Shown here piece by piece: positions 1 to 64,000 of a DNA stretch of 64,000 bases (the first letter of the stretch is position 1; each line of letters begins with the position of its first letter). Both the position numbers and the translations under genes were made by a program. The DNA is from Entomortierella parvispora E1425 (lineage: Eukaryota; Fungi; Mortierellomycota): contig BQFW01000015.1 in NCBI GenBank assembly GCA_020891255.1, positions 1,054,001 to 1,118,000 of the forward strand, read 5' to 3'. The notes under the pieces are model-generated. The model was not told the DNA's origin and ran no database searches. It saw only the letters and a program-made list of their open reading frames with translations.

Positions 1-327
1 CCCTCAGAGTACGTTCAAGCGTTCCCGCCCATTGCTTCAACAGCAATCGTTGCACTCGCACGGGAGCATTGGAACGTTGTCGCCGAATGAAGATCCGATC
101 GAGGATTTTTCAGACTGAGATCACCCGCGTTTGGAATGCTCCTATGTATCATAGCACATTGTACTTTTAGTAAAAACCATATCGCTCTGAAAGCTTGAGT
201 GACCAGCCATTCTCTGTAAGGGGTTATATAGGTGTTATATGCGATTCACAGCATCATCGGGACGCGTGTTTATTTGTATGTCTTTTTTGTGGGAACAGAG
301 AAAAAGAGATGAAAAAACACGGATCGC

Positions 328-2153
328 TTAGAAGCGGAGCTTGGAGAAGAACCACTTGTTCTTGCCGCTGTTGTATCTGTTGAACGCGATAATGGAAAGA
401 TGTGTTAGGTATGGATTGCTCATGAAAGAAAAAAAAATGGCATCTTTTCCAGGGACTCGATAGTTTTACCTCTCCTCGAAGAGCTTCTTGATGGCCTTCT
501 TGGCCTCCTCGCGTTGGGTAGGCTCCTTGAAGGAATCAAGGGTGACGACGGACTTGAGGGACTCCAACTCCAAACCGTAGCTAATTATTGTGAAGAAACA
601 AGGCAAGGTCAGTCTTTGATATCCTATAGTTTGCCTGAGCTCCTTTAGATCATAAGAGGTTGGGAAGACACTGAGAGGGAATGCACAAGATTGAAATCCA
701 CAAAATCCAAGACCACTGAGTCGGATTGTGTTCGGTGTTTGGTCACAGCAGGCTCTCAAGTGAACAGAGCCATGGGAGAATATCAATCATTCAGTTGAAT
801 TCCCTTCAGCTTTGTCATCCAGTCGTGTGCGTGTGTATGCTTGGTCCTGCTACAAAAACCCCTCAAAACACGCTGTTCAATGGTAATGCCTTCTAGAAGC
901 GTTGCTTCCATTTGACCTGACTCAGTGAGTCGGCTTCTGCTCCAGTTACTATCCGATGAGCAACACTCCTCACGCCTCCTTTTCTCCATGCTTCCTGTCC
1001 CTGTAATTTCCGCCTCTGCAAATATAAAAAGAACAGGGAGAAGTTCCACAATGGATAGCGAGATATGAAGTTTGATCCTTACCGGGTGGGCATCATGTGG
1101 TTGTAGTTGATAACCTTGATGAAAGGCTTGACCTTGGAACGCTTGGCAACGCGCTTCTTGCCCATGTTCTTGGTGATCTTGAGGGGGTAACGCTCGACAC
1201 CAGCGACGATGGCGTGACCGTAACCGCGCTCCTTGGTACCCTCATCGACATGTAATAGACGGGAAAAATACAAAAAAAACATTCACAGGTCATACGAATC
1301 TGGCACAAATTTCCCAAAGCGAGGGAAAAGAGTGTGAAAGAAATCATTAAGCAACAACAAAATGGACAAAGAAAAAGAAAAAGAATAGAGAAACATCCTT
1401 GTGCTGTCGAGATATCCTGGTCCTGACATATAGCTGTTGTCATAGGTTGCAGTTGGTTCCAGCTTGGGTACGAATAGTCGGAGTGTGTGCAAACAAGTGT
1501 GGCACTTTCCAGTCGAGGGAGGTTGGTATTCGTTCTGGTTTTGGACAGAGATTGATGTTGGTGATCTCTTCATCCACGCTCAAAGTTGATCTTTTTGCTG
1601 CTCTGATCACGATGTTTGTTTCTCCCATGTAAACTTTTCCAAGCTCAATCCCGTTCCAACAGTCCTCTGTCCATATAGATGTTGTCCAAGTGGTATCAAC
1701 AAACGAGAAAGAAAAGGACGACAGAAAAAACAACAACGCTGAGGTGACCAGGTTTTTGCAGATGTTGGTTTGCTATTTTTCACGATGACGGCCTTCTTGC
1801 CGGCGTAGCGACCGTTAAGGATAACGACAACCTAAAAGGATGGAGGGTTGGATTGGATGTTGGGTGTGAGATGCATGTTTCTGCATGGATTGATGATGAT
1901 CTCTTCCTCCGCTGTGTTTTTGTCCTTTGATGAAATGAATCCGCATGCATGCATTCATTTGACTGGGCGTGATGGATGATGTCGATGCACTTTTTTCTTC
2001 GTTTTTTCCTCCTGATAGTTCCTGTAGCCTGGATCCCTTCTATTTGGTGACAAGATATCCGCATGCATGGTCCTGTAGGTTTGATTCCATTGATGGATGC
2101 CTCTCTCTGCCGGATGGATGCATCATTACTTTTCCACTCTTGTTAATCTTCAT
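328..2153 (-). CDS. RPL27: 60S ribosomal protein L27 (eL27), 5 coding exons
   Basis: Exons 2153-2130 (MKINKSGK), 1831-1777 ([18 protein letters not shown]), 1251-1083 ([57 protein letters not shown]), 580-470 (YGLELESLK...KKLFEER), 376-328 ([15 protein letters not shown]). Motifs match eL27. Three introns are GT-AG; intron 1776-1252 is AT-AC. Confidence 0.95.
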
Positions 2154-2583
2154 GGCTGATATCTGAGAATCGGAAGGAGAGACTGCACAATTTTGAGCAG
2201 CAGCTCTATTTTACGTGAGTCCATCCAAACGCAGTCACATACCGTTTTTCAGGATAACTTATGACATATTTTTTATTTTTTATTTCGACTCTTTGAGGAT
2301 GGGACACGGGGAAACAAAATCGTTAGGCGGCAATAAAATACAAGTCGTTCAATAGAGTACATGGGAAAGAGAAAGAAAGAGAGGGAGAGAGCAGAGGAGG
2401 TTCGACGATTCCCGGGTCGCAATGGTATGTTGTGGCTTTCTTCCTAGGAACTAGGAAGGCCAGCAAAAGTGAAAAAAGGTAAAAAAAATGGATGATTTCG
2501 TGTAGGAGGGTAGATGGATAGGTGGGTGGTTGCATAAAAATGAGGTAGGTCATGATATTGGAGAGGGAGGGAAGATGGTGTGA

Positions 2584-4886
2584 TTACATGGGCTCCTCCT
2601 TCACAGAGTGCCCATTGGCGATCGAAAGTCCCAAGCCTGCAACGGCCTCGGCGCTCTCGCCTCGCTTCTTGCGACGACGGACGTCATTACCATGGGTAAG
2701 TGATCCCATGCTACGCTTCATTGGACCATGACCGTTCGAAGACGAAGCCGAGGCACTGCGAGTGAACGCATCCTCTTCATCATCGTAGGAGCTGTCATCG
2801 TCCATCATAGGGCCACGCTGGTGGTCATCATCCGAGCCAGAATCCTCGTCACCCGACATGACACTCTTCTGACGGTAGGCATGTCGATTGTAGTTCTTAT
2901 GGCTGCGAGAGCCGAGGCGTGGGGATGATTTAAGACTGCGTGTAGGAGAGCCGGTAGGCGTAGCGTGGCTATTAGAGGTGGGCTGACTTTGACGCAGTGA
3001 GTACTGCTCAAGGCTCGCTCCTGGAAATCCTCCGGGCATGGTACCACCCGGAGTCGATGGGAAGCCTGTAGGGGCCCAACTAGGAAGTCCTTCGCTGTTG
3101 GTCTGGGGGTTCATACCCACATACCGAAGCTTGTCCATCCAATTCTCAGCCTTGTCTACAGAGTCCTTGAAGATACTGGCCACAGACCGGAGCATGTCAG
3201 AGGATTCGTTGGCGAGAACGAGGACGCGGGTCGCACGTTCAGAGGTATCGTGCAAAGCTGCGACATCATCTGGAGAGCGGTCCACAGGGCGAAGAGAAGG
3301 AGAGCCGACTGGGGTGGAGGGCACAGACTCGTTGTTCAGAGTGGCCCAGCGGACAGGCATGGAAAGGATAAATTGCCGTACACTGATTTTGGCATGGTCT
3401 GGTAAACATGCGCCGGCATAGCGAGACACAATATTAATGACCTTACGAAGAGTCTCGACGACCTCCTTCTTGATCGAGGCGAGCGTGGATGCAGCAGTGG
3501 AAGGAACAATCGCAGTATTTTGAGATGGGCTTGCGAGGGATACCAAGAAGGCGCGCAAGAGTCCGATTTGGTGGTCAATGTGTTGTACTGCATATTGAAG
3601 CCACTGCAAGCAGTACTTTAGACTCTTCATACTCTCCTCGCTGAAAATGGCGACACCAGCAGCAGAGGCCGATCCCACTGTCGCAACAACCCCTCTCCAT
3701 CCAGAGAACTGTTGGGGAGTCGCTGATGAAAGTTGTTGCTGTTGATGCTGCTGCTGAGAATAGTTATAGCCGTTGGCCTGGGTAGCTGTGAATTGGAATG
3801 GCGCTCGCTGGCTTGACTGAGAGTCTGACCGTTGTCTCATGGATGCTATCATAAACAACAGCAAGGTTAGACACATGCAACAAAGCGTGTGACACAAAAG
3901 TTGTTGAATGAAGAAAATGTCTTACAGTCTTCCTGTCTGTTGGTGGAGCGAGAGTGGAGAACATCAAAGCTGGGACGTGAGCTGGCGGCGGAGGACAGGC
4001 TGTCAATACTATCACCACGGGACCGGTGAGCAAAGTAATTGTTTGATCCTGATTCTGGACAAGTCATGTCATTGGAGGATCGTGCAGATTCTGCAGGAGA
4101 AGGAAAGGGTTGTGCTTCCGACTTGGGGTACACTTTTTCAAACTGTGAAGGCAGTATGTGAAGAGGCCATCGTCAATAAAGTGGTTCCAGTGTCCATTCA
4201 TTGATTTCTCGAAGAGTCATTTACCTTGTCCAGTTGACGGCACGCAAAATCATCAAGCTGGCCTAGTTTCGGCTCAAGCTTCTCAAATACCGGCTTTGAT
4301 AAAGACTTTACGCTTGATTCGACCATTTCAGCTCCATACTATTACGTTCATTATGGTCCTGTTAGATGGAGTGCTGAATCGCAGACTCGTGTAGCACTTT
4401 TTTGGTCCAAAGAAAAAGTGCTCTTACCTTCATGACTTTGTTGTTTTGTTTGCTGGACTCGTATGCTTTAAGGGCAGAGTTGACAAGAGGAAGACTGGAC
4501 ATGCGCGAGATAAAAGGGACGGCTGGGGTCATGAAGGATCCTGAGCGAGCATTCGCCATATCTCCCAGAGCCTCGGCCGCCAGCTGTTCAGCATAGTCGG
4601 GTTCATCTGTACCATTGTGTCCGTTGGTCTTGCCACTGGCATTGTTGCGATGATAGTCTTCGTACTCATCTTCATCCAAATCGGATGACTGACTGTAGCG
4701 ATCCTGGCCGTTTTGGCGACCGCGATAGCTGCCGTAGTCAGAATCCTCGTCAGAATTGAGGTCAGTTCTATCCCGATCCAGCTCCTGTTTGATGTTGTGC
4801 AGCTCGTCGTCCGAGTCGTCCTGCTGACAGAGCTGTGATATGGACATTGGCTGAGCCTTGGACATTTCCTTGGCTACTGGAGGCAT
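2584..4886 (-). CDS. OPI1: Opi1-family transcriptional repressor of phospholipid biosynthesis
   Basis: Spliced ORF of 4 exons with GT-AG introns. It contains SSLPLVNSALKAYESSK, YGAEMVESSVK...LDDFACRQLDK, SEESMKSLKYCLQWLQYA and IKKEVVETLRKVINIVSRYAGACLP...VRQFILSMPVRWA, which are typical Opi1-family blocks. Confidence 0.85.
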
Positions 4887-5721
4887 TGTCGAGAGAATCA
4901 CTCTTGAGAGTGTATGCTAGATATAGGCAAAGATGTCGGTCAATAAAAGAAATGAAACGAACTTTGTGATGATGTGCGTGATTGTGTACAACAGAGAGGG
5001 AGAGGCATATGACAGAAACGAAGCGCTGCATGCTCAAGCTAAAAACGGCCAAAGAGCCAGAGCACAAGCCCATGACAGTAATAATTGCTGGGGCGGAGGC
5101 GTGCTCTTGTTGATGTTGTTGGTGCTGTTGTTGTTAATGCATGTTGGGCTAAATATCAGCGTGGTTGGTGCTTTCAAGGGTCGACTTTGGGTATCTATGG
5201 CTATGCTGTTCAGTCGAACTGGTGAAAGTGTCTTCACCCGAACAGGGTGGCAGCCGCGAAGAGGCGCCCAAGGTGCAGAAGTGAGGAGACGTGAAAGGAA
5301 AGAGTACATGATCCGAGTTGGTTTACCTGCGAGTCTCTGTGGGTTGGACCAGGGGTACTTGAGAAGGAGTGGAAAGAGATAAAGTAGGGTCACACACTGA
5401 AAACAAGAGAATGCAAGTCAACTGCGTGGAAGGATGAGAAAGAACAGAGGACAGCGGAGGAAGGTCGGGATGTCGGAGGATTTGAGGCACGGGCGCTCTT
5501 TTGACTGAAAGAGTGAAGGTATGAAGAGACCGAGATGAGGGTCAAGGGTATGGTGGATGTACTCGAAGGTAAGCCGTGCAAGGAGGAAGAGGATGAGGAT
5601 GGAGGGGGACGAGCAGGGTTGATGAGGATGGAGGGAAGAAGAAATGGAGGGAAGGGATGGTACGATGGAAAAAGAAAGGGAGAGAGGCAGAGAGAGGGCC
5701 AAGAGGGCATGCAGACAGAGT

Positions 5722-5768
5722 GACAGATAGACAGACAGACAGACAGACAGAGAGACAGACAGACAGAC
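5722..5768. repeat. (GACA)n/(TGTC)n tetranucleotide microsatellite with GATA/GAGA variants
   Basis: gacagatagacagacagacagacagacagagagacagacagacagac is read directly from the sequence. Confidence 0.95.
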
Positions 5769-6639
5769 CAAGAAAAGGCCAAGGAAGAAACACCCCAACA
5801 ACGAAGCAACGCCCTTGTTCTTCACATGGCAATAATCGGCGTCGTTTTGTGCGTGTGTGAGAGCGAGCGAGGGAGCGAGGGGCAGGAACGGAGTTTTTTT
5901 TTTTTTTTTTTTTTTTGGCTCTCTCGTGTCAGCGCAATTGGATCACGTGCATTGGGCATGCCTTTGTCTCCTGTTGCTCCAGTATCTTCGCTGCTCCTTG
6001 CCTGGCAGACGGCTTCTCTTCTCTTCTCTTTTCTTCTCTCTATCGCTGGCAACTCTGATATGATTCACCCCTCTATTCTTGTTTTTATCAACCATAGCAG
6101 GCGTTTAACTCTCGTCCGAGACACGGGGAGTTTGATCTCCTATCTCTCGTTGCCTTCGCATCCACCTTCTTTTACTAGCCCTGTAAGTTCCTTTGTGTCA
6201 GGACAATACGTAGTCATCATGAGCATATTATCATCTCACTGTTGCTTATGACACACGGATGAACTGACGGCGCTTCGGTTGGGTCGGTGTCGTACAAGAC
6301 TCTGGGGCGGACCTACCTACGGTATTGTCTCTTGCCGGATTGAATACCCGCGTTTCTTTACCTTCTCTTCCCCCCATCCCTCGATCCTTTTACACACCCA
6401 ACATGTCCTCCAATAAGTAGACGGGTCATACTCTCCAAAGAGTAATCAATGCTGTTGTGAAGGCGATCCTTCGAGAAGCAAAACCTCACAGGAGATCGCC
6501 TAAGTGAATTTGGTTCAAATTGGTGGCAACAAATAAAGGTGGCTTTGCTAAAAAAACCGTCTGAGTCTCCATGCGTTTTTCTTGGTCATGGGCGCGATCT
6601 TTCACTCTTCCATCCTACTCAAAACTCACTTTGCCAATC

Positions 6640-8157
6640 ATGATTCTCGGATTCTGGGGTATGAATGACCATTTAGGTTCATTTCTCATTACAGCTTCGA
6701 AAAATAATGGCGAAGATACTAATCCATGTCTGCCTCATTCATCGATTTAGGATTGACCGTTTTTCCCGAAAGGACCTACACGCAGATTGTGGACAACTCG
6801 TTCAAGCTCTCCATGGTAACGTCCATTGACTAGAGGAGGAAATAGCGACAACACGCTTCGTACTTCAAGCAGGAGCACGGAACTACAGTGTGGAGAGCTT
6901 GTTTCTTAGAACTCGTTTATATTCCGTTTTTATGATTCTAGGCTGCTTTGGACGAGGAGACGACACCAGGGCGTACCTCCATTCGCGTTTCTGTCGACAA
7001 GAAGACCTTTATCCTTTGCTCCCTGATCGCCGGACAGATTGAGCAGCAAAACTTGGACCTTGTCTTCACTGAAGGCGAGGAGATTACCTTTTCTGTCTCT
7101 GGAAAAAAGTATGTTCTAACTCCACGCAGAGAAAGAAAGCCGCGCTCGTTTTTTTAATGCAAAACAAAAAAGACAAGCGCATGAAAGTTTTACTAAACAA
7201 CGGATTGAAACTCTTATTTATGTTAGCGCTGTTCACTTGTCTGGAAACTATCTTCCCGAGGATGAGGGCATGGAATATAGCGAAGATGAGGACATGTACG
7301 GAAACATGGATATGGACGATTCTGACGATGATGATGAAGAGGAGGAGGACGACGAGGATGACGCTGATGATCTCATCGTTTCCCGCGGCGCCAGAAAGCT
7401 CGCTCTTGAGCAGTTTGTGGGCAATGAGGATGAGGACGAGGATTCGGAAGAAGACCCCGATTTCACTGGCGAGGATGATGAAGACGAAGATGACGATTTG
7501 GAGGACTCTGATGAAGACATGGAGGAGGCACAAAACAATGGCGATGAGGATGATGAAGAGGACGAAGACGAGGACGAGGACGAGGACGACGAGGAAGAGG
7601 AAGAGGAAGAACCTGTTCCCGTCAAGCCCGTTGCTGCCAAGCCCGCAAAGAAGGAGGCCGAGGTCAAGGAGGTTAAAAAGGCTGAAGTTAAGAAGGAAGT
7701 CAAGAAGGAAGAGCCTAAGAAGGCCAACATCAAGACCCTTCCTAATGGACTGATCATTGAGGACGTCAAGGTGGGCGAAGGCGCTCGCGCAAAGTCTGGA
7801 AAGAAGATTGGCATGCGTTACATTGGTCGCCTGACCAACGGGAAGGTGTTTGACAAAAACATGAGCGGAAAGCCTTTCAACTTCAATTTGGGCCGTGGCG
7901 AGGTTATCAAGGGATGGGACCTCGGTATCCAGGGCATGCAGTTGGGCGGAGAGCGCAAGCTGACTATCCCCCCTGCATTGGCGTAAGTTGCGCAAGAGGT
8001 TAATGATATGTTGTGAGGTCGAATGAAGATGAGTTCGTATGAACTGACGCGTTTCTCTCCTTGAACATCCCATAGATATGGCGCCCAGGGAGCCCCCCCA
8101 GATATTCCTCGCAATGCAACTCTGGAGTTTGACGTCAAGTTGGTGACGCTCAAATAA
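6640..8157 (+). CDS. FPR3: Nucleolar FK506-binding protein / histone chaperone (Fpr3/Fpr4-like PPIase)
   Basis: 5 exons with GT-AG introns. N-terminal nucleoplasmin-like domain (MILGFWGL...[25 protein letters not shown]), long acidic tract, Lys-rich linker, and C-terminal FKBP domain ([21 protein letters not shown]...[31 protein letters not shown]...[13 protein letters not shown]). Confidence 0.93.
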
Positions 8158-8433
8158 AAGGAGCAAAGGCGGGTTTAGCTGTAGCATGGGAGACACCAAA
8201 CTATCTAAAACTACTATACAAATAAAACGAAACGACACGGACACAAACAGGCCCATGTCCTAACCACAAGCAGCAAAGCAGGCAGGTCTGCCCCTTTCGC
8301 CAGCGGCGATTGGAGAAGAGACGAGCAGGGAGAGGAGAGCACCAGCCACGCTGGGTTTGAAAGCAAAAACCGTGCTCACGTCCCAGCGAATTTTTTTTCT
8401 CTTTGCCTCTCTTTTTTTCGAATCTCTTTCCAA

Positions 8434-10399
8434 ATGGATCAGTCATCTTCAGGTAGAGTCCTCCCCCCTTGCTACCCTTCCCAGGATCATGCTGTGGCGA
8501 GTCCGCATCCGTCTCTCCGATGAAAGCAACATGCATGGAGGCCAGCGATTTGTAATTTGTTAGACAAACAACAAACAGTCAGGCAGACAAACAGACAAAC
8601 AGACATTCCATTGGGAGACACAGAATCATCCAATAACCTGCAGAAGAAAGAGGAAGCGATGCAAAAGAAGACAGGAAACTTGAATCAAGACACTCCGAGG
8701 ACATGTAGAGGGTCATGACGTTCACAGGAACGATCTCCTGATCCTGTTTTGCTTGAAGGTCCACTCGATCTTTTGAATGAACTCAGGAGCGTTAGCATGA
8801 AGCTCAGTGTTTTCGATTAGGGTCCACCTTGTTGACTATGCTCTCGGTACTGACCTTGACGTGTTTACGCATACTATTCGCTGGCCGATAGCCAACGTTG
8901 ATATCAAGAAGAAGCAGCAGCAGGAAGCCCCTACTCCCCAGAACACTCCCATTTTCAAAGCCCCCGTCAACCAGCCAGAACAAGACATGGAGACCATTCA
9001 GACCCCAGGTACGGTGACTCAGAAACGCCCTCTTCATGGAAAGGTGACAGGAGGACATGCGCCGACTCTTTTTCCACAACGAAAGAGACCTGCGAGCGTA
9101 GAACCATGTTGTGTCGTTGTCCTCTCTTTGTTGTTTTATCTTTTTTTGTGCCCCCAACAAAAACTTTTTTTTTTGAGCATATTTTTGTTTCTGTCTTTGA
9201 ACTAATCGCGTCAATCTGCTTCATTTTCCATCCCATGGCGATATCAGGCTCAGTCCTCGCCAACAACCCCCAGCTCATGTCCATGCTCCAGGGCCGTCTC
9301 GGCGGCCTGGTCGGCGCTCCCTCGGGCTACCTCCAGACCCTTGGACCTGATGTTCGTCGTCGCGTCAAGGGTTTGAAGTCGCTTCAGCACAAGCACGCCG
9401 CCCTCGAGGTCGAGTTCCAGAAGGAGATCTTGAACTTGGAGAAGAAGTACTTGGCACTCTACACTCCCTTGTACCAGAAGCGTGCCGAGTTTATCGCCGG
9501 AAAGGTTGAGCCCACCGATGCTGAGGTTGCCGAGGGTGTCAGCGAGGACGAGGATGAGGAGGAGGATGAGGAGGAGGACGATGAGGATAAGAAGGATGCT
9601 GACGAGAAGGTTGAGGGTATTCCCGAGTTCTGGCTCACTACCTTGAAGTCGCACCCCCAGTTTTCCGAGATCATCACCGAGAAGGATGAGGAGGCCTTGA
9701 AGTACTTGGTTGATATCCGCATGGCTTACTTTGACAAGCCTGGTTTCCGTTTGGAGTTTGAGTTCTCACCCAACGACGTCTTCACCAACTCTGTTTTGAC
9801 CAAGACCTACTTCTACCAGGAGGAGCCAGGCTATGGCGGAGACTTTGTCTATGATCATGCCGAGGGTACCAAGATCGAGTGGAAGGAGGGCAAGGACCTC
9901 AGCGTCACCGTCGAGACCAAGAAGCAGCGCCACAAGGGAACCAACAAGACCCGTGTGGTCAAGAAGACTGTCCCCGCCGAGACTTTCTTCTCCTTCTTCA
10001 CTCCCCCAGTCGCACCCGAGGATGATGAGGATATCGAGGATGACGAGGATGAGGACATTGATGAGAAGCTTGAGGCTGACTATGGTTTGGGTGAGGAGCT
10101 CAAGGACAGCGTCATCCCCCGTGCCGTTGACTGGTTCACTGGAAAGGCCCTCCAATACCAGGACCAGGGTGACCAGTACGATGATGATTTCGAGTTCTCT
10201 GATGAGGATGAAGATGAGGACGAGGACGAGGATGAGGACGAGGATGAGGATGATGACGAGGTAATGTATCGGTCTTTTATTCGTGGGAATTACAAAATGA
10301 CTCTTGGTTTTGTAACTGACATTTAATATCTTTTTCTTGCAATGCACACTGTAGGTCCCTACCAAGGATGAGAAGGCTCCCGAGTGCAAGCAGCAATAA
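8434..10399 (+). CDS. NAP1: Nucleosome assembly protein 1
   Basis: Exons: MDQSSS; ANVDIKKK...PTPQNTP; the main NAP domain exon (GIPEFWLTTLK, FRLEFEFSPNDVFTNSVLTKTY, GTKIEWKEGKDLSV, SFFSFFTPP, IPRAVDWFTG); and a last exon VPTKDEKAPECKQQ*. The first two exons are inferred from splice sites and frame. Confidence 0.93.
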
Positions 10400-10558
10400 G
10401 TCAATCGACATAAAACAACGATTGCCTATAGGAAACCAACTGCTTTTTTTTTCCTGACCATACAATAAAACTCTCAGATATATCCAACCATTGCGCTGTG
10501 GTTTATTTTATTTTTTTTTCGCTGTCGCAATTCCATGGAGGCATTAGAGCTCCTATGC

Positions 10559-10592
<34 letters not shown>

Positions 10593-10728
10593 ACCAAATG
10601 ACATACACTCTTCACCCTCTGTTCCCTTCCGCTCACTCTGCTTCAAAAAAAAAATCCACAAGATGAATTACTTATTTTCTTTACCGCTTCCTTGCTGAAA
10701 GAAATCATTACTCTCGAGGGGCGGCACT

Positions 10729-12178
10729 CTAAGCATTCGACCCACGACGGTTTCCAGCAGGACTAGGTGAGCGACCGGCGCCACCACGGGGGCCGGAGGG
10801 TACTTCTTCCGCGCTGGGCCCTTCCTGACGGCTAGGGCGATGGCCCTCTTCTTCCGCGCCACCGGCACGGCGAGGGGGTTCCTCACGACGATCCCGTCCT
10901 CCATCGACTCCACGACGATCTTCAGCACCGCGATCGTCTCCACCGCTGCGGCGATCACGATCTTCTCCACCGCCACGGCGGTCATCTCCTCCACGACGAT
11001 CGCGGTCATCTCCGCCACGACGTCTGTCATCTCCACCGCGGCGATCATCTCCTCGACGATCATCCCCGCCACGACGGTAATCTCTATCATCACGACCGCC
11101 ACCATAGTCACCCCCTCGACCACGGGAGGACGAGCGATCACGGCGACCACGGGGAGAACGAGATCTAGAGAAATGAGAGGGTCAAATGACAAGTATTAGT
11201 ATATTTTTCACTTTTCATACGTTGATGAGGATGAGGAGTATAGCACGGCGACTGTCTGTTACCTTCTACGATCACGATCGCGTCCACCGCCACGTCCACC
11301 GCCATCACCTCCTCTGCAGTCGCGAGCCCAGTGTCCTATAATATCGAGAGAGAAATAGATCAGAACACTGCCTGGGATCGACTCGGCTCTCCTATTTTGA
11401 TCGCAGCAAGATGTTGGCATCAAGATGAACATGTTGATGCCTCCTCTATTTCTGACAAACATACCCTCCTTGCCGCACTAGGGTGAGGATGATAAAAGAG
11501 GAAGGGAAAGGCATGCGTTAGAAAAGACGAAAAAATAAAAGGAAGAAACTTCCAATTCCTGTAGTTTGTTTGTAGAGCACTACCTTGAAGCATTCATTCT
11601 CGCCAGCACGACGGCCATTGTTCTTGGCAAACTCCACAACGATAGCGCTTCCATTGACCATCTGGCCATTCAATTTCTGCACCGCCTCTTCTGCGTCACG
11701 GGCATCCTATGATAAGAGAGTTACACGAGAGCCAAAAAAAAAAAAAAAAAAAAAAAAGAAAAAGAGAACTCAGCATCCGTAGAGAGCAGAGCTCGCATTG
11801 TTAAAAAGCAAAGGGGGTCAGCCCTTCCAGGCAAGAGGGTTTCCTTCAATCGTACCTCGAATTCCACGAATCCATATGCAGAGTTGGTGCCTATATTTGT
11901 TTGATCAGCAGTGGGCAAGGTAAAGAGCGAAGAGTAAAAAATAGAATAAAAGGTCATGGTTAGAGGTCATTTAGAGCAGAAACAGGCCATCATGACTTGG
12001 GAGGGAAGGGAATAGGGTGAAAAGAGGGACGACGAATGATTCTTGGACAAGAGAAGAAAGGTACGAAAGACTTGCCTCGCTTGATATCCAGACGAGTGAC
12101 CCGACCGTACTTTGCAAACACATCCTCCAAGTCGCGCGAGCGGGTGTCGGGAGCGAGTCGTCCTAAGAAAAGAGCCAT
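10729..12178 (-). CDS. SR-family splicing factor with RRM, CCHC zinc knuckle and RD/RG-rich tail (SRSF7/RSZ-like)
   Basis: 6 exons: MALFLGRLAPDTRSRDLEDVFAKYGRVTRLDIKR / GTNSAYGFVEFE / DARDAEEAVQKLNG...IVVEFAK...NECFK / CGKE / GHWARDC...RDRDRRR / SRSPRGRRDRS...GGDDRR repeats. The first intron is GC-AG. Confidence 0.9.
10915..11090 (-). repeat. Imperfect ~18-nt coding tandem repeat encoding GGDDRR/GGEDRDRR
   Basis: Repeated ggcggtggagatgac/cgtcgtgg(c/a)ggagatgac units in the last exon of the SR gene. Confidence 0.85.
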
Positions 12179-15100
12179 TGGATGAGTAGGGATGAAAAAA
12201 AAGGGGGGGAATGAGGGATGATGCAAAGAAGAGAATGCACGAAATGCTCTTTCCTCTCTGCCCAACCCAATGGCCCATCGAATGTTGTGTGTGTGTCCTT
12301 TCTGGCCAAAAAGGGATATCGCAAAGGGGAGGCTTAGATTGTTGCAACGCGGTCGTGCACGCGACGCGATCGCATGGGTAACGTACGCGTTCATTTTTTT
12401 TTTTATTTTTTAGAAGGGCAGATCTTTCTCGTCACTACCCCTTCCCTGTCGCTGTGCACATGAGAATGCGAAAGATTGCAAGATGGGAACATGGCTTCGT
12501 ATTCATGTCCTCTCCGAACTGAAAGTACGTACTACTGAAGGCGCTATGATCAACGCAACGGAAGGGGGAACATGCAAGAGTAGATTGACTAGAGTCCTTT
12601 CTAGCTACTCTTGACTTGTATATGTCACTCATCGATTTGTTGTATAAAGCAGCGACAATCCAATAACCTGCATTGTAAGACTTCGTACTCCAAAAAGGAA
12701 TGAGAGGGAGGGACTCATTTCCCCATCTGTTGGAAATGATTGCTCGCGTGGGACAAGCATCACGGAAATTTATTTGGATGTCCAGGGCGAAGGGGAGAAA
12801 AAGGATGCGATACCTGAAGAGGAGTACAGCTCCTAAGAGAGCGTTGCTCAATGGATAGTCTACGCGTTATTCTAGAGGGAAAGGTGCTAGTCAAGGAAGA
12901 AAGAAAACGTGAAGGGGGGGGGAGGTAAATATGGTAGAATGGGGGGCCAAGGGGGAGCGGGTTATGTATCCCGTCAGAAGTACTCTGCGCCATGATAGCG
13001 AAAAATTGTTCAGTCGAGGAAAGCCTGTTGAGTTCTGTTCAGAAGCCATTGCGTTATACTACGCTTCGATCAACAACAAGGATGCGCGCAAACAGGAAGG
13101 TAAATATTCTGACAATGACCATTTCACCTGTTTTCTTTCCTCATGCCAGAAAAACAAACAGTCGCACCCGCGCGTGAAAATGATCCTTGTCAAAAAACGA
13201 AAGAGGTCCAATGATGGACAGACAGTGAAACAAGTAACAACAACAACAACAATAAAAAACGGCCGAAAATGGAGGTGGTTTAGAACTCGAGGAGTCATTA
13301 TTTCTCGTCTTTTGCCTGGAACACAAGAGTCCAAAGGCAGAGAGGGTCCACGGCGTAAAGGAGCTTGGTATTTTTCGGTTTCTTCCGACCTTCTCCACAT
13401 TCTGCAATTTGGTGGGCAAGATCCATTTTGGCTCCCTTTGTCTATTTGTGTTGTCGGTTGCAACAAAGAAGCCATGGTGGGTTCAGCCACGAACCACGAT
13501 CAAGTCCGAGCCGCGCGAGGAAGATCCCACCAAGGAGAAGCTGCATTGTGGGCGAGGGGGAGGCAAGAGAAGAGCTTTTGTTTGTTGGTTAATGTCCTGG
13601 AGTATTGTAGTGTCAAGGAGAGGACGACATAGTCTACTCTTCAGCCTTAGCTCTGCATGCCGATGATGATCCAAGAAAGTTGTTTATTTCTGTTGGTCAG
13701 CGTGCATTCTCTGACTGGATCGCCTTCGGTTCTCGACAACACAAAGGGGAGAGAAGGGAGGGAGGATCTGGCTAGAGGAGGACAACAAACAAAACGACCC
13801 GATGACCCGAAGACAAAAAGAAAACACAAGAATTTCTTTGGACAGTTGCATGGGCAAGGGCGGCCCCGTTGCCCTTGGGACGTTTGATCGCCATTCCTCC
13901 CCTCGAAAGGTTGTGGAGGCGCCGCCTGTGTGTCAAGACACTGCAGCGCCTGTACATACACTCCGGGAGTAAACAGACCTCGGTTCAGCGATTTCTCTCC
14001 CGAGAGGCAAAAGGTCAAAATGAGCAAAGGGCAGATAAGGTTGCCTCCAAGCTCGTAAAAAAAAATAAAGAAATCGTGCAAATCCTTGCTCGAGAGCGGG
14101 CTTTCTCTTCAAACACGGGACATGTGGAGCCAAGCGAAGCCAACGCCCCTCTGGGAGCCCAGAAGGGGCTGTAAACGCTCTCTACTCTACTCACACTTCA
14201 GGGTGCTAAAAGCAAAAGTTAACTTGCACTGTGGGACAGCACTCCCCTCTTAGGTCGGCGGCTCGGAGCAGGTTATTTACGTCTACCTTGCACAATCGGA
14301 GATTGACGCTCCTGGTCATTGGACACAATGCCCCTCGGCTCGACAGTGGAGAATAAGAGAGGCCCGAGAGTAAACATGACATGGCTTTGAGTTGTTCAGG
14401 CCCCACCCTGCTGCAAGGGATCGAAGTCGAGGCAAGGGGAAAAAAGACAAGAGGAGGACATGAAGGGGTGAATAAGGGTCCTGTGCCATTGCACCTACCC
14501 ACGCCTTCTGTTTTTTTTCCACACGCATGCGCATGGTATTTTTTTTTTTTGTTGTCATTGAGGGTCGAGCGAGACTGTGCAATGCGTCACTGGACAGACA
14601 GCCGCAAATGCACATTCCACTGGCGTTGAAAATCATTCTCCATCCCTCCACACTCTGTGCAACCACACGATATCGTCCCTAATTGAACAGAGCATATCCT
14701 ATTCAATGTTTGGCCGACTGCTTTGCCTTGAAAACACAGAAACCAAGTGCAGACACTTCATGACCACGGCACACAAATTACTATGTACCCCTTTGCCCAG
14801 ACGACCGAGTTGCGGTGCGGTTCGTAGTTGCATGTGCTCTCGGAACCATCATTCCAACAAGCAAAAACACAACGGTTCAGTTGTTAAAATTGGTTAACGC
14901 CAGCTGGACTGAAGTCGATGCTTCACGACGATCGCAACTATTTTGATCCTCGGCGGTTGGCCATCCAGACTAAGGGCAACAGAACGCGTCAGTTCCTACC
15001 TCATTGATCGAAATTCCTCGTGAGGTTACTCTTCCTTTGTTTGTCAACACGCCGCCACCCTCTCCAACAACATCTTGGCAGCTTTGCGCCAACAACTGAC

Positions 15101-15621
15101 TTCTGGAATTGGTATGCACTTTCATGTGCGGTTGTTTTTTTTTCTCCTGCCGTTAGACGTTGTCAAAGCAGAAAACAATCGATTGCACGGATGTGCTACT
15201 CCTCATGGAGTTGCGCTGATTGGATTGTGGAGGAGGAGGTAGGATAAAGTGGAGGTCAGAGTGGAGAACGAGAGGTCAGGGTGCAAAAAAAATAATTCAA
15301 TGGAAGTGGAGCACGAGAAGGCCCTCGCGCTTTCCACTGTCATTTTCGGTTGTGTGAGTGGAGAAAAATGCCCTCCTCGATTGCCCACACCCAATTGGGG
15401 GAGTAACAAACAAAAACAACAATTCAACAATAAGCCCTTGTCAGGGCCATTCTCACATTATCGTCGATTCAACTATTCGTTTGAATTGAACTCAATTCGC
15501 CCTGAGCTTTCACTCCAGCACGTTCCTGGATCCATCGGGATGATCGTTGCCACATTCAGGCACAGATCCAGCTTTCAATTTGGCCGTCTTTGGCCTCGTG
15601 TGTTTCTTTTTGTTCCTCGAG

Positions 15622-15628
15622 TATAAAA
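15622..15628 (+). promoter_or_regulatory. Probable TATA box of the lipase gene
   Basis: TATAAAA about 150 bp upstream of the lipase ATG, followed by a pyrimidine-rich leader. Confidence 0.55.
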
Positions 15629-15773
15629 GGCACCCTCCCCACTCTCATTTTCTGTCCTTTGTCGCAGCAAGCATCTCCAACTCCAGCCAGCCCCCTATCG
15701 CCAGACTCAAGTCCAGCCCAAGCCCCAGCCCAAGCCTAATCGCCTTTCACCACCACCCTCCACTCTAATCATC

Positions 15774-17121
15774 ATGATTTTCACCAAGGCCCGCTCAGTG
15801 GTTGCCATGACTCTGGCCATGATCGCTCTCTCGTTTGTCGAAGCCTCCCCAATCCCATCCAACTCTAACGTTAAGGCTTACATTCCCGTCAGGGAGCGTG
15901 TCTATACTGCCGAACAGCTCGCGGGTCATGAGAAATTGGCAAAGAGATCGAGCTCTGGTCTTAACGATTGGAATTGCAAGCCCTCCGCGTCCCACCCCTA
16001 CCCCTTGATTCTTGTCCACGGTCTGGTAAGAGGATGGGACCATTGACACCAAGCCGAGTGTTCAACCTTTTCAGCCGACATTTACTGATCGCGCGCCTTC
16101 GTCCGCTCTATTCTCCTTTTAGCTCGCCAACTCTTGGGACAACTGGTAAACAGGAAGTTTCTGTAGTCGACTCCCTTTTTGTGCATCAGAGACGGCGAAA
16201 TGTTCTAATTCTTTTTTCATTATTCATTTTAGGATTTACATGGGTCCTCGCTTTGCTATCGCTGGCTACTGTACCTTTGCCTTGACCTATGGTCAAATGC
16301 CCGGCATTCCTCTCTTTGCTGGTCTTGACAAGATGGAAAACAGCGCTGTTGAGCTCTCGGCCTTCGTCGACAAGGTCTTGGCGGCGACCAACTCCACAAA
16401 GGTCGATTTCGTCGGTCACTCTGAGGGATCTTTGATGCCTCGTTACTACTTGAAGAACCTCGGAGGCGCTCCCAAAGTCCGTAAGTTTCACCTCATTCCT
16501 CAGTTGAAAAGACGTTTGGAGATGCTTCTTGATTCAACGATGGTCTTAAACATTCAATCTCTGGACCACATAGGCAAATACGGAGCTTTCGGTGCCATTG
16601 CTTATGGAACTACCTTGGATGGTCTCTACCCCTTCCTCGACTCTCTTGGATTGTATGACCCTATGTAAGTGCCTCCACCCGTCTTGACAACGGAAAGACA
16701 AGTTTGACGAGAATCTTCCTTGTTCACCAGGTCCAAGCGTCATTAACCTCCGTCTCATTTCATTTTTTCCTCTCTTCATTCTTTCAGTCAAAATATTATT
16801 GATCCCGTCTGCCTCTCCTGCTTCGAATTCTTGGAGGGTTCTCCTTTCCTCAACGCCTTGAACGCCGGTGGCGATACTGTCCCTGGCGTCGAATACAAGT
16901 TTGTTGTGTCCAAGATGGATGAGGTCGTGACCCCTTACACTAATGGCGAGTTGAGGACCGTGTCTCCTTTGGTTAGCAATGTGGTTCTCCAGAACTTGTG
17001 CGCGGTCGACCTCTCGGACCACGTCCTTCAAATGGTTGACCCCATTGTCTTCCACGAGATGGATGCTTTCCTCAACCCCCAGGTCGACCAGACCGTGAAC
17101 TGCCTTTCGGCCTTGGATTAA
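15774..17121 (+). CDS. Secreted alpha/beta-hydrolase lipase (lipase class 2 / Streptomyces-type esterase)
   Basis: Signal peptide. 5 exons with GT-AG introns, including a 23-nt exon at 16123-16145. Motifs: [39 protein letters not shown] (nucleophile elbow), LNAGGDTVPGV, KMDEVVTPY (Asp), DLSDH (His). Confidence 0.92.
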
Positions 17122-18412
17122 TCTCTCGACGATCCTCTTTCCAATCTGGCTTCAGGGACTTTGGATATTGAATATGAACAAACAAAACAAACAAAACATA
17201 CCCCTCCAACCCCAACCCCCGCCCTCACCCTTCATTCTTTCTGTAATTATTCACATTCGTTCGCTTCATCCACTTGCATCACGGTCGAGTGGGTGCTTGT
17301 TGAACAGGTTGGGGTTGAGACCAGACCTCTGCAGCGCAGAGTCTTTGGCCGTTCTACCATTTCTATCTATCTTTTTTATCTATCTGCGCCATCTATCGCT
17401 AAATAAAAGCTCTTGTTCGTTCACCCAAGTTTTTCATTTTCTTTTGTTTTGCTGAATGGTGGGCGAATCCACCCACCCTCTTCCTTATTCCCATCGATCA
17501 CTTTTATAAGACCCTCGTCTTTGTTGTTGTTATTGTTGATGTCCTTGATGTTTTTCGACCCACGATGTCAGACGATCAACGCTCTTTGGGTGCAGCAAAG
17601 AGGAACAGCAAGTCCGTACCATCACAAGAGTACATTTACATCGTACAAACGCACTGGGCGATCCTGTCTTCCACGCCTCCATCACCCCTTCTCTCTTTCT
17701 CGCTCCTTCTTTCTCCCTCTTGCTCTCCTTTCTTGTGCGTGTATTTTTTTTTTGTGTTTCGCTCTCAATTGCGACACACCTGCGCTTACAAAATGAGGCT
17801 CCTTCAACAAAGTGAACACACACGCGTCATCCTTTCCACCCGATGCGAGGTTCACTGTTTGGCCCCCTCCTTTGTGGTTCCGTGGAGAAGAAGAATCATT
17901 GGGACCGGAAAAAAAAAGTGAGCACAACGGCCAGCCGGTTGGTCCCCTTCTTCCCCCCAACCTTCCCCACCTTCCCTTGACCCTCTCTTCTCTGCAGAGC
18001 AGGTACTCTCAAGTCAGTACTGGCATGTGAAGGCCACCCTCTATCCCGAGCACGATTGTAGCTTAAGCAGGGGTGCACAAATGCACATCCAAGGCGCGTC
18101 GGACCCTCTTTTTTTTTTTTTTTTTTTTTTAAATTTCAATTCCTCCTTCAGCCTCATGTTATCCTCAACAGCAGACCAAAAAAAAAAAAACGTCGGTCTC
18201 TCAGATTCCTTGCAGGACTTCCCTTTTTTCTTGTGGTGACACGAAAAAAGCTTGATCGATTATCAATCCTCTGGAATGTGGAGGGCGAATGCAAAGCAAT
18301 TGTGGTAATATTTCAAGAACGATTTTGGTTTTATTATGGACAGTGAACAAGACGAGTTCTTGAGGTATGCGATAGGTAGAGAAGATGACATGAGGTAGGG
18401 GGGAAGATGGTA

Positions 18413-20644
18413 TTAGATCTGGAAATCGTACTTGATGGCCTGATCCATGAATCCACAGCTTTGAGGATGAATGCCTCCAGTGGAGACCGAGGAGGTGGTA
18501 TCGAACATGAGGATGCTCTGGGTGCTGGCATCATACTGGGGCCAGGCAGGGACGGAGCTGTCGCTGCCCGAGGCCTGGTAGGTAGGGTTGGGGTTGCCAC
18601 CCGAAACAGCAAAGGACGTCCATCGGTCCATAACGGTACGGGAGAGAGCAGCATCGTCGGCAGTCCAGGGGTAAGCGGTGGCGTTGTTCATGAGAACAGG
18701 GCTAGCAAAGACCAAGGCAACATCGTCACCGTGACAGACATTGCTGGCGCAGATATCGCTGCTGGGACGGTTAGGGTTGTAGCCCTTCTGGAACTGGTAC
18801 TGGTAGACAGGGGTGCCGGTGCCAGCGTAGGCCTTGGCCAAGAACTGAGTAGGGCAGACCCAGAGGTAATCAGAAGCGAACAAACCCTCAGCGTTACGGG
18901 TGCCGTCGGGATCGGTCGAGTCAATGGGGTAAAGTCCATAGCCAATGGTCATCAACGAGCGAGGGTAGCCAACCAAGGTGGCCAAGGTCACACCGAAAAC
19001 AGTCTGGGGCATGGGGGTGTTCTGTCCCAAGGAAGGCAAGAAGCCGTTGGCCTCGTTCTTCATGGTACCAATCATAAGAGGCACCTTCTGCACACCACCG
19101 TTCTTACCAGCAATCAATTGGTCAAAGTTGTCAAAGATCAAGAGACCGTCAATGGTGGGCTTGATCAATTCGAGGAAGGACTCTTCGGGGGCCATGGAGA
19201 TGGCCTGACCAACAAGGGTGGTCTGGGCAGTCAAAATATCAGAGACGTTCTTGGCGCGCATGCAGGCCAAGTCAGCGCAGTTCAACATGGTCATGATACC
19301 ACCAGAGATGACATTTGAAGAGGTCTTGGGGGTGTTGAAGGGCAAGTCAATGGGGTCCGACTGAGCAATGGCGGCACGGAACATGCCCTTGGTGGCAGCA
19401 GGCATCGACAGCAAGGTACGGACAGCGTGACCTCCAGCGGACTCTCCAAAGATGGTCACCTGGCTTTGGTCTCCGCCGAAGGAGGCAATGTTATCCTGGA
19501 CCCACTTGAGAGCAACAAGCATATCGCGAACACCCTGGTTTCCGGGAACAGTAGAGCGGCTGATGCCAGCATCCACACGCTCAAAGAATCCAAGAAGTCC
19601 CAGACGGTAGTTAATAGTCACAACGACAACCTGGCCACGACTGGCCACGTTGGCAGGGTTGAAAGCGGGGTCAGATCCAGTACCAGTGGTGAAGGAACCA
19701 CCGTGCAGACTGTTAACAAGATGTAGGAAGAGCTGGGGTTAGTATTAAAGCGGAAAACGTGGAGAGAGCAAACAATTGTTTTTGCGCCTTGTCATTGGAG
19801 GCAATTTACAAGAAAAAACATACTAGAACATGACGGGCAAAAGGCTCTTGTCCTCGGCGTTCAACTTGGGCGTAAAGACGTTCAGGAACAGGCAGTCCTC
19901 ATCACCACCAGGGAGATCACCAGTCTGGGGGCACTTGTTACCGGGGGCAGTGGCATCAACAGGGGTGGTCCAGCGAGTGGTAACGGGCACAGGGGCAGCG
20001 AAACGCAGGGCACCGACAGGTGCCTTGGCGTAGCGGATACCCTCGAAACGGAAACCAAACTTGTCACGGTTACCAGTGACACGACCCAAAGAGGTGATGA
20101 CCTGGACCTTGCCTGAGGTGTTGTTGTTGGAGCAGAGAGCAGGGAGGAAACGAATGCAAGAACCGCCATTCTTGACAGTGGCGGTACCATTGTTCAAAAC
20201 CAAAGTGTCGCACTTTGTCAAGTAGTTGGGATCGCTGGCACCAGTGTCGATATAGTATTCGGTCACATTGGGAGCGACCTGAGTCAACATCTTTGCAACC
20301 GATGGGAGTGCGCGGCTCTGGGCAGAGAAGAGAAGCTCTCCCAGCTTGACGCAAGAAGCAGCGCCACGGGCGGCGATGCGCTGATCAGGGAGGACCACAA
20401 AGGGGAATGGAGCACCTCCGACCTCGAGGTTGTTGTCAACCAAGACTTGGACACTGTTGAGAATGGTCTGAGTAGGGGTGCTTGCGAGACGGGGCTTGGG
20501 TGCGGTGTCGGTGGAGTTGGCATTGGGATCGGCAACAGCTGTCGAGTTCAAGTCGGGTTCAGGTGCGATCAAGACCTGGGCGAAAACAGCCTGGATGGAG
20601 ACTGCAGCCAACAGGCAGGAGAGGGTGAGAGATTTCATGACCAT
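18413..20644 (-). CDS. Secreted type-B carboxylesterase/cholinesterase-like hydrolase with N-terminal extension
   Basis: Signal peptide and 2 exons. Motifs: FEGIRYAKAPVGALRFAAP, EDCLFLNVFTP, PVMFYLHGGSF, NYRLGLLGF, GNQGVRD, VTIFGESAG, NEANG, CHGDD. Confidence 0.95.
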
Positions 20645-20915
20645 TGTGGTATATGGGAGGATTACTGCCTAACGAGGGGGAGGAGAGGCCGAAGAGGGAA
20701 ACTGGGGATAAGGGGGCGGGAAGGGGGATGTGGAGATCCTGAAAAGGATTGGAAGGGCAGGGACGAGCTGGAGGGCGCGAGGGATGACAGGTGACGGAAG
20801 TAGTGAGGAAAAAAGAAAGAAAGAGGTTACAAATGGCGATCTCTTTTATGGTAGCCGGGATCGCCCAAGGACAGGTTCTCGGGATAGAGCGAGTGCTAAC
20901 GGCAAAAGAGCCTCA

Positions 20916-20955
20916 AGAGAGAGACTCCCCAGTTCAGAGAGAGACTCCCCAGTTC
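20916..20955. repeat. Perfect 20-bp tandem duplication (AGAGAGAGACTCCCCAGTTC x2)
   Basis: Read directly from the sequence, upstream of the carboxylesterase gene. Confidence 0.9.
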
Positions 20956-22916
20956 CGCTGGCCGGGATTAGGCTGGCCGAGACTATGGTGGTCATTCCTC
21001 GCAATATTATATCATTAGTCAATTCAATTGGGAGGTCACCATGCCCCTCTTTCTCTTGCTCTCATGGTTCCTTTCATCCCAAAGGGAGTCCATACCAAAA
21101 GGAAACAGGGAAGCAATGGTGGGACAAAGAGGCAGAGAAGGTAGAGAAAAAGCCGAGCCTCAACATAACGCGTGAACCCAATGATGGGCAATAAACCATA
21201 AAAAAAACACAAAGTCAAAGGATTATAAGATCGAGGTGGATTCCTTTCGCTACCCGGAAGGGTGTCCTTTCCCAGAAATGGTTCACTTACCCTCTTGTTT
21301 ATTCCTCCGTTATCATGCATCTTCGGCAGGGACGTTCTGTACATGTGTTCACTCTTCCATTTAGGTTGAATGGATGTTCACCCTTCACAACGAGAGAAGG
21401 GACCTTGGATTTTCTGGTGGTACCAGTTCATTTTACTCACTTACAAAGCATGGTGGGACACAGCAGTTTTCCCACACACACACACACAAAAAAAAAACGG
21501 CTCCTCTCCGATCTCTTTGCAACGTGCTCTTTCGCCTTCCGCTCTGCAGTGTTTTTTCTCGTTTCCGTTATTCCTGGGGCTCTCATCGGGGCAATCCTCC
21601 TCTGGTGGGCAAGAATTATACTCCGGTCCAATCTCAACCCATTGCAGACGTGCGTTTCTCTGTTCTTTCATCACTGCAAAGGAAGGAGGGAGGCACTTTG
21701 ATCCCCCCACCATGGCATCCTGCATGAATGAGCTGTTTCTTCAATACATAATTTTGTTCCTGCATGTCGGGCTCAGAATGTTATTGTTCTCATCTTCAGC
21801 TTGTCTGGATTCCACTCCTTTATATTTTTTATTCTTTGACATGGACTCTTCCTTTTGTTGGATTCTCAATCCTCCATTCACTTCCTCGTCCTCTGTTGAT
21901 CCCTCCTATTTCCGTGGACAAGGTTCATGAACCGATACATTGCACGCTGTTCGTCAGGCGAGATGATATTAAATTCCTTGATGACACAAAAACGAGAAGA
22001 GACCCCATTTTCTGACCGATGTCGCCGTCGTCGTGCTATCGCTATGACAAAAAAAAAAAAAAAAAGGGTCTACGACTGAAGTGTCCGCCGTGACAAAATC
22101 GGCCATTGCTGAAGTAACGTTGCTCAGAAGTGACGCCTAGGCAAAGCGGGTGCCGAGTGCTCTGAGCTACTCTGGGAAGCAGCCCGTTGACGGGATCATC
22201 TGCGCGGTAAAACTATGACAAACAGCATTGAGCAAAAGGCATGGTGAGCCACTGCGTTTGCTGTGATGATACGAGTTGTGTTTTTTGGTGAGCATGGTGG
22301 GCAATGGAGACAAGTGCACTATGTACGAACAGTCTCAAAATCCAAGCCACCCAGCTTCAAAAGCCTGGTCGCATACGCGTACCGTCCTTGGTTCAGTCTG
22401 CAAGACGATCAAACCCTAGAATCCGCTTCAACAAAATTCATTCTTTAAAAAGGTTTCTATCCCTTTCATACAATTCACTTTGCCGTGTTACATGCAACAC
22501 TGGACACAGTTTCATGTGTCACCTCAGTGGGCATCAACATGCGATCACCAATACGCTGCTCTAGATTCTTTGCAGGATCCTGGGACTGCGGGTCCTCGCA
22601 ACTACATCTCTGCAGCGGGAGCAAAGTAGTAAATATAACAATAGACAATTTCCCTTTTCGGTGACGTGAGGTCGTTGCACCCAACGTGGTGCCCACACTG
22701 CAATTCCCTGATTGGACAGATGGAAGAGGACCCTGCCCGGTCGCGGTTGTTGCAGTGCCTGCAAAAAGTGGGCTCAAGACCCTTGTGGACAAATGAAGAC
22801 TCCTGCCCGTTAATTTTTGGTCATCCTTTTGCTCTTTCCTTCTCCACACACCCCACCCTCTTTCTCTTTCTCTTTATCTCCTACCGTCTGAAAGGGCTAT
22901 CCATAGAAGACCCACT

Positions 22917-24416
22917 ATGGCCCCTCTCCGCGCCCTCTTGTCATCGCGCGCCGTCCTTGTCAGTCTTGTCATCCTCATCTGTCTCACTCTCCTCTTCTCC
23001 ACATTCGATGCAAGCGAATCAAGTATCACCTTCAGAAAGAATGCTGCCAACTCCAACCTAGATGAGAAGCCACTCATCCATTGGGAAGACACCATTCAAT
23101 CCATGAAGGATGCTCAGCCTCTCTCAGAATACCCTCATCGTCGACCAAGGACCGTGCAGTTCTTGCTGGAGAAGGCCCGTGGATACTATGATCGCGTTGT
23201 TCGGCAACGTCATGAACTCCTGAATCTGAACGGATTTGGAACCGAGTAGGTCGACGCTTTATGTTTGTCTGTACATGTTATTCTACATCATGACCCAGTG
23301 GTGTTGGAGAGGCGCCAGGATAGACACAGCGTTGTGATTCGAGAAGACAAGGGTCGAAGCCCGAGTCAATTTCAAGGGAGGCGATCAGGGGGTTTTGTTT
23401 GGTTTGTTCCATGCCAGAACGGGCACCTTCGAGCCTTGCTGCACTCTTCCCTATTCCTGTCACTGTCTCCTTAATCCTCTAACCGCCCGCACTTGCATCA
23501 TTTAGTCTGGGAAAGGGGGCGGTGACGTGCTAGTGTTTGCACAATTGCTCTCAGTTCTTTCTTTTACATTGAACTAATAACGGATTTTCCTCACTAGCCG
23601 CTTTCGACCATGGAACCCCTCGGGGCTGATGTACTGGTGGTGGTATTTCCCTGCCAGCTTCATGTGCCCCCATGATATCCAGCGCGTCGGTCCTCTTGCT
23701 GACGGTGGCAAGTGGATTTGCGGAATGAGCTTTTACGAGGAGAACCCCCGCGCAAAGTGCGTTATTTACTCATTCGGTATCAATCACGAAACCCGTTTCG
23801 AAGGAGAGATGCTGGAAAGAACCGACTGTGAAATTTGGGCCTATGATGCCTCTGTGGATGCGATGGGTCCCGGTAAGTCGATTGACAATTGCTCATCTGA
23901 CTATTTGAAACTAAGAAAATTTATTGACCTATTGACTGAACATCCCAATGTTCTCATACTGAACATCCCAATGTTCTCATACGGACATATCTTGTAGAGG
24001 CCCGAGGTCCCCGTTCCCATTTCTTCCCCTATTTCATCGGCAAGACCGACCATGTGGATGAGGACGGCAAGCAATGGAGGACGTTGAAGTCATTAATGAA
24101 GGACAACGGCCATGACTGGATTGATATCCTCAAGGTTGATATCGAGGGCAGCGAGTACCCCACCTTTGATGCCATCATGGATGATTTCGATGTGCTTCCT
24201 TTCTCTCAACTGCAGATGGAGCTGCACGTAGACAAGGTCTCATTCAAGGATTTTACTACTTGGTGGGAGAGACTGGAGAGCAAGGGCATTTATCCATGGT
24301 GGACAGAGTTGAATCCTTATCCTACTTTCCTGAGAGAAGCACCTTGGGCATCCGAGTACTGCTTCATTAACGTCAACGGAGGCAGGAAGAACATTTTGAT
24401 CCAAAACTATGAGTAA
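22917..24416 (+). CDS. Membrane-anchored SAM-dependent methyltransferase (Methyltransf_22 / METTL24-like)
   Basis: N-terminal hydrophobic anchor and 3 exons. Motifs: FPASFMCPHDIQRVGPLADGGKWICG, CVIYSFGINHETRFE, CEIWAYD, TLKSLMKDNGHDWIDILKVDIEGSEY, LPFSQLQMELH. Confidence 0.88.
23935..23980 (+). repeat. Perfect 23-bp tandem duplication in an intron (ACTGAACATCCCAATGTTCTCAT x2)
   Basis: Read directly from the sequence, just upstream of the 3' splice site of methyltransferase intron 2. Confidence 0.9.
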
Positions 24417-25634
24417 TATATATATATATATTTATTGGCAATAGAGCCTTCCGCCGCTGTATCTATAATAGTCGCTGTCTTCTCCATCCTTCCTTCAATA
24501 AAACAACATCTCTGCTAAAGACATATTGCAAACATCATACGTATAGCAGTTCAGGCCACTGTGCCTTCTGCTTTTCGTTGCTCTGATTGGTGCAAAGGAG
24601 AAGGCAAAGCAGCAGAAGAAGGTCTCAAACTTTGTCTTCGGACAGAAGCTATCCTCCTCTCTTGCCACCTTGAAGACGAAAGGCCCGAGGCTCGTCACCC
24701 ATCCCCTCCATCACCTACGTGATGACAGCCAGAAGGATGTTCAGTGACAAAGACTAAGGTTTACCATGGTGGCCCACCCGCCACGAAGGCGGTCCTTCTT
24801 TTCTAGTCAATAAACAGTGAGCTGAGGGATCATGAACATCCATGAAGGACCTGACCAAACACCTTCAGATAGGACAATGATAATACAGCGAGCTCTTAAG
24901 TCGTATTCTACTTGATACGGTGTCTGTGCATTGAAGGTACGTACCGGGTTATTGACACGATGTCCATTGCCACTCCTCTCCCTTTTTTTGTGCAAAAAAA
25001 AAAAAAAAAAAAAGGAAAAAAAAAGAGAAAGAGGCGATGAGTTGAACGTTAGAAATTACGATACCATGCAAGCGGAACTGGCGGTGGCGACTCCCTGTTC
25101 TTGAGTCGAAAGAAAGAAGTCCTTGCTGGGCCAGAGGCATGACCAGGTTAGTCGAGTCGATGCCGTGAATCCAGGAGGACCAAACGAAGCATCCGCGGTT
25201 CAAGGAAGGATATTCTTCCGCAATCGTAAATGTTGCGTTGGGATTGACCCAAAAAAAACTGGATCCATCGTTTGGTCGCTTCGAGAGGAAGACCAATGAT
25301 CGCAAATGCTGATAAAAGTCACGTGATCACTACATGTTCCAACATATGTAGGTTCAACAACATGCGCACATCAACATGCTGCATTTGTCTCTTACCATCC
25401 CTGCGCACTTCCTCTCACCTATCCTCACCTTCCGTGAAATTGTCGCTCAAGACTATACCCGATCAGTCTGATTCAAGGTATGCATCCACATCGACGCAAG
25501 CCCCAGTGAAACTCCACTGCGGCGGCTGATCTCTTTCTGAATCTTCATTTATAGGACTCGCCACTTTTCTGCGCAATCCTTTTCCCCCGCTTTGTCACCC
25601 TTAGCTCCTGCCAACGACACCACAGTCAGCCTCC

Positions 25635-28600
25635 ATGGACGATAGAAACAGCCATAAACGACGCCTCCCTGAAGATGATACAGCGCATATCCAGACTGGT
25701 AGTCTGCCAGTGAATGGCAATGCTGCACCCTATACGCCTCCACCCAACAAGCGACTCAATTCTCATCCCGGAAGCGGGAACTCTAGTCCTCGAACTCCAA
25801 CCAAAGAAGATGGCGAGCCGATGACTGCGGCAGAGGTAATGAAGTGAACTATGGGAAAGTCGAGTATTGGCGGAGCGCGATGAGGTAACACGGACAAAGG
25901 CGGTACTAACAGGAATTTGGATATCATTGTTGTGCCATAGGAGATTCTTCTCAATTTTCAAAAGGAGGCCATCTGGAGACAAATGCAAGAGTATTTGCGG
26001 GAAATTGGTCGATCAAATGAGAGGATAAACAAGGCGGAAAAGAGTCAAGGTCAACAGGATGCCATTCTCTCTACGGCGGACTCGTTCTGGAGCAAGGTAG
26101 ATTTGCTTGCCTCAATGTAGAATGTTGTTCAGTAATAGTTTGGAACCCATATTAACGAGTGTAATCTGTTCAACAACACAGCTTCTTCAAGACTTGTTGA
26201 CCATGGTTGAGCAGTCAAAGATTCCACTAAAGTCAACTGATCTTAATGCAGCAGGTATGAAATCTTGCGATCTGGCTAGTCGTGCGCAAAGCGAGGCGAT
26301 CATTTTTGTAATCACTGACTGTGTATCTTGAATGACCAGGCATGAAGGAGTTCTCATCAGCGATACTGGATTCTGCCATCGACGGGAGTCATCAGGAAAT
26401 CAGGAATCTGACATTAGGAGCCATCAATCCTGCAGTTGGGGTTGGCTCCAAACAAGTCAAGGATGTTACTTTGGGACTGCTGCGCTTAATCGAATCGTGG
26501 TCGCAGGACCGCACCAACTTCCGGACAGAATTAGCAGGACCAGGTAATTTATTTTAACGAGGATGACATAGGCCCTTGGAGGCTCGTAGAGTTTGTTGGA
26601 TCTCTGAGCGTTAACATCTAGTGTGGCTGCTCTTTCTAGGACTGAGTGTAGAAGGTAGTGCAGCAGTCCAAATTCTCGCCCAGGAGCACACCACCATTAT
26701 TCAACACAACGAAAAGCTGCAGATGGATATCGATCGCTTGCAGGCAAACTGTCATATGTTCGCAGACCAAGTGTCGAGGCTTAAAAATATGCTGGAAATG
26801 ACAAAGAACCGACTCAAGGAGTCAGCCCTAGAATTGGATACCTCAAGATCACGGATTCGTCGGATAGAGCAACGGCTTAATGCACAAAATGGCGAATCTC
26901 TGAACGGCGTCGTAGCGGATGGTCAAGTCGGATCACCCGGAGTAGCCACCCCTTCAACATCAGAACTGATCGATCTGAGCGAAGCATCTCGAGAGGAATT
27001 GCTTCAATACCGACGACTCGCCGTCTCTCGTTTATCGGAGGTGGAGGAAATGAAGGCGCAACGGACCATGCTACACGAGGAGCTGGAGAAGGTCAAGGCT
27101 CAGCTGAGTCGAATTCCGGATGAGAAGCTTCAAGATTCTGAACATGTACGAGCGGTTTTGGTTCAAATGCAGAATCTCCGATACGAAGCAGACTACCAGC
27201 GCTCAGTATCTACGACGCTGAAATCAGAGCTGGATGACCTTCACGCAAGTCGTCGTAAATTCGTGGACACTCTTGAGAACGAGGAAAAAAACCGTCGGGC
27301 GACTCTTGAAGCAGAATTGAAAAAACTGGAGAGCGACATTTCTCGCGTTCGGGACAGTCGGGATCGTTTTCAGCAAATGTACGAGAACAGGTGTACCAAA
27401 GACGACTATGAGATGCAGCAGAATCAGGAAATTCGGAAAATCGCCAACACCCGAAAGGTAAACCCTCAGTTCTTGTTTTTGGACATTTGTTCATGGAAAG
27501 TCATTTTGTCAAGAAATCATATATATCTCACACGCCATCTTTTACTATTCAGGATCGCATCACTACCTTGTCAGCCGATATTCAGCGTCTTCAAACAATG
27601 TTGGCAACGGATGCAGACGACAGCGACCCCTACGCCTTTTGTTATAAGGGACCAAACGACAAGTCTGTGTTGACTGACCTGCAGAGCAAATGGACCGCTT
27701 CAGAAGGCCGTCTGCGCGAATTGAGTCTTGAGCTGGAAGCCTATAAGGAGGCTCTGTCACAGGCCCGGAGTTTGGAAGAGGTAGCAGCATCTGAAAGTGC
27801 TCTTCGGGAACAGACTCAAGACCTCAGCTCCAAGATAGCGACTCTTGAGGGCGTTGTAGGGTCTGATGCCAATGATGAGGTCAAGAGCCTCGTGGCCACG
27901 GTAGAGTCCAATGACAGGACGATTCGGCGTTTGGAATATTGCGTGCAAGCTCACGAGGCTGTGCAAGCCCCTCTATTGAATGAGCTTCACACGGTGGCTA
28001 CTGCTTGGGGACAACTGGAGGAGGCCACATCCCGCAAAGCCATCGATCTCGCTCAAAAGGAGGACCTGATCTTCAAACTCTTGTCGGATAAAACACGCCA
28101 AGAAGCTAAGTGCAGCACCCTTGTCCGCGCGAAGGAACAGAGTACAAACATGACCGCTGTCATGAAGAGACAGTCCGACTTGCAATTGGAGCAGATCAAG
28201 AGGCTAGAGGAACGCGAGAATGCATCGAATGCACTAGTGGTAAGTTCCATACCCTTGAATGACTGTTCGTCTGTCTGTCTGTCTATCTGTCTGTCTATCT
28301 GTCTGCGGATTCTTTTGAGATGCTTACTCACTCCCCGATTTCTTTTCTATATTAATAGGCTGCAGGCGAGAAGGAGCAGACGAAACTTAGCAGCGAGGTT
28401 GTTCTTCAAAAGTCGCGGTTGCAGGAGTTTACTCAACAAAACGCGAACCTCAAGGAAAAATTCACGAAGCAAGAAGAGATGTTGTCAGAGCTGCAGGTAG
28501 TGCTAAAGGAAAGGACGGATGCGTTTGAGGCCGAAGCCATTGCCCGCAAGCGCCTTTTGGAAGAGGCAGAGCCCCTGAAGCGCAAGCTGGAGGAGCAAGC

Positions 28601-28832
28601 CAAGAAGCCCGAGGGCTCGAGTGATTCTGAGGCGGTGAAGCAAGCAGCACGGTATCTGCAGCTTCTCAAGTGTCCAGCTTGCGATGTGAACTTCAAGTCA
28701 CATGTGATTCTGCGCTGCATGCACGTCTTTTGCAAGAGCTGCACAGACAAACTGGTGGAGATCCGTCAGCGAAAGTGCCCGACCTGCCGCGAGAGTTTTG
28801 GTGCCAACGACGTGAAAGAGATCTACCTCTGA
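25635..28832 (+). CDS. BRE1: E3 ubiquitin ligase Bre1 (histone H2B monoubiquitination)
   Basis: 7 exons with GT-AG introns. N-terminal FQKEAIWRQMQEY block, extended coiled coils, and C-terminal RING CPACDVNFKSHVILRCMHVFCKSC...RQRKCPTC. Confidence 0.93.
28269..28305 (+). repeat. (TGTC)n microsatellite with TATC variants, in a BRE1 intron
   Basis: gtctgtctgtctgtctatctgtctgtctatctgtctg is read directly from the sequence. Confidence 0.9.
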
Positions 28833-29225
28833 AAGATAGAAGGGGAAGATCCATTTTTTCTATTTATGTTCATTGCCTCATTCTGTGTATTTGTACCATC
28901 ACCCTCATTATTCCGCCCCTTCATCCCTTCTACCCTTGTAATCGTAGTTGTAATAGAATCATTGACGATGAAAACAGTAAGACCTGATGTTTATGAATCG
29001 AAGTGAGAGAGATTAAAACCTAAGAGAGGGAGGGAGAGAGAGAGCGTGCAAGAGAGCTGACATCAACTTTTGCTGAGAGTGTAGCATGGATATGGCGTGT
29101 CAAATCTGCAAGTGACCATGTCCACTTTCCCATGCGGCCAAGAATTGAAGAGATAAAGAGAGGAAACGAGGAACAAAAAGAAAGGAAGAGAGGAAGACTG
29201 AGTGTCTGCACTCTGCAGGTATCTC

Positions 29226-29227
<2 letters not shown>

Positions 29228-29256
<29 letters not shown>

Positions 29257-29257
29257 G
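29228..29257 (+). repeat. (TGTC)n microsatellite upstream of the septin ATG
   Basis: tgtctgtctgtctgtctgtctgtctatctg is read directly from the sequence. Confidence 0.9.
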
Positions 29258-29566
29258 CCTCTTCACCTCTGCACACGGTCCAGCCTACCGATGCACCAAA
29301 ACAGAGAAAGGAAGGCCTCCCTCTCATTCTGTCCCAGCCTGCCAGCCTGTCCCACCAGCGCAATTTATATCTTCAACAGAGCATTTCCAGGCCGAGAGAC
29401 GTCTCATCTCTTTTTTTAACCCATCATCTTGCTTCTTTTTTTTTCATCTCCATCTCTCCATCTTGCTTCCTTCCTTCTCCTTCATCCCCATCCTACCTCT
29501 TCCTTCCTTCCTTTTCTCCATTCCTTATCCTCCCTCACTTCACCCACTCGCTTAAATCTAAACACA

Positions 29567-31583
29567 ATGGCTCACGTAAGAGACGGGGCTTGCATCGACC
29601 TTCCTGCTCGTTTGTGCCAAAACACGACTTTTTCATCTGACCCAGGTTCACTCACCACTTCACCCTCCTCCCCTTTCCACCATCCCATCCCAATAGCGCA
29701 TTGGACGCAGAAAGAACGTCAAGAAGGGATTTCAGTTCACTCTGATGGTTGTCGGTAAGCAAATCGAGTCCATCTGTTTTCCTCCGTTGCACATTGAATA
29801 TCGGAACACATGGGCCAACAGTCGGTCGTTCCAAAGATGCACGGATGTTCACATGCACGCGCATTCTGTCCGTCCGTTCGTCTGTCCCTGAGCCAATACG
29901 TCCAATACTAATGGTTATCTCCCTATTGCCCGTTCAAAGGCGCCTCGGGTCTTGGTCGCACCACCTTTGTCAACACGCTGTGCGATGCTGATGTTGTTCC
30001 CAAGCGCGAGTCGGACGAGCCAGAGATGGCCCATATTGAGGAGGGCATCAAGATCAAGCCCTACACCGTCGGTATGCTCCGGACCGTGCCTATAGCTTTT
30101 ATCATCGTTCGCAGTTGCCCCAGTCTAGCATGCAACGGTACTAACTCTGTTTTCAACCTGTAGAACTCGATGAGGATGGTGTCAAGATCTCGCTCACTGT
30201 TGTCGATACCCCTGGCTTTGGAGACATGATTGATAATGAGCATTGGTAAGCCTGAAAGCATCCTATCTGGGGACGAAAGAGTGCAGTGATAATGCTACAG
30301 GGACCAATGGTCAGCATGACTGCCCTGCGTCTCTCGCCTTTTCGGCAAAAGGAATCGTCATGGATGGTCTGGATTCAAGGGGATAGAGAAATGACCTCCC
30401 ATTGCGAGAAAAAAAAAATATCCAATCGTCACGAAGGGTGTCCTTGTCCTTGCTCTAACCGCCTCCATTTTTCCCCCCTCAACCCCATCACCCCATCACC
30501 CCATCTACAGCTTTCAGGAGATTCTCGGATATCTGGAACGACAGTACGATGACATTTTGTCGGAAGAGTCCAGGATTAAGCGTAATCCCCGCTTCCGTGA
30601 TAACCGTGTTCACGCCCTGCTCTACTTTATCACCCCCACTGGCCACAGGTACAGTGCATGGTTTCATCAGACGTGAAATGGCCAACTGAGCTCTTTGAGG
30701 AATGTGAACTGATGTTGTTCAATTGTTCTGTTGTATCGTTAGCCTGAGAGAGATTGACATTGAGCTGATGAGACGCCTGAGCCCCAGAATCAATGTCATT
30801 CCTGTCATTGGAAAGGCCGATACCTTCACCCCTGTGGAACTGGCCGAGTTCAAGAAGAGAGTATGTCCAAATCAGCGATGGATTCGACGCAGCTCTTGTT
30901 GTTGTTAAACAGAGCATGCCCAACTTACACGCCTTATTCCCGCTTATCTTCTAGGTTATGGAGGACATTGAGCACCACAACATCCCAATCTACAACTTCC
31001 CTTATGATCCCGAGGAGGATGATGAGGAGACCATCGAGGAGAACAGTGAGCTGCGATCGTTGCTTCCCTTTGCTCTCATTGGTTGCGAAGAGGAGATCAT
31101 CGTGAACGGTCGTAAGGTCCGTGGTCGACAGTACCCCTGGGGCATTGTCGAGGTCGACAATACCCAGCACTGCGACTTTGCCAAGTTGCGTTTCGCATTG
31201 CTCAGGTATGTCAACAACGCACTCACAATTAGCAGAAGAGGCAGATGAGAGCAAACTCTTGAGAGTGAGAGACGAAAGCAGTGGGCTCTCGTCCACTGTA
31301 TTTTGCATTTGCAGTTCCGTCCACGAACTGAACGGGGAGAGATGAAGTGCAGAGCATCTTTTTTTTTTTTTTTTTTGGTTCCTAAAGAAAGATGTGTTGA
31401 GCAAGAGAAACCACAGGTACCCTATAGGGGTGGATGAAGAATTAGAACTGACTGTATTGATCTTGTTTCCTTGGATAATATAGCTCTCACTTGCAGGACC
31501 TCAAGGAGATCACCCACGACTACTTGTACGAGAACTACCGTACCGAGAAGTTGTCTCGTAGCGCGGAGAACTTGTCCGAGTAA
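29567..31583 (+). CDS. CDC11: Septin, Cdc11/AspA-type GTPase domain, short C-terminus
   Basis: 8 exons: MAH / RIGRRKNVKKGFQFTLMVVG / ASGLGRTTFVNTLC / SLTVVDTPGFGD / DNRVHALLYFITPTGH / NVIPVIGKADT / LPFALIG...GRQYPWG..VDNTQHCDF / SHLQDLKEITHDYLYENYRTEKL. The septin family call is certain; the subtype is inferred from GRTTFVNTLC. Confidence 0.9.
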
Positions 31584-31976
31584 AACAAGAAATAGAAGAC
31601 AGAGGCGGCACGAAAGGAGGAAGGATAGGAGGAGGGGATTGTTCTGCCTGGCTGCAGATATCGTTATCTCTGTTTTTTCCTATTTCCTTTTTTTTCGCTG
31701 ACAAGTACCTGATTCTCGAGTTTTTACCATGGGCTACAATTCGCTTTTCCTTTACACCGCACAATATTGTTTCTATGATCCCCCCAAAGTCCACAGCGAC
31801 GCGCTTTTTTAATTTACCTCTTCAACTATACACAATAAAGAACGTTGGCCGTCTGACCATGGTGCCATGGCAACACAAGGAGAAGGGCCCAGTGACTGTG
31901 TTTCGTTTGCCAGAGGTCTTTCTTTTGTCAGTCTCTTATACCTTCTTCACAACCTTCACGACACTAATCACGCACC

Positions 31977-33232
31977 ATGGCAACCCAAGAATCGACATCT
32001 GTACACTCGTTTGTGGTTCCAGTCAAATGCATCAAGGATGAGGCCAAAGACTTGCCATTTTTCCAGCATTCAGAGGCGTACGCGCGCATCATGTCCTACA
32101 TTCAGGCCCTGAACACCGCAGTCTTGAACAAAAAAGTCTCGGATGCATCCATATCCGTGTCAGAGGTAACTCGCTCAAAAAGTTGCTCTTTGTTGGGTTA
32201 TCAATGCTGATGGGGAAAGTCCTCCCTCATTATAATCTTTCCTGTTTGTCTTCTTGTCAAGCAAGCCGCACTGACGTGTCTTTGTTTTTTATTGCGTTTC
32301 TCTCTAGCCCGTCAAAAAAATCCTCAGTCTTCTCGATACCCTGGACCAATGGATTGAGCTTATCCCACCCAAGGCAGATCCTCAGCGGTTTGGCAACCTC
32401 GCCTTCCGGGATTACATTCACATGTTTGAGGAGAAGGCGCACACGCTCCTAGAGACACTCTTGCCGACTGAGCTTTCACCCGCGATCAAGGAGCTGGCAC
32501 CTTATTTGACACAGAGCATGGGTCATGGGACACGGATCGACTATGGATCAGGTCACGAGCTTTCGTTTGTGGCGTGGCTGTGCTGTCTGGAGATTACTGG
32601 GTTCTTGCACAGAACGGACCATCCCGCAGTGGTGTTGAGGGTCTTTGTCAGATATCTGGACCTGGTCAGAAAACTACAGAGGACGTATCATTTGGAGCCA
32701 GCAGGCAGTCATGGCGTCTGGGGATTGGATGATTACCAGTTCTTGCCGTACCTCTGGGGAAGCTCACAGCTGAGAGATCATCCAAGGTTAAAGCCCATTG
32801 CTATCATGCAGAAGCCATTGCTGGAGGATTTCGCGTCCGACTATCTGTATTTTGCAGCGATCTTGTCGATTCATCAGGTAAGGCAATATAAAAGAGAAAG
32901 AAACGGGCTTTCCTACCTCAAAGAAGAGAGTCTTTTACAATGAGAAAACGTCAGGGATTTCCGACAGTTTACACAGTATTTCCGTGATGAACAACCTATT
33001 TGACACATCGGTTTTGTAATACTAGACAAAGAGAGGACCTTTCCATGAACATTCACCAGTCCTGTTCGAAATCTCAGGGGTCCCTCACTGGACCAAGGTC
33101 AATTCGGGTATGATCAAGATGTACAAGGCTGAGGTGCTGAACAAGTTCCCAGTGGTCCAACATTTGCTCTTTGGCACTCTTTTGCCTTGGAGAGAGGCTG
33201 ACCTCCCAGAAATTGAAGCTGCAAACCAGTGA
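31977..33232 (+). CDS. PTPA: Serine/threonine phosphatase 2A activator (PTPA / Rrd1-Rrd2 family)
   Basis: 3 exons. Motifs: [101 protein letters not shown]. Confidence 0.95.
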
Positions 33233-33352
33233 AAATAAAGATATCAAAAACACGTGATGCCACGCGTTCCTGAAGCTCTGGAAGGCTGACCTCGAGCACT
33301 TTTGTCCTCATTACGATCTCTCATCAGCCCATCAGGAATCTCGGGATCAAAA

Positions 33353-34795
33353 ATGGCACTGATGCTCCGATCCCACATCCCAGGAGGCCCTCATCCATGG
33401 CATGGTGTCATTTCCGTTCATTCCGCTCCATTCAGGCGCCTTCAGCCCTTCTCGCTAAAGTCCTTGTCTTTTGCGTTTCAGCAACCTTCCGCCTTTGTTC
33501 AGCCCACGATCCCGTCCTCTCTAGCAAGGGCTTTTGCAACGTCGTTCTGTGTCAATAAGGAAAACTTGAAAGCAGAGATTGGGAAGGCCAGACGTTCCAG
33601 AGGAGATTTCTGGACTGAGGAAGAAGACGCGTTCATCAAGGACCTGCTACTCACGAAGCGTGCCTCCACAAGAGAGGTCCATGAGAAATATTTGCCCCTC
33701 CGGACTCGGAAAGCCATCCTCTATCGTCGCTGCGTCCTAACTCCTCCAGATAAGCGAACCCCCAAGGGTCTTGGTCGATGGACTGCAGATGATGATGAAC
33801 GACTTCGACGACTCTTTTTTGATGAAGGCTGGAGCGTCGCCCATATTCTACCGCAGTTCCCCTCGAAGACCGCCGACGCCATAACTGGCCGATGCACCAA
33901 ATTGAGGTTGATGGATGGAGTGCGAAGGACCAACTGGTCCGCGGAGGATGATGCGCAATTGGTGGGGTTTATTCGGCAGAATGACTGGATCGGGGCCATG
34001 CATGCATTCCCGTACAGGAGTGGTAGCAGCCTTAGTACTCGGTATTATGGGCACTTGAAAGAAAGGCAAAAGCAGCAAGAGTCGGAAAGGGAAGAGCAGC
34101 GAACAGGAGATGATGATTCTGTTACTACTGAAGTACTTGTCAAAAGACGCCGCGTGAACTTGAGCAGCGAAACATCGAAACCACATCGTTTTCATCGTTG
34201 GACCCCGGAGGAAGACGCCTTACTATTGAAATATATTGAGGCCACTCCCAAAGGGACCAACCGCTATTGGAAGGTAATTGCGGAACGATTCAAGAGAAAG
34301 CCAGAGAGTCCCACATTTTTTTTCCCGGGTGCTGTACGTTCAAGATACAAGAATCTTATGGCCAAAATGACCACCAACAGCGGCCCTTGGGGGGAGGAGG
34401 AGAAGAAAAGGCTAGAAGCAGCTGTGCAGGAGCAAATTGGAGGGGGATACAGGCCCTTCATTGAGCTATCGGCAGCGGCCTCTGGCAAAGTTCGGAAGAC
34501 CTTGGACAGTGATGGTTTGAATCCTCTAAAGCTAGGGTCGAAAGAGCTGTTGTCAATTCAATGGGCAGAAGTTGCAAAGAAAGTTGGGACGAGAGTAGGC
34601 CAAGCCTGTCGAGCTCAGTTCTACGCGAACTACACCACAGGGTTACACGGGAGATGGTCTCCGGAGGAGACAGAAAAACTCTTGAGTGGATACAGGAAGT
34701 TTGGCCACAACGTTGAAGCCATCGCGCGGTTTTTAGGCACGCGTGGACCAACGCAAATTCGCAAGAAATTGATCCACTTGGAACCCTTAAGATAG
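33353..34795 (+). CDS. Intronless protein with six Myb/SANT-like repeats and a mitochondrial-presequence-like N-terminus
   Basis: Single ORF of 480 aa from the first ATG. Repeats begin FWTEEEDAFI, RWTADDDERL, NWSAEDDAQL, RWTPEEDALL, PWGEEEKKRL and RWSPEETEKL, with helix-3 signatures (LPLRT, FPSKT, FPYRS, VGTR, LGTR). Confidence 0.85.
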   Translation: MALMLRSHIPGGPHPWHGVISVHSAPFRRLQPFSLKSLSFAFQQPSAFVQPTIPSSLARAFATSFCVNKENLKAEIGKARRSRGDFWTEEEDAFIKDLLLTKRASTREVHEKYLPLRTRKAILYRRCVLTPPDKRTPKGLGRWTADDDERLRRLFFDEGWSVAHILPQFPSKTADAITGRCTKLRLMDGVRRTNWSAEDDAQLVGFIRQNDWIGAMHAFPYRSGSSLSTRYYGHLKERQKQQESEREEQRTGDDDSVTTEVLVKRRRVNLSSETSKPHRFHRWTPEEDALLLKYIEATPKGTNRYWKVIAERFKRKPESPTFFFPGAVRSRYKNLMAKMTTNSGPWGEEEKKRLEAAVQEQIGGGYRPFIELSAAASGKVRKTLDSDGLNPLKLGSKELLSIQWAEVAKKVGTRVGQACRAQFYANYTTGLHGRWSPEETEKLLSGYRKFGHNVEAIARFLGTRGPTQIRKKLIHLEPLR

Positions 34796-34854
34796 CCAAT
34801 AAAAAGGGTCCGGTGCCTTGTGCTTTTCTTGACCCCCATCTTTTAATGCTAACC

Positions 34855-35998
34855 ATGAGCGAGGGCGAGGTTGTCATCCTGGAAAATGAAGTAGAATCAG
34901 AACACCACAAGTACATGCGAATCGCATTGGAGCTGGTAATTGACGACGGTCGAAATGGTCGAAATTGAGTGCGCGTATGGTCAACCACGATCGCCTTGCC
35001 ACAACCTACTAACTTGCTCCTTACAAATTAAATTTGATCTATTGCACTTTTAGGCAGAGGAAGCTCACTCGGTTGGAGAGGTACCCGTCGGTTGTGCCTT
35101 TGTTTATGGCCCCTCCAAGGAAGTCATTGGTACAGGGCGGAACCGTACTAACGAGAGTCTCAACGTAAAGGGTTCTTTGTGTGCTTGTTTATTATCAATC
35201 TTGATTGTCAGAAGCAACATGAGGAGCAGGAAGAACGACTTGATCCCTCATGTTTGACTTTTTTATTTACACTGTCCTCTTCATTCCTATTAATAACAGG
35301 GAACACGGCATGCGGAATTCGAAGGGATTGATATGATTCTCGGCCAGGAACGCTTCAGGATCTTGGCTGAAGATCCGGCCACTCATTTTTGGAAGGACGT
35401 TACTCTTTACGTGACGATCGAGCCCTGTGTCATGTGCGCCAGCGCTCTGCGTCAGATCGGTAAACAAACTAATATTCACAGGCAACGAGACAATCAGGCA
35501 GCGATCGCTCGATCGGCCACATGTCTTGGACGAAAGCATGGGCCAACTAACCTGAAGACTCTTTGTTGACAGGAATCGGGAATGTTTATTTTGGAGCTGG
35601 AAACGACCGCTTTGGGGGCAACGGATCCGTCTTTCATATCCACAAAGAGTAATTGGATTTGATTTTTGCGTGCCTGGCTGATCTTTTTATTCAGCATGTT
35701 CTGCCAAAGCTGACAATGGAGCATCTTCCTCTCCTGTTTTTTTTTACTATCACCAATTAGCGAAAACCTCCCTCACACAGGATATCCTTCAACGGGTGGA
35801 TACTTCCGGGGAGAAGCCATCATCATCCTACGAAAGTTTTATGTCGGAGAAAATACACATGGTAAAGAAAGTGTGCGCCAAGTAAACCCATACGTAGTCA
35901 TGTCTTTTTTAACCCATCCTAATTTTACCTATTGTGCTAATACTATAGCACCGGAACCAAAGAAAAAGAAAAACAGAGTCCTCAAGGAAGAAGTCTGA
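34855..35998 (+). CDS. TAD2: tRNA-specific adenosine-34 deaminase catalytic subunit
   Basis: 6 exons. Motifs: EVPVGCAFV, GRNRTNESLNGTRHAEF, LYVTIEPCVMCASAL, VYFGAGNDRFGGNGSV, LRKFYVGENTHAPEP. Confidence 0.93.
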
Positions 35999-36084
35999 TG
36001 TATACATTAAAAAGAAAAGAAAAAAAAAACTGGTAGCAAATACATGGTGGAAAATCTTCTATGCAAATGATGGGGTGAGTTGGT

Positions 36085-38332
36085 TTATTTACGCAAATGG
36101 GGAAAGACTGGCTCGCAACTGAGTTCGCTCAATCTTCTCTGTTCAGTGCCTGTGTTGGCCCATCCGCGGCCAATATGAACAAATTCCCAAGTACGCTCAT
36201 CAGGATCGATCGCCAAAATGTCTAGAATTTCGGCCGCCTTGGTGGGCATAATGGGCTGCAACATGATTCCTGCGATACGCGTTGATTCCATAGCATACCA
36301 CAGCACATCGTTCAGGCGTTCGTTATTAGCAGGGTCCTTGATGAGCTTCCATGGTGCACACTGGCTGAATGCAATGTTGGCCTAATCGAGTTGTCGATAA
36401 TATAACAGACGATATTAGGATCACGCGTCATCGTTTTCACACAAAAATAAAGGACTCGCAAGACTCAATGTTCATTACCTCTGCAAGCATAGAAAAGATG
36501 GCACTTGTTGCGCTGGTCGTCCTGTATTCTGCCATGGCCTTATCAACCATTTCAGGCAAGGTCTTCATCTTCAGGTGCAGTGCCATATCATCGGGATGGA
36601 TGTTTTTAAAGGAGGGCTGGGTGGGCACTAATCTACTTGGATTCAAGTTGACAGAGGTGGATCTGCTCAACAAGTTTCCGAGTTGACCCCCCAACAGTTT
36701 CCTGTATCTTTCGGCCACCAATTCTGATGCGTAATCTGGATGATAAAGGGGGAGAAATTTCAAGTCAGTAAAACAAGTGCTCTCGTATTTGAGCTGAAGT
36801 CATGAGTGGGCGTTTCTTGTTACCTGCATCGTCCGAAAGGCCTCCATCGTTCATAAGATAGAAGCGAATGGTATCGGTGCCAAATTCCTGCATGGCTGTG
36901 AAAGGATCGACAACATTTCCACTGCTCTTGGACATCTTCATCTTGCTCTGAGTCCAGTGAGCGTGGGCAATAATCGTCTTTGGCAATTCCATATCGGCCG
37001 CCATCAAGAAAGCAGGCCAGTAGACAGCATGGAATCGCAGAATATCCTTTCCAATGACCTGGGCATCCGCAGGCCAGCCGCCCTGAGATACAGCGCCGTT
37101 GCCGTCCTCTGTCTTGCCCCATGGGTATCCTGTCACAGTGAGATAGTTGGTGAGAGCGTCCATCCAAACGTACATGACATGGCTATCATCGCCTGGAATA
37201 GGGATTCCCCATGTAAGTCGAGATTTAGGACGCGAAACTGAGAGATCCTCAAGTCCACTCTGGAGCCATTTCTGCACCTCCGCGTATCTGCGCCGGGGGA
37301 GGATGGCCTCTGGGTTTTGGTCCAGCCATTCTAGTAATTTGTCTCTAAAAGCGCTCAGCTTGAACTTGTAGTTTTCCTCCGTCGTCCATTCAACTTTTTT
37401 TCCAGTTTCTATAGCAATCTAGAGAAAGTTCAAAAAAATAAATTACGGAAGGGGCTGACCGTTAACAATGCGTTGCCCGGTAAATGCATCCAGAGGGAGT
37501 CCTTTTTTTTTTTTTTTTTTTTTTTTGGCTTACATGATACTTTTCACCAGTCTTTTCGTTGATCTGCTCCTGTACTTGACCCGAGGGATAGAATGCCTCG
37601 TCCGATACAGAGTACCAGCCCTCATGCTGGCCTTTGTAGATGTATCCCTTTGCCCATAGCCTCTCCCACAGCTCCTTGACCGCGACAGCATGGCGAGGTT
37701 CTGTTGTCCTGATATATGTGGTGTAGCTAATGTCAGCGGCATCAAAGAGTTCCCTGAATCTCTTTGAGACAGAATCGCAAAGCTCAATCTCCTTCATGCC
37801 GGCCTGTGCTGCAGCTTGTTGGATCTAACCGAGGATGCAGCAAATAGGTATATTAGTATGAGATTTTGAGAAAGTTTCTGCCAGACTTTGGTCTATTCTT
37901 TCTCCAGTATGGCAAACCTTGAGTCCATGCTCATCCGTTCCAACGCTCATAATTGCTTTTTGGCCCTTCAACTCATGAAACCTCTTGAACGTATCTGCGA
38001 GAACTGCAGAGTGTAAATGTCCAACGTGAGGCACTACAGTAGATATTAAACAAAGATCTGATTAGATCGGAGGCGGCGAAGCAAGAGACAGCATACAGAG
38101 ACAATCAATCGAGGACTGTACCAGCATTGACATAAAAGATAGGAGTAGTGATGTAATAGGGTTTCTCTGATTGAGAAGGAGTGTTCGCTGTGCTGAACAA
38201 CGCGACTGATCGGCGGATATCCAGGAACCGAGGAGTAACAGTCGCTGGGACCAGCCTTGTAGCCGAGGACACACCTCGAAGCAGGGAGTGGCTGCGAGAA
38301 ATGTGTCTCCAGAGGGATGGCGGGGTGAGCAT
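36085..38332 (-). CDS. MSM1: Mitochondrial methionyl-tRNA synthetase
   Basis: Presequence-like N-terminus and 6 exons. Motifs: YYITTPIFYVNAVPHVGH (HIGH), GTDEHGLK, YEGWY-like HEGWYSVSDEAFY, LSVSR...WGIPIP, YVWMDALTNY, IGKDILRFHAVYWPAFL, KMSKS. Confidence 0.94.
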
Positions 38333-38683
38333 GTGAAGGTGGAATGGAGGAACGAGGGGCGGAATGAGACAGAAGACTTGAAGGTGAGTAAGTCGTCTCT
38401 TCTTGCGTGCTTGCCTTTGCTCGCAGTACCGGGAAGGGAAGCGGGAGGTGGAGGATCAAATTGGATCATGGCAGCAGGTGCGATCACTCTGGGTTCTGTG
38501 ACACAGGATAGGTGTCTTCGGGATTTTGATGGTCACGTGCACATCGGAGACGAAGACAGAAAAGAGAGCGGAGAGATGCCCCGAAGGAATGCAGTGCGGA
38601 CAGGCAGAGAGGACAGGCACACAAAACAATCGCTGGATCGCATCCATTGTTCATCTCTCCACTCTTCCTTCCTCACCCTCGCC

Positions 38684-40068
38684 ATGGCCTCCCTTGCTGC
38701 CCGCTTTGCTTCGGCCTCCTTCGCCCGCTCTGCCCGTGTCGCTGCCGCGCGCAACGTCCTTGGTAAGGACCAAGCCACGACCGGCCCAATGCTGATCAAC
38801 ATCCGATGACCAACATGCACGCTCTCTCTGTCCGAGGGGACTCGGAGCTCGCCCTAAACCTGCTGGATTCTGTTATCGCCGAACAATGGCAGTCTGTTGT
38901 CTGAGCAATCAATCAATCGCCAACCCTCATTGGAATCTCGACAGCTGGATGTGGGTCTAGGAATAACTAAATCAGGATTCCCGCCGGAGCAGCCTCATCG
39001 CTTCCTAGGATCGACTCTTGCTCACCCATTGCAAATGCGACCAATGCAATCGAGGAATCAGGCTCGACACAAAGAGGCTCTCTCTCTTTCACTACAGAGC
39101 TCTATGGCATCCAGTATGCAAAAGAGTTTATCGGGGAGCAACGATATCGCTTGTAGGACACGCTGGTCGCCACTACCATAATGATATTCAGGAACGAGAC
39201 GATAGTGGACTTTTAATCAAACATTGGGATACATCGGCGCGCGTCATTTGTGCCTACTGTCAAGGAGCAGAACAATGGACATCAACAGAGTCTGTCGGTC
39301 AATCTCTGAAAGTTGCCTTCAAAATGATTTAACTCTTTGTTATTGTGTGAACTACTCATGACTATAGCCCCCGCTGGACTTGCTGCCCAGGTTCGCTTCA
39401 GCAGCAACTCCTCCCGCGAGACCACCCAGATCCCCGACTTTGACAAGTACAAGTCTGGATCCGGTGACATGACCAACCGTGCCTTCTCTTACTTCATGGT
39501 TGGAACCACCGGTGCCTTGACCTTCATTGGAGCTAAGACCACCGTTGCCGACTTTTTGGCCAACATGTCCGCCTCTGCCGATGTTTTGGCTTTGGCCAAG
39601 GTCGAGGTCGATCTCAGCACCATCCCCGAGGGACGCAACGTGACAATCAAGTGGCGTGGAAAGCCTGTCTTCATCAGACATCGTACTGCCGATGAGATTG
39701 ATGAGGCCAACTCTGTCAACATTGCTGAGCTCCGTGATCCCCAGAACGATGCCGAGCGTGCCCAGAAGCCCGAGTGGTTGGTCATGTTGGGTATGTAGCC
39801 CTGTGTTGATCTGACTGGCTCAATTGCTCTATTTTATGAAAACAAAGACTAATATTGAAACCTCTTGTCAATGTTAATTAACATAGGTGTCTGCACTCAC
39901 TTGGGATGCGTCCCAATTGGTGAGGCTGGTGACTATGGTGGATGGTACTGCCCCTGCCACGGATCCCATTACGATATCTCTGGACGTATCCGCAAGGGAC
40001 CCGCACCACTCAACCTTGAGATCCCTGCCTACTCGTTCGAGGAGGGCAACAAGATCGTCATTGGTTAA
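38684..40068 (+). CDS. RIP1: Cytochrome bc1 complex Rieske iron-sulfur subunit
   Basis: 3 exons with an Ala/Arg-rich presequence. Motifs: [66 protein letters not shown]. Confidence 0.97.
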
Positions 40069-40608
40069 ATTCTCATTACCTCGACCCTTTCAACACATCC
40101 GTAAACTATTCCAACTACCTTCCTTTCTTCACACCCTCCACTCGTCATGATATCATCAAGAGGACCCATCATCCCTCCACTTGACGCGATCGAATATACA
40201 CCCTCCACACTCAAGAGCAACGCAGAAAACTGGTTCTCTACTTTAGAAATCTGCAAATAGAGCAATCTTTTCAACTACTACATTCGCTTTTGCCTCGTTG
40301 TCATTATGTACTTTGAAATGGTCACGACACTAAAGGAGTGTCTTTTTCTTCAAAAGGGCACGAGCATTCCCTTGTTGCAAAAAGCTCCAAGGATGAAATG
40401 GATAGAGAAACGGGCAAACAGTTTGTTATGACCAAAAGATGGTGTTCTGGGATGTTTTAATGGCGATGAAAACGAGTTTATAGGAGAAACGAGTTGGGGA
40501 ATGCTGTGTGGTGGTTTTGCGGTTCCAAAAACCCGAGATATTTTTGTTGCGGAGAGGGAGGGGGGGAACAAAGAGGGTTAAGGATCTCCAGTCGGTCCCT
40601 GAGGATGA

Positions 40609-41283
40609 CTATTGAAGCTGAATCTGTGCTCGCTCTTCTCTCTTGTTGAGCCAGCTCTACAAAAAAAAAAAGAGAGGGGTGACGAGAGGTTGTAGACAGG
40701 GAAGAATGTGAGTTTTCCATTTTTTGTGGTCAAAATTTGGTTACTGGTCCACGGACGCTAGTTGCTCCTCCCTCCCTTGGAAACAGTGTCGTGGTGTCGC
40801 GGTAGAATCTGCTATGGTGTGGAGGGTCTGTCCGACAAGTGTTATCCAAATCCAGGTACGAGCTGTTTGAGAGACGTCCTTGTAGCGACACTTTTCCTGA
40901 GGGCGATAGATGCGGTGTACCCTTCATGCATGCGTGTGCATGTCCTAGGTCAGTCCATGCCCCTTGTCCATGTCCTGTTGTCCCGTGCCCTCTGTTCTTT
41001 GTATCCTGTGGTCTGCTGCCATTGTTGCATTGAACATTTCAAAGACAGGAGAGGTCTGTATTTTTACCTGGCATCCGCAGAACAAGATCATGAAACCGTA
41101 GAATGCTGTTGCTGTCAAGCAGGCTCTAGCAACATCCGCCGGGTTGTCGGGGTCATTGGTAGTATGGGTCAAGGACTCGGCCGGTAAGGAGAAGAGGAAA
41201 GCCATTGTACCCAAGAAGATCACTCCAAAGATGGAGAGAATCGTGCAGCAGGTCGCATGACCAGCAGAGAACATGGGCTTCAT
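40609..41283 (-). CDS. RNASEK: Ribonuclease-kappa family / V-ATPase Vo subunit f small membrane protein (87 aa)
   Basis: Exon 41283-41068 encodes MKPMFSAGHATCCTILSIFGVIFLGTMAFLF...ARACLTATAFYGFMILFCGCQ. Exon 40656-40609 encodes SWLNKREERAQIQLQ* and follows a T-rich acceptor. Two TM helices with the family-typical CCxxLSxFG. Confidence 0.8.
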
Positions 41284-41546
41284 GATGAGTTGCTGTGATG
41301 GATAAGTCTGATGGGAAGAGAGAAGGTAAGGAGCGACAAGGAACTCGAACAAGAAAGGGGGATGAAAGGCAAGAACGAGGGAGAAAAAGAGGGGAAAGCA
41401 ATTGATGCATGTGAACATGAACATCATCCTGAATCGCGTCTTCTGACAGCCAGTCACTCACATTGCCGGGGTCGATTTTGGAATAATTTATAATTTTATT
41501 CAAAAAAAACCCCCCCTGGCGAATATCCATCCTCTCATCCTCCGTT

Positions 41547-43353
41547 TCAGCGGGAAACACCTTGCTGTGGGGCGTACACACTACTGGATCGCGCAAAGGC
41601 GTTGGTGCCACCGTCAGCATTCGCAGAGTTGAACTGTGCTGGCACTTGTCCAGAGTATTGATGCTGCACAAAGGCGCCTGGGGCGTAGGCTGGCTGCATG
41701 TAAGGTGTCTGTTGCTGCTGCTGCTGTGGTGGCTGCTGGTGCTGTTGTTGCTGTTGTTGCTGCAATTGGGGTTGAGATTGAGGGTGCTGCTGTTGGATTT
41801 GTTGCTGTGTGGGCGCATATCCTGCAGTCGCTGCTTGCTGCTGATGCAGAGGTTGTTGCTGTTGTTGGGTTGGGGGGATTTGCTGTTGTTGTTGAGTTGG
41901 AAGCATTTGTGGCTGCTGTTGTTGGTTCGTTGTGGGGTATTGTCCGTAAGGCTGCTGTGGAACTTGCTGCTGTGGAACCTGCTGCTGTGGAACTTGCTGC
42001 TGCTGGGGCTGCTGTTGATGAGACTGTTGCAACTGGGCTTGCTGTAGAAGCTGTTGTTTAGGGGCCTGCAAGTTCTGTTGCTGTTGCTGCTGTTGCAAGG
42101 GCTGCGTCAAGTATCCTTGATTGTATTGTTGTTGCGGGACAGGCTGCATGGGCTGCTGCACAGATTGCTGCAAGCCCTGGGCCGATGTTGGGATTGGCGA
42201 GGCTACTGGAAGGTTACCATTTGGTCCGACATGAGACTGGGATGTCCATGGCTGTGAGGGAACGGACGGCTGCGGTTGCTGTGGTTGCTGCTGCTGCTGC
42301 TGAAGATGGTTCGCGGCATTGGAGAGAGAATGGTTGGCTACACTGGGTGTGCTGGCAACTGGGGAAAGTGCAGTTTGGCGTGATGATGTTTGGCTTGAGA
42401 TGCTCAACTGACGCGCAATCTGATTGCGCTGGGGATCCAAGAGTTGATCTAAAAGGACGATTCAGTTAGTTCCTGCGTCACCAAAGTGGTACCTATTGAG
42501 TGCCTGGTATCATCGGTGCGTCACCTACCAAGAGACTCCGCCGAAAGAACTAAGGGCTTTGATTCAATGGACTTGATCTTTTCAGGGAGATTCCCGCTAC
42601 CTACACCCGCGCCCGCACCTGATCCTGCTCCTGTTCCAGTGCTACGAATCGCGCTTGGGTGTTGCATTTGAATTGTCTGCAAAGCCAAACCAATTTTGCT
42701 ATGGAGGTCCTCCAAAGCTGCCGCAACCGCAGCTACGGTTTGACCCTCGTTCATGCCTACCAGCTTGGTATGCAGCTGCTCCATTGGGGTCACAATAGGG
42801 TCGGTTACTTTATCTATAGATTGTCGTAAAAAATCTGTCAGCCTTCTATTCTTGTTGCTCTTCGAAATAGTTGGAGCTATTGCCTCTTACCGTTGACAGT
42901 CAATTTCAAGAGATTGGACAATGAGATTGCATGCGAGATATCCGTGTCGTCAAGGATGGTGATCAAATCTCCATCTAGGCACAGCGAAAACAAAGGGCGA
43001 CTTTATCTTGTGAGCAGAACAAAAGCAAAGAGAAGCAAAAACAACAACACCTTTCCTTACCCTCGTCTTCATATCGTAGAATGAGATTATCCAGGTCCGA
43101 GGATAGGTCTGCGCGAAAAAGTCTCTGGACCATGAAACAAAGCTCGTTCAGAGTGGGAACTTGAGTGATAGGGATGCGTAGGTTGGTGCCTCTACATCTG
43201 ACTTTTTTTTTTTTGATGCCAAGGAATTAGGAGCATGGTCAAATGTTGAAGTGATGAAAACGGTCATTTCACGAGGTGAATTAGCATACATTTGATGACC
43301 ACGGGTTTGTCGCCTAGAGTCAGCTTTCGGAGTCCTTCGTAGGAAGCCATCAT
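41547..43353 (-). CDS. TFG: TFG-like protein: N-terminal PB1 domain, short coiled coil, Q/P-rich low-complexity tail
   Basis: 5 exons: MMASYEGLRKLTLGDKPVVIK / [47 protein letters not shown] / [28 protein letters not shown] / ...VAAALEDLHSKIGLALQTI... / poly-Q, QQQVP repeats. The PB1 block closely parallels metazoan TFG as I recall it ([23 protein letters not shown]). The 3' end may include one more exon. Confidence 0.72.
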
Positions 43354-43731
43354 TGAGAGGATGAGAAGAGCAGTGGAGAGATGAAAGAGAGGTGTGGATT
43401 GTGGGAATGTGCCGCGGGGGAAAGAAGAGAGGAGACGTGTCCAGGAACTGGACAAAGTGTGGGGGCGTGCGAGCTCAATGCAACCGAAATGTGGCCCAGG
43501 CGGGTGGAGAAACAGTCCTTTAATTCCGTTCAACTTCCTTGCTTCAGAACAGGGCTCGACTCAACTTGGCCCCTTGGTGCGTGACCAGTGAGCCTCGACT
43601 CTCGAGTCTTGCTCGCTCGCCAAGGGGCAACGAAGGATGCAGTCTGGTCTGAAATGGTCAAAGCTGTTTGATACAAGTTTTCATAATGCTTTAATGGTTT
43701 GAGGAACAAGACAAATGATAGGCATCCTAAG

Positions 43732-45002
43732 CTAGTCTACAATAATCTCGCCAGGCTCTTCCCTCTCCTGATTCCGTACGAAGAGCGACAGAGCTGTTAT
43801 TAACAATCCATGTTACATAAAGAAAACGCCATTCACACATGCTTAAATTTACCTTTTTCCTCTTCTTCTTTTTCCGGTGTTCAGAATCGCCCTCGCCTTC
43901 ATGATGGCTATGTTCGTGATCGTGCTCGTGCTTTCTCTTCTTTTTCTAAAAATTACAAATCATGAAAAGAAATTTGATGGCAAAAGCATATTTAATGTCC
44001 AGTCTCCTCTTCATACATGTCGAGTATGGACTTCGTATGTCGAGTGAACTTCGTACCTTCTTCTTGTGCTTGTGCTCCCGACTGCCATCCTCCGTTCGCT
44101 CTTCACGATTAATATGAGGTGAAGACGTTGATGATTTGGAACCGTGGAGATGCGAGCGGCTATGGTGACTTGAATGATGATGACCTTGTCCTTGATGAGC
44201 TGGCGAATCCGTTGAAGGTGTCGCCATATTTCCGGGGTTGTACCCCTGGCCTCCAGTTGCATTTAATTTGAGCGGGTCTGACAACGCAGGTCCTGGTGTT
44301 GAAGAATTCCTCATAGACTGTTTGTATGCCGAATCTTCCTCTGTGCCCAGCACGGAGCTGTCAAACTATCCAAAGACAAGATGACGCGTCAATAAACTGT
44401 CCAAAAAAAAAAAAAAAAAAAATGCATATTGTTGATCCACTCCACGGTTCTCAACATACTCCTGGTACTGGTCCTGGTCGAAGACTGAATCCATCTCTGA
44501 GCGTTGAGGATGAGAATCCGTGAATAGGTCCATAGCTCTTTTCCGGCGTTTCCAGAAGGGTCCGAATGTAGTTGCCTGGTCGGATAATATTCTTGCCTAG
44601 TTTAAAGACCATGGATCGAGCTCCTGAGTTAGAAAGCAGTTAAAAACAACGGTGGGATCTCTACTAATGCCTGGACGCGCTATATCACCTGGAAGGTCGC
44701 TGATGTAGGGAAAGTAGCTTGGCTCTATTGGTGGGACTGGGTCGTTGTTCTCCAGTCTCTGCTTGACATACTGGTTGTAGAGGGGGAGGAGATGGAACGC
44801 GGTCATGAGATCCTGGCTAGCCGTCAGTGCCTGAGTCGTTGCATTGGCTATGGCGAACAAGACTCGGTTAGTGCTTGGGCGGTGCCTGGCAGACGAATGA
44901 TGTTCCTGGTCAAGCTGTACCTCGTGCCTCCTTGACGTAATAGAGCTTGGGCGAGCTGGACACGGCATCTGCATTGGTGGCGGTGTCTGAGCTGTCCGCC
45001 AT
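43732..45002 (-). CDS. MED19: Mediator subunit Med19/Rox3-like
   Basis: 6 inferred exons. Features: LTASQDLMTAFHLLPLYNQYV...YFPYISDLPG, FSLRPGPVP, and a C-terminal Lys/His-rich tail (HKHKKKKKKRKHEH...RKKKKRKK), all typical of Med19. Confidence 0.75.
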
Positions 45003-45355
45003 TGGGTCCAGGCAGGAAGTGAAGGTTGGCTATTTGTGGTCTGCTGTGAAGTCGAGAGGACGAATAGAGGGCAATGACGATGAGAATGCAGCGAGTGATC
45101 GAGGGGCTGATTGCAACAGGCGGGTAGGTCGATCGAGAGAGGGCAGCGACAAGAAGAAAGAAGAAAAGGAGCAAAGGAATCATCACATCATGGTCTCTCC
45201 TTGTCAGCATTTGGTCAATGTGGCTTTGCCTTTTTTCTTTTTCTTTTCAAAGTGGTCATCTTTGCATGCATTGCATGCATGAATGTGTGCTTGCATTATT
45301 CCTCGTTCCTGTCTTCTTATTCCCTGCAACTCCCAAGGACCCGACAGCAACGCTC

Positions 45356-45391
45356 GACTGACTGACTGACTGACTGACTGACTGACTGACT
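45356..45391. repeat. (ACTG)n microsatellite
   Basis: gactgactgactg... about 9 units, ending 10 bp upstream of the ATG at 45402. Confidence 0.95.
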
Positions 45392-45401
45392 ACATGGACC
45401 A

Positions 45402-47127
45402 ATGGTGCTGAGCGCAATCTGGACACTCGCCTTTGGCCCACACAACCCATTGCCCGACGACAGCACGGTATACGACAATGACTCGGATACGGAGCAGGAC
45501 GAGACGCGGACTAACATTGCCAGGATCCTCGATCGACAACGCATCCTATCCGAGGCTGAGAAGGACATTCTTGGGACTACTGTCTACCTCCCTACGCCAA
45601 ACGTCAAGGATGAAGCTGCAGAGAACAAGAGCGGGTTCATCCTCGTGGTTACCTCTCTGACTCTCAATAACATTGGATGCTATCCTTTCTTTGGCATTCG
45701 TGATAGACATCAGGTACACCATGAAAACTCGCTGCAGTAACCATACCAGCGAACAGGAAATCGTACTCCCATGGCTAAACATTAAGGAACTTATATGCGT
45801 AGGTCTTCCCAAAGCTCTTCCCGGAAACTTCACCGAGGTCTTCATTTCAGTATCTGCGCCAGGTGTACAAATCCCAGGGTGTACTCGGGATCTGGTACGG
45901 GATGCCCTGCAGCATGATCTGCCATACCTGCACTATTTTCTACGAAGCATTCCTCAACAGCATCATTGGAAAGTTCCGCCAGCGGTCCCGAAAAGTGCTT
46001 CCAAAGACACTGATTTACGTGTCAACTCGAGTGTAAGGAATGATCTGGCGTTATGTATCTTGTCCAAAGGGTCACCAACTTAACAAAGTCTTATTTGCTA
46101 TGATAGTGTCGAGTTTCTTTTGTATATACCCCTTTATCCTCTTCTTCGCAACTCACTCCTCCTTCGCATGGACTCGCACGCTGGACCATGGCCGGTCAAG
46201 TCATCGTACCTTCACCTTCTCCGGTCCTTTGCAGTCGACTACGTGCATGACCTCATTGGACTCTTTTATAGCCGAGGCCGCTCTCCGAGCATCCTTCCTC
46301 TTTACTCGACAGTACTTCCATCGTACGTTCTGAACCTGGTGTTTGAGATCATTCAGACTTGGATCTTTCGGTGGATATACCCCAAACTCGTCCCCGCCAG
46401 CTTCTTCAGTAGAAAAAAATCGTCAAAATCAGGATCACGCTCAGCAGGACCGCCGCCTCATTTAATTTCACCTCTGCCTACAGGAGTATCTGTAGATGGC
46501 CAAGACCACACTGCAAATAGCTCAAGACAGAGTGCAACCACTACAAGACAAACGGGGTCCCGGAGGCAAGCAAGACGTCGCAATCAACAACAACGACAGG
46601 CAGAACAACAGCAGCAGCAATCGACCCAGCCAGTGACTGATGCCAACCCTTTAGTAACAGCGATTACAGCCTCAGAAATTTCAACCACAATCATGGCAGC
46701 TATGCCAAATGTCTCATCGAACTCGCCTACAACAACGACATTGGCAGTCAACCGGGCTCGCAAATTCCTGCGCTATCTGTCCACGGTTGCCACTAGGAGC
46801 CCTACCCTTCTACAGGAGTTTTACCCAGAGATGGTGTGTGCTATGACCAGTAGTATGCTTACTCGAGTTTTGCTGTACCCTCTGGATACTGTTGCCTCTC
46901 GGGTATCAGCGCAAGGTGGTTCTTTTCCAGGCATTGGTGTATCACCCACACCATATAAGGGCTTTTGGGACTGCTGGATCCAGTCCCTACGACCTCATGG
47001 CGGAGGTATTTTAGGTCTTTACTCTGGTGTTATAGACTGTATTATAGTCGAGGCGATGGTGCGGTGGGTTGTTCTGGAAGGAACCTGGTTTGCCCACTTA
47101 GCCATCAAGTGGCTTCATCGAAGGTAA
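45402..47127 (+). CDS. Degenerate mitochondrial-carrier-fold membrane protein (SLC25A46/Ugo1-like)
   Basis: 3 exons in frame via GT-AG introns. Carrier-like segments: YLRQVYKSQGVLGIWYG, LLYIPLYPLLRNS, VLLYPLDTVASRVSAQG and YKGFWDC...GILGLYSG. A long Ser/Gln-rich insertion is present. Confidence 0.6.
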
Positions 47128-48605
47128 TAAAGAAAGGCGTCACTTTTTGCTCTTCAACTTACACCTGAACTTCTCCCAGCTGTCTGTAGCCATATCATGA
47201 ACGCGGAGAATAAGGGGGAAAGTGAGCATACTTAGAATCGACCTCCCTAACCCAACAATTGCTTATTAGATTAAACTCTCAGGGTCCCTGACCTGTTTTT
47301 TTTCTTTCTTTTTTGCCCCAGTGCCCGCATCAGTTCCCTTTGAAAACTCACTCCAAGAACAACAGCTCCCAGACCTCCGGAGATATTTGTGAAGGGAAAA
47401 AAAAAGGGCGGCTTTAGAGATTTCATAAAGGTGACGACCTTGAGGCTCCCCTCGCTGCCAGGGCATTATTGCTTTATTTGGTTATCTAGGCTATCCGTAT
47501 TTGGGTCTGCGCCTTTGTGTGCAATTGCACCCTGATAAAGAACCACCCACCGAAGAGTGCATTGGGAACCTGCCCGCCCCGCCCATTCAATTGTTACGCC
47601 AGATCGTCGAATGACGATGAAGTGGTTGTCAAAGTGTGAGTTTTGAACCCCGCCAAGAAGTTCTTGGTGCATGTGGCGAAGATCTAGTCTATCCCGTTGA
47701 AAATGTGGCAGAGGGATTGAGGGAACGGAGGGAGGGACAGTGAGATGGCGTGCCTTTTTTTATTTTCTCTGGCAGGCTCTTCGAAGGAATTGAGCACGGC
47801 GACGCACGCACCCAATTTCTCAATAAGGCGGGAGACGGTTGAGAGACGTTGCATAAAGGATTTTGGTTTGCTTTTGTTGTTTGTAGGTACATACAAAGCG
47901 TTTGTCAATCGAAACTAAACACGGAGGGCGGCCGCGGAGGACCACCTGGACGCCGATGTTCGTAGGATTCGGATCCAAGCCCTTTTTTTGACATCCGCGA
48001 CCTTCCGCGATGAAATATTCCTCTTCCTTCCTTGCTCGCTTAAAGCTTGTTTCCCTCCATTTTCGTTTCCCGCACAACTGAAAAGATATTCCTCCGTGAG
48101 GAATGGATACTACCCAGTGGGGTGGAGGGGAAGGGGGGCGAGCAATTGCACTTCTCGGGCGCGAACGTGACGCGTCGGAACGATGCATTTACCCCTTGGA
48201 CACAGATCACATCAAAGCAAGGGGGCAGGGGGGCAGGGGAGGGAGAGGGAAAGATTTCTCAGAAAGGGCTAACGCTCTGTGCGCACACTCAAAAAGAAGA
48301 AAAAAAACAACTTTCAACGGACCAGTCCTTGAGGCTTCTTTCTCTCCGAGCCGAGAGCCCATTACCACAACGCGCAATTTTCTCGGTTGTTTTTTGTGTT
48401 CAGGCACACCGCCGTCGAAACCACAGCTGCAATGCAAGGAAGGCCCTGCAACTTGTTATCTTCCCCTCGTTTTTTGGTGGGCACCTTGTCCTCTTTTTTA
48501 CATCCTTTTCTTCTCGCTCCCGCCAATTTTTTTCTTCTCTCTCTTTGTTGCCCAACCGTCCCATTCGTAACCGTTTTTTTTTGCAGAGTATTTTTTTTTG
48601 TTCTG

Positions 48606-50864
48606 ATGTCTACCGCAGCTCCCTTGACACCACCACCTTCCCCTGGTAGAAGTGAGGAAGAAAGACTCTCATGCAAGTCCACCTCGACTCTAGTGAGGTC
48701 CAAAAGACCCCCTACCTCCCCCACTTCCCCTACCCGTTCCCCATTCAGTCGGAGTAGGTCAAATGCAAGCAGCACCAGCTTGTCAGAACCAACAAATAAC
48801 TCGAGCCATTCCCTTACTCAATCCGAGCCGGGAGATGACTTTCTGGGGGTGAGGTCCAGAAGAACTCTGCACAACTACAACGATGGCGTCGCTGGCGCGC
48901 AGCCTACTCCAAGGGTTGCAAGAGAAACCAGAGCCATTTCGACTTTCTTGGCTTCCATTCAACATACAGAGACACAACCGCAAGAGGATTACCGAGAATA
49001 CGTGCCTCTTCTGTCTTCGAGTGCACCTCTCACTCGAGGATTGGCAGTAAACAAAGGGCGGCCTCTGACATCGCCTGCCAGCTGTCGGGCAAGGTCGCGG
49101 ACACCAAGAGCGACTCGGTCACAGAGCACCAGCATCTCTGCCCCCATTGTGGTCGTTGGATTCAACCAAGTGCCGTCTGCAAGCGAAGAAGAGCTGAAGG
49201 TCAGCTATCAAGAGTTTACAGCAAGTGGAGCCCCACGTTGTCAAGGGTTTGCAATCTCTCAAGGCAAACAATGTGGGTTTTCCGCGCCTGCGTGCCGCCT
49301 TCATGTAGAAGCCAATAGGGCGTCCCAAGCCTCAAAATCAAAAGAGGCCGTCCCTTCAAGAGTCTCCCCTTCAAGAACCGTCAGTGAACCTATTTCATCT
49401 GCCTCAATAGTGTACGCACCATTCACAAGAGATGGCCGGCCTCGGTGTCAGGGCACGGCTCTCTCTGGTGGGCGGCAGTGTCTGTTTCCAGCTGCCAGTT
49501 GCCGGTATCATGAACATGCTGCCCAGGTTACTCAACACAAGTCCGCTCCAGTCTCAAGGGTGACCACGCCGTTTACAGCCTCTGGAGACCGTCCCACGCA
49601 AGAAACGCGCCCTCCAAAAGATGAATTGGACTCGAGCCATTACGAACCGTTCTTGCAGAATGGTGCCCCTCGCTGTCAAGGCTTTGCACTCTCTCAGAAT
49701 GGCCAGTGCCTGTTCCCAGCGGCCACTTGTCGTTTCCACCCTCAAGTCAGTCGAACAACACGAACCTCAAGTGCCGTTGCTCCTGCCCCGGTTGTGGCCA
49801 GCTCTACTGAAATTCCACCTGTGCCCATCCTTAAGCCATCTGCCCGCGCCTCGAGCTCAGTCGTCTCTGCACCCATTATCGTCCCTGCCATTCCTGCTGT
49901 CCCTGCTATCCCTGCTCAGACTCAAATTCAGATCCAGCCACCTCCATCGCTTGCAAGCAGGTCAGCTCGCGCTCCTCCATCTTCGTTCGTATCGGCTCCC
50001 ATTTTCTTGCCCAGCGCTCCCACAACCTCCTTTGTGTCGGCCCCCATTGTCCTGCCCAGCATTAGTCAAGCACCACCTCCCGTTGCCCTGCCCAGTATTA
50101 GCCAAGCCTCTCTTCCCATTGTAAATAGACCAGCGCGGGCAGCGGCTTCGATTGTCTCGGCCCCCATCATGGTTGTTGGTGTAAACCAGGCACTCCCTCA
50201 GAAAGCCGAGCTGGAGTCCATCTACGAGGCGCCTACTACCTATGGCCCACCTCGACGGCGTCAGGCTTCTGTCGATAGTGGTCTCCATGCCATGGGCATC
50301 CACAGGGCATCCCAACTGCCCGGCTTTAGACCCTCGGCTCCCATGTTCAACGCCAGCGCATCCGCAGCCTCTCTGCCTCCTATCGACTTCCAACCTCTGA
50401 CAAGAGATGGTCGTCGCCGGTGCCAGAGCTACACTGCCAACATGGCACGACAGTGTGTGTTCCCCGCTGAGAGTTGTCGCATCCACGATCAAGTCAACTT
50501 CAAAGCCGCCGTGGGTGTTTCTGCGTCCAAGATTGCGGCTGCCTTGGCTGTGGCTATGGACACTCCTAGCACTCGTTCCAATCGTAGGACAATGTACTTC
50601 CAAGAAGACACAAGCTTTTCCTCGTCCTCTTCCTCTTCCTCTTCCTCCTCCTCTACCACCTATATGCCGCTCACGGCTTACGGTGTGCCAAGGTGTCAAG
50701 GATTTGCAGTCTCTCAAGGCAAGCAATGCCAGCTCTCGGCGGCCAGCTGTCGTTTCCATGTTCAGGCAAACCAGCCACAGCCTTCCCGCATGTCAGAATC
50801 CAAGGTCCGCCTTACCAGCTATGACATGCAGTCGTTCAGGAGGAATGGTATGGAGTACATCTAG
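48606..50864 (+). CDS. Intronless 752-aa Ser/Pro/Ala-rich protein with five C-x10-C-x6-C-x2-H putative zinc-finger repeats
   Basis: Long open frame. Five 33-aa modules at 49206, 49413, 49641, 50388 and 50661 share Y/F-x-P-x-T-x-x-G-x-P-R-C-Q-G...Q-C-x-F-x-A-x-x-C-R-x-H. Conservation of these at the amino-acid level supports coding status. Confidence 0.88.
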   Translation: MSTAAPLTPPPSPGRSEEERLSCKSTSTLVRSKRPPTSPTSPTRSPFSRSRSNASSTSLSEPTNNSSHSLTQSEPGDDFLGVRSRRTLHNYNDGVAGAQPTPRVARETRAISTFLASIQHTETQPQEDYREYVPLLSSSAPLTRGLAVNKGRPLTSPASCRARSRTPRATRSQSTSISAPIVVVGFNQVPSASEEELKVSYQEFTASGAPRCQGFAISQGKQCGFSAPACRLHVEANRASQASKSKEAVPSRVSPSRTVSEPISSASIVYAPFTRDGRPRCQGTALSGGRQCLFPAASCRYHEHAAQVTQHKSAPVSRVTTPFTASGDRPTQETRPPKDELDSSHYEPFLQNGAPRCQGFALSQNGQCLFPAATCRFHPQVSRTTRTSSAVAPAPVVASSTEIPPVPILKPSARASSSVVSAPIIVPAIPAVPAIPAQTQIQIQPPPSLASRSARAPPSSFVSAPIFLPSAPTTSFVSAPIVLPSISQAPPPVALPSISQASLPIVNRPARAAASIVSAPIMVVGVNQALPQKAELESIYEAPTTYGPPRRRQASVDSGLHAMGIHRASQLPGFRPSAPMFNASASAASLPPIDFQPLTRDGRRRCQSYTANMARQCVFPAESCRIHDQVNFKAAVGVSASKIAAALAVAMDTPSTRSNRRTMYFQEDTSFSSSSSSSSSSSSTTYMPLTAYGVPRCQGFAVSQGKQCQLSAASCRFHVQANQPQPSRMSESKVRLTSYDMQSFRRNGMEYI

Positions 50865-51274
50865 GGGAGGTCCAAAAACTTGACAGTCTCTTCGTTGCTT
50901 TTTGCAAACTATTCATTATAATGAACTTTTCATGGCCTATATACAACAAATGTCAGATAATAAAAAGATAAAAAAAATATACCCTACATGAAAACGCGTA
51001 GATGTGAAGGGGGTTCAGAGATGTACTTGTCATACGAGCTCGGGCACGCGCTCAACAGAGGTGAACAGTACAAGACTCTTCTAAAGTTGTTTTCGTTCAT
51101 GCTCTCTGCCAGAATACCCCAGTATCCTACTTGCAGCTAAAAAATAGCTCGATATCATGCGGCACCCCTGCATGCCAACGCCAACGATGGTTATTTTGAC
51201 TGAGGAATGATATTTCCACTTGGATCATGATTGTAAACTCAGTTTATTGTATGACAAAAGAAAGTCTTGTTGCA

Positions 51275-53068
51275 CTATGTGGCCATCACAGGAGGAGCCG
51301 CCGTCATGCTCTGAGAGGGAAAGGGTATCGGTGACGGTGGCGACGGTTGTACGAAAGGGCCCACTTTGAACATTGTCGAAATATCGTATCCTTGACCGAG
51401 GGTCGAGGAGGTTGATTTCTCAGGGCTCATAGTAGAATTTGGAGTCGTGATCGTGGCCTCCGACAACTTTCGATCGCCTTGGTATGGGTATAATGGCGAG
51501 GAAGCGTTTTGGGGCTGTAGGATTTTTGGACGGATGAGAACAAGTGAAGACGTTGTCGACTGACTCGACAAGCGTCGTTGATTGTCCAAGGACTGGGAAG
51601 AACAGGCTCCCGCAATAGACGAAGCAGGCGAATGGACTGTCAGACTAGCTCGATGATGAGAAGAAGGCAATTGTGGTGGCAAAGTTGTAGTTGAAACAAC
51701 TTCCATTTCATCCATAGAACGACCTGAGAGCGAGGACCGACGGTCGTTCGCGATCGAGCTCCAGGACATGCTATTGTACATGTAAGGCAGTGGGAGCTGG
51801 AGAGGAGCCGATGAAGTGGAAGGCGACGGTGGTGCACTACAGGACAGACTAGACGTTCCTAGAGTCGATGGGCACGCACACTCTGCAGCGACGCTAGAGG
51901 GGCCTAAACCAGCAACTCCTTGAAGGTGGTGATGATGTGGGATCAAATGCCGTCTCCCACCCACACTAGGTCCCGTTGAAGATGCGACAATCGATGCAGG
52001 CGGGCAAGTCAATACCCGATGCTGGACTTGTTGTTGAGAGCTTTGCCGTCTTTGCAGTGTTGCCCGCTGCACAGATGGTCTTCTGGAGGACTGCTGCAGC
52101 TGTTGCAATTGCTCATACTTCGATGCAATGTCCTGTGGCCCCGTTCCAGGAAAACAAGCGGGGGCAGTGATCTCCAACGGATGGATCGTGGACATGACAG
52201 GAGAGATCATGGACATGGCAACCGTTGGTGCCGTTGACGAGGAGTCAGGGAAACTGCCAAGAGCAGAGCCGGGGAAGGGGGAAGGGGGAAGATGAGCCTC
52301 TGCAACAGAACTATCCGCCCTTGACGCGCCCGATGCATGAAACATTGAATTTCCGATGCTCGACATCGGGCGGGACACAGAAGAAGAGGCAGTAACGGTC
52401 GCACAAGATGACGACGAAGCGGATGAGTTGAATCTCCATGCCTTGTTTCGGAACGAAGGGAGAGACAGTGAAGACGACAAAGACGACGACATCAGTCCAT
52501 TTTTGGGGCGCCGAGGCAGTAACCGGACAAACGCCGTTTTGAAACGACGTGTGACAGGAGAATGGGATCTTGGTGGTGTCGAGGACGCCGTCGACAGCGA
52601 GGACAAGAGAAAGGGGTGAGGGGAGGAGAGTGGCGGACTTTGCTGAGTGGCCTTGGATGAAAAGAGTCTGTACTGGGGAGATCTCGCTTTGGGTGAGGGG
52701 CTCGGTGCCGCGGAGGCGCTCCAGGACGACGCAGTCGACGACGACGTGGAAAAGAGGAGTTGCCGTACTGGCTGATGAGATCTTGAAGATGAGATGGAGT
52801 GAACGGTAGCATGGGTATAGTGATGTTGCTGGTGGTTTGGGAGATGTGTAGGCAGATATTGCTGATTGCGGGGGTAAGGCGACGCCAGGAGGTTGGAGTC
52901 GGTACTGACGGTTCTCCTTGTGGTAGTATAGGAGGATGAGGTTCCGTAAGACGACGATGAGGATATACTTGAACCCTCAAACCCAGAGTCTTGACAGGAT
53001 TGAGTTCGGGACTTTTGGTTGTCCTTTCTCTTTCGCTTGTCTCTCCATGAAAAGATTGAAAATGTCAT
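51275..53068 (-). CDS. Hypothetical intronless Ser/Pro-rich disordered protein (~597 aa)
   Basis: Long ORF starting MTFSIFSWRDKRKRK after a pyrimidine-rich leader. Low complexity, no recognisable domain. Confidence 0.6.
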   Translation of the reverse strand: MTFSIFSWRDKRKRKDNQKSRTQSCQDSGFEGSSISSSSSYGTSSSYTTTRRTVSTDSNLLASPYPRNQQYLPTHLPNHQQHHYTHATVHSISSSRSHQPVRQLLFSTSSSTASSWSASAAPSPSPKARSPQYRLFSSKATQQSPPLSSPHPFLLSSLSTASSTPPRSHSPVTRRFKTAFVRLLPRRPKNGLMSSSLSSSLSLPSFRNKAWRFNSSASSSSCATVTASSSVSRPMSSIGNSMFHASGASRADSSVAEAHLPPSPFPGSALGSFPDSSSTAPTVAMSMISPVMSTIHPLEITAPACFPGTGPQDIASKYEQLQQLQQSSRRPSVQRATLQRRQSSQQQVQHRVLTCPPASIVASSTGPSVGGRRHLIPHHHHLQGVAGLGPSSVAAECACPSTLGTSSLSCSAPPSPSTSSAPLQLPLPYMYNSMSWSSIANDRRSSLSGRSMDEMEVVSTTTLPPQLPSSHHRASLTVHSPASSIAGACSSQSLDNQRRLSSQSTTSSLVLIRPKILQPQNASSPLYPYQGDRKLSEATITTPNSTMSPEKSTSSTLGQGYDISTMFKVGPFVQPSPPSPIPFPSQSMTAAPPVMAT

Positions 53069-53743
53069 GATCAGTAGGTGGAGGGTGAGTTGGGAAGTGA
53101 GAAGATGGTGAAGCCAGGAGGAACGGAAAATGGTTAAGAGAGTGAGGAAGAGATGATGTTGAGCGATGGGAATGAAGAGAAGAGAAGAAAAGAAGAGAAA
53201 GAAAGAAAAAAAAAAGAGAAACAAGATATGCAAGGTGTCTGTGGAGTGGGTTGAAAACAAGGGCAGATGACATTATTTGTTTTCTCCTCAACATCACGGT
53301 GAACGAGAGACGCACTGAACACAACCCCACAGATCCATTATTGGGAACACACGAAGGAGCGAGACAGAGATGCTCAATTGCACCCTCCACCCTTCCTCGG
53401 TCGTCCGCACTTTTGGGGACACGTCAAGACAACAGCGATGACAAGCAGGGAAATGGATGAGCAATTGTGCCTTTTTCTGTTGCACCCCTTCCCTTTTACG
53501 ACCGAACAAACACACCAGCGATCGGAGCAAAATGAACTGAAAAATGAATAAAACGGGTTGCCCGCAAATCATGGTTTGCGCTCTGTCTCTTGTGCTAATG
53601 TTGCTGGATGCTGGGAGTGTGGGGAAGCTGGACTTCTACCTACGCTGCCTCCCACGGCACAACTGTTCTCCCTCTTGCTCGTCAACCTCAAGATCAACAC
53701 AGAGGACTTGCAGTCAAATCTGGATTGGCCTTGAACACTGGGT

Positions 53744-54960
53744 TTATTTTTGTATGAACGGTGGCGCCTTTGGTAGCCCCTGCATCTTCACCCGGTAAGA
53801 AACACCCCATGCCGTCCGAGTTCCAACATGGGCAGCGACCTCCTTCCAATTCGCGCCATATTATGCATACGCTTCTTGTAATTTCTGAGCCCCATCAGCA
53901 CTCCATAGACCATTTGCGGCTATTACGAATGTTAAAGAGACGATCCCGCACGGTGATGGTGTCCCTGGTTCCGACCCTTGAGCTGACCAAGCCCCAATCA
54001 ATTCCTTCAAGCTCGGGGTGATTCCAGGTCCAAGAGCGGCTTCTGCTGTTGGTTTAATGCGTGCGTAGCCCTCCTGCCTCCCCACCTCCTTTTTCTGTCC
54101 TAGGTGCATCACCCACTGTCTCCTGTTCTTGTTTCGTCTCCTGCTCCTCCGAGGAACCGTCAGGTAGGCCCACGAATGTTGATCCTTGGTTGAAACTGGG
54201 GTCCACCTTGTTCGCTTACAGCATCCACCAATCGCTTCGCCTCCTCCTTGGACCACCGACCTTTCTTCGAATCTGTCGTCAGCTGCCACTGTCTCTAGAT
54301 GATATAGATCCAGGCTCCGCGGAGAGACCTTTTGCCTACGGTGTACCAAAGATGGCGCCAGCCCTTCGCCTTATCGACGTGTTGAAGAAGAAGCGCATCT
54401 TCCTGTGCGAACCAGGCCTTCAGCTTGACTGGTGCATAAGGTATTGGCTCTACTCTTGTCGCCGTCTTGGCTGAAAGAGGTGCTGTCTTCATTTCCGGAT
54501 CTGCTTTGGTTGACTCTAGCGGCTTTCTAGCGACGTCCACTGTCACCAACATTTAAAGACTGAAGTATGCGTTCTCTTCTCGGTTGATCACATGCGGAAA
54601 TTCGGCCATTCTCATCCTCCAGCACCGATTTCGTATAGATCCAACAGACCGGCCAGGAAAGGAGGCAGCCATACTCTTATCCTGGACGCCATCCTTGATC
54701 AATTGCCTCAGCATTTCCAGCTCTCGGCCTGTCCAAGCCTGGACTTCCCTGCGTTCTGTGTGAAGAGAGAAGACCCGAGTGGCGATAGCAGCCTTGGTTC
54801 TGTTGAGGAATAAATGCCAGATTTCTGAAGTTTCCAACTTTGACTTGATGGCGAGTGAAAAGAGTCGATCCTCTTCTTTGGTCCAGATTACTCTCTTGTT
54901 CTTTTCTGAGCTGCTTCTCGATGCTACTGCTGCCGCTGCATGAGACGTGCAGTTCTGAAA
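53744..54960 (-). pseudogene. Pseudogenised multi-Myb-repeat gene, paralog of 33353-34795
   Basis: Myb repeats VIWTKEEDRLF, QAWTGRELEML, KAWFAQEDALL, KGRWSKEEAKRLVDAVSEQ, PELEGIDWGLVSSRVGTR and GLWSADGAQKLQEAYA*YGANWKEVAAHVGTR. These are interrupted by in-frame stops (54553, 54295, 54160, 53861) and at least two frameshifts. No intact start was found. Confidence 0.85.
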
Positions 54961-55738
54961 CTCATATTTAGGTCACGTGTACCTGTTTAAATTGAAACCA
55001 AAGATGGTTCACCTTGTGAAGAGTCGCTGCCCAATTGTTCTTCTGCCAAAGGACTGCCAGACAAAGAACTCCATACCTCACGAGAGAGCCAAGGAATTTA
55101 GGGAGGTATTGCCGTCATTGGCGACCACCTGCTGTAGATCCTACTGCCCTCCTAGCCTCGTGCCTAGGCAGGGAGAGCGATTCATTTCATCATCCAGCAG
55201 ATATTCCGCCCTGATCTGCTCATCCACAGACCTATTGGCGCTCTTTCTTTTGCCCCATGAGAAAAAAAAAAAGGAGGGAAAAGAGTTGACTGTGGGAGAA
55301 GAAAACGAGGGCGCAAAGGGATGATTCGACCACGTACAAACTCAATAGCCAGAAACTCATGAATCACGCAGGACGGAACAACTGGCACCGCCAATGAGGC
55401 GTCTCCAAGAAGCCAACCTTGTTTCTGTCTTTTCCCCTGCTCATGGCTCATGGCAACTTGGGCAGAAGCACTCCGTTTTTTTTTCTTCACTCGTGGGCAA
55501 TATCTGGTCTGGCGTACATGGTGTGCACCTGTTCGCTGCTGCCGTGTGTTTTTGAGGGATTCTGTCCCTCTCCTGCCGGATGAGCCCTTATGGCAGGCAA
55601 CAGTGATAAAGATTCGTTCTTAAGTGTGTACATGTAGCTGGTTGATGTTGTTTCTCAAAAGACGATTGTATCGTCCGGCTTTATTGAATTTTGTTGTTTT
55701 TCTCACAGTCATCACAGAGCTCACTTACCTGTCCACAA

Positions 55739-55746
55739 TATATAAA
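55739..55746 (+). promoter_or_regulatory. Probable TATA box of CDO1
   Basis: TATATAAA about 150 bp upstream of the ATG at 55895. Confidence 0.55.
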
Positions 55747-55894
55747 GAGGGATCCTGATCCTTCACACCTCTCCTTCTTTTCTCATACTTCATCATCACC
55801 CTTCAACTACAAACAACCAACCACCAACACCACAACAACAACAACACAATCCCTAAAGCAATCCTGCTCATCTTGCAACAATCCTCCATCTACA

Positions 55895-56809
55895 ATGAGC
55901 TCCATCGCCACCTCCCAACCATCTGCTCCACAAATGCCTTGCTCCATGCCTATGACTCCCGTGTCTCCTGTTATGTCCAAGGATCTCCATACCTCTCCTG
56001 CTGTTGACAGCGAGGGTATCCCCATCCCTAAGGACCTTGACGAGCTGGTTAAGCTCCTCCATAAGGAGCTTGGTGCCAACGGACTCGACAGCGAGGATGT
56101 CGATGTCGAAAGGGTCCAAAAGATAATGGCCAACTACTCCTCCAATCCCGAGGACTGGGCCAAGTATGCCATGTTCGAGAAGAGCCGCTACACCCGTAAC
56201 CTCGTCGATGATGGCAACGGCAAGTTCAACTTGATGATCCTCGCTTGGCCAGAAACTGTCGGAAGGTATGTAGAAAATCAGCTGAGTGGTCCCATGTGCT
56301 ATGATGATGCCAATTCCAATATCCTCCGAACCCTCTTTTTCTAAACCTGTTCCCTTTTCCCCGTTTCCAGCGCTATTCATGACCATTCTGGCTCCCACTG
56401 TCTCATGAAGGTCCTTGACGGTCAGTTGAAAGAGACTCTCTACAACTGGCCTGAGAAGGTCATCCATGAGAATGACTGCACAGACTCTGGTCTGGGCAGT
56501 GATAACAGTGACGATGAGGAGAAGCCTAAGGCCATGTCCATTAAAAAGGAGACCTTCCTCCAAAGAGACACTGTCGCATACATGCACGACGAGCTCGGCT
56601 TGCACGCCGTTGCAAACCCTCTTCGCACCCAGGGATCCGTGTCTTTGCACCTGTATACACCTCCTTATGAGGTTTGCAAGACCTTCAATGAGCGCTCCTC
56701 CAAGGCTCGTTCCTCTGGAAAGTGTGTCTTCTACTCTTCCAAGGGCCAGAGGATCGAGTCTTGTCCATCTGCAGCCTATTTGAAGTGCTCTTTGACGAAC
56801 ACTCAATAG
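55895..56809 (+). CDS. CDO1: Cysteine dioxygenase type I
   Basis: 2 exons. Motifs: [38 protein letters not shown] (Fe-His and crosslink Cys), [17 protein letters not shown] (crosslink Tyr). Confidence 0.95.
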
Positions 56810-57953
56810 GGTGTGTGAACTGCCCAAGTAGAGTCGGGGACCCGACTCTATATTTTTGTGTCTCCTCTCTTTTGTTTGTTTTTTTGATACCGCGGTGTGA
56901 GAAATAGGAAGTAGAGTGGGCGCTGTGGTTGCAGTGTCCGTGTACCGCCCTGGTCAAGACAGCATCCAGTTGGCTGTCCAGAAAAAAAATTCCTGTGTCA
57001 GTCTCCTGAGTTTGCGTTTGCCAAGGCGGTGAGATCACCGGCTGTTTCCCACAGAAAGCCCGCTACTCTCTCCCTCCCTCTCTTTTGCCTTACATCCAAA
57101 AGTGTATATCCGCCATGTCCTTCTTTGCTTTTACCCTCTTTGCTCCCGCCCTTGTAGAATAGTCTTCCTCCTCAGTCATTAATAAATCCTCATATGAAAA
57201 AAAAGAAAAAAGAACTCTGGACAGTCTCCCCAACAAAAAAAACTCAAATCAATGGCACGACTCCTATTCGTGTGCGCCTCTGAGCAGTTGTTGTCGTTGT
57301 GTACGTAGAATTGTGACGATAAAACAAAGATGGAATTCCCGTGACTTGACTGGAAATAACGAGTTCAGTGGTGATTGGAAATAACGAGCTCTGAATGCCG
57401 AAGTTACAAGGCAGCACTTTGAAAGCATGATGTCCTTGAAGAGAAAGAGAATGTTTGCACCCAACCCCAACCATGAAAGACAGCTCTACGAGCCCAGCCA
57501 ATGTAAAGTGTCAGTAAATGAAGAAGTCGCAACCGCTGGTCCTGCGCCCAGTGTCCTGCGTTCTAAGGTCCTGGACTTTGAAGAGGTGTCGTGTGGGTAT
57601 GTGTGAGTGTGAGCAATGGTGCAGCAAAGGTAAGCGTAGGACTGGATGTGGTTGTGGCTGTGGATGCGAATGTGAGTGTGAATGTGTAAGAAAGGAAAGG
57701 TGAGTGAATGTGGTGAGGAAAGGGCAGAGAAGGGAGTTGCTGACAAAAGGTTGCCCTCTGTCGCTTTCCAGGAGCATGCTCCGCCAGACATTGATCGCGC
57801 AGAGATGGCACCATATCCGGCCAATGAGACGGGTCTATCTGCGACGGGACTGCGATGGCGCAATCGGCCATCAAGTGCAACATTTACGATTGAAAATTCA
57901 GGTCATGTGATTTATTATGTTTCTTTGTGTGCCTCACGCCGTCAATGCCAATC

Positions 57954-60900
57954 TCAATAAGAGTAAGAATACGTGTCCAGCAGCGACATCATCTCCTCTG
58001 GGATCAGGGGCACAAAGACTCGTTCGGCACCGCCCTCTCGTTCTGCCAGATTTGTGGGGATAGTGAACGGAATCCAGCTCCGACTGTTTCTCGTCTCTGA
58101 AAGAACCTCTGCCTCCCTCTCTTCTTCCTCTCTCTGCAACTGCAGTTGTCTTGCCAGGGTTCTCTCTCCTTCGGCAAACTGACTGGACAAAAGAGGGGAT
58201 CCAGCATCTATCCAACGCCCCGAGTCGTCGTCATCCTCACCCGGTACGTAGCCCTCCATGTCATCGTCAAAGGCCCTATTCATAAACATGTTGCTGATGA
58301 CAAGCTTGGTCACAGGACTGTTGCTCCCACTGTTGGCGCCATTGCTGTTACGTCTGGCAAAAGCATTGGATGATGAACCGTCCGTTTCTGAAGATAATCT
58401 CTGAGCATCGAATTGCTGCTGCTGCCTCTTTTCGTTCGATTGCTGTTTGACTGTTTTTTCCGCGTCGATGGCTGTCTGCCGCACTAGTTGTTTGATCGGA
58501 CTGGGGACCCTGTTCTCATTCACTTCAAATCGATATGAGGTAACAATCCGCCTCAGTTGGATAGGCGTCAACAGATCCAGGTTCTTCACGGTCTCCTCCC
58601 ATGTGTCGATATCGCCCTGCAAAGACAAGACTTGGAGAAGCTGAAGAAGTTGAACCAAGGGCTTGCACTGATCGGAGGCCTCCCGCGATAGATGATTGAA
58701 TCGCACCCAGTCTTCAAGGATTGAAAGGTTCAGTCGAGTCTGGAGTGCCTTTGTCCTTGAAAGAAGCCGTTTGTTGGTGATCATTCGGTTGAAGATCTCA
58801 AAGGAAATGTACCGCAAGAGCTGCGAGATCACATACTGAATCGTGTCTGGGTGAACGTCGTAGTTTTGCATCACAAAGAGCAGGGACGAGAGCATAGTGG
58901 TAATAGTCCTAGGTGAGATTTGTCGTTGCCTTGGAGACTTTGGTCTCTTTGGACCTTGGACTGACGACTGGGAGGAAGATCGTTTGAGAGGTCGTGGATA
59001 AAGCGCTGGAAGAGCAGAGAGTGGGAAACTGGCGCGCTTGTTGCCATTGCTGTTGTTGCTGCCATTGCTGCCATTGCTAGTGTAGTTCTTTGCACCGCCT
59101 CCACGCCAGAAAGCCCAATCCGACTGAAACTTGACCTCGTCTAATCCTGCGATGGTGTCATGGTCTAACATGGCTGGCTCTAGAATCCCTTCAATGCGTC
59201 GTTCAGCGTCCAGCACTAACAACTGCACCATCTCCTCAATCAACCTTTCGATCCTGGCACGATGGAGTTTCGAAGCTCCTGAGAGTCCTGAATCCTTGCG
59301 AAGGAAACACAACAAGGCGCTTGCATTGGATATCCAATAGGCAGCCAATGTCATATCCTCCGGTCGGCTCTGTTAGATGTGGAACCACAACAATATATTA
59401 GCAGTCTAGTCAAAACGACACGCGTGCAGTCAACGTGACGCCAAATTTTGATAGGATCCTCACCCGTGTCACGTCGGATATGGCCCTGGTAGTGGCATCC
59501 AAAAGTTCATCCAGAAGACCAGACGTGCTGTAGTGATGAGCGAACCTAGCCGCCAAGAAGAGAACGTACGCAGGGACAGGCTTATAGGGTCTAACGCGTG
59601 TCGGTTCCATGGTAGTGACGGTGGCATTGATGATGTGAGAGATATCCATGGATGAAAAGACAAACATCTGATCTGGCAGACATCGATCCCAGTCAAAGTC
59701 GCCTTCATCATCCAGCTGTACATGCACGCCGTAGGTAGTTTGAGGAGTCCAAGGTCAAGTTGTAATAGAGTGAAAGAGCGAGAGCACAAAGGGTTGATTA
59801 GTGTCAGTGCAGTTTGGCATGTTTGTCAGTCCTGTTTAATGTCATTCGATGACCCTTTTTCCATTTCCCCTCCACAGATGCAGGGATAAAGAGGGCCTTG
59901 CTTGGAGCAAAGAAGCAAAATGAGGCGTTCCCGTCTCTCTGGCACAAGAGTGTGGTGTGATGTCCCTTCACCATGTTTCTTTGAAAAGTTTTTACCATAC
60001 CTGATCAGCTTTGCGAAGACTCGCCATGGAGACATTAAAGGCGACATGAGCGCCTTCAGACGTGGTTCGAACTCGTTGGTCGTTCGAATGGGCTGGCGTG
60101 CCCTTTGACTCATCGACCCCTGAAAGGCAGAATGGGTCGTTACCCGTTGAATACCCATCAATGGAACTACTGTCCCGCCGACAGGGTTCCTGGAAAATTT
60201 GTACAATCTTGGAATTGTCGTTGGGATCATGGCGCAAGAAATCGACGATAGTGTGCCCCTTGACCGTTTGGGCAGATGTAGACGCTCCCTGCTCCAGGAG
60301 CAGACGGACCATGTTGTCATGTTTGTTGTTGGTTGCCCAGACCAAGGCAGTCCAGCCAACTAGAACGATGTGGGGTCATTGGTCAGGGTCATTGAGCACA
60401 GCGTGAAAAGGGGAGGTCAACAAAGGAAAATTCACGACTGCTCGAGGTCCCTTTCTTGCCCTGGACCATAGCAGTAGCAGGCTGCTAGCGTGGAGCCACA
60501 TCCATGTGAGGAAGGGTCACAAGGACACCCACTCTTTCTCACTTTCTTTCGTTTATCTCGCTCGAATTCCCCTGTTCCTCACAAATTCAAAGGCCAAAAA
60601 ACAACAAGAGAACTGTACTTACACTTATCGCGGGCATCCACAACCGCACCAGCCTCCAGGAGCATTGATGCAATCTCCACATGGCCAAAACATGCTGCAT
60701 AGATCAGCGGACTGGTCCCGTCCTCATCCTGCGCATCAAGATCGATCCAGTCCCGAAAGTGCTCGAGCATGTCCTGCATCCGCACTCGGTCCCCATTCGA
60801 TGCTGCTCTTGAGAAGAGTCGGGCCAGAATCTTTTTCTTTTCTAGATCGGGTAATGATCGTTCCATGATCCCACTGGGATCATCCAGTTGCTGGCGATGG

Positions 60901-61595
60901 AATTCGGACGTCAGTGGTGAACTGGCTGAGGAACCACTGTCGATCACCTCCATAGATTCTACAGAGAAGTGGTTCTTGAGGTCAAAGGTGTCATACTGTG
61001 CTGAGGATGAGAGGGACGACGATGAAGAGCCTGTCAGGTTCGTCGTCAGAATGGACGCGAGTGAATGTCGAGAAGAGATTGCTCGTGGCGAGCTAATATT
61101 GTCGAATGCGTCAGTAGAGCCTTCATCCCGACGACCATAGTTGTTGCTGTGAACATTGTAGAGCTGTGGTTGCTGTTGCTGATGGTGATGTGGTTGCTGC
61201 TGTCCTTGGGCATTGTAGGCAAAGTACGAAGTCATGCCCCAAGGTTCATACAGCGGTGTGGGGGAGTGTGCAGACATGGAGGGGCTGGGCGAAGACATAT
61301 CCATGTCCATGTCTCCGTTCGTGTCCCTGTGGTCCCTGCAGATCGCGGGCTCTGCAAACTCGGTCAAATCTGAGCTGAGCGATTCAGTTCCCGAAAAGCA
61401 GCGGCGGTGGCCATGGCGGTCAGAAAAGTCGTCGTCGTCCGCGGTGGTGACAGAGTCTGTGGAAATATGCGAGAAATGGTGGAGTCGCTTCCTGGTGAAC
61501 GCGTCTTGGCTGCCTTTCGATAGAGCCGCCAAGTCGTCCAGCTGTTTTTTTAAGGTCATGACAGAGTCCTTCGGCGAAGCATTCGTGGCCGCCAT
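57954..61595 (-). CDS. Ankyrin-repeat and DIL (dilute) domain protein
   Basis: 4 exons. Ankyrin repeats (DEDGTSPLIYAACFGHVEIASMLLEAGA, GWTALVWATNNKHDNMVRLLLEQGA), FDWDRCLPDQMFVF, LAAYWISNASALLCFL, and a DIL domain (FNRMITNKRLLSRTKALQTRLNLSILEDWVR...LLTPIQLRRIVTSY). Confidence 0.88.
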
Positions 61596-63245
61596 TGGTG
61601 GCTCGATTCAACTGGAGTCGTGGAATGAACAAATGGAATGGAATGTGAATGGAAAGAAGAAAGTAAGGAATGAGGACAAGATACTGGAGGAAGAAGAGAG
61701 GAGAACAGAGCTGCAGATCAAAGAAAAAATAATAATAATAAAAAAAAGAGTCGAACAAGAAAGGCGTGGATCAAGGTGGAGAGGACTATGAAGGGGACGT
61801 CGAATTGTGGAAGGGAGGAAGGGAGTAGAGGACTGTTTACTTTGGGTCTTAGACGGTGCTGGACACCATGTGGCGTGGGATGTGGGGAGAGGTAGCTAGT
61901 TGAATGCGATGCAATCGAGGCTGAGAGTGGAGTAGGGGATAAAGGAGCTGCAAGGGGTTTGATTGGAGAAAGAGAGGAAAGGGGAAGGCTGTCAATGACC
62001 ACGAGAAGCTGCGTGATAACGACGGCGATAGGGATGCTGCAAAAGACGGGTCTTTCACGTTCATCACTCACCTACTCTGCAGTTCACCCGCCAAAGTGCA
62101 GTCGGTTGGCGTGAACGTTGATAATGGAGGACTGGAAGGGGCAGACTAGAGGGGTCGGGCTGTACTCCTGTTTCTGGGGTGGTTTTGACACGGGGGAAAG
62201 ACTGCGTGATAAAGAAGTTGGGAGAAAGCGAGAGGATCGGGGTGGAAGTGAAAGGGATTATCCCGAAGAAGAGATAAAAGAAGGAATACGAAAAAACGCG
62301 GTCAGAAACGTGGAATGGATGAGGACAACCGCAAAAAGGGAACGTTGAACTGGAAGGAAGGGTGCCTGTGGCTCAAGGCATGGCAAGATGGTGAACATCC
62401 TCATGGCCTTCAACCGTTGCCTGGAAAGAGCTATATCCTGCTCGTTCAAGGAGATAACCAGACCACACACGGGGTAGTCTTGCGAAATGAGTGATGTAGA
62501 GATCATGAGTGGCCTTCAGGACTCTGGACAGAGACGTGGTAAGTTCATGTCGATGCATTGTCAACAGCACCGTCGTCCTGATCAATGTAGAGTCTGATCG
62601 CTAGACTGGGACTTCGTCCCAGTAGCTATCTCCGCCTCTGCTCAGGCGGCAATTGAAGCTCATGTGCGTTGGTTATGAGAAAATAGGAGATGGCTAGTCG
62701 TTGCACGGAGGCGGGGTACATACATATGAAGGGAGCAGGCTAGGAGGAGAACCACAGCGACCTTGGCTTTCTTCGGCAGTGCGCTTTGACATCTAGGCAA
62801 GGGCGGCACAAATGGGGGCTCTGGAGTGACAATCTATCGAGCGGTCAATGGAGGAGGAGGGGATCCTGGCAGTAGGCAAGATGGCGGTTGCTAACGATCA
62901 CCGTCGGTTGGTCCGCGCCCCGCGAGGACATGCAGCTGTGTGTCTTCACTGCGGTTAGGATGTGTGTGTGGCAAGGAAAGACATGCTTGTTTGTTGCTGA
63001 CCCTCACATCCACACCCACGCCAGCTTCCACACTGCACTGCAATTCTTGCGGGTCTCTGCCCCCTTTCACGTCCCGCACGCGCCCGCTGAATCCCGTGAC
63101 CAAGACCCATCTCATTCCCGAGACGCGCGATCAGCATGGCTTCTTTCATTCTTCATTACTTACATTCACCTAACCCTCAATCCAACGCATACACCCCTGC
63201 TAACGTTTCCTTCCGCCACTTTCAGTTGTTTACCCCTGTTTAATA

Positions 63246-64000
63246 ATGTCGACTGCTGCCACCGTGCCTCGCATGCGCCTGCTTCAGCAGTCCATGCGCA
63301 ACACAATGCTACGCTCCGCAACCGCCAGGGTACCAGTGCGCCACCACCACCGCCTCAGGGAAGCTGTCGTCGTTGCAGCGGCCGTTCCACAAACAGCCGT
63401 AGGTGGCTTTGCTCTTGACCAGACAATTATCCGTGCTGAACAGCAGAAGAACATAGCGTTAATTGTTTTTTTCCTCCATTCTTTCTTCTTTTTCTGGCGC
63501 CTGTTGTAGAGTCGTTGGCGCCCTTGGCTTATGGCCTCGGTAGCCACGGTGGGTGCACTCTCCTGGCAACTCGGACATTCGCTGGTCGAGGCTGAAGCGT
63601 CTGCTCAGCCCAACAGCATCATTGGTATGTCACTTTTCTTTCAGAAAATGAACCTGCCGATCCAAGAACTTTGTGATCGCCTAGAAATTTCATCATTCCC
63701 TTGACACTTTGTGATTACCCTCGAAGAACATTATTTTTCTTTAATCTGCCAGAAACCCAGGGTTGTGTACTTTGGTGTGACCTCATTGAACGACCCATTA
63801 ACTCTAGGTTCTCTCTGGTAATGTAGACGAGGACTCCAAGGCCGTTTTCCCATTAACCATCAAGTCTGAAGATGGATCTCCAGCAAGACTTTTGGGATTG
63901 GGTGTTCGCAAAATCACGTTTTTGAAGGTCCAGGTTTATGTTGTGGGTCTCTATGCCAAAGCCTCGGACCTGGATGACCATAACTCACGCTTCCGGGCCT
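63246..64000 (+). CDS. Mitochondrial chalcone-isomerase-fold protein (Aim18/Aim46-like), 3' end outside window
   Basis: Presequence-like exon 1, exon 2 with a hydrophobic stretch, and exon 3 DEDSKAVFPLTI...RLLGLGVRKITFLKVQVYVVGLY, a hallmark of the CHI-fold Aim18/46 family. Confidence 0.82.

Follow-up and report, generated by a model that had tools for sequence, protein, structure and literature searches.

The soil fungus Entomortierella parvispora has a genuine protein-coding gene, restricted to its lineage, that encodes a long, basic Ser/Pro/Ala-rich chain, probably disordered, in which five ~33-aa CCCH modules, probably zinc fingers, are embedded. The finger is no new kind but a short-loop form of one that phages, bacterial mobile elements and the tRNA enzyme TRM13 carry, catalogued although never characterised. 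The gene, its repeats, the selection acting on them, the homology to phage and bacterial fingers, the narrow distribution and the prediction of a compact fold are directly supported. The overall reading that we favour, with somewhat better than even confidence, is that of a real E. parvispora gene whose five phage/bacterial-type fingers most likely make its product a multivalent nucleic-acid binder of low specificity.

Within the window, by which we mean the whole 64,000-nucleotide stretch of contig BQFW01000015.1 that was analysed and to which all positions refer, the forward strand holds from 48606 to 50864 a single stop-free ORF that translates into 752 aa and a stop codon. We take the ATG at 48606 as the start codon because the N-terminal motif found there is also present at the annotated starts of the paralogs; P0005, which has the same motif, matches P0004 (E 8e-6 over ~200 aa). 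The protein is net basic (K+R 78 versus D+E 43), and a Pfam search with its 752 aa found no other domains. Its linkers contain 15.8% Ser, 11.8% Ala and 11.0% Pro, which bears out the compositional part of an initial annotation that had described them as disordered; a full-length AF2 model from a two-sequence alignment has a pLDDT of 30 throughout, modules included, and is not evidence of disorder. A syntenic ortholog (P0001/L024), recovered from a soil metagenome, is 75% identical to the window protein. The downstream neighbour (51275-53260, minus strand) likewise shows a single long reading frame, 661 aa in length. The principal features of the gene are as follows.

48606..50864, plus strand: complete ORF, 752 aa and stop, from translation
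48606..48647, plus strand: N-terminal motif MS[ST]xxALxTPPxSP, common to paralogs EMPS_08457 and EMPS_09797 and to P0005, from side-by-side N-termini
49206..49304, plus strand: CCCH module 1 (C-x10-C-x6-C-x2-H), 33 aa, by pattern; AF2 model pLDDT 88.8
49413..49511, plus strand: CCCH module 2, 33 aa, by pattern; scores 88.7 bits against the module profile
49641..49739, plus strand: CCCH module 3, 33 aa, pattern match
50388..50486, plus strand: CCCH module 4 (RRRCQS…), the most diverged, 33 aa, pattern match
50661..50759, plus strand: CCCH module 5, 33 aa, pattern match

The coordinates and sequences of the five modules are exactly those given in the initial annotation, and the protein is a beads-on-a-string array, in agreement with its picture of a multivalent scaffold. 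The pattern C-x10-C-x6-C-x2-H occurs exactly five times in the protein, with its first Cys at aa 212, 281, 357, 606 and 697, and 15 of the 17 Cys sit inside modules; not even one such pattern arose in any of 20,000 composition-preserving shuffles. Invariant across the copies are a G, R-C-Q, Q-C, A, C-R and H, and no module has GG after the His, the next residue being V, E, P, D or V. Any two modules agree at 46-66% of their nucleotides, in keeping with the divergence previously claimed for their DNA, and at 39-67% of their amino acids; TRF assigns the modules to no DNA tandem array, which indicates that the copies are old and diverged. The Cys/His spacing, described earlier as invariant, is so within the window protein but not in its relatives, since the contig 12 paralog has C-x10-C-x5-C-x2-H and the bacterial and phage proteins have C-x10-C-x10-C-x2-H. 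That the CCCH residues never vary, whether among the five modules, between the two species or in the two paralogs, together with the compact AF2 model, suggests that the modules probably bind Zn.

A profile made from the five modules only (Z=1.84e9) retrieved three bacterial mobile-element proteins, P0006-8, at E 9e-7, 1.3e-5 and 2.6e-5, and the phage-type protein P0010 at E 9e-4; the loose comparison that the initial annotation drew with RCxG…C…CxxH motifs from viruses and bacteria proved to be the correct lead. The similarity spans ~12 non-ligand positions, including the stretch PLTxDG[KR]PRCQG before and around the first Cys, and the extended motif PLTxDG[KR]PRCQG…QC…C[RK]xH is common to the modules and to the bacterial and phage matches; the residues in common with Thermus phage phiMa can be seen by setting the fungal YEPFLQNGAPRCQG…NGQC..PA beside LEPYLPNGAQRCQA…TGQQC.NPA. 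With module 3 as the tblastn query against 2.3 Gb of phage DNA, the best match was gp01 of Thermus phage phiMa/Cumys (41.5% identity, E 0.3). The spacing C-x10-C-x10-C-x2-H is common to the bacterial proteins, the phage proteins and the TRM13 finger of the E. parvispora genome itself. P0006 and P0008 lie above the curated cut-off of PF11722 (22.8 and 21.4 versus 20.9 bits), and P0010, which scores 21.4 bits on NF041373, matches phiMa gp01 at E 1e-5. On NF041373 (cut-off 29) phiMa gp01 itself reaches 23.1 bits and a further relative, from Manatee Spring phage, is at the cut-off with 29.2 bits; P0010 and phiMa retain HGG and HGA, respectively, after the finger. Because the fingers of the retrieved proteins belong to PF11722 and NF041373, the term 'undescribed zinc finger' has to be given up: no Pfam or NCBIfam model matches the modules directly, as the claim of novelty would have it, but the significant bacterial and phage matches of their profile are tied to catalogued families.

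The relatives reside in arrays of small genes of mobile elements or phages, with DUF4326, YAcAr, DUF932 and D5_N primase, and in P0006-8 the finger is paired with a predicted membrane segment and a coiled coil. P0011, found by the fungal profile at E 7e-4, combines two short-loop fingers (C-x9-C-x5-C-x2-H) with a T5orf172 domain (41 bits), and the T5orf172 genes of E. parvispora have CCCH fingers at their N-terminus. A genome search for relatives of P0006 and a plasmid tblastn with P0006 found none.

Comparison with the catalogued families places the modules close to several of them and inside none. HGGxSTG (NCBIfam NF041373; e.g. Thermus phage phiMa gp01, PHROG 3678) has in common with the modules the R-C-Q/x-G/A start, a Q/x-C second ligand followed by 'PA', the final C-[RK]-x-H, identical C-x10-C and C-x2-H spacings and the pre-finger stretch [YL]-E-P-[FYL]-[LT]-x-[ND]-G. 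Its second loop, however, has 10 residues where the fungal modules have 6, and it is present in one copy per protein whereas the window protein has five, in a eukaryotic host; the modules are homologous to it in the finger core, fall short of the curated 29-bit cut-off and lack the G-G-x-S-T-G tail that follows its His. In zf-TRM13_CCCH (PF11722), the N-terminal Zn-1 of the tRNA 2'-O-methyltransferase TRM13/TRMT13, ligand order and outer spacings are those of the modules, but the fungal middle loop is 4 residues shorter than in its C-x10-C-x10-C-x2-H, and TRM13 carries a CHHC finger and a methyltransferase domain, neither of which the window protein has. The modules do not reach the PF11722 gathering threshold of 20.9 bits and depart from the family in spacing and domain company; when the same genome was searched with PF11722, nothing but the true TRM13 finger came up (40.6 bits).

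DUF5763 (PF19067) and the other CCCH fingers N-terminal to the T5orf172 or MUG113 (GIY-YIG-like) domain in proteins of fungi and large viruses follow the same general xCxGxTxxGxxC…CxxH pattern as the modules. Proteins of this type carry a nuclease-like domain, whereas the window protein has neither T5orf172 nor MUG113, and the second loops of the T5orf172 fingers in the same genome are 10-17 residues long as opposed to 6; only the contig 1 T5orf172 gene matches PF19067 (29 and 23 bits, cut-off 26.3 bits), and the modules do not. Classical CCCH fingers (TTP/TIS11d type, C-x8-C-x5-C-x3-H, PF00642) are, like the modules, small and often tandem with the same Cys/His order, but their last spacing is x3 and their first x7-8, as against x2 and x10, their conserved non-ligand residues differ, and the modules are not members of PF00642. 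The initial annotation was right that the spacing is unlike classical CCCH or CCHC, the pattern being different and Pfam giving no match. Neither the whole protein nor any single module matched the curated HMMs PF11722, PF19067, NF041373 and PF00642, even at E<=10, or anything in Pfam and NCBIfam, and no module was listed by searches of the E. parvispora genome with PF11722, NF041373 (six-frame) and PF19067. Fingers of the HGGxSTG, zf-TRM13_CCCH and DUF5763 types occur widely, from phages and plasmids to large viruses, and also in T5orf172 proteins and one conserved tRNA methyltransferase; we know of no ligand for any of them. Our literature searches found no paper naming DUF5763 or HGGxSTG, and the T5orf172 papers that they did find do not describe the associated finger.

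These comparisons suggest the following model. The fungal finger is homologous to the small C-x10-C-x10-C-x2-H finger of phages and bacterial mobile elements, which is catalogued as HGGxSTG, overlaps zf-TRM13_CCCH and is related to DUF5763, the finger that precedes T5orf172 nuclease-like domains on their N-terminal side. In the fungus it has lost 4-5 residues from the Cys2-Cys3 loop, lacks the HGG tail and has multiplied inside the gene. A module probably holds one Zn with its three Cys and its His, in a short beta-hairpin and a helical turn, and the likely contact surface is formed by the unvarying Arg and Gln that adjoin the ligands (R-C-Q, Q-C, C-R-x-H). The company that the finger family keeps, which includes D5-type primase, terminase-region genes and T5orf172/GIY-YIG proteins, makes it most likely that the protein binds nucleic acid in a multivalent manner and with low specificity, DNA more probably than RNA; like zinc binding, its ligand partner and cellular role are inferred.

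The main alternative is that the fingers are protein-interaction modules and the protein a multivalent scaffold that does not bind nucleic acid, its Zn beads, short hydrophobic motifs and phosphorylatable Ser/Pro stretches recruiting partners such as SUMO-like or other adaptors. Outside the fingers, SAPI[VIM][VL] occurs five times as a second conserved repeat of the 752-aa protein, and one fully conserved block includes an RRxS site of the basophilic-kinase type.

49137..49157, plus strand: SAPI-type hydrophobic short motif 1 (SISAPIVVVG), conserved in the ortholog
49866..49886, plus strand: SAPI-type motif 2, from the motif listing
49992..50012, plus strand: SAPI-type motif 3, from the motif listing
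50037..50057, plus strand: SAPI-type motif 4, from the motif listing
50157..50177, plus strand: SAPI-type motif 5 (SIVSAPIMVVGVN), identical in the ortholog
50238..50351, plus strand: non-finger block TYGPPRRRQASVDSGLHAMGIHRASQLPGFRPSAPMFN, fully conserved, from the ortholog alignment

This second repeat favours a scaffold, as do the fully conserved linear blocks, which are typical of short interaction motifs, and the predicted membrane segment, coiled coil and finger of P0006-8 do not make a typical DNA-binding architecture. Moreover, the sole member of the finger class to have been probed by experiment, Zn-1 of human Trmt13, is dispensable, its deletion leaving tRNA binding and activity unchanged (PMC8922252), so that nucleic-acid binding is not established for any member of the class. 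Against a scaffold stand the T5orf172 nuclease-like domains, primase and phage replication and packaging regions with which the family associates, the net basic character of both protein and modules, the invariant Arg and Gln that flank the ligands and the absence of a known partner. We consider a pure scaffold improbable, although it deserves to be taken seriously, and retain nucleic-acid binding as the preferred function.

It could also be argued that the modules are a truly new zinc-finger family and that their resemblance to phage and bacterial fingers reflects convergence on a Cys/His pattern. Beyond the missing Pfam and NCBIfam matches, the module profile retrieved no sequence from the PDB, and neither Foldseek against PDB nor VIA-align wide could match a 41-residue model to anything; HGGxSTG, zf-TRM13_CCCH and DUF5763 have no solved structure in the PDB copy that was searched, where even the TRM13 exon of this genome met only weak AN1-finger noise. 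The module profiles score ~0 bits on the TRM13 finger and T5orf172-associated fingers of the same genome, and an expanded profile (A3) still did not draw them in; the link to these fingers would run through intermediates that pass PF11722 only narrowly. Yet the database-wide matches came from the window modules alone, with E down to 9e-7 at Z=1.84e9, and extend to the ~12 similar non-ligand positions, including those before the first Cys, which together with intermediates that do pass PF11722 argues against convergence. A shape search points the same way: the AF2 model of module 1 is compact (pLDDT 88.8), and in the ESM Atlas the shapes nearest to this ~40-residue model belong to clusters from phages and to one labelled 'putative HGGxSTG domain-containing protein' (TM by query 0.64-0.66, 0.64 for the HGGxSTG cluster, over 36-38 residues at rmsd ~2 A), a fold match that carries little weight for a model of 40 residues. 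A BFVD shape search gave only E>1 and ESM Atlas feature searches no usable match. We judge a new family to be quite unlikely.

Comparison with the ortholog indicates strong constraint. dN/dS is 0.19 for the whole protein but differs between the modules (0.079) and the remainder (0.227), which upholds the earlier suggestion of purifying selection on the modules; each of the 20 ligand positions is preserved in the two proteins, the 752-codon frame is unbroken in the two species, and genes on both flanks are also conserved beside the ortholog. A decaying, non-functional ORF, left by a selfish element of the T5orf172 type after duplication of its finger region and of no use to the fungus, would fit the very narrow taxonomic range, the absence of the exact 752-aa product from a 15-billion-protein collection and the T5orf172-like C-terminus that the contig 13 paralog EMPS_09797 may retain, but with the frame intact, the synteny conserved, 20/20 ligands kept and dN/dS at 0.19 (0.08 in the fingers), we regard it as very improbable. 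The conserved synteny in a related species also leads us to reject retroposition, one of the two origins proposed initially for the gene; the other, from a phage or bacterium, is plausible.

The distribution of the family is very narrow, comprising two paralogs in the E. parvispora genome and ~3 other eukaryote-like proteins. An exhaustive profile search of 1.84e9 representatives gave 12 proteins at E<=1e-3, including the bacterial P0006/7/8 and the phage-like P0010. P0003 and P0009 were discarded as repeat-driven false positives, the former because of a 16-aa acidic repeat present 25 times on a retroelement-like protein and the latter because its repeat looks out of frame. A word-based protein search, its candidate list saturated by low-complexity words, returned only the ortholog. 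The contig 12 paralog has 7 fingers. For the contig 13 paralog, a pairwise BLAST match at E 9e-4 hints that a T5orf172-like C-terminus may be kept; Pfam, run exon by exon on the three exon pieces of that C-terminus, had no match, and PF10544/PF13455 searches of the genome did not list this paralog. The strict back-translated DNA pattern DG[KR]PRCQG-x7-QC matched none of the 185,579 species genomes of bacteria and archaea and nothing in IMG/VR, and in JGI metagenomes met only the ortholog and four out-of-frame chance matches; a donor is therefore not in evidence among sequenced bacteria, endosymbiont genomes included.

E. parvispora harbours endohyphal bacteria. Tentatively, and with more doubt than conviction, we suggest that a phage or mobile-element finger entered Entomortierella horizontally, possibly within a T5orf172-type selfish gene, had its loop shortened and was expanded into the finger-only arrays of five and seven copies; these would now serve the host in some function, for example by binding chromatin or DNA in a multivalent manner or by defending it against mobile elements of that class. 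If this is true, it would be a rare documented case in which a eukaryote has domesticated and multiplied an uncharacterised phage zinc finger, and it would offer a tractable eukaryotic handle on the targets of HGGxSTG/TRM13-type fingers. The value of the finding lies in tying an orphan fungal repeat to an existing, unstudied family, with no new fold class and no new mechanism. It records that a mobile-element domain has expanded, within a very narrow range of eukaryotes, in a fungus living with endobacteria, and the five-bead protein, its beads under strong purifying selection, is a natural multivalent reagent for finding out what this finger recognises.

The gene at 48606-50864 (+) is one open reading frame of 752 codons without stops. 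Its translation contains, identically, the five 33-aa modules proposed in the initial annotation, and a regular-expression scan of the protein gives exactly five matches to C-x10-C-x6-C-x2-H, a pattern present in 0 of 20,000 composition-preserving shuffles. Of the protein's 17 cysteines, 15 fall within the modules; the remainder of the protein is Ser/Ala/Pro-rich and net basic. Identity between modules is 46-66% at the nucleotide and 39-67% at the protein level, with ten invariant columns (G, R-C-Q, Q-C, A, C-R, H), and as Tandem Repeats Finder detects no DNA array covering them, the modules are old, diverged duplications.

Features of the window
49206, 49413, 49641, 50388, 50661 (starts), +: 33-aa CCCH modules 1-5, by translation
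49137-49157, 49866-49886, 49992-50012, 50037-50057, 50157-50177, +: SAPI-type motifs, by sequence repeat
50955-50981, +: A-rich short tandem repeat
51275-53260, -: 661-aa Ser-rich ORF

An ortholog, P0001, lies on a soil-metagenome contig; it is 75% identical over aligned columns and carries all five modules. The same two genes flank it, a mitochondrial-carrier gene upstream (93% identical to its window counterpart) and the Ser-rich ORF downstream (69% identical), which is a second fast-evolving low-complexity gene adjoining the finger gene. This conserved synteny contradicts the suggested retroposition and indicates that the gene is neither a recent insertion nor a retrocopy. An A-rich repeat, (AGATAAAAAAA)x2.5, lies ~90 nt past the stop codon; with synteny conserved it is not read as a retrocopy tail, and it probably belongs to the 3' UTR or polyadenylation region. 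Nei-Gojobori comparison with the ortholog gives a dN/dS of 0.194 for the whole gene, 0.079 across the 165 module codons versus 0.227 in the remainder, so the frame is kept by selection that is strongest on the fingers; purifying selection on them had been proposed. The motif MS[ST]xxALxTPPxSP, which recurs at the annotated starts of two paralogs and of P0005, another eukaryote-like relative, supports the ATG at 48606 as the start codon. A longer form, MS[ST]xxALxTPPxSPxPxE(D/E), is shared by the window gene (48606-48647, +), both paralog loci and P0005, and reads as a proline-directed phospho-site-like motif. The five SAPI-type motifs, [ST][IFV][SV]-S-A-P-I-[VIFM]-[VL], form a second repeat, preserved in number and order by the ortholog and missing from the paralogs; two or more SAPI occurrences turned up in 29 of 20,000 shuffles. 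Their Ser-preceded hydrophobic core (IVVV, IIV, IVL, IMVV) resembles SUMO-interaction-type short motifs. The protein also has a fully conserved block bearing an RRRQAS site, plus numerous SP/TP sites.

Neither the protein nor its single modules match any Pfam or NCBIfam family, even at E<=10, no PDB sequence matches the module, and the exact product is absent from a 15-billion-protein collection. An exhaustive HMMER search with a nine-module fungal profile against 1.84 billion cluster representatives retrieved only 12 proteins at E<=1e-3, two of which (P0003 and P0009) were rejected as repeat-driven false positives.

Relatives retrieved by the nine-module profile
Eukaryote-like: the ortholog, two paralogs, and single-finger P0005 and P0012
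P0011: 218 aa, with two short-loop fingers ahead of a T5orf172 domain (41 bits)
P0006-8: bacterial, with a membrane segment, coiled coil and C-terminal finger
P0010: phage-like, 188 aa

A profile made from the five window modules alone also recovered the three bacterial proteins (E 9e-7, 1.3e-5 and 2.6e-5) and P0010 (E 9e-4), with E-values computed for that same number of sequences. The likeness goes beyond the ligand residues: the bacterial consensus is (L/E)PLTxDGKPRCQGIxxSKxRQCxxP…C[RK]xH and the fungal one Y/F-x-P-[FL]-T-x-D-G-R-P-R-C-Q-G…RQC.FPA..CRxH.

These relatives lead to catalogued fingers. P0006 and P0008 score 22.8 and 21.4 bits on PF11722 (zf-TRM13_CCCH), above its curated threshold of 20.9, and P0007 scores 15.7; the fungus's own TRM13 finger scores 40.6. 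P0010 scores 21.4 bits on NF041373 (HGGxSTG domain, cut-off 29) and matches Thermus phages phiMa and Cumys (tblastn E 1e-5). The N-terminus of phiMa gp01, LEPYLPNGAQRCQARSKSTGQQCKNPAVSGYSVCSVHG, scores 23.1 bits on NF041373 and a third phage match 29.2, at the cut-off; PHROG 3678, of unknown function, contains both P0010 and phiMa gp01. The same Thermus phage proteins are the best tblastn matches of a single fungal module in 2.3 Gb of phage DNA (41.5% identity, E 0.3), not significant alone but consistent. Six-frame searches of the fungus's own genome with PF11722, PF19067 (DUF5763) and NF041373 miss the modules, and the fungus's TRM13 finger and the CCCH fingers ahead of its six T5orf172 matches score essentially nothing against the module profiles; formal membership in the three families therefore fails. 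The spacing is C-x10-C-x10-C-x2-H in all the bacterial and phage fingers and in the fungus's TRM13; in the fungal modules the middle spacer is x6 or x5.

From an alignment of 12 sequences, AF2 modelled module 1 with confidence (pLDDT 88.8) as three short strands with a helical turn ahead of Cys3. PDB structure searches with the 41-residue model were empty, as expected for its length, and in a shape search of the ESM Atlas the top match was a phage cluster, ahead of an HGGxSTG-named cluster and then a cluster of bacterial hypothetical proteins (TM by query 0.60-0.66, rmsd 1.9-2.5 A, 36-38 residues). The modules are homologous to phage and mobile-element fingers straddling the PF11722, NF041373 and PF19067 families, of which they are a short-loop, tail-less, amplified eukaryotic variant. 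The initial view is partly borne out: the finger array is real, under selection and multivalent, and its affinities are viral and bacterial; "undescribed" fits the lack of a direct family match but is overstated for a profile that reaches a catalogued class.

A six-frame search found two more module-bearing genes in the genome.

Paralogs and T5orf172 loci of the same genome
Contig 12, 215259-216515 (L014:4260-6317), -: EMPS_08457 / GJJ76098.1 (P0002), seven fingers
Contig 13, 1901023-1901145 (L015:2885-5025), -: EMPS_09797 / GJJ77438.1 (P0004), one clear and one degenerate finger
C13:2129087-2164306 (L027, L028, L030), C1:66951-69028 (L025), C2:2604257 (L026), C11:275875 (L029): T5orf172

Six of the seven contig 12 fingers (C-x10-C-x5-C-x2-H) lie in 64-aa (192-nt) tandem repeats of 81-96% DNA identity, a sign of recent amplification or concerted evolution; the final, diverged finger is C-x10-C-x6-C-x2-H like the window gene. 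Several PHROGs of unknown function also match this paralog weakly when their hits are summed. The contig 13 paralog may finish in a T5orf172/GIY-YIG-like domain (GYVYF…; C..C…H.E.F, downstream exons), a reading whose sole support is a pairwise BLAST match of its C-terminus to an own-genome T5orf172 protein (E 9e-4): its exons, searched singly, match nothing in Pfam, and the C-terminus escapes the Pfam T5orf172 and MUG113 models. The annotated model, ending inside this region, may be mis-spliced. The genome has at least six T5orf172 matches, and three of these share a 35-kb stretch of contig 13. At five of the six loci CCCH-type fingers (C-x9-10-C-x10-17-C-x2-H) occur in an open frame upstream of the match, and DUF5763 matches the contig 1 gene twice (29 and 23 bits).

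The family has an extremely restricted distribution, limited to three genes of this genome, a closely related species seen in metagenomes, and P0005 and P0012. A strict back-translated DNA pattern had no match in 185,579 bacterial and archaeal species (one genome each) or in IMG/VR, and its only match in JGI metagenomes was the ortholog; no donor was found by this pattern. Small genes in same-strand runs surround the bacterial relatives and include DUF4326, YAcAr, DUF932 and a D5_N primase; such surroundings are mobile-element or phage contexts. P0006 (L020:6001-6447) and P0008, the closest bacterial relatives, share their predicted membrane segment, coiled coil and C-terminal finger in a recurrent mobile-element neighbourhood, both adjoining a YAcAr-domain gene (a weak match in the P0008 contig). 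E. parvispora harbours Burkholderiaceae-related endobacteria (PMC8759367). The proposed horizontal or viral origin is plausible given these relatives, as a transfer of the finger from mobile elements or phages into the Entomortierella lineage, though the searched genomes yielded no donor.

Each CCCH set presumably binds zinc, as the ligands are invariant across modules, paralogs and species and the predicted fold is compact. Our best guess is that the array would bind nucleic acid multivalently, because family partners include T5orf172/GIY-YIG-type domains, primase and replication/packaging neighbourhoods, and because the protein is basic and invariant Arg/Gln flank the ligands. A protein scaffold is a serious rival, since human Trmt13 lacking CCCH Zn-1 keeps tRNA binding and activity intact (PMC8922252), the one experimental datum for the finger class, which argues for caution about nucleic-acid binding. 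The finger class is already catalogued but functionally blank, and what is unusual here is its host and architecture.
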